A stretch of DNA of 63,959 nt, filler included, from Dimargaris cristalligena (Eukaryota): NCBI GenBank assembly GCA_003614675.1. It is 19 parts of 19 records of this genome, joined end to end, with 100 filler letters (N's around TTAATTAATTAA, not from the genome) between each part and the next. Parts side by side here need not be neighbours in the genome. Positions count along the whole stretch, not along the records: positions 17,052 to 20,351 come from ML003988.1; 18 more parts are not named here. One strand, given 5' to 3'. Under the pieces are notes generated by a model. That model was given only the letters and a program-made list of their open reading frames with translations. It searched no databases and was not told where the DNA came from. Below are positions 1 through 63,959 of this stretch, piece after piece. The translations under genes and the position numbers were made by a program. How positions within the stretch are numbered: position 1 is the stretch's first letter; each line of letters begins with the position of its first letter.

Positions 1-108
1 TTAGGGGCAGGGGCAGGGGCTCATTCACTCGTCAGGGGTGTACTTCCAATAAGTGTGAAAAATGGATTAAAAATCAAAGTAAGTAAAAAATGTGGTAAGT
101 TCACCACA
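1..108 (-). repeat. Interspersed repeat family A (LTR-like end beginning TGTGGTGAACTTACCACA)
   Basis: Homologous copies at 3216-3322, 20283-20351, 36979-37256, 50763-51000 and 57424-57497. All share one sharp TG terminus and CCCCTG motifs, and all run into contig ends. Confidence 0.85.
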
Positions 109-908
109 GATGGTAATGTTGACAAGGAGAATATAGGGGAGTACAATCCACTTCTGATGGCCATTTCATATGATTTATTTAGGCCAACATGAACATGGGT
201 GTATTATGCCTAAGCAAAAGTGCTGGGGTGATTTTCAATATAAGCAATATTCAATTTTATACATAGATAGACTTACTTTAAGTATTGTCAACCCTCTCTA
301 AAATAAAACAAGGGAATTTGGCTTATTGGATCTGCTTATTTGAAAAGCAACATTTAAGTCAAACCCCACCTCCCACATGCTGAAATATAGGCCCTGACGG
401 GTCTTTTATTCTCACCTGTTTCTGACCAATTATGTTAGTGCATTTTGTAATTCTATAACATCTCACTTTAACCACTTAAAATACCCCCAACTAACTATAG
501 TATTCAATAAAGCAAACCACCTAGAGGAGGTACCTACTGTCCTCTAGCTGCTTCCTCCCCTTACTTCCAGTTTTATTTCTTTATATCTATATTCCAACAA
601 AAAGTTGAATAGGTGGACATGCCTATACCACTATTGAGCCATGTGGATCAGTATAACCTCCCCACCTGTGAATACTGTTTTTTAAGTTGTGGGCTACTAG
701 ATCAGTAGACGATTACATTAAAGATATTAGTAAACAGGTATTAACATGGGTTAATGCATCAGGGATATTACCAGCATGCCACCATAATGGAAGTTACCGA
801 ATATTTATGGTTTGTAGAATGTGGCTATCCAAGTTTATTTAAGTGATCTCACAACAAGTTAAAATGATATTAACTGAGGATTCATCATGACACACAGGAA
901 TTCTCTTG

Positions 909-1447
909 GGCTGTCCAGTGGTGCCCGAGGTAAACACAATGCAGGCTAAATCCGAGGAAGAGTGAGTAGTGTTGGGCTGGAATTGGCAAGTGGTTATGCT
1001 ACTATCATTGATTGTATCCACCAGAAGTAGGTGGTTGTCTTTAAATTGAACCCTATGTTGGAAATATATATTCGATGGTAAACGCAAGTGCCTTTGGATA
1101 CAAGTAAAATAATTTAAAGAAGAGAGAAAGAACCGCAAGGGGCAAGGCTAGATGCCCGCGGTTGGTTTTATTGAGTTGGATAATAGCTGTAATAATGATA
1201 AAAACGTTATTCCGAGTATAGGGTGATATAATCATAGATAGAGAATAGTCCCGGGTATTAGGACAGACCAAGTTGAGTAAAAGACTCGGAGGGGCAGGAG
1301 AAATGAATTTCCAACCCCCTATTCTTTAACACGTCTGAATGAATGTAATTAATAAACAGCCAAGGCTCTTCTAATAAGTTCCAATGTATGGTCCATGGGC
1401 TGCGTCCTTTCGGATAAGCATACTGGAATGCTCTTGGGTCTAAGCAA
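909..1447 (-). pseudogene. Adenylation-domain (NRPS/AMP-binding) fragment
   Basis: A3 motif DLACIVFTSGTTGQPK, cut directly after PK by the inverted arm. Removing the 1056-1316 insertion restores a continuous frame: CLDPRAFQYAYP...VLKNRVQFKDN...FTSGTTGQPK. Confidence 0.7.
1056..1316. mobile_element. Solo LTR with 5-bp target-site duplication
   Basis: Starts TGTTGGAAAT and ends ATTTCCAAC(C), a short terminal inverted repeat. Flanked by direct CCCTA at 1051-1055 and 1317-1321. A related end lies at about 57498-57561. Confidence 0.8.
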
Positions 1448-3322
1448 AACTGATACTACACCCCGAAATTGGGCATTTTTGCATGGCTCTGAGTGGGAGT
1501 GCACTACAGGATAATAATTCCCTAATTCATGGAATCGGTCCAAAAACTTTAGCACCGCGGGCTGAGGTTCCCTCCCGCCCCTCCATGCAACACTGCACAT
1601 ACTAAGCCTCATGTCATTGGAAAAAGTGGATCTAGTATACCACTGGGGGAGGGGGCTGGCAAACGTTGTTTTACCTTTATTAGTTTTTATTCTGACCTTG
1701 ACCCTAAAGGCGTCATGAGTTGATGGACATCACCATGTTAGTGGGACATTGGCCATTGTGGTTTGTTAGCATATCGGCTAGCTAAGGTGAAAACGTCGCT
1801 TACTATCAATGGTTTTCTACCACAGACTATTTAAGGTTAAATAACTGATTACGCCCAACCCAAACCCGCTATAAATCCAAGCAACTATCAACTGACACGG
1901 TGGTATCAAATCTCTTTGATAGTTCCTGTTTTATTATGGAAAAAAAATATATTCTAAACATCCTACCATCTATCATGTACCTAAACCACTCTATTCAACT
2001 TCGCCAAAAAATAGTAAGGGGACGCCAACTCAGCCACCTTTATATTAACCCAGAATGTTACCGGAATAGTAACTTGTATTGCATTCTTACAATCCCTTTG
2101 GATTATTTGCAGATACCATTGTCCGCTTGGTAAGGAATATTAACTACATATGGGTGAAGTTCAGCTTGGCTGTGTAAGGGTTTAACTGATATGTGTATGG
2201 GAAAATTAGTGGGATGTTTATTTTCAACTAGTAGTATTTGCCTCATCAAATAGGTTTTTTGTTATACTGCAACCAGAAGAGGCCTCTCCCCCCCATAGGA
2301 TGGAGGCCGATCCCTCCCACAGTACCTCCTATCTGAGGGAGGAAGACCCACAGGACCATGACAGAGAAAGGCCAGCCCCCCCCAATGGAAGAGGACGCCA
2401 TCCCCCCAACAGCACAAGAGAATTCCTGTGTGTCATGATGAATCCTCAGTTAATATCATTTTAACTTGTTGTGAGATCACTTAAATAAACTTGGATAGCC
2501 ACATTCTACAAACCATAAATATTCGGTAACTTCCATTATGGTGGCATGCTGGTAATATCCCTGATGCATTAACCCATGTTAATACCTGTTTACTAATATC
2601 TTTAATGTAATCGTCTACTGATCTAGTAGCCCACAACTTAAAAAACAGTATTCACAGGTGGGGAGGTTATACTGATCCACATGGCTCAATAGTGGTATAG
2701 GCATGTCCACCTATTCAACTTTTTGTTGGAATATAGATATAAAGAAATAAAACTGGAAGTAAGGGGAGGAAGCAGCTAGAGGACAGTAGGTACCTCCTCT
2801 AGGTGGTTTGCTTTATTGAATACTATAGTTAGTTGGGGGTATTTTAAGTGGTTAAAGTGAGATGTTATAGAATTACAAAATGCACTAACATAATTGGTCA
2901 GAAACAGGTGAGAATAAAAGACCCGTCAGGGCCTATATTTCAGCATGTGGGAGGTGGGGTTTGACTTAAATGTTGCTTTTCAAATAAGCAGATCCAATAA
3001 GCCAAATTCCCTTGTTTTATTTTAGAGAGGGTTGACAATACTTAAAGTAAGTCTATCTATGTATAAAATTGAATATTGCTTATATTGAAAATCACCCCAG
3101 CACTTTTGCTTAGGCATAATACACCCATGTTCATGTTGGCCTAAATAAATCATATGAAATGGCCATCAGAAGTGGATTGTACTCCCCTATATTCTCCTTG
3201 TCAACTATTACCTGGTGTGGTGAACTTACCACATTTTTTACCTACTTTTATTTTTATCTATTTTTCGCACTTATCGGAAGTACGCCCCTGACGAGTGAAT
3301 GAGCCCCTGCCCCTGCCCCTGT

Positions 3323-3422
3323 NNNNNNNNNNNNNNNNNNNNNNNNNNNNNNNNNNNNNNNNNNNNTTAATTAATTAANNNNNNNNNNNNNNNNNNNNNN
3401 NNNNNNNNNNNNNNNNNNNNNN
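3323..3422. other. Artificial contig-joining linker (first of 18)
   Basis: N44-TTAATTAATTAA-N44 with stops in all six frames. Other copies start at 6736, 10148, 13550, 16952, 20352, 23743, 27126, 30504, 33881, 37257, 40619, 43975, 47323, 50663, 54002, 57324 and 60643. Contig lengths never increase along the window. Confidence 0.99.
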
Positions 3423-3929
3423 ACAAAGTGGATTCATTTACAAATTGGCAAATGGCCTCAACTAACCCTAAACAGGGTCCCTGCAAAGGGAATAAGGTTT
3501 ACACCTTCCAGGGAAAAAGTTGAAATATTTTTTTGAAACTTTACATGTGCACGTAATATTTTTTTGGAACAGCGACCAAAAAAAGTTGTACTAAGTAGAT
3601 TGTTCTGAAATTAGGCCAGGGGCCTGGTTTGTGTCGGTAGTTTGGCAGGGTAAAGTATCAGAGTGATCACATCAAATGGGGATTTATTTTTATAGGTATA
3701 TATTTACATGTACTTTCTGCTCGTTTTTCACAAACCTCGACTTTTAGACATGAATATCTCAGCACTGTACTAAGTAAATACACTCCATTTTTTCGCAGGA
3801 CGTTGATCTAAAACAGGGCCATGCCCTGTTAGAGAGGAGAGCAAATCACACCAACCCATGCCCAGAAATAACCCTCTAAAGTTGGCCAAAAACCTACCGC
3901 AAATGGCATAACGATTTTAAAACCCATTT

Positions 3930-4500
3930 ATCTCAGCAAGTAGTATATGAAAGCACCCCTGGAATTTAATTCCTGCTATGCAAACGCCCCCTAATTGATG
4001 CGCTAGGAAGGGTTTTGAAGTGATTAGAGTATGTTTGAGGCATGTATATTTATCAATAAATAACTCGACAAGTAGCATATGAAACCACCCCTGGGATTTA
4101 ATTCCTACTATGCAAACCCCCCCGAATTGATGCACTACGATGTATTTGGAAGCGATTCGTGCATGTTTTGGACATGCACTTTTACACATGAATAACTCGG
4201 AAAGTAGCATATGAAACCACCCCTAATAATTAATTCCTACTATGCAAACCCCCCCGAATTGATGCACTACAATGTATTTGGAAGCGATTCGTGCATGTTT
4301 TGGACATGCACTTTTACACATGAATAACTCGGAAAGTAGCATATGAAACCACCCCTGAAAATTAATTCCTACTATGCAAACCCCCCCTGCTTAAGGTACT
4401 GGGGTGTATTTCAAAGCGATTGGAGCACTTTTTAAAATGTCAAAAAAACCCAACTTTTGAGGCCGTTTTTCTCAGCAAGTAGTATATGAAAGGGCACTTG
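3930..4500. repeat. Tandem array of about 131-bp units
   Basis: AGTAGCATATGAAACCACCC...AATTCCTACTATGCAAACCCCCC recurs near 3938, 4071, 4203 and 4334, with degenerate copies near 4478 and 4630. Confidence 0.9.
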
Positions 4501-4964
4501 GGCATGAAATCCTACTAATTAAACCACCCCTAAACTACCCCCCCATGTGTTCAAAACCCCGAAATTCCATGATTTTAAAAACCCATTTTGGCTTACCCCT
4601 GAATTATTTTGAACGGCTTTTTCTCAGGATTGAGTATATGAAATAGGGGTTAAGATTAAAATCCTGGGAGACAACCGACCCTGAACTAAATTCTATTAAA
4701 GTTTCAGCCCCATTGGGGCTGAAAAGTGGCATGGGATTTTGCCCGTTTTGGGGGACCTAGAGACGGCCATATCTCCACAGTGAGTATAGTTAACCCCATC
4801 TGAAAAGTTAATAGCTGCTTGAAAAAGGAGTCTTTTATGCCCTAGAAGTGTTTAATTCATTCTAGCTTTATTTGGAAGCCCACACGAATCGCCCCCAAGT
4901 GGGCGTTTTCGTGGCATCAGATGTTGCCCCGCGCACAAATTTACTATGTAAATTTTATAAGTGC

Positions 4965-5400
4965 GATAACTCCATGGGGGTTATAGCTAACCCCCCTCTA
5001 TTTTTTCAGAGGGTTTAGGAAACACCCCCATCTATGCCCGGAAAGGGTTACAAGCAACTCACAAGCACTTTGTTGCTTAGTTGACTAGGCCCTCCCGCAA
5101 ACGCGCACGCGCGTACTGCGAACTCAATACAAATCACCCAATAACTTCATGGGGGTTATAGCTAACCCCCCAAATCCTTTTAAAAGGGCTTAGGAAACAC
5201 CCCCATCTATGCCCCCAAAGGGTTATCACCCTCCCTTTAACACCTTGGTTTTTATTCCACAATCCCCCCCGCAAACACATACGCGCGGCCCGCAATCTCC
5301 GATCTTAACCCTCTATAACTCCATGGGAGTTATAGCTAACCCCCTCCAATATTAAATCCCTGCTATCCAAACACCCCAATAAACCCAACCATACATTTAC
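4965..5400. repeat. Three about 175-bp units headed by ATAACTCCATGGGGGTTATAGCTAACCCCC
   Basis: Motif at 4966, 5141 and 5315, each followed by AAACACCCC. The head can form overlapping hairpins. Confidence 0.85.
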
Positions 5401-6048
5401 CTGCCTTCCTTTCTGACTTTTTCCGCTACCAAAAAATACTTCGTCCCCATAATTCCGACTTATCTGCCAATTTAACCCCCCCCAATATTAAAATCCTACT
5501 ATGTAAACCCCCCCGAAATACCCCGAATCAACCCTGACAAACCCGCTAACCCTAAAATTCCTCTTTTTCCCCACTTTCAACCTTTAATAACTCCGCCACG
5601 GTTAGGGCTAGAGCTTCCAAATTTGGCAGGCATGCGGGGGCCATGTGGCCCCTGCTGCCTGCAAAATTTGGTGGCGATAGTCCCACCGTGGGTAAAGTTA
5701 TTCCACTTTAAAACTTTCTATCCCACAATTTATCAATATTCCCCCTTTTTTTACTTATACTAGCCCTTTCCCTGCCCCTCCTAGCCTCGCGCGAGCCTTC
5801 ACACGGAGTTGGACCACACTTGGCCTGGCTGGTTATATTAATTAGGGGAGGGAGGGAGCGAGTGCTCCCCTCCCTTCTTTTTTTTATGACCCGGATTCCT
5901 CCCTGGGGTGCCTAAATGGCTAGATAGAACCCCCCGGAGGTTAATTCCGAGCTCCGAATATTATCCCCACCCACACCCCCCGATACATCCCTTGCGGAGC
6001 ACGAAGTTGCTCTATAACACGAACGAGTTAATTAGTAATGTCGAGAAA

Positions 6049-6118
6049 GGGCTCAGTAGTATAACGATATGCGCCCCTACTCTCATGCTCGACGTCGCGG
6101 GTTCGAATCTGGTCATTT
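6049..6118 (+). pseudogene. tRNA-like sequence (Pol III A/B box remnant)
   Basis: A-box-like TAGTATAACG, CTCAT in an anticodon-like position, B box GGTTCGAATC at tRNA spacing, then TTTT. The stems pair poorly. Confidence 0.45.
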
Positions 6119-6259
6119 TACATAAAATTTATAAATAAAATATGGTTTATTAGGAGTTAGCGTGCGGTACATAGGAGATACATAGTAATAAATAATCACA
6201 TAGTAAAAAATACTTAGCGGAAATTCGAAGAAGACATAGTAATAATGAGTGACGATACA

Positions 6260-6735
6260 TATAAAAGGTTAAAGGAATGCCACGACCATAGTAAGAGAGG
6301 TTAAAGGAATGGTAATAAAAGAGCGAAATACATAGAAATAGGTGGTAAAGGAATAGGAATAAAAGGGCGAGGTACACCAAAGAGTGGTAAAGGAATAGGA
6401 ATAAAAGGGCGAAGTACAAGGGAAAAGGGTAAAGGAATAGAAATAAAAGGGTAAAGGAATAGAAATAAAAGGGCGAAGTACAAGGGAAAAAGGGTAAAGG
6501 AATGGTAAAGAGATAGGAAAAAAGTGGCAAAGTACAAGGAAGATGGTAAAGGAATAGCCACCCCAGTAAAATTGACATACAAATATTTGGACGAACTTTT
6601 TTGTTTTTTGTTAAAGGAATGGCCGCTACAGGCTTATAAAAGGTTAAAGGAATGGCCCGCCCCATAGTTAAGCGGCCTTTACTATGGCCGCCCATACTAA
6701 ACGGGCCTTAACTATGGGGCCCCATAGTAAACGGG
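6260..6735. repeat. Purine-rich TAAAGGAAT minisatellite followed by CCCATAGT/ACTATGG inverted motifs
   Basis: About ten TAAAGGAAT units. Palindrome ACTATGGGGCCCCATAGT near the contig end. Confidence 0.85.
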
Positions 6736-6837
6736 NNNNNNNNNNNNNNNNNNNNNNNNNNNNNNNNNNNNNNNNNNNNTTAATTAATTAANNNNNNNNN
6801 NNNNNNNNNNNNNNNNNNNNNNNNNNNNNNNNNNNTG

Positions 6838-7461
6838 AACTGTGCCGACGTGAAGATTGATGGTAAGGCAGGCGGCAAGCTTTCGGGGCCAGAGATTGTA
6901 ATTGCCAACTACCCCGGTGGTGTCACTATCGGCGAGTTCCTTAGCGGTACGAACGACGGCAGCGAGTACTATCCCGGTGGCAGTAGTAGCAGTAGTAAGA
7001 CCACCGCAGCTAGCGATTATGAAGAGGCGGAGTCAGCCCCGGCCAAGTCGACTACTACCAAGTCCAGCAGTGTTACTAAAAGCACTTCCACTTCAGCCGA
7101 CGACAGCGACGCCAGTGCGACCACTGCCGATGAGCCTACTGCCGCTACAGATGACAGCACCACGACCAAAACCAGCAGCAGTACTAAAAGCTCCGCCACT
7201 TCGACCAGCGACGACGAATCCAGTGCGACCACCACAGAAGAGAGCACCAAAACCAAGTCCCCTTCAAGCAAAGCCACCAACTCTGCGAGATCCAGCACCG
7301 AAACTTCTGGCCCGGCCTGTAAATCTGCCGGGACATCGCCTGATATCATCGTGATGCTTCGGGGCCAGGAAATTGTTACCTCTTGTTCCGGGGGGCAGGT
7401 GTGTAATAATACTAACGGAGTGGGGGCTTTCTGTGACACGCCTAAGGCGGATACGGCCTAG
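6838..7461 (+). CDS. 3' part of an AA11-like lytic polysaccharide monooxygenase with S/T linker and C-terminal Cys module (5' truncated)
   Basis: (M)NCADVKI...EIVIANYPG..TIGEF resembles the end of fungal chitin-active AA11-type domains (EFYMNCAD motif). Followed by an S/T/D-rich linker and a 4-Cys CBM19-like tail. Confidence 0.7.
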   Translation, partial: NCADVKIDGKAGGKLSGPEIVIANYPGGVTIGEFLSGTNDGSEYYPGGSSSSSKTTAASDYEEAESAPAKSTTTKSSSVTKSTSTSADDSDASATTADEPTAATDDSTTTKTSSSTKSSATSTSDDESSATTTEESTKTKSPSSKATNSARSSTETSGPACKSAGTSPDIIVMLRGQEIVTSCSGGQVCNNTNGVGAFCDTPKADTA

Positions 7462-8142
7462 TTTATATCAGTTCGTCTAATCCTTCAAGGTATACTTACC
7501 TACCTCTTGGTTTTGATCGATGGGGTTAATGCGGTATTTCTTTTGTCGTTTTTATGGAAATTCCCGATATCCTAGTAAATTCAATAAGAGGGGCCACCCT
7601 CTCTGCGATAGCCGAGTCTATCATTCTGGATGGCTTCTCGGGTTATGAAACATGTCAAAGAACTGGCTTCCACGACATTGCCCGTTACAGGACACGCCCC
7701 TTCGGACTATTGGCTGTTTGATTTTTTCACATTTTTTTAGGTAATTAGTTATATATTTATTATAGCATTGCTGGCATTCGGCAAGGTTGATTCTATTGAA
7801 CCAACCAAATACATGTAACAGAAGCTGTGCTTCCTCACTTATCACTTCTAAGTAGACCACAAATCCTGCAGTGACAATATATAAATTATGAATATATATT
7901 TTATTTTGGGTTAGGTAGCTCATTGGGGGCAGTGAAGGTTGATTTATGGCTAATAGCTTATCAAATATTGTGCTGCTGGCCACTATCTCAAATTAGGCAA
8001 ATGCTTTCAGATTATGGATTATAGGTATACATTTTCATTAATCCCTCTAGTGGACTATTTACCATGTAGTCAGGGGTGGGGTATATTCTTTTTACAAGAT
8101 GATGTTTATAATATTGAAATGACTTAAGATGTATCAATAAAG

Positions 8143-8722
8143 TGTCACCTGGGTTAACCACTCATAGTCTGTCAAGAGTCTTAAGGACAGGCTTCTAATA
8201 GTAGGTGGGGCTTAGACTTGGCCAAGCAGGCTACTAGTATCAGATACAGGTACAGTACTAACTAATAAAGGCTATGGTAGGTATGTATAAGGGGATATGC
8301 AGTGGGTACACTTACTAGTCAGTACAAGGGGGTAAGTATATATAGAGTTTATTGGGGTAAACTGGGGGTAAGAATAAGCTATAGAATCTAACTAGTCCTA
8401 ATGGGGCCCAGTTATATATACATAGGGACAACTCTAGTAGGAGGTCCTGAGGGAAGAATACTACTAAGGCTATGGTATAAGTAAATAAGTTAACCAGATG
8501 GTAACTGGTATCTATAAGACTCTAATGGTAACTGGAAGAGTCTTTGGATTAGTACTTGAGTGATTAGTACAAAGGGGCAGGGTCCAAAAGGGGAAGGGAT
8601 ATATGATATAGGATGACCCCATAGTACTGGGGGTGACTATGGGAAGGTTAATATGGTGCCATAAAGCCTAATAGGGATGGATATGAAGGCATCTGGATTA
8701 AGGAGGATTAGATAGTCTAACA
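8143..8722 (-). mobile_element. LTR-like repeat family C (TG...CA)
   Basis: Terminus TGTCACC(C/T)GGGTTAACCACTC or the homologous body is shared with copies at about 13130-13447, 20119-20282, 27226-27445, 33981-34104, 46519-46860, 47017-47322 and 57566-57680. Internal TATA and AATAAA lie on one strand. Confidence 0.8.
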
Positions 8723-10582
8723 AATATTACAAAGCTAGACTAAACCTCACCTATATGCATTTAGTTGTCCAATGGGCAAGAAGAAACCCAAGACAGTGTG
8801 TATAATAAATATAGGGTGCATTAAATACTGTAATTAAACATAAGGGGTAAATATAAGATTACATTAACTAAAATGAAATTACTGAGAAAGCTGTGGTAAA
8901 CCTATGGAATACACCCTTTTTTGCTTTTTTTTTATATTAAAATGTGACGCAGAAATAAATGTTATTGAACTGTGGGCGTATATATTATCTAGTTTCTTTA
9001 AAAAAACCCCCCGCCTATAAATACGGGATATACATTTCCAAACCCATCTGGCCTACACATTAGCAACATTACATACTTCGGCAGCTCTAAATTTTACACA
9101 ATAATTATTTAGTTGGCTGCAATACATTGGCCAAGATAAAGTTCAACACAAATCGATACCTTTTTTAAAAAAAATTGGTCTCGAGGATTGCTACTCACTC
9201 ATATCAACTAGCCCATCTCAAATGCATTTCATTCGGCGCCTGCTTTACCATTATCAACCCCTGTGCCTTAAATTGTTATACCATTGTTAAACGACTGTGG
9301 TCCAGATCCCGTGGTTGGCGGCAAAAAAAGGTCCCGTATAAGTCTGCCCCAATATTGTAAGATGTTGGTGGTGGATGGTGAAAGTGGCTTAGTATTCGTA
9401 CTAAAAATCAAGGGGGGGGTTGAGTGTGAGGGACAAAGAAGTAGCCGGCACACCAATACAATGATGGGGATCGCTGGGTTGTACGGGAAGGGGTAATTGA
9501 TTATCATTCAAATTTTTAACCACCCCCCTTGCTGTAGACAAAGGCAGATTGACAAAAGGGTCCCAGGCATCGGTGACCCATGTCAATGTAGGGACATCCG
9601 CAAATCGTCGTTAAGTATTTTGGAAAATCGGCATGTTCGGCTAATAGGACATTTCGTTAAACCTTGAAAATATGTGGTTTTATAGCTCTATCTTCGACAC
9701 CACCAATCTCTATTCCCACATCCCGCACACACACAATGATAGAGGTAAATTCTTTGTTCATAAATTTACATCCTTATAAATAGCGCCCGCCCCGCCTACC
9801 TCATTTTAAAATCATCACCATTTAAACCATTACTTCGCTGATACTTGTTGACATCCGCTCTATTTAGGATATTTAATAGCTAGCTGCTATATTATACATT
9901 GTTGGCTTTTATACATCTAGTCCTTCCTATATTAATTTTACTAGTACCGGTTTTACTAACCTTCGGTATTTCTAACATTACAGTCATTCCTTTACCTATC
10001 CCTGTTCTTTCGCCTTATTAAGGTTTCATGTTGGATACTTAGTTCACCGTGCTGGCTGCATAGATTATTTGCCTCATTCCTTTCCAAACCATTATTATTC
10101 CATAGTACACTTTCACTCTCTCCCAACCATTTCAATTCGCTAGAGAANNNNNNNNNNNNNNNNNNNNNNNNNNNNNNNNNNNNNNNNNNNNTTAATTAAT
10201 TAANNNNNNNNNNNNNNNNNNNNNNNNNNNNNNNNNNNNNNNNNNNNATCTTAACCAGTGCCCCTAAAATGCAAAACAGTATGAATGTCACTTAGACATT
10301 CAAACAGGGGCTGTGGTTTTTTGTACTTCATCATTCATCCAGGAACCTTTGAATATAATCCACCCAGTATACACAATACCACATTATACAATTCCCCATA
10401 GTAAGTCGGGAATAATAGCATTGTCTTTTTAGACATGTGTGGCATCCAGTACCCTAGTTTAGGGACAAAGTTCCCAATGCCAGATTTCCCGTATCCATGG
10501 TGGTTATTCATTGTTTATGAGTCAAAATACCTTCACTCCAACCTATGCCAAGTATACCATCCCAGTTGAAACAGCAAGAAGG

Positions 10583-10806
10583 TGTTGGAATACTAAGGAC
10601 TTAAAGGAAATAAAACTGGAAGAAAGGGAAGAAAGTAGCTAGAGGATGGTAGGTGCCTCTAGGTGGTTAGTTTTATTGAACTGTAATTTTCTGTGGGGTG
10701 AAATGTAAGTAGCTAATATGAATGATCTTATGATAGCAGAATAAACTAACATAATTGGATGAAAATAGGATAGGATAAAGAATATGTAGGAATATATTCT
10801 TCAACA
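10583..10806. mobile_element. Solo LTR-like family B (about 224 bp, TGTTGG...TCAACA)
   Basis: Homologues at 2724-2945 (mirrored in the left inverted arm), about 46865-47005 (partial) and 61979-62202 (reverse). Confidence 0.8.
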
Positions 10807-10870
10807 CATGTTGGGTGCATTTGGGTAGTGAATTTCGGCTATCTAGAATGCAATAGATAACCTATGTGAA

Positions 10871-11266
10871 GTGCTGGCTATTTGCTTACAGATGGGAAGA
10901 GGACACAATGTTAGCAGACTTACACTTGGTATTCTTGAAAACGCCAGCAAGGCTCTTGCTAATGGACACATTGTTTGTAGCAAATCACATATTTATAATG
11001 GTCGATGTGATATTATCGTAGAGCTCCAACACGTTGGGAAGCCGATAATAATCATCAAGTGTAAGAGCAATGAAGCTTGTGAGGGTATTGAAAGAATACA
11101 ATTAGGTGCATATATGCTCAATGGTAATTTACCCCACGGCCTGTTGATGTATCCCGACTGTACTCTCCACTTTTTTCTGGACAATGAGGGGGTACCTGTA
11201 CTGATCCTTACATATACCCATGTTAACAACTTGGATGCACTTGTATCTGCCGTGTGGTATATGTAG
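10871..11266 (+). pseudogene. Degenerate PD-(D/E)XK restriction-endonuclease-fold domain
   Basis: GRCDIIV...IIIIKCK...QLGAYM...HGLLM fits the D...ExK...QxxY pattern. The catalytic E position reads AAG (K). No ATG start. Confidence 0.55.
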
Positions 11267-13715
11267 GGTATTTGAAGTGCCGTTTGTCATACCATGATTG
11301 ATTATTAGTGATGGATTACAAATCCCATCCATGACTCAGTCAGTTTTATGTGTAGCTTGCTTATCTGTTATTGCTACAATTAATAACAAGCAACTTTATA
11401 ATCATTGCTTTACTGGCAATGGATCCATCAATCATAGCTTTGTTTTAATCTTTTGGTATCTATACTGCGTAACAAATAGCAAATATATAGTACTCAAAAT
11501 TGCACATCAAAAAAATGCAGGAATCCTGAAAATGAACAGGCAACAGTCCTCTACTTATAAAAGGGCATTATTTTGTTTTATACTGTTATCCTTACAAAAT
11601 AAAGATTTTTTATATTTCGCTAATATTTTCAAGCACTTTGGTGGTCATAGTCCCTTGCACCCCACAAATTGACCCAGCGCCCATTATGCGTAATGAACCC
11701 CCTGAAACCAACTGATCAGTGTCCTCAAGCATCTCCGAACCTGTTAGCTGGGGGCCCTCCATGGCGTAGAGGAATCCCAAAATGAAGGTCAAGACGGTTT
11801 CACAGCTTCCTAAACCTAGTGTCGACAATGAAGTACCCCCACACTACAATTACTCCATTGAATACCACTTTTCCACCCCCTATAGCCATTGAGGGATTAT
11901 ATCACTGCTGCTCAATTCGCCAGTTATGTGTACATCACCAATCCACCGAGTTAAATATGTACTTGTGATACCATTCTTTGTGGCCACTCCACCTACACAT
12001 AAGCCCACTTTCATATTGGCTATGGCAGATTCAATCCCTTAATAAAAGCAAGTATTTCCCGGTGACCAATTGCCTGGAGTTCCAAAAAAAAAAGTAGTGC
12101 AATGAATTGGAACGGGAGAGTTAGGAAAGGCCCTGAGTTCTAACTAGTGGGGGCTGCGTATTGGAATGCCTGAATATTACAGTCATTAGGAGTATTTATG
12201 ACGGTTACGGTAAATGCCAATTGAATGATGTACGCACTTCTTTACCCCCTCTACTACAAGGAAAATATGTCAAGTTGAACAGTCCTGTTGGTTAAAGAGA
12301 ATTAATGAGGTTGGGAGCAACCACCCCTTTTTGCCCTGGACTTCCTTCCAAACGGAATCACTTCGAATCTCAGAGAGGGATAGCTACCGATAGTCATATG
12401 CTAATGCTTATTAGATATTATATTTAGATGATCAAGCATTGCATTTTTTAAATGCCAACTAAATTATACTAAAAGGATGAAGTACTCTCACCTTTGTCCA
12501 TCCAGGCAGCTCACACATCACAAAGGTTTTATATTTGCTCTAAACTGTACGATCAGCTCCTATTTAATTTCGAATTTATTAATACTAATTGTCGCCAGCA
12601 CCCATGGCCTACACCAATACCAGTAGGTCCGCGCTTATGGTCACCATCACTAAGTCGGATTTTAGACTGTAGGATATCGCGATAATTATATTAGGCTACC
12701 GGAATATCAGTAATGACTAGTCCCCTGACAACTTTAACTTGTTTTATATTCGAAGGTGCTACTAATCCTTTATTTTATAAGTATGCCACTTATTGGAATA
12801 ATATTAATAGAAAAGTAAGCTTTATTGGATAATAGCAGAATAAAATATTATGAAACTGAATCCCATAAGGAGCTAAAAAGCCCTAATTGAGGTACTGTAT
12901 GTTGGCCCACCTAAGCCTTCCTAATACAGGAATACTGATTGTCCTGTCCTATCTTGCATTATTGCACCATATTAGTCTTCTCTTGCTATATAACCCACTA
13001 TGACCAGGTCCCAACACTTCTCACATAATACCCCACTTACTGATCCAATACTCCTCCTTCCTTTGTGGAGTCTTCCAGACACAAGCCCCCCAGTTGAGAC
13101 CCTGACCCTTGCCTCTCTTTAGTCATCCCATTGCTCCTGGGACCTCTTATTATGAGTGGTCCCCATGTATAAATAACCAGGCCTCTCTGGGACTGGCTCT
13201 GTTCTTTAGCTTATTCTTACCCCCCAGTTTACTCAATAAACTCCTAAATACACTCACCCGCCCTTGTACTGACCAGTAAGTGTGCACTGCTGCACGTCCC
13301 TTACATAGTTATCACACTTGCCTTTATTTGGTTAGTACTGACCCTTCCCTAATGCTAGTAGCTGCTTGGCCGAGTCTAAGCCTGCCTACCATTAGAAGCC
13401 TACCCCCGGGACTCTTGACAGACTAAGAGTGGTTAACCTGGGTGACACTTATTATTCCAATATGATAAAGTATACAAAAACTACAGCCTCTATTCAAATG
13501 TCTAAGTGGTATTCATACTATTTCACATTTTAGGGGCACTGGTTAAGATNNNNNNNNNNNNNNNNNNNNNNNNNNNNNNNNNNNNNNNNNNNNTTAATTA
13601 ATTAANNNNNNNNNNNNNNNNNNNNNNNNNNNNNNNNNNNNNNNNNNNNCTAAACTTAGTTAAACTTTGACATTTATATTTTTTGTATGACAATTGACGC
13701 ATTTACTTACCCACC

Positions 13716-15988
13716 ATGCCCGCTCTCAACATATGGTAAGTCCGACCGAAGCCCGATTCCCGCTTTGCGAAACCCTCAGGATTCCGTGACCTGCCCGCGT
13801 CCTAACATCGGCCTCCCCCGCCTCCGCATCCCGCGGGCTTAAACTACGCACCCCTCGCATGCACGGGCCTTTATAACTTGACCCTCCTATAGCCACTAAC
13901 GCCCATTTCACAGCCCGTGCCAATGGGCCACTCCCTTATTCCGCTACCCCAGTCTTGCGTCAGACTTTTTTTATCCCAACACCGGTGGGGTCGAAGCCCA
14001 TCTGTATAGCCTGTCCCAATGCCTCCTCCGGCGAGGACATAAAGTAAGTAACTAGAAGAATACCTTGGTCAAAAGTATAGAGTGCCTTCATATGGCCATT
14101 TCTATTACCATAGTCTCTGGGCCTTGGACCTCCCGAATCGCTACGCCACCTGCTAATCACCTGTTTATTTGGAAAAATAACCACCACCGCCCCCTCATTC
14201 CACCGGTGGATTAGGTCATCATTATTACCCACGCCTACGGGAAGCGCACCGGAGTTCGGTATCTATCGGACGGATTGAAGGTCTACTACATCCCGGGACT
14301 AGTCATCTACAACCAAGCTACACTGCCCACCGTGTTCGGCAACTTCCCCATTTTCCGCTACATTTTTATCCGCGAACAAATCCAGGTGATACACGGCCAC
14401 GGCTCCTTATCGCCCTTCTGCCACGAAGCCATCCTCCACGCCCGCACCATGGGACTCAAGGCCTGCTTTACGGACCACAGTTTATTCGGCTTTGCCGATA
14501 CGGGCAGTATCATCACCAACAAAATGCTCAAATTCACCCTATCCGATATTGACCACGTCATTTGCGTTTCGCACACGAGTAAAGAGAATACGGTACTGCG
14601 GGCCGCCTTAAACCCCCTCAACGTATCCGCGATTCCCAACGCTATTGTAGGATCGTTACTCAAACCCGACCCCACGGCCGCGGACCCCGAGTGGATCACC
14701 ATCGTCGTGGCCTGTCGGTTAGTCTACCGCAAGGGGATCGATTTATTGGTGGCCATTATCCCGCGCATCTGCCACCAGTACCCCCGCGTCAAATTTATCA
14801 TCGGGGGTGATGGGCCCCGCCGCATTGATTTGGAACAAATGCGCGAGAGCTACGTCCTACAGGACCGGGTCGAGCTCCTGGGGGCCGTCCAAGCCGCCGA
14901 CATCCACAAACTGCTGGTCCGGGGTAATATTTTCCTCAATACCAGTTTAACGGAAGCCTTCTGTATCGGGATCGTCGAAGCGGCCTGCTGTGGCCTGCTA
15001 GTGGTGACTACTAAAGTCGGCGGAGTGCCCGAAGTGCTTCCGGAACATATTATCAAATTTGCGGCTCCCGAAGAAGATGGTAGGTTATTTAGATCCCACC
15101 CACCCCCACCTCTCTCGCATTTTCTCTATATATCCCGTCAACTTATGGTAACACCGATTAGTTCAAGGCACTACTAACATCCCGTACTCTCCATTGGCTG
15201 TTTATTCTTTTCTTCATTTCATAGATCTGGTTCGAGCGGTTTCGTTGGCTATCGAGACAGTACACGTCCGCGACCAGCGCCCTGAATTGGATCCGTTCGT
15301 GCTGCACGAAACTGTCAAACGCATGTACAGTTGGATGGACGTGGCAGTCCGTACCGAACGTGTATACTACTCCATTATGAAAGTGGAGGCACCACCCCTC
15401 ATTGAGCGTCTGCGCAGGTAAAATATATTCCGGCACATCTATGGTACATCTTTTGCGCCAATGCCCCCTGTAGCGGAACATGCATTCCTGAATATAATGA
15501 AGGTGCGGAGCCTTTGGATCTAGAGAAATACAGACATCCTCTTGATTTACCCATTTTTATTGACGCCTTGTTTGATTCTAACTCGTATTATATAACGATG
15601 CCTGTGATTGGGCGGGGTAATATATATATTTGCCTTATTTCACGCCCAACTCTCTCCAGATACTATGGCTGCGGCCAGTGGGCGGGTAAACTATTCTGTA
15701 TATTAGCAGCCATTGATTTCTTACTCTATCTATTCCTTGAGTGGGCCTTTCCGCGCCAGAATATTGAAATTGCCCCCCGGTTCGACCATAAGCGATACGT
15801 CGAGGTAAGTAGCCCCAAATACCAGTTGGCACTCGGCAGTAATGAATGTAGTCATAAATATAGCAGTTTGCCCCTTTTGATGCCACCCTCATTTCAATAG
15901 TATACTATGCTAAGACTGACAGGTTTGTATTTGGGTTTATTTGTTTATCCCACAATAGGATAAACGAAAAGAGGCGGAAATGAAATAG
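13716..15988 (+). CDS. SPT14: Phosphatidylinositol N-acetylglucosaminyltransferase subunit A (PIG-A/GPI3)
   Basis: Exons 13716-13735, 13953-14043, 14215-15079, 15225-15417, 15660-15804 and 15959-15988 with GT-AG introns. Motifs [32 protein letters not shown] and [11 protein letters not shown]. Confidence 0.96.
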
Positions 15989-16201
15989 CAATAAATAAGA
16001 TTGGTGGATAGTGTAATTTTTTTGACACATTTCGATGTGCGACGAAATCCAGAAGGCGGTTTGGCGTCATTGATTGGTGATTTTAGGTGGAAGAAAAAAA
16101 ATATCTATGGAATAATACAAATAACCAGTAGGTCGAATTCGGCCAGGGTGGGCATCAAATGCGATAATGGGGAGGGCTTATGATTTGCCCTTTTGCTGCG
16201 T

Positions 16202-16951
16202 TTACCGAGTCACGCATAAGGCCACCCCTGCGACCACGAGAGACATTCCCAGCCAGGTTTCTAAAGTAGGAATATATGGAGCACATAAAGTATATAGATC
16301 GAGTTGGTTAGACCTGCCCAATTGCTTTAAAGTCAAATGGATATGCCGGGGGGTGAGATTGCTTTTCAGTGGTGGTGGTGAACTTACTCTTTGAGCCGAT
16401 ATCCTCGCCGAGAAGATAGCCGGCCAAGGCGGTGAAGACAAAAGTAAGCGAGTTGGTAATGGGCACCGCCAGAGAAAGGTCTGCACAAGGGTTGTGTATA
16501 GTGGGAAAAAATACAGATGGTTCAATTCCAGGGGCGGTATATTAGATATCAGCAGGGATGGCTTTGAAGGGCGCGGCGGAGAGCCGGATATCTCCCTTCT
16601 ATACCAGGCCAACTCGGCTAACAGGAAAATCCGGACATTGTGGATTGGAATAATACTATGTAAAATATGATTGGTGGTACACTTACCTGATTTCCCCAGG
16701 GTGTAATAATAGACCATGGAACCACTTAAGTTTAGGGCCAGCGGAAGCACATACTATATGGGGTAAGCAATTGTATCAGGGTAGAACAATGGAGTGGGTT
16801 AGAGAAATGGTCAGATCGCCAAGCACAATAAAAATGGGTTTTTTTGGGGGGGGGGTAAGCCTCACGTGGATTGAGGAGAGGGGAGGGGGAAATCGAGGCG
16901 ACAGCATTGTAATTAGCGATATCTTTACCTGCCACCGGGTCAAAAGGTACC
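16202..16951 (-). CDS. TMEM234-family membrane protein (5' truncated, intron-containing)
   Basis: Spliced peptide [49 protein letters not shown].../[16 protein letters not shown]. Confidence 0.85.
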
Positions 16952-17051
16952 NNNNNNNNNNNNNNNNNNNNNNNNNNNNNNNNNNNNNNNNNNNNTTAAT
17001 TAATTAANNNNNNNNNNNNNNNNNNNNNNNNNNNNNNNNNNNNNNNNNNNN

Positions 17052-17121
17052 CCTTTCCCTTTTATTATCTATCTTTTCAAATAAAGTTCAGTTTTCAAGG
17101 ATTTGAGTTCAGTTCTTTACA
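17052..17121 (-). repeat. LTR-like family D end (TGTAAAGAACTGAA...)
   Basis: The same terminus occurs at 23627-23742 and 26989-27125, each running into a contig end. Confidence 0.85.
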
Positions 17122-17395
17122 ATAGTACTCTTACCCGATATAGTTTGCATTTGATGCCCCATTGGTTACCTTGGGCTCATACAGGGCAAACTCGAAGCTG
17201 GCCATACTCAACACCTTATATAAATACTGCCCTCAAGCCTCCCTCTTTTTACTCACACATCTACCCTTCCTCTTCTCTTTCCCCAACCCCCAACTTAGGT
17301 TTTAATTCAATTTTTGTCCCCACCATACTTTTCACTATAGCCCTATTCTTCATTCCGCCCAGCCCATTAAATGACTACAACCCCTTAGTATAGCC

Positions 17396-19043
17396 ATGAA
17401 GTCCATCTGTTGCTCAGCTTTGCTGGTGGGTATGATTTTGGCCCACTACACCATGGCTTTTCCTTCCACTGACCCCACCACCCCCGAGCCCCCTTCTCAA
17501 GCTTCAACTAGATGGATACCTTGTTTAAAGTCCCTGTACAGCAGTAGATGGTATCCAACTTCTACTAACACCCCCGAACTGCTTCAAGACACCATGCCAG
17601 GCATATTCAAAGATACAGATGACAATACCCAATCGAAGAGGTTAGCCACAAATAATCCGGGAAATCTGCCCCAGGAAATTAAAGAACAAATAAACCAGCA
17701 CCTGAGTATTGTCGATTTAGCCCACGCTTCCCAAGCATCCAAAGGGTTCCAGGAATTAGCATTGGCTGACAAGAGATACTGAAAAAAAGTTGCAGTAAGT
17801 GAAATTTTCAGTACTATCTTTGCTTATTGGACATGTGACTAAGAATACATCTCCAAAAATCTGTTGACAAGACCAACATGGTCATTTCTAGGCAGGTCAT
17901 ATTATTGTTGCTATACCTTTAACTCCTTGTTAAGGTTTCCTCCCACCAATACTAAGTCACCTCTAACCCAGTCATTTTTTGTGAACATTGGACCTACTTG
18001 ATAGAGTTATATATATTTGCCTAATTTGCTAAAAGTGCTAATTTGGATGCACAGAGCAAGAAGCCAGGCTGCCATTATCAGCCAGGCCATGTGAGCTGAA
18101 CTAACCATCTCTGCATTCCATATCACATAACTAGACCTCAAAGTTCTTGGGATCTCACCCATAGGTGAAATAATCCCTGAATCCTATAGTCCAGAAGAGC
18201 GTGATGTGCTATTGAGCACCCCAGGATTTACAACCATGCTTACAGAACTATATTCCAACTGGTGTTATGTGCACCTTGGTCAGATGGATCAGGATCAGCT
18301 AACGTCTGCATTCCCATTCATGGAAGCCACCCTTTACAATGACATTGAGTGACTCTGGGCCACCACTTTCAAAATCCAATGACTGCAGGTTGATGATGAA
18401 AATATCACGGCCGTCGTTCCACAGCAATATACTGATTCCCATGTATAACCCCAGAAACCACTCCTTGAGTCGGTGTCTGAACTCCCAGCTTATACCCATT
18501 GTGGCCATTTTCATGATCATTGGTGCCTTGGCCGAGAAGGAAAAATTCGAATTACTCAGTGAGTATATTGTTAAGCTCCGAAAAATGAGTTCATGAAGAT
18601 TGGCATTGACAAACTTCACCAACCCACTGGCCTTAGAGTTGAATCTTAAGGGCGTCGCAAAACAGGCATTAAATTCTCTAAAGTGGGACGTCCAATGAGT
18701 CTACCAATGCACTATTATTTTTGGCTATAGTCAGGCAGCCCAGGTATTAGTACAATATCACCAAGAGGCTGTAGGGGTGCCAATAACAGAAAATATAGAA
18801 GAGCTTGGTCAGGAGTGGTGTTGTGATAACTACAGTGCCCCTGGTTATGTTTCTATTAAGTGCAGCACAGATACCAATGGTAATATGAAGACATCGGTCT
18901 CCTACCTTACCCTCCGCTCCGCCTTGCCCGTAGAGCCCAGTTTTCCTGAGTCAGCCTTTGAAGATGCAGCCGTAAGCAAAAAGCTGTTCGACCAGTGGCT
19001 CATGGACTCTCAATATAGCCAAGATGAAATCCTATTGACATGA
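17396..19043 (+). pseudogene. Signal peptide + F-box-like protein, decayed
   Basis: MKSICCSALLVGMILAHYTMA signal peptide and LPQEIKEQINQHLSIVDLAHASQASKGFQELA F-box pattern. TGA at 17780, GTAAGT donor at 17795, and a downstream exon with stops and a frameshift. TATATAAA lies upstream near 17217. Confidence 0.65.
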
Positions 19044-20533
19044 CAGAGAGTTACTTCTATCCCTATGGCAGGTGTGTGTACCACTGACACTGAAATGACA
19101 GCATCCTTGCTGGAGGATAGTTTGGTCATGGACCAGAGCAACTAGGAACCCAGACACTTAGAAGCCTCAGCCAGTGATGCATGATTTCCCTGTCTGTCAC
19201 CACCAATGACTCCGAATTACAAAGCCCAGTCCTTACCAACCAAGTATATCAAGAATGGTATCACCCAGTCATTGTCCATAGTTATCTCAAGGACACAAAC
19301 TTACCAGGGGTGAACCCTACATCCATCATTTATTTTCAGCTCACATGTTATAAAATCTCAACTAACTATATATATATGGTATTATATAGTAATTCTTTAG
19401 TTTACTTGTACTCCAATTGCTACTATATCACTTTGCTTAAATTTAAATTGCTATAAACCTACTAAATAAAATGCCCTTTTTATTTTCTATATTCATCAAG
19501 AGTACTTAAAATTGGACTATATCCAGGTGATTTTTTAGAGTGCCTGCACTCAGTTCATTCTAAAACATTTTATGCCAAAAAGTGCACCATCAGCCAGTGG
19601 TACTATATATTGACATTAGCCATCCATCACTGAAGAGTGGACCTAACTGAACCCACCATCTTGTTAACCCACTTGGTTGCCTTGTTTTGATCCGTTTTCT
19701 GTTTGTATTTAAGGTCAAGGAATTACCCTGAATAGTGCATTGTTTTCCCTGGTCTCTTACCTGACTTTTTTTAGAACAGCACTGTCAGATATCTAGGTGT
19801 GGTATTTGGTTTGTTGTATTATTTGGTCACAAGCATTATATGATAATTAAATATATCTACTTATTTGGCAGTTAAATCTATTTGTATACTATGAAGCTAG
19901 TATGTCATCCAGGATAGCACTGCTTAATTGAGTTTTCATGAAGGCCTAAGGGGACTTGTGATATTGTCTATTGGAAAACCAATGGTATGAATCTACTAAT
20001 TCTATGTAGTGAAGCACACTGGTTATTATTTTATATAATACAGTTAAAATCACACCCAGTGGAATTTAGAGGATTAATATACTTTAAATTAATCCCAAGA
20101 AATATCTAATATACTTGGTGTCACCCAGGTTAACCACTCTTAGTCCATCAAGAGTACTGAGGGTAGGCTTCTAATGGTAGGTGGGGCTTTAGACTTGGCC
20201 AAGCGGGCTACTAGCATCAGGGTGGGATCAGTACTAACCAATAAAGGATAAGTGCAGGCTAATGCAAGGGATGTACAGTGGGTGTGGTGAACTTACCACA
20301 TTTTTTACCTACTTTTATTTTTTATCTATTTTTCGCACTTATCGGAAGTATNNNNNNNNNNNNNNNNNNNNNNNNNNNNNNNNNNNNNNNNNNNNTTAAT
20401 TAATTAANNNNNNNNNNNNNNNNNNNNNNNNNNNNNNNNNNNNNNNNNNNNGTCCGATTTTACTATATCTTTTGACAATAAGGCATTTTCGCCTATTATT
20501 ATATTAGTCACTCTGCCATACCACAACAACTTA

Positions 20534-20652
20534 AGTTGTGGCCATATGTAACCGTTTTCACCGTATCCCGTTAGATCTGCGAAGTTAAGTGGTTATCAGC
20601 CAATTTAGTACTGAGGTGGGTGACCACTTGGGAATAGTTGGTGCTACAACTT
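20534..20652 (+). rRNA. 5S ribosomal RNA gene (dispersed copy)
   Basis: AGTTGTGGCCATAT...GATCTGCGAAGTTAAG...TTAGTACTGAGGTGGGTGACCACTTGGGAA...GGTGCTACAACT, about 119 nt, with a paired terminal helix and a TTTT terminator. Confidence 0.92.
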
Positions 20653-21577
20653 TTATATTTTTGCAAGTTGCTGGTAAGAGATCCAATTTTTAATTATTTC
20701 ATTATCACACCACTGGCTCTCAAGATCACTATTCCGTGGCCTTTATCTATTTCACCGCTTCATTTTTACTGGGTATATTATTATAAATGCCCAATCTAAA
20801 ACCCACTGCATTGATACTATACGAAAGGATACAATGTAAACCGAATGGCTACTCTTAAGCAACTCCATGATTAGCACCCGGGTAATGAATTAGCGTCATT
20901 TTACCACCTCCGCTACCAAAGTACTCCCTCACTCTTCAGGTAAAAACTGTTAAGTAGATTGTCTACCCGGATACTATACATATCTCGTTATTATACCTTC
21001 CCGCATGTGGTAGGGCATATTGATGCCATATTCGAACCATCTTTTTAGATTAAATGTCCAGTAACGGACTGGGCGACTCCGATATTGGGCTATACTCCGA
21101 ATCGCACTTAGCCATAGTGGAAACATTGGCGACATGCCAACGATTACCAACCATAAAAATGTTATATTTTATTAGATTCAATCTCGTTATCTACTAGTGC
21201 AATGTGCAATTCAAACAAACTTCGCGTTCGCCCATTCAGTACACTTAACTTCAAACAAGTCTATATTGCAATTATCGGATACGGACAAAGTAGTTCGACC
21301 TAACAAATTAATATCGGAATTGATGTTGGTATACGCATATATTTATCGGGTAGGTACACTATATAATAATAAAAAAGACAAATCCGCCGAAACTCGCAAG
21401 TGGTAAAGAAAAAGAAGGTAGGCATTAAAACAAAGGTGTAAGCATGGAAAGTAATATAATATAAAAATAATTGAGCAGTCCCACAGGAGGGTGTACATTA
21501 TCGACCACAAACTCACCCCGGTTGACCATGTGTAGACTAATAGGGAGTGCTTGGTCAGAACCGGGAGTTCCCAAGCA

Positions 21578-22279
21578 TTACAACGGCAGTAGAGAGGTGG
21601 CACTGCGCGTTAAGTTGGATGTGGCAAACCGCAGCGAATTGGTGCCTCCCGGGAAATAGGATACAAAATACCACACCAACGCCACAATCTGGACGATACT
21701 ACTCACGAGGGTCCCCAAATACGACTGACGACCCACGGAGAAGTACAGCGTCAAAACCATGGACCCGAAGTACGTTATCGTAAACGCCAGGCGGGACCCC
21801 GAAATCAGGTGGTAGAAATGGGCCTTGAGGCCGCGCAGGAAGGCGACCCCCACCATCAACAAGAGGCTGCCCAGGGTGAAAGCCGTGGCGAATTTCTGCG
21901 GGGCCAGGATGAGCATGGGGAGCGTAAAAAAAGCGAGGAGGAAACAAAAGACCCCGGTGATGGCGCAGAAAAAGAACGCGACGTAACGTTGCCAGAGGGT
22001 CATGGCAAACCACTCGCCGCTCGAATTCGAGTTCCCGAAGCCCTGGTCACCGGAATTACCGCTGCCCCCAATGAGACCGCCGATGCGATCGCGAGTACCC
22101 GACGCCCAGTCACCTACGGGTTCCGTAATGCGATCCAGCCGCCAACCCGACAGGAGGCCGGAGGACGCTGTGGGGGAGTCGTCGCTGTGAAAATTGCCAG
22201 AACCATACACGCGATTGGAGGATAGGGGTTCGGGGGCCGTTTGGGTTTTCAACGAGCGGAGGGCATCCGTCAAGGACAT
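21578..22279 (-). CDS. SFT2: Got1/Sft2-family vesicle transport protein
   Basis: Intronless 233-aa ORF from MSLTDALRS with four TM segments. Motifs PQKFATAFTLGSLL, YFGSMVLTLYFS and WYFVSYFPGG. Confidence 0.92.
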   Translation of the reverse strand: MSLTDALRSLKTQTAPEPLSSNRVYGSGNFHSDDSPTASSGLLSGWRLDRITEPVGDWASGTRDRIGGLIGGSGNSGDQGFGNSNSSGEWFAMTLWQRYVAFFFCAITGVFCFLLAFFTLPMLILAPQKFATAFTLGSLLLMVGVAFLRGLKAHFYHLISGSRLAFTITYFGSMVLTLYFSVGRQSYLGTLVSSIVQIVALVWYFVSYFPGGTNSLRFATSNLTRSATSLLPL

Positions 22280-24284
22280 GGTAGCAGATTCAACCGGTAT
22301 TGGGTATATAAAACTATATGACGGGGTGGGGGACGAGCGCGTGTGTGTACGAATACTGGGCTGGGGGCGGATGGGGAGGGGGGAAATCAAGGAAAGGAGA
22401 GTGGTGAAGATGAGAAAACGTGGAGTATAAAGGAGCGGTGGGATGCCGCCTCAGTCAAATGGAAAAGGCAGTCGATTCGAAATAAAAGTAAGCGAACTGG
22501 CGGATTATATGCTTAACGATGAATAGATGAAAGGAATCGACGGCCATCCACAGCGGAGTGTTATGTTGGTGGACTTTTCCAATAACATAGCTTAAGACTG
22601 TACCACGGTTTGCCAAGAATTAAACGCAGGTTGAACTGCAGTGGAGTGGTAAAGCAGGAGGCAGTTCCTCACTCACTTCCGCCCTTAGGTCTATTGTAGT
22701 TTTTTATCAAGTATGAACCTCCAATGCCCCGTGGCCACCATATTTATACTCAGCCCACACCATTTCTTATCCAGCCACGCTTATTTGAAGGCTCACAATG
22801 GTTCCATAGTCTATTCACTTGTTATCTCAGCATTACTGGTAAAGAATGGTAATTGTATGAGGCAACTTGTTATATATTATTTCATTTCTTGGAGCTCACA
22901 CAGAACAATTCAATAAATAGTAATATAGAAAAAGGGACCAGCTATTATTAATTCAATTCTCTTAGCTGGCTATGGTTTATCTCACCTTACTCCTACCTCT
23001 ACGGAAAGTGATAGTCAATAAATTGCCAATAGCCCCTTGTTTACTCTAACTCCTACACATCACCCATCCCCTAAATTATCTCTATGGTGCTTTGGATTCC
23101 TTAAGATAAATCTGAATTGCACTTCTATCATCCTTTGACTACAGACCACTAAAATGTTAGTGGAAATTGATTGGATTAGTTACTGTTTGAAACAAGCTAG
23201 GAATAGAAGAATAGGTGGGCCTATACCCCTCTCAGAAATGGCCAGCCCAAGAAACAGAACAAGCATTATTTACAAATATTAATGCTCAACAATTTACTTT
23301 AGAGCTAAGTTAATATAATTACCCTTGAATAGCCCAGTTTACCCAATGACTTAGAATATAGTAATTATAGTAGGGAAATGGGTAAAAACACACTCAAATA
23401 AGGGACAGTGGGAGTTGCTGAGGTGGTCATGCCTGTGGTAAAATTACTCAAGGCTACTAAAAAAATTTGCACATCATTGAGCAGCTATATGTCCCTCATT
23501 CTCAAATCCATGGTATCCCTACTGTTGGGATAAACTTGCAGTCACACTTTATCAACATTGAACCAGGTTCAAAAGACTATCAATAAATAAACATAAAACT
23601 ACTAGTAGTTACTGAGAATTACATACTGTAAAGAACTGAAATCAAATCCTTAAAAACTGAACTTTATTCAAAAAGATAGATAATAAGAAGGGAAAGGTGA
23701 TGATAGACTTGCTGTTCCAAGAGGTGGCAGCAAGGGGGAGTANNNNNNNNNNNNNNNNNNNNNNNNNNNNNNNNNNNNNNNNNNNNTTAATTAATTAANN
23801 NNNNNNNNNNNNNNNNNNNNNNNNNNNNNNNNNNNNNNNNNNCAGGTGGTCCTACACCAATTATGAAACGATCTTGCTTGGGAATCTGCCAAATGTAGCA
23901 CCAAGGCGGCGGAATACCATTATGGGATAATAGGGCAGCTCCCCTACCACCCTGATATCAGGGTAATATATTTAGGGAGTATAAGTAAAACAAAGTACAG
24001 GGTGGAAATAGAACTTGATATTAAATATAATATATTCAAGCTGAGTTGATATTGGGTGGATTGCACTTTTCCCTCACCTCTTGAATTGAAAAAGGGAATT
24101 TGAATCCCAATATTAGTGGTGGAGACCCCTACCCTGTGGAAAAAGCAACAGGTTACACAGCTGTGCAACTTTTGGGGTTCACCAACAGGATTGGCTCTCA
24201 TATATTTCTTTTCAGAGGCATACCACCTTTACCACTTCCGTTAAAATGAGTATTACATAGGAACATACATTTGTAGTGCCATCT

Positions 24285-24380
24285 GGAGGTTGGCACTTAT
24301 CCCCAGACTATGGACAGCCAGTCATCATCATCAGGGGGCGGAATATACCATGATATACAATGATGGTATCATTCCCAGCA
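24285..24380. repeat. Interspersed repeat shared with 40480-40575
   Basis: GGAGGTTGGCACTTATCCCCAGACTATGGACAGCCAGTC is identical in both places. Confidence 0.8.
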
Positions 24381-25161
24381 TTTTCACACTGAAATTACTG
24401 CCTATACTGTGACATACACAAAAAAAAAAATCTTTATACTCATGGTTTGCATTAAAAAGTCCATTGTTCTTCCTTGCATTTAAAAGGCTGACCTATTTTT
24501 CAGTAGATTCCTTGTTATTCCATCTGGTTCTATTCTTGACCTTTTTTCTATGTCCCTTTCCTTGTATCCAGCAGCCCCTAAGGCCCACAGGATAGTTACA
24601 TAAGTAACCAGTGAATTCCCACTTGTTGGGAGGATAATTATTGCTCATTTAAATTTTGAAATCATTTTTGCTATTCCTTAAACTTGACCATGACTTTTAT
24701 TAATTACTAATTATTAACTCCCTTATTTTTAATATTTCTCAATAAGCTTTGATACTCCTCATTTATCCCCGTCCCCCATCTGATTTGCTAACCATATACT
24801 CCTCTGAAACCCCAACATGATGATACCCAACTCTGCCCCTGTCTCATCTAACTCCATGAACCTCCCATCTTCAACAACCAGGGAGCTGGCCACTGCAACT
24901 TTAGGCCATGCTGATAAGGAAGCCACTGCCTCCTTGTGAAACCCAAAAGCCACTGGCAACAGGCTGGACCTCCCAGGTAGTACACATTACATGGACCACT
25001 GTTAACTAAATGACCTAGTATTAGTTGACAGCCCCTATATTGTATCCCATAATATAAACCCATCTAACCAGATACCCAATAACCAACCTCATTCTTTCAG
25101 CTCTACACTCCCTTCCCCTCTCTTTATCCTCCTTCCTACCCCCCTACTTGACTAAATCACC

Positions 25162-26988
25162 ATAAAGCTCACCATTTTGATCTTTACTCTCACTATTACT
25201 GCTTTATGATTTTCATGTATGGTGGCCAGCCCCACAGTGTATAGCTTAAATATTGGGATGCATTCTTTCACCAATCTACCCATTGAGTTGCAGTGTATTA
25301 TTACCTAAAAGCTGGATGGTTATGTAAACTGGCAATTCTCTCAGGTAAACAAGCATTATCATGAACTGGTAGAAAAATCAGCCCATTTTATTGTAAGTAT
25401 TGAGTTAATGTGACCAATGACAGGTAGAACTCTAAGGCGGATTTTATTATTGTACAAATGATTATTATGGACTGTTGGTAGAGGTTTTTGTCTCATTATA
25501 TCACCTGTCCATTTAGACCATCTTGATACTAACTAAGGCAGTTAGTGGAAAGGCAGATAAGGTGGAACCTGGGAAATATGACTGCTTCCAAGATCCCAGT
25601 GCCCAATAACTATCAGTTAATAATATTATATGCACCTTGCCTCGATCCTGCAGATCAATACACCTTGACAGTCAGATAGATTGGTGTATTTGATTCAGCA
25701 GTATATCTACTCCTACATTGGAAACTTACCTGGCAACAAGCACAATAGGGACACAACCACCAATTATGACACTGAACAGGGGGCCCAGGATATTCATTCC
25801 AACTGGATGGTTCTCTTTAAGCATGAAACCATCATAAACCTTGCTGATATCACCAATTATCATCAAGGTTACAATCCTATAATTAGGATCAGGTATGATA
25901 TATCAGATATCCCTTTAATCAAGACTGGCTCATTGAGTAGTGTACTACTGGTAGACAACCTAGATGATAAGCAACTTTACACAGAGCTTCCTATTCTTCA
26001 ACTGGCTGATAGTCAAACTATCCCCAAATTTACCAAATACTTGTCCACTCTATTTGAGAGTGATTTGGAGAAAGTGGTAGGATGGGCATTTTTGCGAACC
26101 CTAGATCACAGGTTTACCAGGGCCAATACAGATGATCTTCCCTCACACATGTCCTTAGTCAAAGAATATTTCCTTGGCACACTTACCCTGGAACCCTTGG
26201 ATTTGACTACCTATCTCAAGTATCTTGACAACCCAACCCAAGTGACCTCAACTGACCACCTCAGTTTTGAGAGGTTCATCCCATCATTAAATGACAGTTG
26301 GAATTTATTTAATGACAATGAAAAGATCAAGATATTCCACAGCCAATTCACAATGGACTCCTTGAGGTCCTCTGATGCTGAGGAACACCTTGGCAACCTC
26401 ACCCTGAAAGCCCCATTCTATAATGGCCACATTTTGGAAACTACTCTTGCTCACATTACCTGGTGTCTACTCCAGAAAGTGACTGCAGCTCTTCCCAGTC
26501 ATCCATCCCAGTCTCCTTTTAACAAGGTCAAGGAATTCTTTAAGTATTCACTTGATGAGGTCTTTAAACTGGATACAATGGATTTATACTTTGACCATGC
26601 TATTGTTGCCCTTTTCACACTTGCTCTTACCACTCAATCATTCACAATGCTAGCTCAAGGTGGGGAGGATCTGTCCACTGAAGAGCATATTAACAACATA
26701 GCTGCATTCTTTGACCAATATCTGGAATGGGATCTGGGAGTAGTATCAGTGGATGAGGCATTGGATAACATTTATGCACATGACTACTTTTCTATTCTGA
26801 AGTGGTAACCCAACTATCTCTATTGTTTGGGTGTATATGGACCCAATAAAGCCCATGATTACCTACTCAGTCATTGGCCAATGTTAGATAGCATCAGTGA
26901 GTATGCCTCAACTAATCTGAACTTAAGATGGGTAACTCCTTCCTTGGAGCAAGAGGATAAGCCTGCTCTCATGAGAAGGTGTAGGGGT
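25162..26988 (+). pseudogene. Second signal peptide + F-box-like protein, decayed
   Basis: The frame from ATA at 25162 reads (M)KLTILIFTLTITAL*FSCMVASP...FTNLPIELQCIIT*KLDGYVNWQFSQVNKHYHELV, then GTAAGT at 25393. A long exon includes ORF 25681-26808. The 3' end is cut by family D at 26989. Confidence 0.65.
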
Positions 26989-29900
26989 TGTAAAGAACTG
27001 AAATTAAATCCTTGAAAACTGAACTTTATTTGAAAAGATAGATGATAAGAAGGGAAAGGTAATGATAGAGTTGCTGTTCCAAGAGGTGGCAGCAAGGGGG
27101 AGTATTTATACTCAAAAGGGGAAGCNNNNNNNNNNNNNNNNNNNNNNNNNNNNNNNNNNNNNNNNNNNNTTAATTAATTAANNNNNNNNNNNNNNNNNNN
27201 NNNNNNNNNNNNNNNNNNNNNNNNNTTACCTCAATAAACTCTATATATGCTTACCCCCCTTGTACTAACTAGTAAGTGTGCCTGCTGCACGTCTCTGACA
27301 TTTACCTGCTTCTGTCCTTTATTGGTTAGTACTACACCCCCATCCTAATGCTAGTAGCCCAACTGGCCAAGTCTAGGCCCCACCTACCATTAGAAGCCTA
27401 TCCTCGGGACTCTTGATGGACTAATAGTGGTTAACCTGGGCAACACTCCTCTTTTGCCTATATTTTAGTGACCAGTTTATTAGTCCCCTTACATAGTGTA
27501 TCAAAATTAGTTAATAAATTGTTGTGTAGGCAATATTATGGGTATTAAAGTCCTCAGGCCTTGGAGGCACCACTATAACAGAAGGTACACAAGGTGTTAA
27601 GTGGAGTGTGGTCTGCATTAGTGTTAATTACAAGAATGGGGATTCAATTCAGAACATCCAATAATAGGGACAGTAAGTAAACATAGGGACATACCATTAT
27701 ATTTACAGCCTTACCAGTGGCGGCAGATTCATGACTATGTAGAAAGGATGGATATTTTAAGAAAGTAGGATGCAAGTCCACTCCCCTACCAATTCACTCA
27801 AAAAATCGGTAATATTATGCTGAAAGCATGCATCAAGGCATTTCATTTGGACGCAGTCTTTTAGGCCTGTAACTGCACTACATTTTAAGTCCTACTTTGC
27901 TCTTGCATTGCAATAAGTTGCTCCATAAAATAACCTGACAAGAAGTATTAGACAATCAGCCAATATCTCTCACATCCCCACCACGGTATTTCCACCACTA
28001 GTTAGCTAATTCCCATTGTATTAATATTTATACTTCACTTGGGTATTTAAAGATAGTGGTTTAATATTGCTTTACAACGTTCCAGCTTGGAAGTGCTATT
28101 CAGAAGGACTGATCTTCTCCAAGTAAAATCCACTGATTTTATTTTACGTGAATATTACAAAATTTTGGTTTAAAAATTGGTTTCCCCAGGATCCCAAAAG
28201 AATGTGAGGTATCATGTGAGCCCATTTACCAATGCCCATCTTACAGGTTTACCATGAAGAGATCCACCCTATTATTGGAGGCCCAATCAGTGGGATGGAT
28301 AATAGTGATACAAATATCAAAAGGGGAGCTTATGATGGGTGACAGTTGGAGGTACAAAATGAGAAGGGAAGCTAGTCCACCAGGAGAGAAAATAGGGCAA
28401 AATAGTAAACAGCTACAAAATGGATGACTAGTAGTATTAATAGCAAGTGTACACAAGTATGAATAACTAAAGATTGGTCATTTATTAGTGGAGTTGATAA
28501 ACAGGGCACGGGAGATATCACCAGTGATTGTATAGTAACAGGAAATCAGTACAATCATAGTCTCCTGGGGCTTCTATTGGGGTAAACTGGTAGCTCATTT
28601 TTATTCTAGAGCAATTGGTGAACCCAATAGTGCTTGGATGAATATAGGCCCGGGGTGGTAGTTAGTTGACCCATAGGACTAGTATGCCAAGAGGGGGCCA
28701 TGGTCGCAGTGCCCTCAAGGGAACAGGCAGTACATCCAGGTAATGTGGCAAATTATACTGCAATAAAGTTGCTCTTGGTCGGCACCCTTGTAGTGTCATT
28801 GGAGGGTTTAGTATCCTTGGTTGGAATGTGTATCTGTGGTGTTCTTGTTAATCCCCCGGGTTTATGGAGCATCTGGTTGGTGTTAAGCACACCTGGTAGT
28901 GCAGTATCAATGACAAAAAAACATAGGAGGTTTCCCTGGTTAACACTTGGTGATGGCATCTGGGTCTGGAAGAAGTGTGGTTGGGGACAAGCAATAATAA
29001 GTTCATTTTGTAGGGGCTTTCTAGCCCAATTGTAGCAATATGGGCCGGGTGGGAAGCTGGGGGGCCTATAATTGCTGCACTGTAAAGTTGACTATTTTCG
29101 AGGCCGTAGTGTGTTCTTAATCTGTATTTGGGGAATCCAACATTGGAAAAAATAGATATAGCAATATTAGTTGGAAACCATTATACATTTGAAAGAGACC
29201 ATGGTATTCTAACCACTAATACATAGGGAATACGTAAGTGGCAGTTGTGGCAAAGGGGACAAGGGTCAGTATAAATCCTTGGATACAAAGAGCCATTGCC
29301 CCAATTATCATTATATCCACCCTTTAACTAACAGCAATATTAACATGGAGCATTGCAGCTACCATATGCCAGTGGAATGGTTGCCAATGGAGCCGTATAT
29401 AAAGGGAGAATGGCTGCGCTAGAAATCAAATATAAACAAAAGATATATAATAAATCAGTGTAACTTACTTTTTGCAGAACCCAATGAATGGGTCTGACGA
29501 TAGGGGCCTTGGGATCGGCCGTAGGGTAATCCCTACTGGGCCGATCCTTGCCCTTAATAAAGTAGTTTGTGAAGAAAGTCATTTTGAAGATATATGTGAC
29601 TTTAACTGTAATATTGGTGCAATCCAGAAGGGAGGGACCGAGTGGTTTTTATAGGGGAGATGGGCACCAAGCTGGCTCAGGGAAATGGGTACGTTGGGAA
29701 GGGCATAAGGGATGCCATTGACCCATTGTATAATGAAGCTAAATGAAAAAATCTGACTGCGGAAAAAATAGACAGGTATTTTTAATGAAGTACCAGGGTC
29801 ATGGCACTAACCGCCGACTTGTACTAAATATAAGGTGGCTATTTTATCCTGGAATGGTAGTAATGGATCACAGTGTAGCTTCAGACATTGAATCCCCCTT

Positions 29901-30753
29901 ACTAATTAAGAGAAAACACGGGGGTGTTGGTGACTTTGACCCATTTCAAAACCTAAAACAGTGCTAGGGTTTAGCATTGTTTAGCATTGCAATTGTGTTT
30001 TCCCTTCTGATTAAGTCCTATTGAATTCACTTTACACGGTGCTATTACAGGCCCTGATAGCAAGTATACATTGTATTTATACAGTTGGTCGCTTATCCAC
30101 TGCCACTGGTATTTTCCACTCATTTTCTGAAGTATTCATATTAGTAAAAAGATGAACACCTACCCCCGTGGTAGTCAAGGACAACACAGCCATATTCCCT
30201 ATACTTCAAAATATTAAAATACATATGGCGCCGCCAATATCCTCTTTAACAATTCCTAGTTTGGTCTTTGATTCTTTATTATCCCCTCTTTCTTCCACCA
30301 TTGTTCCCTGTACTAGCAGTACCTTGCCACCTACACTACCCTTTTTTACCATTCATGTTCTCCTAATCTAATGACTAGATAAATTGACAATGGTTTTGTT
30401 CCTTTGAGACATAGTCCCACCATGGCTCATTCAGGGGAAGGTAGTATCTCCATTGCAGTTAATAATGTATCATATCAAGTGACAGTCAATCTACATCATG
30501 TATNNNNNNNNNNNNNNNNNNNNNNNNNNNNNNNNNNNNNNNNNNNNTTAATTAATTAANNNNNNNNNNNNNNNNNNNNNNNNNNNNNNNNNNNNNNNNN
30601 NNNCAGCGGTGTGACCTCATGAAGGGATTCCTTATCCTGGGCTGCTGCATTGCTTAACAGTACTAGAATAAAAGGGAATTGGGCGACTGTTGTAAAATGG
30701 AGGATTATTTAGGTTCGAATACAGTAGATGGTTCACACCAGCCTTATTCGATA

Positions 30754-32281
30754 TTAAAAACCGTGGTTAAATATGTTGGACCGTTTTTGGAATCGAATGT
30801 TTTTACTATCGATGGCCTCGGTCTGCGCCGCTATAGACCGTAAAGTCGAGAGGGATTTGGCAAGAGTGCTCAACCATACCATTTGGAGGGCTTGTTCGTG
30901 TCCGGCCAGGGCGATTGATTCGGTAGGGGAGGCTGGGGAATCACTCGAAGGTAACGAATGGCATAGGCTTTTGATACGCCATAGTAAGACGTGGTCGGGG
31001 GAGCGCTTGCCTGTGCGGGGCGAATCGGCGGGTGGTAATATATTCGGCGATAAAGAACGGAGGAAAGTGTAATGGCATCAAACCAAAAATTAGTACTCGC
31101 ATCGGTGGTGATATGTTATTTTCTAAATAACTATATAACCCCCCCCCCCGGTACTGTATGGGCGTTTCGAAAACTTACCGGCTCGAATGTCCACGAGGTA
31201 GGTTTGGATAATTGCTAAACGGGACTGTAACATTTGTACAGCACTGAGATGCGACTGGAGAAAGAGGGAAGTTGACAAGGGTTGCACCTCCCCCCCTAGG
31301 TCCCCCCCGCTGGCATCGTTAACCAACTGCTTGGTCACAATCCGCTCTTCCTCGTCCGTCACAATATTAAAGGCTGCCGGCACCCATTTGACCGCCGCTG
31401 CAACGTCCGTCGTGGCCGTGGATTCCGGGGTGGGGACTACCTCAAGCACTTGAATGGGCAGCTGTTGTTCCTGACCGGTCGCCATGGGACGGGGATCGAC
31501 TATCAGCAGATACGGGCACTCCGGGCCCTGGCTCAGTCGGGCGTGGAGACGGCGCTCGACATCGCCGGTCTGAACCCCAGTGCAGTACCAGCCGATCATC
31601 TCATATTGGGGAAACACCTCTTTCATCATACTCCCCTTTTCCGTCATGAATGCGGAGTCGAATTCCGGTTGGTTGGTGCTAGAACCCGGCAGGGTCTTCC
31701 ACTCGTAGGTACTGAAAATCTGGGTCTCGCGGTCGGAAAGAGTGCCGAGAAGGGCGCCGAATACTACTCAGTTGGATCCGAATAATGGGAATGTACAAAG
31801 TCATATGGGTTGGGGGTAGCCCCACTTTGATATAAGGCATTAGCCGATAGTGGCCAGGTTGTTTGGTCAGCGATGAGTGGTGGAGTATTAGATCGGTAGA
31901 TGTGGTTGTATTCGGTATTTGTAAAACCTACCTCGACTGTCTTTGTCACCAGACTGAACCGCGACCCGGGTATAATGATCATTGATGTTGATCAGCGCCA
32001 ATGGGTGTCTAGGGATTATAATATGCAACCAACAAAGTTGATAATAGGGTGAATAACCAGGCCGTTGGTCGTCGATATAGCAGGGGAAGTATAGGTTTTG
32101 ACTCTTGGGGCGGCTCTAAAGGGAAGCTGTAATACAGGTTGAAGTTGGTTAACGGCTCAGACGAGGGCAGTCTAGTCGAATAAGAAATTTTAACTTCGCT
32201 CAACTATACGGTCGCAAGAGGTTCGCGCACTTACATTGCCACGGCTGAGCCCGAGGCTCGTTCAGGCCCTGTGGTGGCCAT
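30754..32281 (-). CDS. CSN6: COP9 signalosome subunit 6 (MPN- domain)
   Basis: Four exons (32281-32235, 32008-about 31932, about 31763-31179, 31010-30754). Motifs IHPLALININDHYTR, VFGALLG, KEVFPQYEMIGWY, TDEEERI and AVQMLQSRL. Confidence 0.88.
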
Positions 32282-33320
32282 TAAGGTCAAAGAGGGCGGA
32301 GTTTGTTGCACGGCGAATGCGGTTGGCCAACACGGAGAGGTTCCAAGTAAAACCCCTCGAGGCAGTTGTCGGGAATGGAAAGGTTCCCAGTGGAGAAAGG
32401 AGGACACCGAAACTACGGAAGAGCGAATGCAATAGAAGGGCTGGAAGAATAACTGGGCAGTCCAGTACTATACCACTGCGTTATGAGTCCACCCTCTGGC
32501 TTCCGGCCAAGCTAAACGGTGTCATTGGGTTGTAAGGCACCATCAAGCCAATATGCCCCCATGGGAATTATCTTAGTCCAGCTCACTCACAGCCTCTATG
32601 ATGTGGTGTGGTAATATGGCCTGAATACGACTTTCCTCATCACGTGATACATTGTTCCTGCCTTTCACAAGCCCTTTATTAAGTAGTGTAGGTTAAGGCC
32701 ACTAGCCTAGTAGAATAAGGGTCAGACTGCAGGAAAATAAAGAAAACGCGTTGGCCACATATTATCTTTGCACCTCTCTCCTTCATCAGAATACACCAGG
32801 CTCATGCTCTGTTCTCTTAACTATTTCTTTGTTAGTAGCATTCGTTATTGCCTCCCGCAGGTTCGACCTTGCCACTATTGACCCCATACCTTCATAGTCC
32901 AGTTGTCCCACACAATCGAGTTTACTCGCCAACCCGTTGGAGCTAGCTGTACGGTGCCTTTCCGCGACTATTCCCCCGGCACCGTTGTTCTCGACTCGGG
33001 GGCCACCTTTCCATCCTTCTCATTACATACTTCTGAAATACAAAAGTATAGTAAGCCTCCCTCACTCTACCGACGGCCTCCTTCTCCTTTGACCCGCTTT
33101 CATATTGGCTGTGTGGACCTCTTATAGTTAGTACTGTCGCGAACCCTCTCATACCGCGCGTTACTTACTGAGTTCATATCTCTCGTCACGAGGGAGAAAA
33201 CATAAAACCAGCAACCGACAATACCTCCTCACACACATAAAAAAAACACCCATAATTACTATCCCTATTTACCGTCTGTCTAACTGGTATCCTATCTGCC
33301 TATCACTAACTAAATCCACA

Positions 33321-33880
33321 ATGTCGGACCGCCACGACCACTACTCCAGCTCTCAACGCCACCACCGCTCGCACTATACTTCCCGTGACGACCGCCGTCG
33401 TTCCCGCTCCCCGACCTCCCACCACCACCACCGCCGCTCTGATAGCCGCACCCGTAGCTCCAAGCGCTCGCGTTCGCCTAGCTCCCATCGGCAGCCCGAC
33501 CGTATATCCCGAAGCTATAAGCGTTCTCGCTCGCCGAGCCCCCACCGACGCTCCGATAGTCGTGGTCGTAACCACAACCATTCCCGTCGCCGATCCCCTA
33601 GCACTCACAATGATCGGGGAAGTCGCACGGCCGAGCGGCACAGACCATCGGCCCAACCACCATCACGCCACCCATACACTGTGAATGATACCACATCCGT
33701 AAAGTCTACGGCCAAGCCTGGCCAGGAAGTGAATGGTACAAAGGACGAACCCACCCCTTCCACCTCCGACCCCTTTAATTGGGACTTGGAGGACCAGGAG
33801 AAGCGGGAAGAAGCTCTTATTCAGGAGCGCCGTCGCCAACGCCGGGCCCTGCTCGAGCGGCATCACAATGTAACCCCCGG
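33321..33880 (+). CDS. prp4: RS-rich N-terminus of a probable Prp4 (PRPF4B) splicing kinase (3' truncated)
   Basis: RSRSPS repeats followed by EEALIQERRRQRRALLERH, as seen before the Prp4 kinase domain. The kinase domain is not in the contig. Confidence 0.6.
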
Positions 33881-34104
33881 NNNNNNNNNNNNNNNNNNNN
33901 NNNNNNNNNNNNNNNNNNNNNNNNTTAATTAATTAANNNNNNNNNNNNNNNNNNNNNNNNNNNNNNNNNNNNNNNNNNNNAGGTAAACTAAGGGGTCAGA
34001 ATAAGCTAAGGTATTAACCGGTCCCCATGGGGGGCCCGGTTATATATATGCGGGGAACTACTCCAAGGGAGGTCCCGAGGGGAAACTACATAACTAAGAT
34101 AACA

Positions 34105-34461
34105 ATGGGGATTCCGCTTGGCACCGTTGTACAGTATCTGGCCCTTGAGCTTCCCCGTTTTCAGGCGACCAGCGAGGGCATTCAGTAGGGTTGACTTGCC
34201 CGCACCCGAGCTGCCCATGATGGCGACCATTTCTCCGGGGGCGACATTGCCCGAGACGTTGTTAAGGAGCGTACACCACTCAACAACTTTGCGGAATCCC
34301 TTGGTTGCGAGGGGAACCTGGTACTCGAGGTTGTTCCACACGAGCCCACCATGACCGGTGCTTGGTTTAACGGAAGCCGGGTCTTTGTCGTCGACTGAGA
34401 CGGATTGATAATCGAGCCCGGTGGTGGAACTGGCATGGGAGAAGTGGTGACTATCGGTCAT
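34105..34461 (-). pseudogene. ABCG transporter N-terminus interrupted by an LTR
   Basis: LVWNNLEY...LLNNVSGNVAPGEMVAIMGSSGAGKSTLLNALAGR (Walker A). Homology stops at 34105, where a family C repeat begins with TGTTA. Confidence 0.85.
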
Positions 34462-37400
34462 CTTTAAGAAAATAAATCGACTCGGATCGGAGCAGTCGGA
34501 GGGTGAGGTATGGATAAAAAAGACAGATAAGAATTATAATGTGATTAAAAGCGGGCGCATGTCTGCTGAATAATTTTTGATTTGAATGGCGAACCGTGGA
34601 TGCCCCCTACTTATATAATTTCTCAAAACCTAAGGGTTTGATTATTTTTGGTGAGCACCGTTGTTGTAGAACTTCTCCTTGTGACGTTTCACGTTGTATG
34701 TCTAACATACAATCAATTATTGACGTGTCCATATGTATCTCTTCTACCATTGTTCGACAGTCTGGGTCATTAATGCCTTGCATTCTTCAGGGGTATCCCA
34801 GCTTTACTACAGTACGTCATACTTGCATCTCAGTTTCAATAACCACACAACTATTTATAATAGAACGTCCTCGGCGGACGTGAAATAAGAACGATTATCA
34901 TCATCATCCCCAAAAACTCACACCATCATATTTACAATACCTTTATTTGTTTGCTTATTTTTATCGATCCCATTTACGCGCCTCGAGTAAACTTTCGTCT
35001 TAACACCAACATTGCCACTGAACAAAGTGAGGTTTCCTCTTAACTCTTTTATTGCTACACTCTTATTAGCACCATTTTTCGACCAATACAGTGCGACAAT
35101 CCCCATTGTTTGGGAATACCACACTCAATGTAGGCCAACAGTTCATACTGTAACCTAGTGCCGAGTGGGGCAGGGTAATGTGTAAAGAAATTAGTGCTGA
35201 GAGGAGCAGGCGCGAAGGCAAAATAACTACAGGAGTATTAGTAAAATAATAGTATTTTATTTAAAGACAGAATCCTTTTCTGCTGGGCGGGTGGTTAGTT
35301 TTATTCCTCTGGGATGAGGTGTAGTTCTTGTGTTGTCGAGGGAGGGTCGTCCAATTCCATTAGGGGGGTTGGTTGGACCCCCATGTACATTGGCGGATCA
35401 TCCTCCTGAAGAAGAGCATTATGTGGTCGGCTGTCCTCCTGATTATGAGGGTTGGAGTTTCCCCTTGGTTGCAATAAAGTTAGAAAGGGATTGAAACTCG
35501 CCTTCGCAAAGCAGTATTGAAAAATGATGATTTCTTCCCCACCCACGCCACCAGTCATAAATCAATTCGCCATTGTGTGAGTAGTCTTCCAGCAGCCTTA
35601 GCTTTTTCTAGTGTTAGAGTGGGAAGCATTTCAGGAGGCAATAAACGGACATGTCATAGTGCAACTGCCCGAAGAGGCCAATTACTTTAACAAATAAGTC
35701 ACCTGACCCCGCCGACGAAAAGCACCACCCGATGGGCAATGAGCAATTACAAGCCCTACCGGCCACACTAAAAGAGCCCGGGTATTAAATAGCAGACTAT
35801 ACACATACTCCCGGGCAAATTTAAGACTAATCCAAATAAACATTTATCTTTCTAAAAAACCCCCGCTCCCACATCACGAACCCCAACTCGGAATTCATGG
35901 TAATTCCTTGCCCCGGTCGGCCCGAGCGTAACAACAGGAGAGGGTGCTGATATGTATATGGCTTTTTAGGCAGGGAGGGTACGTGGTATAAAGATGGGGC
36001 TCGGGAGAACAGGGGTACGGAGGGCGTTAGGGTTTCCTACCACCAGGGATTTTAAGAATAAGGGGATAAATGATAAGGTACTAAATGATACTTCTAAAGA
36101 CAATCTGAAGAATACTAGGGTTATAATCGGCTGCTTTATTAAGGGTTTGGTAATTCCGTCGCTATTTATAATACAGCGGGAATAGCAAGGATAACTGCTA
36201 AGATGCAATATCGGTCATAGTAGCCAGAGAGTTGACGTAGATAATGCAAGGGTGATCTGTTATCGTGTAATGAGTCATTGGAATAGCAATGCAGCGGAGA
36301 TATTATCTGGTATAAACCACGTAAAAGTGCAAGTATAAATGGGCTGATACTCGAATAGTGTATATTTGAGGTATGATATAAATGATAAAGCACCTCATGT
36401 ATAATAGCGACATTAACGTTGAGCAAAAAAGTGTAAATACGGTTCAGGTGCTAAATTAAACCAGTGTAGTTCATCCCCTAATGCAACCCTTGGAGGAGGC
36501 CAGATGATCCCAAGTTGAGACGATCCCTTTTCTCGACCAATGAGAATATACAATCAAACTCTCTCACCATAGTGGCCCCTTCAGAACAAGCTGCAAATGA
36601 TAGTCACTTCAACCAGACACTGGAAATATAAATATAAAAAGAGTAGTAATCTATGTAGTCAGCAGATCTTCATGTTTCAATAAAGTACTTATTATAAGCA
36701 AAATTTTATTCTAAAAACCCTACTTAGTATCTTTAACTATTTGTCCCCACTTGATATCCCATTACACTAATGACACTCAGCCACAGGGAATTTTTAGTCT
36801 AACCACTGTCAATGGACATTCACTAATAATATATAAACCTTATTTACACTTTTATGCCTGACATTAATGTTGCTATTATGCACAGTGTGCTTTATTATCT
36901 ATATCAAGCCCTGTATCAGACTATCTAATCCTCCTTAATCCTAGAACCTTAGTGTTTATCCATATTAGGCCTTATAGCTGTGGTAAACTTAACATATTTT
37001 TACCTACTTTTATTTTTTATCTGTTTTTTACACATATTGGAAGTACACCCCTGACAAGTGAATGCACCCCTGCCCCTGACCAGACTGTACCCCTACATTC
37101 ACACGGCCCTTGGCCTGACTGCACCCCTATTTAAAGTACAGTTAAAAATAGCTTTCTCCCTTTCTTTTTATCCCTTCTATTATTTCACATTGAATTTATT
37201 GGTTACCCAAGTATTACCTATCCTTTGTGATGACTAATATTATTATCTGGGAACTCNNNNNNNNNNNNNNNNNNNNNNNNNNNNNNNNNNNNNNNNNNNN
37301 TTAATTAATTAANNNNNNNNNNNNNNNNNNNNNNNNNNNNNNNNNNNNNNNNNNNNCTGAAGATACTGATGATATAGTGGCAGTTAGGCCTGGTGCGGGA

Positions 37401-40400
37401 TAGATCTTAGAGACATTTGGGTTGGGTGGAATGGATGAAGAGTCATCACCGAGCATATAGGTAGAAATTAAGTCAAAGAAATGAAAAAAAAAAACGCCGT
37501 AGCCCACTAAAGAGAATTTAACCAATACGAGGTAAACCGAATGGATATTTGAGTATTTCAGTCCAGGCTGAGGTTAAGCAATTCGAATGCTCTGGAAATG
37601 TCGGCTTTAGCTCTAGCCAAGCCTATTTGTACAAAAGGTTCATTAAATCGCGCATTTATAGCAAGTAAGTTGGCCTAATAACACAACGATGTAACTGTTT
37701 ATTACTTGGAGGTTCGAGTGATGGGTAGCGAATGTATTGTTAAGGAGGCTGGTTTTTTTATTATTCAATAGATAAATAGAGGTGGAAGCAAAATAGTTCC
37801 TGATAGGGTAGTTGAGCCCATTGATAAATTTGCGATTGCCAAGCCGATGGTAGGCAAAAATAACATATTATTTCAGTCGGATGATGCAAGGAATAGGGGA
37901 GAGATTCAGCCAGGCTGCATAATGAAAAATCCGTTGGATAGGAAAAATGCCGCCGGTTGCAAATAAATCACCCGCCTATGATCCTATACACATATCATTC
38001 AAATCCTTATACAGCTGTGCTGAATACTCCCCATCTGATGTATAAGGCAGATGCTACTGATCGTAAAGCCCATGTTCCACCCATTTAATTATACATATAT
38101 TGCCTAAAACTGTAGGTAAATATGTTAGCTTAACCTGTACAATAATGGTAATAAAAATAATAATATCTAAACGGCCTGTAATAATGTTTTTCCGGACTAA
38201 AGACACTAATTAAACGGCCCAAGAAATTCAAACTCGACTGCTCTAAATTGATGTTCGTATATTCATTAACATGAACTCACTCACCTTTAAATTCAAAATA
38301 CTGGCTGGTAAATGTCCACCAGTTACGTAAACAGAAGCCTGGGAAGCAACCCATTGACTAGGAAGACAGCATAGCTATGCTACAGAAAGGGAGGAGAAAT
38401 CCTGCCCAATGTCTAAAGTCCATCCATGGTTTCCTGCGACACAAAATCAGAAGAGCTGTTCAGAAGAAGAATGGTTACTACGGCGATGCCAATATTCTTC
38501 CGGGATACCAGCATACAGTTGAATTCGTGAAAGCATGGCGCACCCGCCAAACTATAAGCCATCTAGAACTCGCATTTACATCCCCAATCACCGAGGGCAT
38601 CGCCAAAGTCCAATATTAATAAAACCGCTATTTAATTTACATGATTTATCCTAATAGTAACTTGAATGGTCACGAGCAATTCTCGGTCCATCTATTGTCC
38701 CAGTCGATTCCCGAAATGCAGGAAGCGACACCATTCCTATTAGGGGCGCTGTATTTGGCCAATGACTATGGCCATGCCTTGATGTTGGCCATTCAATTGA
38801 TGGCTAAGCAGGTCCGGTAGGGTTGAATGGAAGCCATCAACAATGCAGTACAGTGGTTGACAAGCAGATTTATCTTCCCCGAAAAAGACATACAATGAGT
38901 AATAATGAAGAATTCACTAGTCAGGGCCATTCTGATCATCCCCGTGAAAATAGACCTCGAAGTTTTTGGTGCTTTTCTTCACTGTTGTCCCAAAAAAATA
39001 ATTTTTTAGAAGCCCCCAGTCAAAAGCCCCAGTTATAGCCCTATCCCAGGACCAAGTGCCATAGGTAGGGTGCCTTAGACCATTACACCAGTTGACTGCG
39101 CCTAATTATAATACAATGGCTATTGTAATATATATTCACGGAGTCACTTGACTTGGTAACAAGGAGGATACCGAGGCATGATAGCCATTCCATGGCCAAT
39201 TCCTAATATGCATCACCGATTAAGTCATTGTCTGCATATTAAATTTTTGAAAAAGCCACATGAAGGTAGTCCGCTTTGAAGAGATAGATAGGTACTACTT
39301 AAACTGAATCTGCTTAATAAATTTACCAACCGATTATAAAAAGGCAAATGGATGTCATTCCCAGTATCCACACACCAACCCCATATCCTGGATAGTTATT
39401 GATAATCATTACTCCAGTGTCTCCTCACCAAATTATTCTTCCCCCCATTTCCCTTCTCCCTCTTTCCCTTGCCAAATTTACATGCTCAGGCCTTCCCCTG
39501 AATCAATGCAGGTAGTAATCAATTCTAGCCACCCACAACAGGGTGGCACCATATATCCCTCCTTTGTATTGAGGGATTACATTGTGCATGACCCCCAGGC
39601 CAGACTTTCCAAAGCTGACCGGGGTAATGCTAATCAACCAGCCTCCAGTTAGACCAAATTTTGGAGGTGCCTGCCAAAGTGCAGGTTAAATGAGGTTGGT
39701 GCATAATAATTATATCTAATAAATTTGTAACTGTATATGGTTGTATGTAGCTGGATAAAGCACCCCTTTTATATTCCGTTTTTTATTTATTAAATAAAAC
39801 AGGCCAATAAACCAAAAGATATATGTATATGGAGCCTGGACTAGGATAAAGCCCAGTAATAAAGTGATTATAATATGATATTTTTTATAGATGATAATGT
39901 TGTGGTGATATGAATAATAGAGAGGCTGTGGAGGAATGTCTTTGTTTGGTTTGACGGAAATTACTGAATTGGCTAACTGATGCAGCTAAATTAACTTCTA
40001 AACTACCGGGCTTATTATACATGTTAATCAGGGTAATGTTTGATTTTGTGTAGACCGATTGTATGTTTGATATGCATTTTCAAACTGCTACCAGTAGCTG
40101 TAGATGCTTCATGTAATAATATATGAGTGTCTTCTAGTTGACTTTGATATAATTAAATAATTGTAGTATATTTAACATAGCATTATCTATTGTAAAGCTC
40201 CATTCCTATTCCATTGTCTACTTTAATAATGGCCATGTGTCAGCTAGATCTTGATGTAAAACAGTTGGTTTTATGTATATGTATCTATAATGCTGAAATA
40301 TTATTAATTAAATGGGTTTAATTAATGGGTTAATTGAAGCTAAAGCACTCCATAAATATGTGTCTCCATCATATATTATAGTCTAAAGACTTAATTAGCA

Positions 40401-40718
40401 TAGCCACTTCTCTTATCACTTTTGCAGTTAGTGGGTGTATATTATGACATATATAGTATTCTGCCTATATAGTGCTATCCGGAGGTTGGCACTTATCCCC
40501 AGACTATGGACAGCCAGTCCTCATTGTCAGAGGGTGGAATATACCATGACATGCAATGGTAGTATCACTCCCACCATTTACCCACAAATATATATATATA
40601 TATATACTGCCTACACTGNNNNNNNNNNNNNNNNNNNNNNNNNNNNNNNNNNNNNNNNNNNNTTAATTAATTAANNNNNNNNNNNNNNNNNNNNNNNNNN
40701 NNNNNNNNNNNNNNNNNN

Positions 40719-41122
40719 CATAGTAACAATCTACTATCATTATCACAGACTGTCATAGTAACAGCCTACTATCATCATCACAGACTGTCATAGTAACAGC
40801 CTACTATCATCATCACAGACTGTCATAGTAACAGCCTACTATCATCATCACAGACTGTCATAGTAACAGCCTACTATCATCATCACAGACTGTCATAGTA
40901 ACAGCCTACAGCCATAATAACAGACTGTCATAGTAACAGCCTATAAAAATAATAACAGACTGTCATAGTAACAGCCTACAACAATAATAACAGACTGTCA
41001 TAGTAACAGCCTATAAAAATAATAACAGACTGTCATAGTAACAGCCTACAACAATAATAACAGACTGTCATAGTAACAGCCTACAACAATAATAACAGAC
41101 TGTCATAGTAACAGCCTACAAC
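40719..41122. repeat. 35-bp tandem array (about 11.5 units)
   Basis: A constant 24-bp core ACAGACTGTCATAGTAACAGCCTA plus an 11-bp variable part, at an exact period of 35 (40746, 40781 ... 41096). Confidence 0.97.
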
Positions 41123-42039
41123 TATGAATACTCACCCTTGCAAAGTGCTGTTGGTCAGGGATTCTATATAGAAGCAGAGTATGGCAATAGCATAGGTATA
41201 ATAGGTAGATTAGTCTCTATTCATAATATATATAATATTAGATAGGCATAGTAACACTCTATAATCATAGTAATACACTAGCATAGTAACAGCTTATAAA
41301 TCTCATACTTACACTTGCAAAGTGCTGTTAACTGGGTTTCTATATAGAGGAAAAGTACAGCAATGATATAGGCTTAGAGGCATAGGAGTTAGTCATTATT
41401 CAATACTATATATAATATCAGGGTCCATAGATAGCATAGGTAACAGAGACAATAAAATACACTATAGATATGTCTTACAACTGGGCTTGGAACTGGTGGG
41501 TACTTGGGAAAGTAAATGAGTAAGGAAGAAAGGAGAATTTACAAGAAAGAGACAGATGCAAGGGTTTATATATCTACATATAAACTTAGCAGTAAATAAA
41601 ATGTGCTACTATCATCACCACTACTTTTTTTTTCACTAGGGAAGTTTTTTTTTCACTCCCTTTGCTATTATCTAAGACTATTGTTCTATCTCAGCCAATA
41701 ATCTATTTCCTTTCTTTTCATTCACATGATCATTTCCCCTTTCCTCAGCTTAAGTGAGTCACTTATTTTTAGTGAAAATTTCTCATTTGCTTAAAACTTT
41801 TAGACTGCATTCTCCTTTTTTTCCCATTGTATAATCCATGGAAAGCCCACTCTAGAGATTTTTTTCTAAGTGTATCTATATTGAGTTCTACTAAGTCTAG
41901 CTAGTTCCCTTTTGCCTATATATACTTCCCTGGTTTTGCCTTCCTTTATTCTACATCCTCTTTCTATATTCCTAACTGTCTCCCAGTATCTACCCCTCTC
42001 CCAGCCTCTGCCCAGCCACAGTCCTAAGTCTTCTGCCCA

Positions 42040-42410
42040 CTATATCTGCCCCTGCCTCCCCTTCCCTTTCTGCCACCATGTCTGCCCCTGCCTCCCCTTC
42101 CCTTTCTGCCACCATGTCTGCCCCTGCCTCCCCTTCCCTTTCTGCTACCATGTCTTCCCCTGCTTCTCCTTCCCTTTCTGCCACCATGTCTGCCCCTGCC
42201 TCCCCTTCCCTTTCTGCCACCATGTCTGCCCCTGCCTCCCCTTCCTCTTCTGCCCACTATATCTGCCCCTGCCTCCCCTTCCCTTTCTGCCACCATGTCT
42301 GCCCCTGCCTCCCCTTCCCTTTCTGCCACCATGTCTGCCCCTGCCTCCCCTTCCCTTTCTGCTACCATGTCTTCCCCTGCTTCTCCTTTTCTTTCTGCTA
42401 CTATGTCTAC
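42040..42410 (+). repeat. 36-bp coding-type tandem repeat (MSAPASPSLSAT)
   Basis: About 10 units. One variant unit near 42250 shifts the frame between the 42078 and 42295 ORFs. Confidence 0.92.
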
Positions 42411-43563
42411 CCCTGTTCCTGCCCAGTTATCTCTGCCCACCAACTCTGCCCCTGTCCCTGTACCTACCCAGTCTCCTGTGCCCACCAAATCTGTCTCTCC
42501 CCCTGTCCAAGGCCCTTTGCCCACCATGACTGCTCCAACTACAGCCAAGGTTACCACTCCCAAGAGTCCTGAGCCCACTGCCAACACCACTAAGCCCACT
42601 AAGGCCACTGAGTCCACTGCCACTGCCACTACCACCAAGAACCCTGTGTCCACTATCACCACTGCCAAGCCCCCTCTGCCCACCAAGAGAGCCACTACTG
42701 CCAAGATGCCCCCTCCCCTCTGTGTAGCCCCCATGTGTAAGCCATTAAGATACCATTTAGTGTCTGACTTGGCTGGGGCTGATGTCCTTGAGTTTGCCCA
42801 TGAGGACTTCCACTATGGCCCTTATGCTTTGTATAAGAAGATATGTGGTCAGAACATTACTTGGAAGAGTATTGGGACTGATATTTTGGCAGCTACTTCA
42901 GCCTGTGATATGTGTAAGTGGGTCACTACTTCCCCTTATTTCCCCCCTGCCCCAAGAGCCTGGGTTGAGGCAGGGCTTGAGCATGCCTGTCCACCCCCTA
43001 CTTGCCAGTCAGTCACTCCACTTGCCTCTAACTCCACCAAGTTGAATCCTTCCCAGCAGCCCAGAGTGCCTACAGCCAACAAGACTACCACCAGTCCCAC
43101 CAGGCCCTTCCTTAGACCATTCTCCAAGCCCTATTCCAGTCCCAGCAGTTCCAATAGTTCCACTTGTTCCAGCAGGTCTGTCAAATCCACCAGTAGCCAT
43201 CCCAGCTCTTCCACCAGTTCTATCAAATCCACCACCAGCAGCCCCACCAAGTTAGTTAGGTCCAGCTCCAATTCCTCCACCAGTTCCAACAGAACCATCT
43301 CCCCCATCACCACTCCCACCAGGTCCTCTGCCTCCAAGAGACCCCTTATGCATGACTCTGACTCTGACTGGCATGATGGCCCCATTACTCACTATAGCCA
43401 TGTATCCACTGGTCCCAAGCCCAAGCTGCCAGGCATCCCTAAAGCCATGTGGAAACCCAGACCTTTTGACCCCACCTTTGATCAGCCTATTGTAAAGAAG
43501 GGCAAGAGCAGTGATGGCTGCCCAGTTTATCATATTAGCTATAATACCAATTATTATTACTAA
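42295..43563 (+). CDS. P/S/T-rich protein with an integrase-type HHCC zinc-binding motif
   Basis: 422-aa ORF containing AHEDFHYGPYALYKKI...W..I..DI......CDMC between low-complexity arms. No DDE core visible. Confidence 0.55.
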   Translation: MSAPASPSLSATMSAPASPSLSATMSSPASPFLSATMSTPVPAQLSLPTNSAPVPVPTQSPVPTKSVSPPVQGPLPTMTAPTTAKVTTPKSPEPTANTTKPTKATESTATATTTKNPVSTITTAKPPLPTKRATTAKMPPPLCVAPMCKPLRYHLVSDLAGADVLEFAHEDFHYGPYALYKKICGQNITWKSIGTDILAATSACDMCKWVTTSPYFPPAPRAWVEAGLEHACPPPTCQSVTPLASNSTKLNPSQQPRVPTANKTTTSPTRPFLRPFSKPYSSPSSSNSSTCSSRSVKSTSSHPSSSTSSIKSTTSSPTKLVRSSSNSSTSSNRTISPITTPTRSSASKRPLMHDSDSDWHDGPITHYSHVSTGPKPKLPGIPKAMWKPRPFDPTFDQPIVKKGKSSDGCPVYHISYNTNYYY

Positions 43564-44075
43564 TGGTTAGATTAGTTTCATTGACTGTTTCTTACCCATT
43601 CTTATTTTTGTTATTAAAAACGTCTTTGGATTTTATTTGGATATTATCTTGTGATAAATATATCTGATCTTAGTGGTGATGGTGTTTATTGGAAATAGTT
43701 GGCTAAGTTAATTACATGAATTGGGTGATAGTCATGGTATCCCTTTCACTTCCATACTGGGTAACTGCTATAGTCTTATAGCTGACCCAACCTTAATTTG
43801 GTAATAAAGCTACTCTATACTAATTCAACTGTTCACTCTCTATTTATTAGGGCAGTTTATTACATAATCGTAGTACTAATGGAAATCAAAAATAATAATA
43901 AAGGCAAGCTGTTTACTCATAGAGGTGGCGAGTGGTAACTGTAGGCGGGTGGTATTAGATGGAGGGAATTAGAANNNNNNNNNNNNNNNNNNNNNNNNNN
44001 NNNNNNNNNNNNNNNNNNTTAATTAATTAANNNNNNNNNNNNNNNNNNNNNNNNNNNNNNNNNNNNNNNNNNNNC

Positions 44076-46145
44076 CTTGCCCTAACGGCTTCGGCAGTAA
44101 ATGCTGCAACGGGAGCCTATGGAGGATACCAGTATGCCCCAGCTCAACCGAATGAACAGCCCCAATCTTTCCAGCCGCATCAATATGAAAAATACAATAA
44201 CGGCCAATATCCTACCAACATCATTAACAGCTATTTCGAGTCTCCCTACGATGAACCTTCGGCACTTTTGGACGGCCAGGATAACTGGAAAGGTTATCAT
44301 CAAGGGCCGACCTATCTCAATCATCCGTACGAACAAGACTACGCCTACCACACTGCTCAGCACTTAAACTACGACCCCCGCGCTCGTTCGCGTGGTTATA
44401 TGGTAGCACAGCCTTCGGAATACCGCCCTCAACCAATCCCCCTCCCCCGCAATCAGCCCCGAGTAAACTTGGGCCAGCCGACGTACCCTACTCGTCAATA
44501 CTTTCAAAGTATACCCCAGCGGAACTATCAATCGAGACCGGATTTCGGCCACCAACAACAGTGGGAAGATATCCAACAGAACGCGGGTGTCCAGCCGATT
44601 GGCCCTAATTATGGGTACAACGAACCGCCGGCAATCTCTGCGTACCCACCTAATGGCCAGCCGGACCAACCGACAGGACCACCCCAATTTCCGGTCGCCA
44701 AACACTACTACAAGGGTACACTGTTAGAACATGCTTGGCTACCGGATGAACAGAAAAACAAGCAGTACCAGTCGTATGGTAGTTTCCAGCAACCTACCAA
44801 TGCTTACCAACCTCAACAATATATTCGACAGAATGGGGATATGTACGCAGCCATGGAAGCCCAGAGCCATTGGAGTGGTGTTCCATTTCAAGCGAATGAG
44901 CCCGCCACTTATTACGACGGTGTGGGCAATCAGCAGATGTACGGATCCACCGGCCAGGGTGAACCACAGTTATCATGGGCACCTAGGTATCAACCGAGAC
45001 GTTTAAAACTATCACATCGGACTTACCGGCAGCCTACTGGCGCCTACCCACCTCAACAGCATAATGGGCAGCCTGGGGGCGAGTACACGGCCGTAGAAGC
45101 CCAAGGCGGACCGAAATATGCTTCCACTCAAACCGATGAGTTTGCCTATAATGACCAAAATGAGTTCAATCTGCCGTTGAATGAATCCACCGGCCAGGAT
45201 CAAGGGCTGGCCGTGGTACAGGGTCATTTAAAGAACATATTAGACAAAAAATACTCTGAGAGCGAACTTGATCCCTATAGTTTCTCTCATTTTGGCCCCA
45301 ACGAGGCGTACCCACCCAAGTTCGTAAGTGAAGTGCCGCCCCCATTTGTTGTGCCTGAGGAACCAGTGTCATCGATGGATATCATATCTGAGAACAAGGC
45401 ATCCGGGGTGGTACTAGATCAATATGGGTATCCTCCACCTAGCCCACTAGCCCACCAACCGATGCAAGCCGAGTCGTTCGAACAGGTCGATGCCATGGAT
45501 AATCAGATCCCTAACCTAAACGCCAGTGGCTCTGTCGCCGAAAATGTGCCCACCCCCCTAGTCAACGATGCAGTAGTAGAGTATACTGAAACTTCCATCG
45601 CCCAGCCACTGAATTCCCCGTCTGACATCCATTCGGTGGCTACTCCTTCCGCCCCAGCATCGGAATATCAGAACACAGGCGTCAGTGGAGCTTCCCGTGC
45701 CAGTAGTCAAAGGCATAGTCCCGAGCCACAGAAAACTAGGAATTTATTTAACGAACATCAGTCCTATAAAACGGAGGTTGAAGACTCGGACAATACTGAA
45801 TTTGCTCAGGAGCCTTCTAGCCTCTCTCCCGTCATGGGAACCGAAGCAAAGAAGCTCGTCAATCAGGACGAAGGCGACCATGATAAACCCGTGGAGGACA
45901 TCACTGAGTACGACTATATCCCCGAGCGTAAACCTTCAAATACCAGTTTTTGGGGCTATCGTCTACCTGGACTTTCAAGTCGCTGGAGTCAACGAGCCCC
46001 CCCTTCGGATTCGGAAGCCCAGACCACCACTGCACTGGATACTACCTCTGCGGCTGCTACTGCCCCTTCCCAATATCTAGATTCGTCCTGGTGGGGCACC
46101 TATAACAGTGCTAAAAACTATTTGGGATTCACCTCAGCCAAATAA
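44076..46145 (+). CDS. Probable secreted Q/P/Y-rich low-complexity protein (5' truncated)
   Basis: The frame is open from the contig start (LALTASAVNA-ATGAYGGYQY, the tail of a signal peptide) through the 625-aa ORF. CpG is retained. Confidence 0.75.
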   Translation, partial: LALTASAVNAATGAYGGYQYAPAQPNEQPQSFQPHQYEKYNNGQYPTNIINSYFESPYDEPSALLDGQDNWKGYHQGPTYLNHPYEQDYAYHTAQHLNYDPRARSRGYMVAQPSEYRPQPIPLPRNQPRVNLGQPTYPTRQYFQSIPQRNYQSRPDFGHQQQWEDIQQNAGVQPIGPNYGYNEPPAISAYPPNGQPDQPTGPPQFPVAKHYYKGTLLEHAWLPDEQKNKQYQSYGSFQQPTNAYQPQQYIRQNGDMYAAMEAQSHWSGVPFQANEPATYYDGVGNQQMYGSTGQGEPQLSWAPRYQPRRLKLSHRTYRQPTGAYPPQQHNGQPGGEYTAVEAQGGPKYASTQTDEFAYNDQNEFNLPLNESTGQDQGLAVVQGHLKNILDKKYSESELDPYSFSHFGPNEAYPPKFVSEVPPPFVVPEEPVSSMDIISENKASGVVLDQYGYPPPSPLAHQPMQAESFEQVDAMDNQIPNLNASGSVAENVPTPLVNDAVVEYTETSIAQPLNSPSDIHSVATPSAPASEYQNTGVSGASRASSQRHSPEPQKTRNLFNEHQSYKTEVEDSDNTEFAQEPSSLSPVMGTEAKKLVNQDEGDHDKPVEDITEYDYIPERKPSNTSFWGYRLPGLSSRWSQRAPPSDSEAQTTTALDTTSAAATAPSQYLDSSWWGTYNSAKNYLGFTSAK

Positions 46146-47424
46146 ATCAACACCTGGCTATGGACTCCTCAGTGGCCACATATCTAGGTGGTCAGCAGTA
46201 TGTAGCTGGGTGTCTTTATCTATTATAGTTTTCATAAATGCTGCGACAATTTCATCATATTTTCTTATATAGGATTATTCAATCACCTTGTTCTTCTACA
46301 ATTTTAGTATTTCACCACTACCGATTATTGATTCAAATTACAGCAGTCTACCGGCAATCTCAAAGTGAATTAGATAAATAGTTTTTATATAGCAGCAGAT
46401 TGGACTTATGTTAATATTTATGATCAACATAATTCCAATTGAGCACATAATTACAATTTGTTTAAAGGGTCAGCCTGTGAACTTAAGCTAGGAATTAACC
46501 TTAAGCTATTGAGCTGGATGCCACCTGGGTTAACCACTCTTAGTCCATCAAGAGTACCAAGGATGGACTTCTAATGGCAGGTGGGGCTTAGACTCAGCTA
46601 AGTAGGCTACTAGCATCAGGTATAGGGCATAATACTAACAAATATAGGCTAAGCAGTAGGTATATGCAAGGGACATGTAGCAGGCAGACTTATGGGTCAG
46701 TACAAAGGGGTGAGCATATATAGAGCTTATTAGGGTAAACTATGGGTATAAGAATAAGCTAAGATATCTAACCAGTCCCAAAGGGGCCCAGTTATATATA
46801 TATAGGGATGCCTCCAGAGGGAGGTCCTAAGGGAAGGATATTATTAGAATATTAAGAACATAAATAAATAAAACTGGAAGTAAGGGAAGAAAGCAGCTAG
46901 AGGACAGTAGGTGCCTCTAGGTAGCTAGTTTTATTAAACTGTAACTTTGATATAGTGAAATATAAGTAATTAAACTGAAAGGTCTCATGATAGTAGAATA
47001 AACTATTATTGCCTGCTGTCACCTGGGTTTACCACTCTTAGTCCATCAAGAGTCCTAAGGATAGGCTTCTAATGGTAGTCAGGGCTTAGACTTGGCCAAG
47101 TGGGCTACTAGTATTAGGTATGGGGCATGGTACTAAGTAATAAAGGCTTAGGTGATTGGTTATGCAAGGGATGTGCAGTGGGCACACTTATGGGTCAGTA
47201 CAAGGGGGTGAGTATATAATGAGTTTATTGGGGTAAACTATGGGGGTAAGAAATAAGCTAAGGAACTGAACCAGTCCCAGAGGGGCCTAGTTATTTATAT
47301 GTGGGGACTGCTCATAACAAGGNNNNNNNNNNNNNNNNNNNNNNNNNNNNNNNNNNNNNNNNNNNNTTAATTAATTAANNNNNNNNNNNNNNNNNNNNNN
47401 NNNNNNNNNNNNNNNNNNNNNNAC

Positions 47425-47721
47425 GATGCCCTTGCCGACCAGGATAGCTCCCATTTGGCGAACCTACATCGCCGTGCAGAAGACGGGTGTCCAGTTCCAT
47501 TGGCCAATGTTGAGGAATGGTCCGCAGGTGCAGCTGCTGGTTGTGGGTGTTGTGAGGGCCCTGCACAATGTTGTCTCTGTCTGGGTTGCATCGTCCCATT
47601 TGCATTTTTCAATATTTTTATAGCGGCTCCCACTCATGTACTTGCCTGCATATTCACCTGTGGAGGAAGCTGTAGTGAGGCGTCCTTATATGGGATTAGC
47701 ACCGAAACTCAAACTGATTAA
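47425..47721 (+). CDS. 3' end of a small Cys-rich protein with an LHRR dibasic site
   Basis: Open from the contig start: DALADQDSSHLANLHRR-AEDGC..., with 11 Cys and a hydrophobic segment after RR. Confidence 0.55.
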   Translation, partial: DALADQDSSHLANLHRRAEDGCPVPLANVEEWSAGAAAGCGCCEGPAQCCLCLGCIVPFAFFNIFIAAPTHVLACIFTCGGSCSEASLYGISTETQTD

Positions 47722-50700
47722 GTTTCGTACACTACTTTATATGAGCGAAAAGTTAAGGTGGGGGATTTCAGAGGCCACCCTTTGGATTAAATAAATACAG
47801 TACCTGTTATCTCGGCTTTATTCTTATCAATGATTAAATTACTTTGAAATGACTTCTACCGGTTAGTAGAGACTGATAATGTATTTTGTGAACTGAAACG
47901 AAAAAAAAAGGTGAATACCGGTTTACTATTGGCACTGGCCTAGGTGCTATACAGGCTTATAGCTATTAATATGGCAAGTTTCTGCTAGTGTAGGCACCTA
48001 TTGAATACAACACCGGGTGTACTCTTGAATGATGCCTGCTACTGATCATATATAGGGGGAATATAGACCAAGGAACCAATAGGCTAAAGGCATGGTAGTA
48101 TTGTGCCGGCACTTTGTGAGGACTATGGTGTATCACTCAAAGTTGGTTCTTTGAGCTTAGCGACGCGGCGGGAGATGCCCAGCTTGAGGTTCAAGGGGCC
48201 AGAGACTGGAGTGGACTTTGGCGGGTTGGAGGCTGAAGGAGCCATCACTGTTTACTGGCTGACTATGTTACTGCACTGCCGGGTTATATAAATGTATAAA
48301 ATTCAATAAATGGATGAGATCAAATTTTAAATATATAATAGAATAAAGCAATGGAGTAATATACATTTGTCGGGAATCATCGGTTATATTGGTAAATTTT
48401 AAAGTGAATCATTACAAATATCTCAAATGAAACTTGATGTTTAAAAAGGGGGATTTGTCAGTGTATATATAATAAATGGCTAGACTACAGAATACTATTA
48501 CTAATGATAACAACTTAATAGTTTTATACCATAATAACATGAGATAGGAAAAAACTGATACAACTGCTACACTATGGTCATGAATAAGATACTAAAATAG
48601 AAGTATATTGAAAGATCAGAAGACTTGTAGAGTGGTGGTGTTCCCAAGCCTCCTAAACATCAGATATTGATAGGATATCAAATAATTTATACTAAAATGT
48701 TATTTAGCGCCATACCAAGAAGGAATCTACCAGATGGCTGGGTATTTCCCAACTATAGCTAAAAATAATTTGTGATATACTAAAATGGTAATTTGAGGCA
48801 GGTGATCTTTGTATGCCATAATCGCCATCAACTGTGACGGGTTATAGCCTTATCAAAAAGTAATAAATATTAGATTATAATAATAGAAATGGAAAGCAGA
48901 AGAAAAGGAGAATTAGCGTATGCAAAGAGATCACAAAAATTACAGCTACAAGCTATTTCCTTGGAATGGGCTTGCTAGTTCCTGGTGATCTTGAATTTAT
49001 CCATAGAATTGCTATATTTTGATACCCATCCGGTTACAACATATGCGATCAAGTTCCCACTACCTATGGCAGTTAAAATGGCAGTGCACTATGGAATTAC
49101 ATCAGTACAAATTAGAAAAGCAGCTCCTGCCTTTGTCAAACGGCCTCTTAAATTGATTACCTATTATATATGCTTACTGTTCAATCATCGTCACAACCAC
49201 GACACGCTCAAATACATCTATAAGTGTATTCCGCATCACTCTTATGGTCATTGTTATGTTAATATAATAAAGTGTTGCGTTTATTTACAATCATATATTC
49301 CGGCAGAGCGTAGCTAAGAAACCCCCATAATTAATCCTAGCCCACTTGAAATATAGTAATAATTGTTTTGGTCGCTTCGTCAATTAGATAGGTAACAGGT
49401 TCCCCGCAATTGTATTATTTGCTCGGTAAAACGTGATAATTGATTACAATTGTTCTGATAGATAATTTTCTTACCACCGCAGCAAAGGAATGTCTCATAG
49501 CTACCTTCTGCCGTTTCATATAGCGTTGTGCGCCAAAAGCTGAATCATGATTCTATAATGCCAGTAAGCCTAGGAAAAAATTGGATTGGCCGGAGCGGCG
49601 CACTTAGGTGGTAAGTGGCCCACATCTGGTTAAACGGGTACCTAACTGGTTCCTTCTTATCCTTTCTAATTGTCTTTTAGGCTGACCTGCGTCCACCAAA
49701 ACCATGGTTTCTTCCATTTATCAAGTCTTAGTGGCATGGGAAGCTGAGCGCAACAATGGGTGCATGCCGATGACACAAACTGGGCTGGCGTGTAACAGTG
49801 GCTTTAAATATAAACACCCTTGCATGCAGACTACCATTTGGGTTCTTTTCCGCGCCGCTGCTATCGTACATTGAATGGGAACCCAAACAAGAGACACCGC
49901 CGACCCTTTCCCAAGCAGTCCTGTATAATGTTAGCTTCTAGTCAAGTGTACTACCGGCCATATTTTCTCGACGGGGTTGTTGGTATCATTAATATTGCTG
50001 GATATGCCTCTTTAGCTTAGATACTGTCGCCCCAAAGGTTTTCCCCAATCCCATTATAGGCAGCGGAAGATATGCCATTGCGAGGGATGAAACCCACCAC
50101 ATGGTCGGGAATAGTTGTGCCCCTTATTTCTGTTGGCAATTGCGTTCGTCCAACCAGCGTGCCTTGTACATGTGCGAGGTCTTTGGATTCAATCACCGCC
50201 AAAAGGTTCGTTGGGGGGAAAGATGAACTGTATAATAATGCAGATAGTATGCCGCATTTGGACCACACCCTCGGACCAACATGGTTAGCCGGAGTCATAG
50301 GACTTTCTGAAGAGCATCGCATAACAACATCTATATCATAGATGGAAGAAATTTTTACTTCATCCACCTACAATGGTTACACACAATGATGTTGCTACTG
50401 GATCAAAACAGTGTAGCTTCCCCTAACTGTTGAGTGAGGGCAGAATTTAGGTATAAGTCTCCGCCAATAGGAAGCATATGGCATGAATGGCTGAAATTAT
50501 CTATAACTGCAGCTTAAAATTTAAATGGTTACACAGTTTGAAAGGCAGCATCATCCCCACCCATGTCCAGGGCGGCCTAATGACTAATCGACCATGGGGC
50601 CTAAGTACAACTGAGAAGAGCAACCGAACGCTTGGCCTCAACTTAAACCCTAGACAATAGTGNNNNNNNNNNNNNNNNNNNNNNNNNNNNNNNNNNNNNN

Positions 50701-53047
50701 NNNNNNTTAATTAATTAANNNNNNNNNNNNNNNNNNNNNNNNNNNNNNNNNNNNNNNNNNNNTGTGAATGCAGGGGTATCATCCGGTCAGGGGCAGGGGT
50801 GCATCACAGTCAAGGGTATAAAATATAATAATAGGAAAAACCATATAATAATGAAAATGGAGGGAAAATGACCATACTCATCAGGGGTAGGGGTAGGGGT
50901 AGGGGCAGGGGCTCATTCACTCATTAGGGGCGTATTTCCAATAAGTGCGAAAAATAAATTAAAAATAAAAGTAAGTAAAAAATATAGTAAGTTCACCATA
51001 CCACTGATTAAGCCAGAGGCTTGGAATGGTGGAATTAGCTAGAGTGGGCAAAGAAATTAGTGAAATTCAGTAGAATAGTAAAGTTTGGGAGTGTGTAAGT
51101 GACAAAAATTGGCTAACCATGGGGGTTCTATACTTTTTCTATAGGTCACTGCACATTTATCTTTTATGTTCATAGTCAAGTAGTCTGACCAGGCAAGTAA
51201 CTCTGACACAGTTTAGGGGCATCCCTTTCATGCTGTATAATTGAATGAGAAGCTAGAAATACCATGTAACTTGATGGGAAATCATGGTAATCACTAATGG
51301 AATTGGTCTTCAACCCTATGCATATGAAATTAGCTATAAAGTATATTTTACACAGGTAATCTGGACTATTAATCTGCTGCAATGACCCTGGCATAGCATG
51401 AATCACCTCAACCTGACAACTAATAATAAGCATGGAGTCCTCTCACACTACTACACTCGCCTAAATTAGTCAAGATTGACACATATGGCCTAATCTGCAC
51501 CAGATTTCTGCATAGGGCATGTAGATTTGTGGTGTATATCACCATTCATCTACATTAGGTGGGATTGTAGATGAGAATTGATCAGCTTTAAAACTACAGT
51601 GTGTCTGGTGGTGAAAATCCTGTTTACCAGCCAATGAAACTAATACCATTAGTTTGGAATAGGGTTTAGTATTTTTAATTACCATGTAGCTATACTTGTG
51701 GAGTACATATACCTGTTCAAGAATGGTTGATTCGGCCCTGGAGATGTAACCAGGTGTATCAACCAATCTAATGACTTTTAAACAAAACCCAATGATTTAA
51801 GATGGACCTTAGTCCAAAGCTTTGGTGAATTTTAACCTTACATTTCTATGACATTTGAAGCACTTTTCTATGACACTACATTGGAATTAAGGTTACATTA
51901 GAAATTGTAAATGTATCCCTACATGGCTTTAATCTACTAAATGGAAATTGTTGTTAAATTTTAACCCACTCTATTTATATACAGGGAGGATCTCAAATGT
52001 TAGGTGAAGTCAGTTCAAATTGCACTTGAGTTCCCAACAGTACTATAAATAAAACCAGCTGGCCATGCTCAGTGCCATTCCAGTTTCCTTCTGTGAATAT
52101 TGGATTTCCCTGATGATCTTGGAGGGTTCTATTATCCCATTTGATACCCTAGTTAATGATTATATTAATATATTGTGTACTTAACAGGGCAATTTCACCA
52201 ATACTACCAATTGCTATGTAATCAACTAGTTTCTAGGTGGTTCACCAGTGTCTCATTATGCCTATCCAATGTAAATGGCCCAAGTCCACACCACATCTAC
52301 ATAGTCAAGATTACCAAAGGATTATAGTCATCTAGGAATTGGACCATCAAGATCAGATGATTTCCCACTTTACAGCAGATAATACAATCTCATTGACATA
52401 AAGCACCTATTAGTAAATAAGCAAAATGTAAATATAAAAGGGGTGCTACAGACCTTGAGTGGCTGATGTGGCCACTACATAGTACCATGCCTAAGGCAAT
52501 CATTGAAAGGATCTCGCTGAAGGATTTTCTGATTAACAGCCATTTGACCTGATTGTAGTAAAGGGGGTCAACAATGAAACCTACATGTATATTTGACAAC
52601 CCAATCAACCTTCCTAATGCAACTGAGGGAGACTACTACCACTTAGAGGGAGGAGGTCAATCCTTCCCACAGTCCTCCCCATCCAAGTGATGGATACCTG
52701 CAGGACAATGGTGTGGACCACCTAATCCCCCCACTGGAGGAGGGCATCCCTACCCCAATGGCACAAGAACAATACCTCATTTCAGAGGATTAATAATACC
52801 CTACCCCACATGGCCAACTATAGTTCTTTGTCTTCTAAATAAATAATTATTACCTTTAATAATTTGATCTTGTTATTTACTTAGAACCAGCCCTATTTGG
52901 CACTCACATTATTTTTTTGTAGTTACCTAGCCCTATTTGGCCATCATGGCTATACTAATACCAAGCATCAAATTAAATTCATAATATTTACATATGACCC
53001 CCCCCTCCAAGAATGTGATTTATACTAATAATTGGCCCAACTTGTAA

Positions 53048-53059
53048 GCTCTGATGCCA
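53048..53059 (-). promoter_or_regulatory. Possible tRNA-iMet primer-binding site (TGGCATCAGAGC)
   Basis: Follows ...AACA on the minus strand and is one mismatch from the common retrotransposon PBS TGGTATCAGAGC. No gag recognised downstream. Confidence 0.3.
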
Positions 53060-54101
53060 TGTTTTATTTTTTGCACATAACAAAACCACCCAGTCTGATG
53101 CAGCTGTCATTGTAAAAAGAAGGAAAGAAAACCTACAATATTATACTTATATTGCAGAACAGTTCAGCCTTAAGCCCATGACTGTGGCAATAGCTGACCA
53201 ATCTGTGATAGCTTTTCATTCTACAGCCAGTGGTCATCCTCAATGGCTTTTATTCTTACCCCTGAGGTGCCAAATTAGACAAAACTAGGTAAAAGTATAA
53301 TTAGTACCTGAAACCAAGGTAATAAAAAGGGACTTTTGCTGGGTACAAGGAGAAAGGAGAACAGGGAGTTAAACTGAGTAGTAACTAATAGTTACCTGAA
53401 GCCAAGGTGGTATTAGTATTCTACAAGGGGGTCAAAGAGTCAGATAATAATGTCTAGGAAGTAAGGGGACAGACAAGGGGTTTATTTATAGTTTTTATCA
53501 GAGGGGAAACTAAGGGAGAATCAAAGGGAAATAATAGATTGATCATTAATGAGAACTTATGCATGTGATATAACTATAAACTAATTGGATTAGACTAGGT
53601 ACATGGAAAGGCTTAGCAGGAACAGAGAGACCAATCAGTAGGATGGTGGGCTGGTAGTTATGTAAAATATAGCTAATGGATAGGAAAAACCAATCAGTGA
53701 GCTGGTGGCATGTGGTTATGTGAAATATGGCCAATGAATAGAAAAGAGAGGAGGTGAGAGAAAAATGGAAAATGGAATGTGGTGTAGGTACCACACTCCA
53801 CTTCCCTCGAAATATTTAGGAAGTTCCCTTTTGCATGATTTTGCTATTAATTATGACCATTCCTAATAAACATGTAATTGGAGACAAGGCTGGACTTTTT
53901 GTAATATACACCCACCTTAGGGGATACCCTACTCTATAAAAGCCGTAGATTTAATAGCAAGGGACCAATGATTAATTTCGGGTCTATTATTACTTCATGG
54001 CNNNNNNNNNNNNNNNNNNNNNNNNNNNNNNNNNNNNNNNNNNNNTTAATTAATTAANNNNNNNNNNNNNNNNNNNNNNNNNNNNNNNNNNNNNNNNNNN
54101 N

Positions 54102-57100
54102 ACTAATGGTCAGACCAGCCTTGATGAGATCAGACAGTATACCAACTACATCATTTGCATGTTGGATTACTTTGTTGCGAATCCCATCAACCTCTACCTC
54201 TGCAGAATCAGTCTGTAGGTAGGTTTTGATTACACCATCGTCGACGAAGAGGGATAGTCAATGGGGCATATGCCTCCCTAGGATTTTGGTCATAACCTGC
54301 TGAAAGATACTGACACTGTTGGTCCATCCCATGGGTAGGCAGGTCATTCTCATGAGGCCAATCGGGGTATTGATTGCGAAGATGTCACAGTCTCGAGCGT
54401 CCACTGGGATTTGGTCATACCCCGAGTATAGGTCAAAGGTAGTGATGAGGCAACACCCTGAGATATCTTCTGCAATCTCATCGGCAACGGGGGGTATTCC
54501 AGCATTCCGAACTGTGACTGCGTTTACCGGTTGAAGGTCTTGAATGAAACGAAGCTTTTCACCATCCTTCTTTAACTGGGTGAACCACCGGCTGGCATAG
54601 GGACCTTCAGATGGTTCAATGATTCCTGATTCCAATCGGTCATTTAGGAGATTGACGACCTTATCATGGAGAGCACGCGGCACAGCAAAAGGGCGATAAT
54701 TCCAAGGGGTATGAGGAACTGTATGGACCCGAATAGGCTTTGTGATACTGGGATGAACAAGCCCAAGGTGTTCTGGACCAAAGGCAAAAGCCTGGTCTAC
54801 TTCCTTTAAACGATTCAGAAAGTATTGAGTTTCAGCTTCAGTTAATTCTCCATCACCAATGACTAGAGTTTTCTCTGTTGCTTCATTGATTCTGGGTGGG
54901 CCCATCATGTGAATATCAGCTGGGGGTGCCACCACAGATTCATCCTCATCTGACTGTTCTGTCTGGATTGGAACTGGTACAGGTCAGACCTTCTTTGCAA
55001 CTGGCTTATACTTGGTGAAGCCAACAAAGCATGGGTCCTCAACTTGGACAAGGTAGGAGCTTGGTAACCCATTACCAGTTCCCTGGGGGACAACAAATCT
55101 CTCTTGCTGGCCGCCGTGCTTGGCTAAGAAATGTTTAGTTCCATCAGTTGCACACTCAACTGTCCAGTCCACACTTGTCAGCCATGGCATGCCAAGGATG
55201 ACATATTGGCTATCGCCCTCAACAACCAAGAAGTTAGTTGGGACAGATATATTCCCAGTTTTCACCAGGGTGTCCTCCAACACATGGGCTGTGCTAACCA
55301 GGTTCCCTCCCAAACCATAGACTTGTGTTATCTCAGTACTAGGTTTAAATAGGTCACTAGGTAAGTGTTTAATGATTTGGTGGGGGACAATATTGACCTC
55401 TGATCCAGGGTCAAGTAGTGCCACCGTCGCCTTGCCGCCTATCTCCACAGGGATTACTACAGTTGATTGGTGCAGTAACCCTGGTTTTGCTGTCATTGTA
55501 ACCACCGATCAGACACAATCCTCGATTTCGCTATCACCGGAGTCATCTTCGGATGACGTCGCCACATGTACATCTGCCACTGTCACTTCGGGTGCCTTGT
55601 ATTGCCGTCGTTTGGCCAGGTAAGTCCGTACTACCTTTCGAGCTCGTGGAGCAACAGCTAGATACTCCATGGTGGAAATGCCAAGTTTACCGTCGCGCAA
55701 ATGGCTTTTTACCACATCATCAGTGTCCATCTGGTCAATGGGTGCGGCCAGACGGAACTTTGCCTTTCTCCCCTTTTTCGGGGGTACTTCGTCATCAATG
55801 GATTGGTCCATTGGAGTCACCGTAATAGCCGACCTTGTTAGCCTAGAGGCTGGCTCCTGGGGCTCTTTACGTCGCCCATCTGGTGTGGTGTTAAACACCT
55901 CGGTGGTCTCGCCTTGGTTATTGGACTTTCAGGCTCGTTTAGCTACCCCCGCGGGCATGACAACAGGGTTAGTGGATCCAGTTATCACCATTGGACCATC
56001 CAAGATGCGTGAACAAGTTACCGCAATACTGGTAGGGTGAGATACTCGCTCATTAACAGCAGCCTTCATTCCGCCACTGCCAAAACGCTGGGGTACTCGG
56101 GAACCATCAGGGAATACAATAAGTCCCTTCTCAATGTAGACAACTTTAGCTTGAAGATCTTTATAAAAGGAGTCGCAGTCATTATGAAAATGGCCAATTT
56201 CATTGCAGTATATACAATGAAGTGGGCCCTTATCACGCCTTTCCTTGCGCTCCGATGACCCGACCTTGATGCCGCGCAGTATCCCAAGAATTTCGTCTAA
56301 GTCCTGACGATCAATTGGGACCATGTTACTAGCTGGGGCCGTCCCAACCTGATTAACCAATGTTTTCTTCGATTTCGTGCTCCTTTTCATGGGGTAACCG
56401 TCATCCGCAGTTTCGCCATCTGAACTTGACGCCTCATCAGAACTTGTGGTAGTCTGATTTGCCTGATTCGTCGATCGCAGCTTCTCATGATAAGCCACTT
56501 TGTTCGCCGTGTCAATGTACTGGCTGAAAGTTGGATCACGCACCGTCATTTGATCCCACGCTCGCGTCGCCACCTGAGCAGGCAGGGCACATTCTAACAA
56601 CCAAATTTTTTCATTATCAGACATGTTACTCACCTTCATCGCCATTCGTTCGAACTCCTGGAGAAAGCCCAGGATCTCTGGTCCAACTGGTTTCTTCTTT
56701 GACAACTTTAAGAGGGCACTTCGGCGTCGGGATCCTCCTTTGAGGCGATATCGCTCGCCACGATCCAAGAGAAAGGCGCGGACGTCAGCCCAATCGTCGT
56801 CATAATCAAACAAATCACCAAATTTTTTCGCCAGTTTTTTCGGGAGGTAGTTCTTCACCTGCCGAATTTGGCGTATATCCGACATGTTCATCGCCTTCGC
56901 GTAGCATTCGAACTCTTCAATGAACCCAGTGGTGTCCTCTTCAGTGTACACTGACGGCTCCGTTAATCCAACGTTGATGAACGTCCTCTCATCCGGAGTA
57001 CTCGCGTGATTATCCCTATATGAGGCACCCCTTGTACTACCCGGGGTGTCCGGCCTATTGCCAGCGGCCTTCGGAATTTGCGTAGAGGCAACGGCCTCTT

Positions 57101-57200
57101 TATCAACCCGGCCAGAAGTCGCAGCGGCCAGCTCCCTGGTGGTAGAAGACGGGAGGTTCGCGGAGTTGGAGGAGACAGGGGCGGAGTTGGGCGTCGTCAT
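54102..57200 (-). mobile_element. Ty3/Gypsy LTR retrotransposon gag-protease-RT (inactivated, 3' truncated)
   Basis: Gag with zinc knuckle CIYCNEIGHFHNDC, protease ALLDPGSEVN, and RT motifs LRFIQDLQPVN, FDLYSGYDQI, LPMGWTNS and LFVDD. The four ORF pieces share one frame, separated by TGA codons. Confidence 0.95.
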
Positions 57201-58690
57201 GGCGGGATAACGGAGGGATGGGTAATCAATGGAACAAAACGGAGAACGGGGGATATAAACGAGGTATAAGGTTTATTGGGATATAAAAAACGGTGGTGTC
57301 CGTTAATAGTAAATCAATAGTCGNNNNNNNNNNNNNNNNNNNNNNNNNNNNNNNNNNNNNNNNNNNNTTAATTAATTAANNNNNNNNNNNNNNNNNNNNN
57401 NNNNNNNNNNNNNNNNNNNNNNNGGGGCGTACTTCCGATAAGTGCGAAAAATAGATAAAAAATAAAAGTAGGTAAAAAATGTGGTAAGTTCACCACACTG
57501 AGTATAGGACAGGCCAATCACAGAGATGGAATCAGTGCGATGGGGGAAATGAATTTCCAACAAGTACCACACCCCCATCCTAACACTAGTAGCCTGCTTG
57601 GCCGAGCCTAAGCCCCACCTACTGTTAGAAGCCTATCCTTGGGACTCTTGATGGACTAAGAATGGTTAACCCAGGTGATAGTGACGTTAATAATAATAAA
57701 TCAATAGAAAAAAGGTCATAGTCATGTTCAAGGAATAAGAAAACAAGTTCAAATTAAACTAGTGGTAATTTGTCTTTTTTCTCAAAATGAGCGGGAATTC
57801 ACTGGTTACTTATGTAACAATTTTGTGAGCCTTAGAGGCCACTGGGTGCAAAGAAAAGGACGTGGAAAATACTCAGCAAATGTAATAAGATGGAAGGGAA
57901 AGGAATGTGCCAAGAAATAGGTCAGATTTTTTTATGCAAACTGCAAGAGTAAAAAATAAATAATATTTTTAGTATTCTTAGTGTATTTGTTTTTAAAAAA
58001 CTCATTATGTTAATAGGGGGGAAAGAATTTTTTTTCCATAGTGAGACAGTGTCCCCCCTTTTAGAGGGGACCCCGCCTTTATTACCCAATGATAATAGTA
58101 CAATATAAGGGTGGTCGGCCTTGCAGACTGCCCTCTTTCCCTTATCTTTTCTTTTCTTTTGTTGGGGTTCTCCCACCCTCAACTCTTACCCCATGCCTGT
58201 ACTTGCTCTTTGCTGTATGTGGGTTCTCTTTTCTCTTTTCCCCCTTTTTATACTGTTTTCTCTTTTAGCCATATCTCTGTGACCAGTTTACTGGTCCCCC
58301 TCTATTATGTATTGAAATTGGTTCAATAAGTTATTGTGCAGGCAATAAAAATATTACTTTCCCTAAAGTAGAAAGGAAAAATTTCCTTGTGAAAATTTAT
58401 TTCTCTATCTTTCTCCTTCTTTTATTCCTTTGTGAATAAAATTTAGGTAGTGGGCATTTTATTATCAGGTCTCTATACTAACTGAATACTTATCTCGTCC
58501 CCCTTTAGGGTCCTTCAGACTTCCTATACTTTGATTTAGTGTCTATAGTTCTACCCCATTAAAAACTCTCTTACAATTCACCCTACCTCTTTTGGCTTTC
58601 CATTAATATTTTGTCTCAGTTCTTCAAAGGGTGAGTTAACCCTGGGGGATTCTCCTTAAGGAACAGATCAACAAGCATCAAGGATCAGTA

Positions 58691-59692
58691 TTGGTCAATC
58701 ACCATGGTCAAAACCTCTGGGCTCAACAACTCCCCAACATCTTTTGTCACCCCCTTAGTCACTTCTGTCCCACAATGTACACCCAGGACCATCAGCATAT
58801 AAGTCAGTGGGCTGATTACCTCCTCCCATCTTCACCCTTACCTGCCAAGTCCTGCCCCAACCACACCCATCATGATACCTACACTGCCAGTATGGCCCTT
58901 AAGTCCCTTGAAGAACATCTGGTTAGTCAAATACTATGGTCACTCACTGTTGCTGGGCTAGCTTATGCTGCATCCAATAATCCTAGTCTTGCTAGTGGTC
59001 CCCAAGTAGATTATTTAGTGGGGATTCTAGCTGGTACAGTGGCTGGTACTCTATTATCATGTTTAACCCTTAATCAAATAAAGGTATTTGATGGTATTAA
59101 GGTTACCAACACTATTCAAATGATGTGTGAAAGTAACTTGGCATTGAATAGCACACTGCATTTACAAGTCTTAGTCATCCAGTTCATGGTGAAAAAATGT
59201 AATCAAGATACCATGGTGATAGTACAGGTCGCTGTGAGATTGCACAATAATTATTCTGACAGTGCTAAGGCAAGCCCAGTAATGGGTAAGCCTGGCACTC
59301 ATCAGGATTAACTCCCCCAGCCCATCTAAGGAGGGACCTCTGTATTTACAGGTCAGGTCAGCAGTGGATACTTAGGCTTCCTTAAAAACCTCCCCCCATA
59401 TTCCTGATTGGATCAAACATTGGGTTACTATTCCATGGAAAGAGGGCCCCCCACCCCCATTCAATATTCCAGAGTTACCATTAGCCAGCCCAGATGAAGT
59501 GTGGTTTATGCAGTCTGAGATTTAACAGATGCTATTGGCTGGGGCAATTCGGGAAATCCTGACTGGTACCTACATCTCCCCCTCTTTCCTAATTCCCCGC
59601 AAGGGAGGTGGGTACCATCTCATCACTGACTTAAGATACCTGAATAGGTTCTGCCGATCACAGACTATACACTATGAGACTTGGGACACTGC
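58691..59692 (+). mobile_element. DIRS/Ngaro-type retrotransposon relic (gag-like region + RT N-terminus)
   Basis: WIKHWVTIPWKEGPP...SEI*QMLLAGAIREI...YISPSFLIPRKGGGYHLITDLRYLNRF...YET resembles the RT start of tyrosine-recombinase retrotransposons. Similarity stops near 59692. Confidence 0.7.
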
Positions 59693-61770
59693 TGTCATAG
59701 TGTGGTGGTGTCAGGCCACTAAATTGAACAACAAAAAATATATCAAAAGGGCAGGGTGGCTTCTCCAGGTGAACTGGTTTATCACTCAGATAAAAATTCA
59801 ATATAAAATACTTTTAATAAAAAAGACCAGTTTAAACCAAGTAATAGTAAAGGTGGTTTATTGTAAGGTGAAAGATAGAAGAAAATTGGTACCCAAAAAT
59901 TGATACAAAGCAAATGACACATAGAGAAAAAAGAGGGGGAAAAGTTTCCCTTATATGCAAAAATATGCACACTAATGCATTACCGATTGCTTATGTGCTG
60001 CCGTGGGCAGTTGGGCAGAGGCCGCATAAGTCCCGGAACACATTACCAATCCAAGAAGTAGTCATACTTTGGATGGATTCAAGGTCCCTGGATGATTGAT
60101 GAGTTATTTCCATGGGAAAATTCCAGGGCCGAGAGTTTTATTTTATATTCTAACCTTCAACTGGTGACATATAGCAAGTGGATAAACCCAGCTGGACTTC
60201 GCTCATTCAACGGAGGTAGTATGCCTTGTCGTCAATTCAAGAAGGGTGAATAGTCAGCCACTCGAACATCCTGGCCCCGGACTACCCATTTCCGCCTGTG
60301 TCTAGGAATGTCCGTCGAACCCATCGAACCCCATCGGTATTTTCCCACCCAAGTGGTAATAAGTCCATGCAGCGGAGATATCCACTTACCCCGCCCGGAA
60401 AATGGATAAGGCATTCACTATTCAAAAGGTGGCTTAGGATTGCTGCTGATCATGTTTGTATCTTCTTGGACCTCACCTATCGGGATTGCTAACCTTTATT
60501 ATTTCCTGCCTTTTTAAGAGCGTCGGATTTGGACAGACTACTCTCTTCATATTCCCAGGTTCGGCAACATAAAAATATAACGTTTACGTTCGGCCAGTAG
60601 GTATGCTAGTCAATGTCAAAATATAGTAACTTAATCGACTTGNNNNNNNNNNNNNNNNNNNNNNNNNNNNNNNNNNNNNNNNNNNNTTAATTAATTAANN
60701 NNNNNNNNNNNNNNNNNNNNNNNNNNNNNNNNNNNNNNNNNNCAAAGATCTCTGGTTAAAAAATAATATACCTTATATTTGCCTAATCTCATAATTTAAA
60801 GCCCTAAATAGTTGGGTTGAAACTACTCCAGATGTTCGACTCCCATTGTCTTCCACTGGTCAGTGAATGGTAAACCAACTAGAGTTAATATTTACCATAT
60901 ACTAGTAAAGGGATGAGTATGTAATGCCTGTGATAGACGATAAGTCACTAGAGAGTGGCCAAAATTTCTAAGATGGCCAAATTTTACCATGGAAAGACAA
61001 TCCCCAACTCACACAGAGCCCATTCTACTAGTCTGCCCGATGGTCCACATGTGGGTAAAGGCAGTAGATTAATATACAATTTCCTCAAGGCATTATCTAC
61101 CACCAATACCGTAATATAGCCAATTTGCCATCTAGTATATACTCTTTATACTTGGGATAATCTGCGCTAGGCTTAGACACTGAGTTGGAGTAATATAAAT
61201 AGCATAAAAGGGATTGCATGGCCCAATATCCTACCTGTAGATATTAAAAATGAGTAGACCGGAGATGATGGTGATTTGGGTGGGAATAGCCCTTGTTCAT
61301 TTTCAAGTCATTTATTTCCAACAGCAGGTCTATCACTGATGGTATTACTCGTACATTAAAATGTAGAATACCAGGCGTAAATATGGACAAGGGGAATGTA
61401 AAAAGTGGAGGGCTTGGGTGTCGAGAGTGAACCCATCAGAGATCAAACTATTAGGATTGGCTAGATATATGGGTATAGGGACACGAGCCTTCCCTTAGGG
61501 ATGTGTTAATTAATTTTTCTTGACCAAAAAAATGCCCCAGGTAGCTTAAAGCCATAGCCCTGCATTAGCATAGAGCCTTGTCAAGGGATTGGTGGGTTTG
61601 GGTATAAGAAGAGTAAGAGCCGCCCTCTCTAAAAATATTATCAACATTACCATCACATTCCTCATTTCCCACTTTCAACTCATATACATATTAGCATCCC
61701 TACTAGATAGCTGGGCTATTAACATACTCCAATCTTTCATTCCATCTCATCTTATCCCATTTACCTTACT

Positions 61771-61978
61771 ATGGCTTAGATCATTACTAAGGTTTTGATT
61801 CTGGGTGCCTTCTGTGCTATTACTGTTATGACCATCACTACTGTCAGTACTTTACAGACTACCCCCCAAATCCCCAAACAGTTCATCAGTGCCAACACTA
61901 ATCTACAGGTAAATCCCAGTAAGCAGAGTGTGTCCACCAAAAACAAGCCTACTATTCAAGATGCTGGTTCTAACAATA
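61771..61978 (+). pseudogene. Secreted-protein gene remnant cut by a family B LTR
   Basis: ATG GCT TAG followed by in-frame hydrophobic IITKVLILGAFCAITVMTITTVST. The LTR starts at 61979. Confidence 0.4.
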
Positions 61979-63959
61979 TGTTGAAGAAGATGTTCCTACG
62001 TGCTCTTTATCCTATCCTATTTTCATCCAATTATGTTAGTTTATTCTGCTATTATGAGATCATTCATATTAGCTACTTATATTTCACCCTACAGAAAATT
62101 ACAGTTCAATAAAACTAACCACCTAGAGGCACCTACTATCCTCTAGCAGCTATCTTCCCTTTCTTCCAGTTTTATTTCCTTTAAGTCCTTAGTATTCCAA
62201 CACCAGATTCAAGGGCTGGGAATTTAGTCTAGATGAGATAAAGTAATAAATATTAGAAAGAGTTGCATAACTTATACTGATGGTTCCTATACCAGTTATA
62301 TATTCATTTTTCTCCTTTGTTAAGAATCCTGCCATTTCTGAGGAGTGACTTAAAACTTACAAGAGTCAGAAACTACAGCCTAAATAGTATTATCAGTAAG
62401 AAAATATCTAAAAATCAAATCAAAAGTCAGGTATTTTCCGCTAGGAAATAGTGCTTCATTAAGAACTAAATAAATTATCAGTAAAAATATAGCAAAGCCG
62501 AAGTGTGAGGAAGAAGTATATGGATCCCAATAGAAGATCAATACGTAGCTGAATACCGTCCAGCATGGCCCACTATATACTGGTTTAACCCATGGCTTCG
62601 TTACAATCCACCATGAATGTTGGTATCCTTGGCATTGTATTAGGGTCTGGCACAGGGAGTAGAGGGTCTTAACTATAGCCATAGGTGTAGGGTCGGGCAT
62701 TAACTGTAATAAATAATAATTAGTGACAGGATTTGCTCCTTGGGTCTGCCATGGCAAACATTAAAGCAGCCTGACGAGGCAATGCACCCCCATGACTGTT
62801 GGGTTAAAATATTAAGACCCTGATTCAGCCCTAGCGCAATGTGAAATATGAAGGATGGCTGCCCCCCACCCCAGGGTTCCTTTATAGTACCCAGCAGGGT
62901 GACGTGGGACAGGAGATGGTATTGGGAAGGGGGCACGACTACTATGTATGGTACCTACTACTTAATAGACCAAATTAGCCAACATCTTCACGGCGGGAGA
63001 TTAGTCTCCTAGGCCAGCCTTGGACTATGCAAAATAAGTGCAGGGGAGGAAGCCAAGGCAGGGAGGGAAAGTACGGGTAGAGTGACATTGGGTGGTGTCA
63101 GGACAAGGAGAGGGGGATGGACCGGGGCCGAGTGAGCCACACTACCTCTTCTACTCACCCTCTCTGTATTTCTCGCCAATCAATGTTCAGGAACCACTGA
63201 ACCCGGCGACCAAATGATCTGTCGATGGGACTCCTTTAGGCTCTAAATAATTTGCTGGGCCAATTGATACAGATGGTGGCTCCCAGCAGTCCAGGGTTCA
63301 GGCTGGTGGAAGGGGGGATAGTAGGAAATTTACATGCTTGGGGTTGGCTGAGTAATCTTGTCCATACCATTCTCTGCCCAGTTTGGTTTAATTGACAACC
63401 AAAAATACAAAAGAAAAAGGTAGTCGGGGTATTGAAATGTCCCTGGCTTTGCTGTATTTTCTGGTTTCATTTAAAGCACCAGGGCCAATAGTGGCCAAAG
63501 TGTGTGAGGGCAAGCCGCACTCTATGGGTATATGTGTGGATCTTTCTTTTTGGGACAAGGGAATTCAATGCACAAGCTCCACTGGTCAAAAATGGGATGC
63601 TCCTATTTCACTTTCGGTATTGTTAGAATAGCAAATGGAATGAGTATTTTTATTAGAAAGAGGAACTAGTAGTAAGAACTTTAATGATAGCAATGTGAGC
63701 ACTAGTAAACTAAAGGATCAGGGTGCATCACCCATGCACTTTTATATCACTAATATCCAACATCTTAAAGCATCGAGAGTGCCACAAAGAACTATATCAA
63801 ACTTCCAAAAATAATGTATGCATGGCTGGTCATTAACTGGCTATAGTGATGGTGAAAATTTTTAGTAAGGAGTCCTTGGTTTTGTCAAGGGTGGCTGTAA
63901 GACCCTCTGGGTATCTGGTATAGTGGCTGGGGCTATAGTCCCAGCTGTGCCGGTGGACT

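Follow-up and report, generated by a model that had tools for sequence, protein, structure and literature searches.

A family of candidate secreted F-box proteins in the mycoparasite Dimargaris cristalligena, recognized from a decayed copy

What use could an F-box be to a protein that bears an export signal? The question is raised by a locus of the fungus Dimargaris cristalligena in which an F-box-like motif follows a signal-peptide-like N-terminus. An F-box is not known to have any partner extracellularly or in the lumen of the secretory pathway, and this is the main argument for delivery of such proteins into a host. The original prediction for this locus was that a secreted F-box protein makes most sense if delivered into another cell, for example by a haustorial parasite. 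The organism suits that guess: Dimargaritales are haustorial mycoparasites, described in the available part of PMC9866270 as attacking Mucoromycota and Ascomycota via an appressorium and a biotrophic haustorium. Delivery itself is supported as a prediction for a whole gene family, but not for the copy at hand, which is dead; the main finding is the family rather than this copy.

The window, by which we mean the whole stretch of DNA analysed (63,959 nucleotides), consists of unrelated contigs, each of about 3.3 kb, joined by N-spacers at regular intervals, and the locus lies on one of them (window positions 17052–20351). Since the contigs are mutually unrelated, genes outside these limits are not neighbours of the locus, and arguments from its neighbourhood were dropped. 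The genome scanned was an assembly of 30.65 Mb in 2220 contigs. Signal peptides were called with a simple heuristic, which is crude: it also accepts 17 of the window's 79 long open frames.

The features of the window copy are collected in the table below. Its first exon opens a frame of 128 codons (17396–17782, closing TGA included), whose N-terminus has a lysine and a brief hydrophobic stretch, with a small-x-small site following residue 21, and passes the heuristic; the cleavable-looking signal peptide of the original prediction is thus borne out to that extent. The F-box-like motif is likewise present in frame, with a PF12937 match above its cut-off that spans residues 90–124 (the motif as quoted earlier begins at codon 91), while PF00646 gives E 0.0016 and 18.7 bits, under its cut-off of 20.5. 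The GTAAGT donor downstream of the motif was also correctly seen, and leads across an intron of 210 bases into a decayed second exon, which retains matches of 46.7 and 69.7 bits to the family profile. The acceptor is predicted from the closest paralogue, whose junction follows public gene models.

Features of the window copy, in window positions, with the evidence on which each assignment rests
Feature	Position	Strand	Basis
TATA-like box	17217..17224	+	read from the sequence; function putative
Signal-peptide-like N-terminus, codons 1–21	17396..17458	+	sequence and heuristic; 81% DNA identity to the paralogue
Polar linker	17459..17662	+	low confidence in the model of an intact relative (P0001 residues 21–92, pLDDT <50)
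F-box-like motif	17663..17767	+	PF12937, E 1.3e-5, 25.3 bits, cut-off 24.3
Premature TGA, exon 1	17780..17782	+	sequence; alignment to the paralogue
Phase-0 intron, GTAAGT donor to AG acceptor	17795..18004	+	donor at the family-wide position; acceptor placed by comparison with the paralogue
Decayed exon 2, helical domain of no known family	18005..~19145	+	tblastn with P0001, 41–43% identity; lesion map; family profile

This closest paralogue, C1130, has both exons open and is 71% identical to the window copy over 1.9 kb; it is 96–97% identical to the D. cristalligena protein P0001. Over window positions 17126–19060, identity amounts to 86% in the 5′ flank with its TATA-like box, 76% in the intron, 74% in the F-box, 72% in the linker and 65% in exon 2, the flank and the intron being more conserved in this pair than the linker, the F-box and exon 2. 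At the end of exon 1 of C1130 the family donor site is altered, and public gene models splice 12 bases further on at GTCAGT, a weaker donor.

From its sequence, the window copy is almost certainly a pseudogene. The TGA just past the motif, which the original prediction had reported, is real, and its suspected origin from CGA fits the CpG-containing sense codon that the paralogue has there. As the account of the damage, though, a single TGA is ruled out: we count at least seven stops at codons homologous to those of the intact paralogue, in addition to a frame change near 18420. Those in exon 2 lie at 18092, 18128, 18350, 18380, 18586 (alignment-dependent, with local gaps) and 19041, and a protein search with P0001 meets eight stops inside three matches. 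The observed/expected CpG ratio is 0.29 in the window copy versus 0.91 in the closest paralogue, and is the second lowest among 49 family loci, the two lowest of which are both broken. In exon 2, transitions have hit 40 of 121 positions that are CpG in the paralogue versus 80 of 389 other C/G positions. Such CpG-biased decay would fit a methylation-driven process; across the 49 loci, the CpG ratio shows no correlation with open-frame length (rho 0.12, p 0.43). Given the many lesions and the loss of CpG, we reject an assembly error as the source of the stops. The public gene model P0012 is stitched together from open pieces of exon 2 of the window copy and leaves exon 1 out. By itself, the window copy is a case of ordinary decay.

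The genome holds many relatives. Scans with PF12937 (48 rows) and PF00646 (61 rows) merged into 73 F-box loci, all of which were examined. By the heuristic, 44 of these have a signal-peptide-like start (41 open, three with a stop in the linker), which provides the genome-wide count of signal peptide plus F-box genes that the original prediction had suggested as a check; intact paralogues keep this start. A phase-0 donor at F-box codon 42–46 is present in 37 of the 44, versus five of the 29 other loci (Fisher p 2e-8), a figure that reflects one inherited architecture rather than independent events, since paralogues share ancestry. By eye, the five donor-bearing loci without a signal start look like damaged or edge-cut members. 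The housekeeping F-box proteins of the same genome share the F-box with the family and give the top-scoring Pfam matches, but the strongest long-frame loci have neither the signal-like start nor the phase-0 donor behind the F-box, and among the long-frame housekeeping-type loci none passes the heuristic except one family-like locus (C295).

Downstream of the F-box, a frame of at least 240 residues is open in 42 of 50 family-type loci. These exon-2 frames fall largely into one cluster (28 of 42 at E 1e-5, 37 of 42 at E 1e-2) although members are only 10–34% identical to C1130 in this exon, so that we regard the family as mostly one old, highly diverged lineage. With P0001 and three exon-2 frames as queries, 69 loci were added, bringing the candidates to at least 119, a lower bound from the union of single-query searches that was inspected in part. 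As a non-circular test we took 40 of the 57 further loci that exon-2 queries had brought up, favouring long, high-ranking matches. Upstream of exon 2, 26 of the 40 score at least 12 bits on the family F-box profile and 14 stay below that mark, versus none of the 40 on the opposite strand (best 3.2 bits); all 26 have a signal-like start by the heuristic, and 21 have the donor. As predicted from these loci, an intact member comprises a signal peptide, a short linker and an F-box in exon 1, followed by a mostly helical domain of 300–450 residues in exon 2.

We think it probable that intact members are secreted F-box effectors that act on the host SCF via the haustorium, with exon 2 picking the substrates. 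They would leave the parasite at the haustorium by way of the secretory pathway, their signal peptides presumably being cleaved, and would then enter the host fungus, where the F-box is predicted to dock on host Skp1–Cullin1 and the variable exon-2 domain would select host proteins for ubiquitination. Such export-tagged adaptor proteins may be tools for hijacking the host's protein destruction. Of the observations that the original prediction named as counting against itself, none was made: an F-box HMM match exists, intact paralogues retain the signal-like start, and the F-box of one of them is modelled on Skp1.

The F-boxes on which this reading depends are degenerate, and many members fall under the profile cut-off. 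When 32 stop-free segments from the exon-2-chosen loci were compared with Pfam, 17 matched an F-box family at E ≤0.1, and every match stayed below the curated cut-off; the F-box of P0001, at 23.6 bits, falls just short of it. The best-kept residues are those of the LPxE core, whose Pro and Glu are retained in 48 of 50 aligned members; in the Skp2 complex these two residues also touch Cullin1. A profile of 29 family F-boxes, from members chosen by Pfam F-box, has F-box proteins as its best matches among solved chains (FBXL3, E 1.9e-7), and Legionella AnkB (5k35) is also matched at E 2.7e-5. In five paralogue pairs, dN/dS of the F-box ranged from 0.31 to 1.12, a noisy estimate from only 45–47 codons.

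Complex modelling with Skp1, another check named in the original prediction, was done with the 47-residue F-box of C1130 and Skp1 P0056 from Gamsiella (Mucoromycota), a stand-in that is not from a known host. The pair scored 0.73 in three runs, versus 0.02 for the best of three controls; the mark set for this score is reached by 51 of 78 solved pairs and 2 of 108 mismatched pairs. At least 91% of the contacts were common to the runs, the partner pLDDT was at least 83, alignments were not used, and the F-box was placed at the end of Skp1 that binds F-boxes. Because the F-box–Skp1 complex is among the solved textbook cases, the model may have reproduced a known answer, and its score speaks for likeness, not for binding. 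In a full-length model, the F-box region has a pLDDT of 40–50.

For exon 2, an AlphaFold2 model built with 34 sequences (pLDDT 85, pTM 0.86) shows a compact, irregular domain, largely helical and free of repeats, with a short hairpin at its C-terminus, and W, P, L, G and A positions are conserved. None of 41 exon-2 frames matches any Pfam family at E 0.01, LRR included, nor any catalytic motif or enzyme family. Foldseek returned no row at E 0.001 for this model (PDB, BFVD), and a fold search gave a best Z of 5.9 (rmsd 13.1, 184 aligned); these values establish neither novelty of the fold nor its difference from known ones, such as the substrate-receptor folds WD40, LRR, ankyrin and ARM/HEAT. 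The full-length model (pLDDT 63) likewise gave no Foldseek row at E 0.001, with a best Z of 5.4. The exon-2 profile reached E 0.077 at best against PDB sequences; in the ESM Atlas, residues 138–480 of P0001 had no usable match and another member had matches only below 0.9. In seven of seven intact paralogue pairs, dN/dS of exon 2 was 0.21–0.50, so that purifying selection acts on intact members. With all of these values below 1, we reject positive selection on this exon, although between the window copy and C1130 it is less conserved than the intron and the 5′ flank.

That exon 2 folds alone into so compact and conserved a domain, and that most members score weakly on Pfam F-box, would suit secreted effectors whose F-box-derived segment no longer forms an active ligase and serves as a decoy for host Skp1 or as a header for entry or folding, a role of the kind attributed to the N-terminal module of Crinkler effectors, exon 2 having its own activity. 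We consider this rather unlikely, given that LPxE is the part of the segment kept best, that an intact F-box is modelled on the appropriate end of Skp1, and that exon 2 matched no catalytic motif or enzyme family in the Pfam comparison.

The genome also contains two Skp1 genes, on C77 and C314, in neither of which a signal peptide was seen; the D. cristalligena Skp1 P0016 is matched at 100% over the exon queried. The C77 copy and its orthologues in Dispira and D. xerosporica are divergent, with 55–60% identity to P0056 versus 64–79% for other fungal Skp1. Together with F-box expansions in non-parasitic fungi such as Tuber, reported in the accessible text of PMC8146833, this would fit family members acting inside the parasite, their N-terminus being an uncleaved anchor or skipped and their F-box serving the parasite's own SCF, perhaps with the divergent second Skp1. 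We judge this improbable: the N-termini, with a maximal 19-residue hydropathy of only 1.45–1.81, a short hydrophobic core and small-x-small sites, look cleavable, and housekeeping-type F-box loci, save the family-like one, fail the heuristic. Past the N-terminus, none of five full-length members has a 19-residue window above 1.5; three of 42 exon-2 frames have one of at least 1.8, and none of the 42 ends in an ER-retention or CaaX signal.

Least probable of all is action outside the cell, on the wall of the host or at the contact zone, in which case the resemblance to an F-box would be a relic or coincidental: there is no evidence of translocation, and each protein has one to four N-glycosylation sequons, but the F-box core, for which no partner outside cells is known, stays at a fixed place across members that are only 10–30% identical in exon 2, and cysteines are few (1–5 in each of the five members). 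In the linkers, no common host-entry motif is evident by eye.

Secreted effectors acting on host SCF, the reading that we prefer, have a close parallel in the Hessian fly, whose SSGP-71 family has 426 members, which have a signal peptide, an F-box and about 13 LRRs and interact with Skp1-like proteins of the host, as given in the parts available of PMC10317074 and PMC4617103. Both are large families of a eukaryotic parasite with a signal peptide (here by heuristic) and an N-terminal F-box. The differences are that SSGP-71 is salivary, from an insect, and directed at wheat, whereas parasite and host are both fungi in the case of Dimargaris; that its LRRs contrast with a C-terminal domain without LRR or Pfam match; and that for the Dimargaris family Skp1 binding is a modelled one. 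The Dimargaris proteins would work like SSGP-71 but, having no LRRs, do not belong to that family. Bacterial F-box effectors that recruit host SCF, among them Ralstonia GALA/RipG, Agrobacterium VirF and Legionella AnkB (PMC4312480 and PMC4617103, as far as available), form small families with LRR or ankyrin domains and are delivered by type III/IV systems, in contrast to the ER-type signal peptide seen here. Nematocida displodere NemLGF2 (235 members, 113 with RING, about 467 residues, signal peptide, species-specific; PMC4928854, available sections) similarly combines an expanded family, a signal peptide and a ubiquitin-ligase module, and its function is likewise putative; its RING is C-terminal and its host an animal, whereas the Dimargaris F-box is N-terminal.

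In the literature searched, mostly without subscription papers and supplements, we found no secreted F-box family in a fungus and no paper joining Dimargaris with F-box. The Kickxellomycotina genome paper (PMC9866270) discusses proteases and secondary metabolites, and F-boxes are absent from its main text, as far as that is available. In UniRef, some members already carry the label 'F-box domain-containing protein'. An exhaustive search with P0001, covering one subfamily, found 12 proteins, of which 11 bear the label D. cristalligena and the remaining one Syncephalis, and a word-index search returned only P0001 itself among 8000 candidates. P0002, a public protein assigned to Syncephalis pseudoplumigaleata, shares 99% identity with exon 1 of P0001, which is probably due to contamination of the Syncephalis assembly.

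This family gives a direct handle on the means by which haustorial mycoparasites control fungal hosts. It carries export signals although the one partner known for it resides in the cytosol or nucleus, and so predicts that proteins cross the haustorium into the host. It names Skp1 as a first host partner, and the targets of its dozens of variable domains would reveal which host functions a parasitic fungus has to shut down. Judging by sequences and models, its members are good candidates for effectors that one fungus deploys inside the cells of others. We lean, if only slightly, toward the fuller picture: more than 100 secreted F-box proteins would carry a substrate-binding fold not yet described, their haustorial delivery would reprogram host SCF, they would have arisen independently of the F-box effectors of the Hessian fly and of bacteria, and through them mycoparasites would translocate proteins like biotrophic plant parasites.

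Further observations concern the rest of the window. Positions 20115–20283 hold an interspersed repeat of about 160 bases, copies of which, 85–92% identical, occur on many contigs (best 40 of 1259 candidates scored) and often close to contig ends. By Pfam scan, the other contigs carry ordinary genes at 14215–15177, 16202–16753, 21578–22450, 31123–31767, 34006–34533 and 54258–57272: PIG-A, TMEM234, Got1/Sft2, JAB/MPN, an ABC transporter and an LTR-retrotransposon fragment (protease, RT). Yet another contig holds, at 25160–26808 (+ strand), a second gene that resembles the family and has decayed. Its exon 1 has stops, an F-box-like segment at 25261–25374 (17.2 bits on the family profile) and a GTAAGT donor at 25393, and its CpG ratio is 0.04; a frame of 379 codons (25669–26808) is still open and weakly resembles the family member C1236 (E 1e-6).
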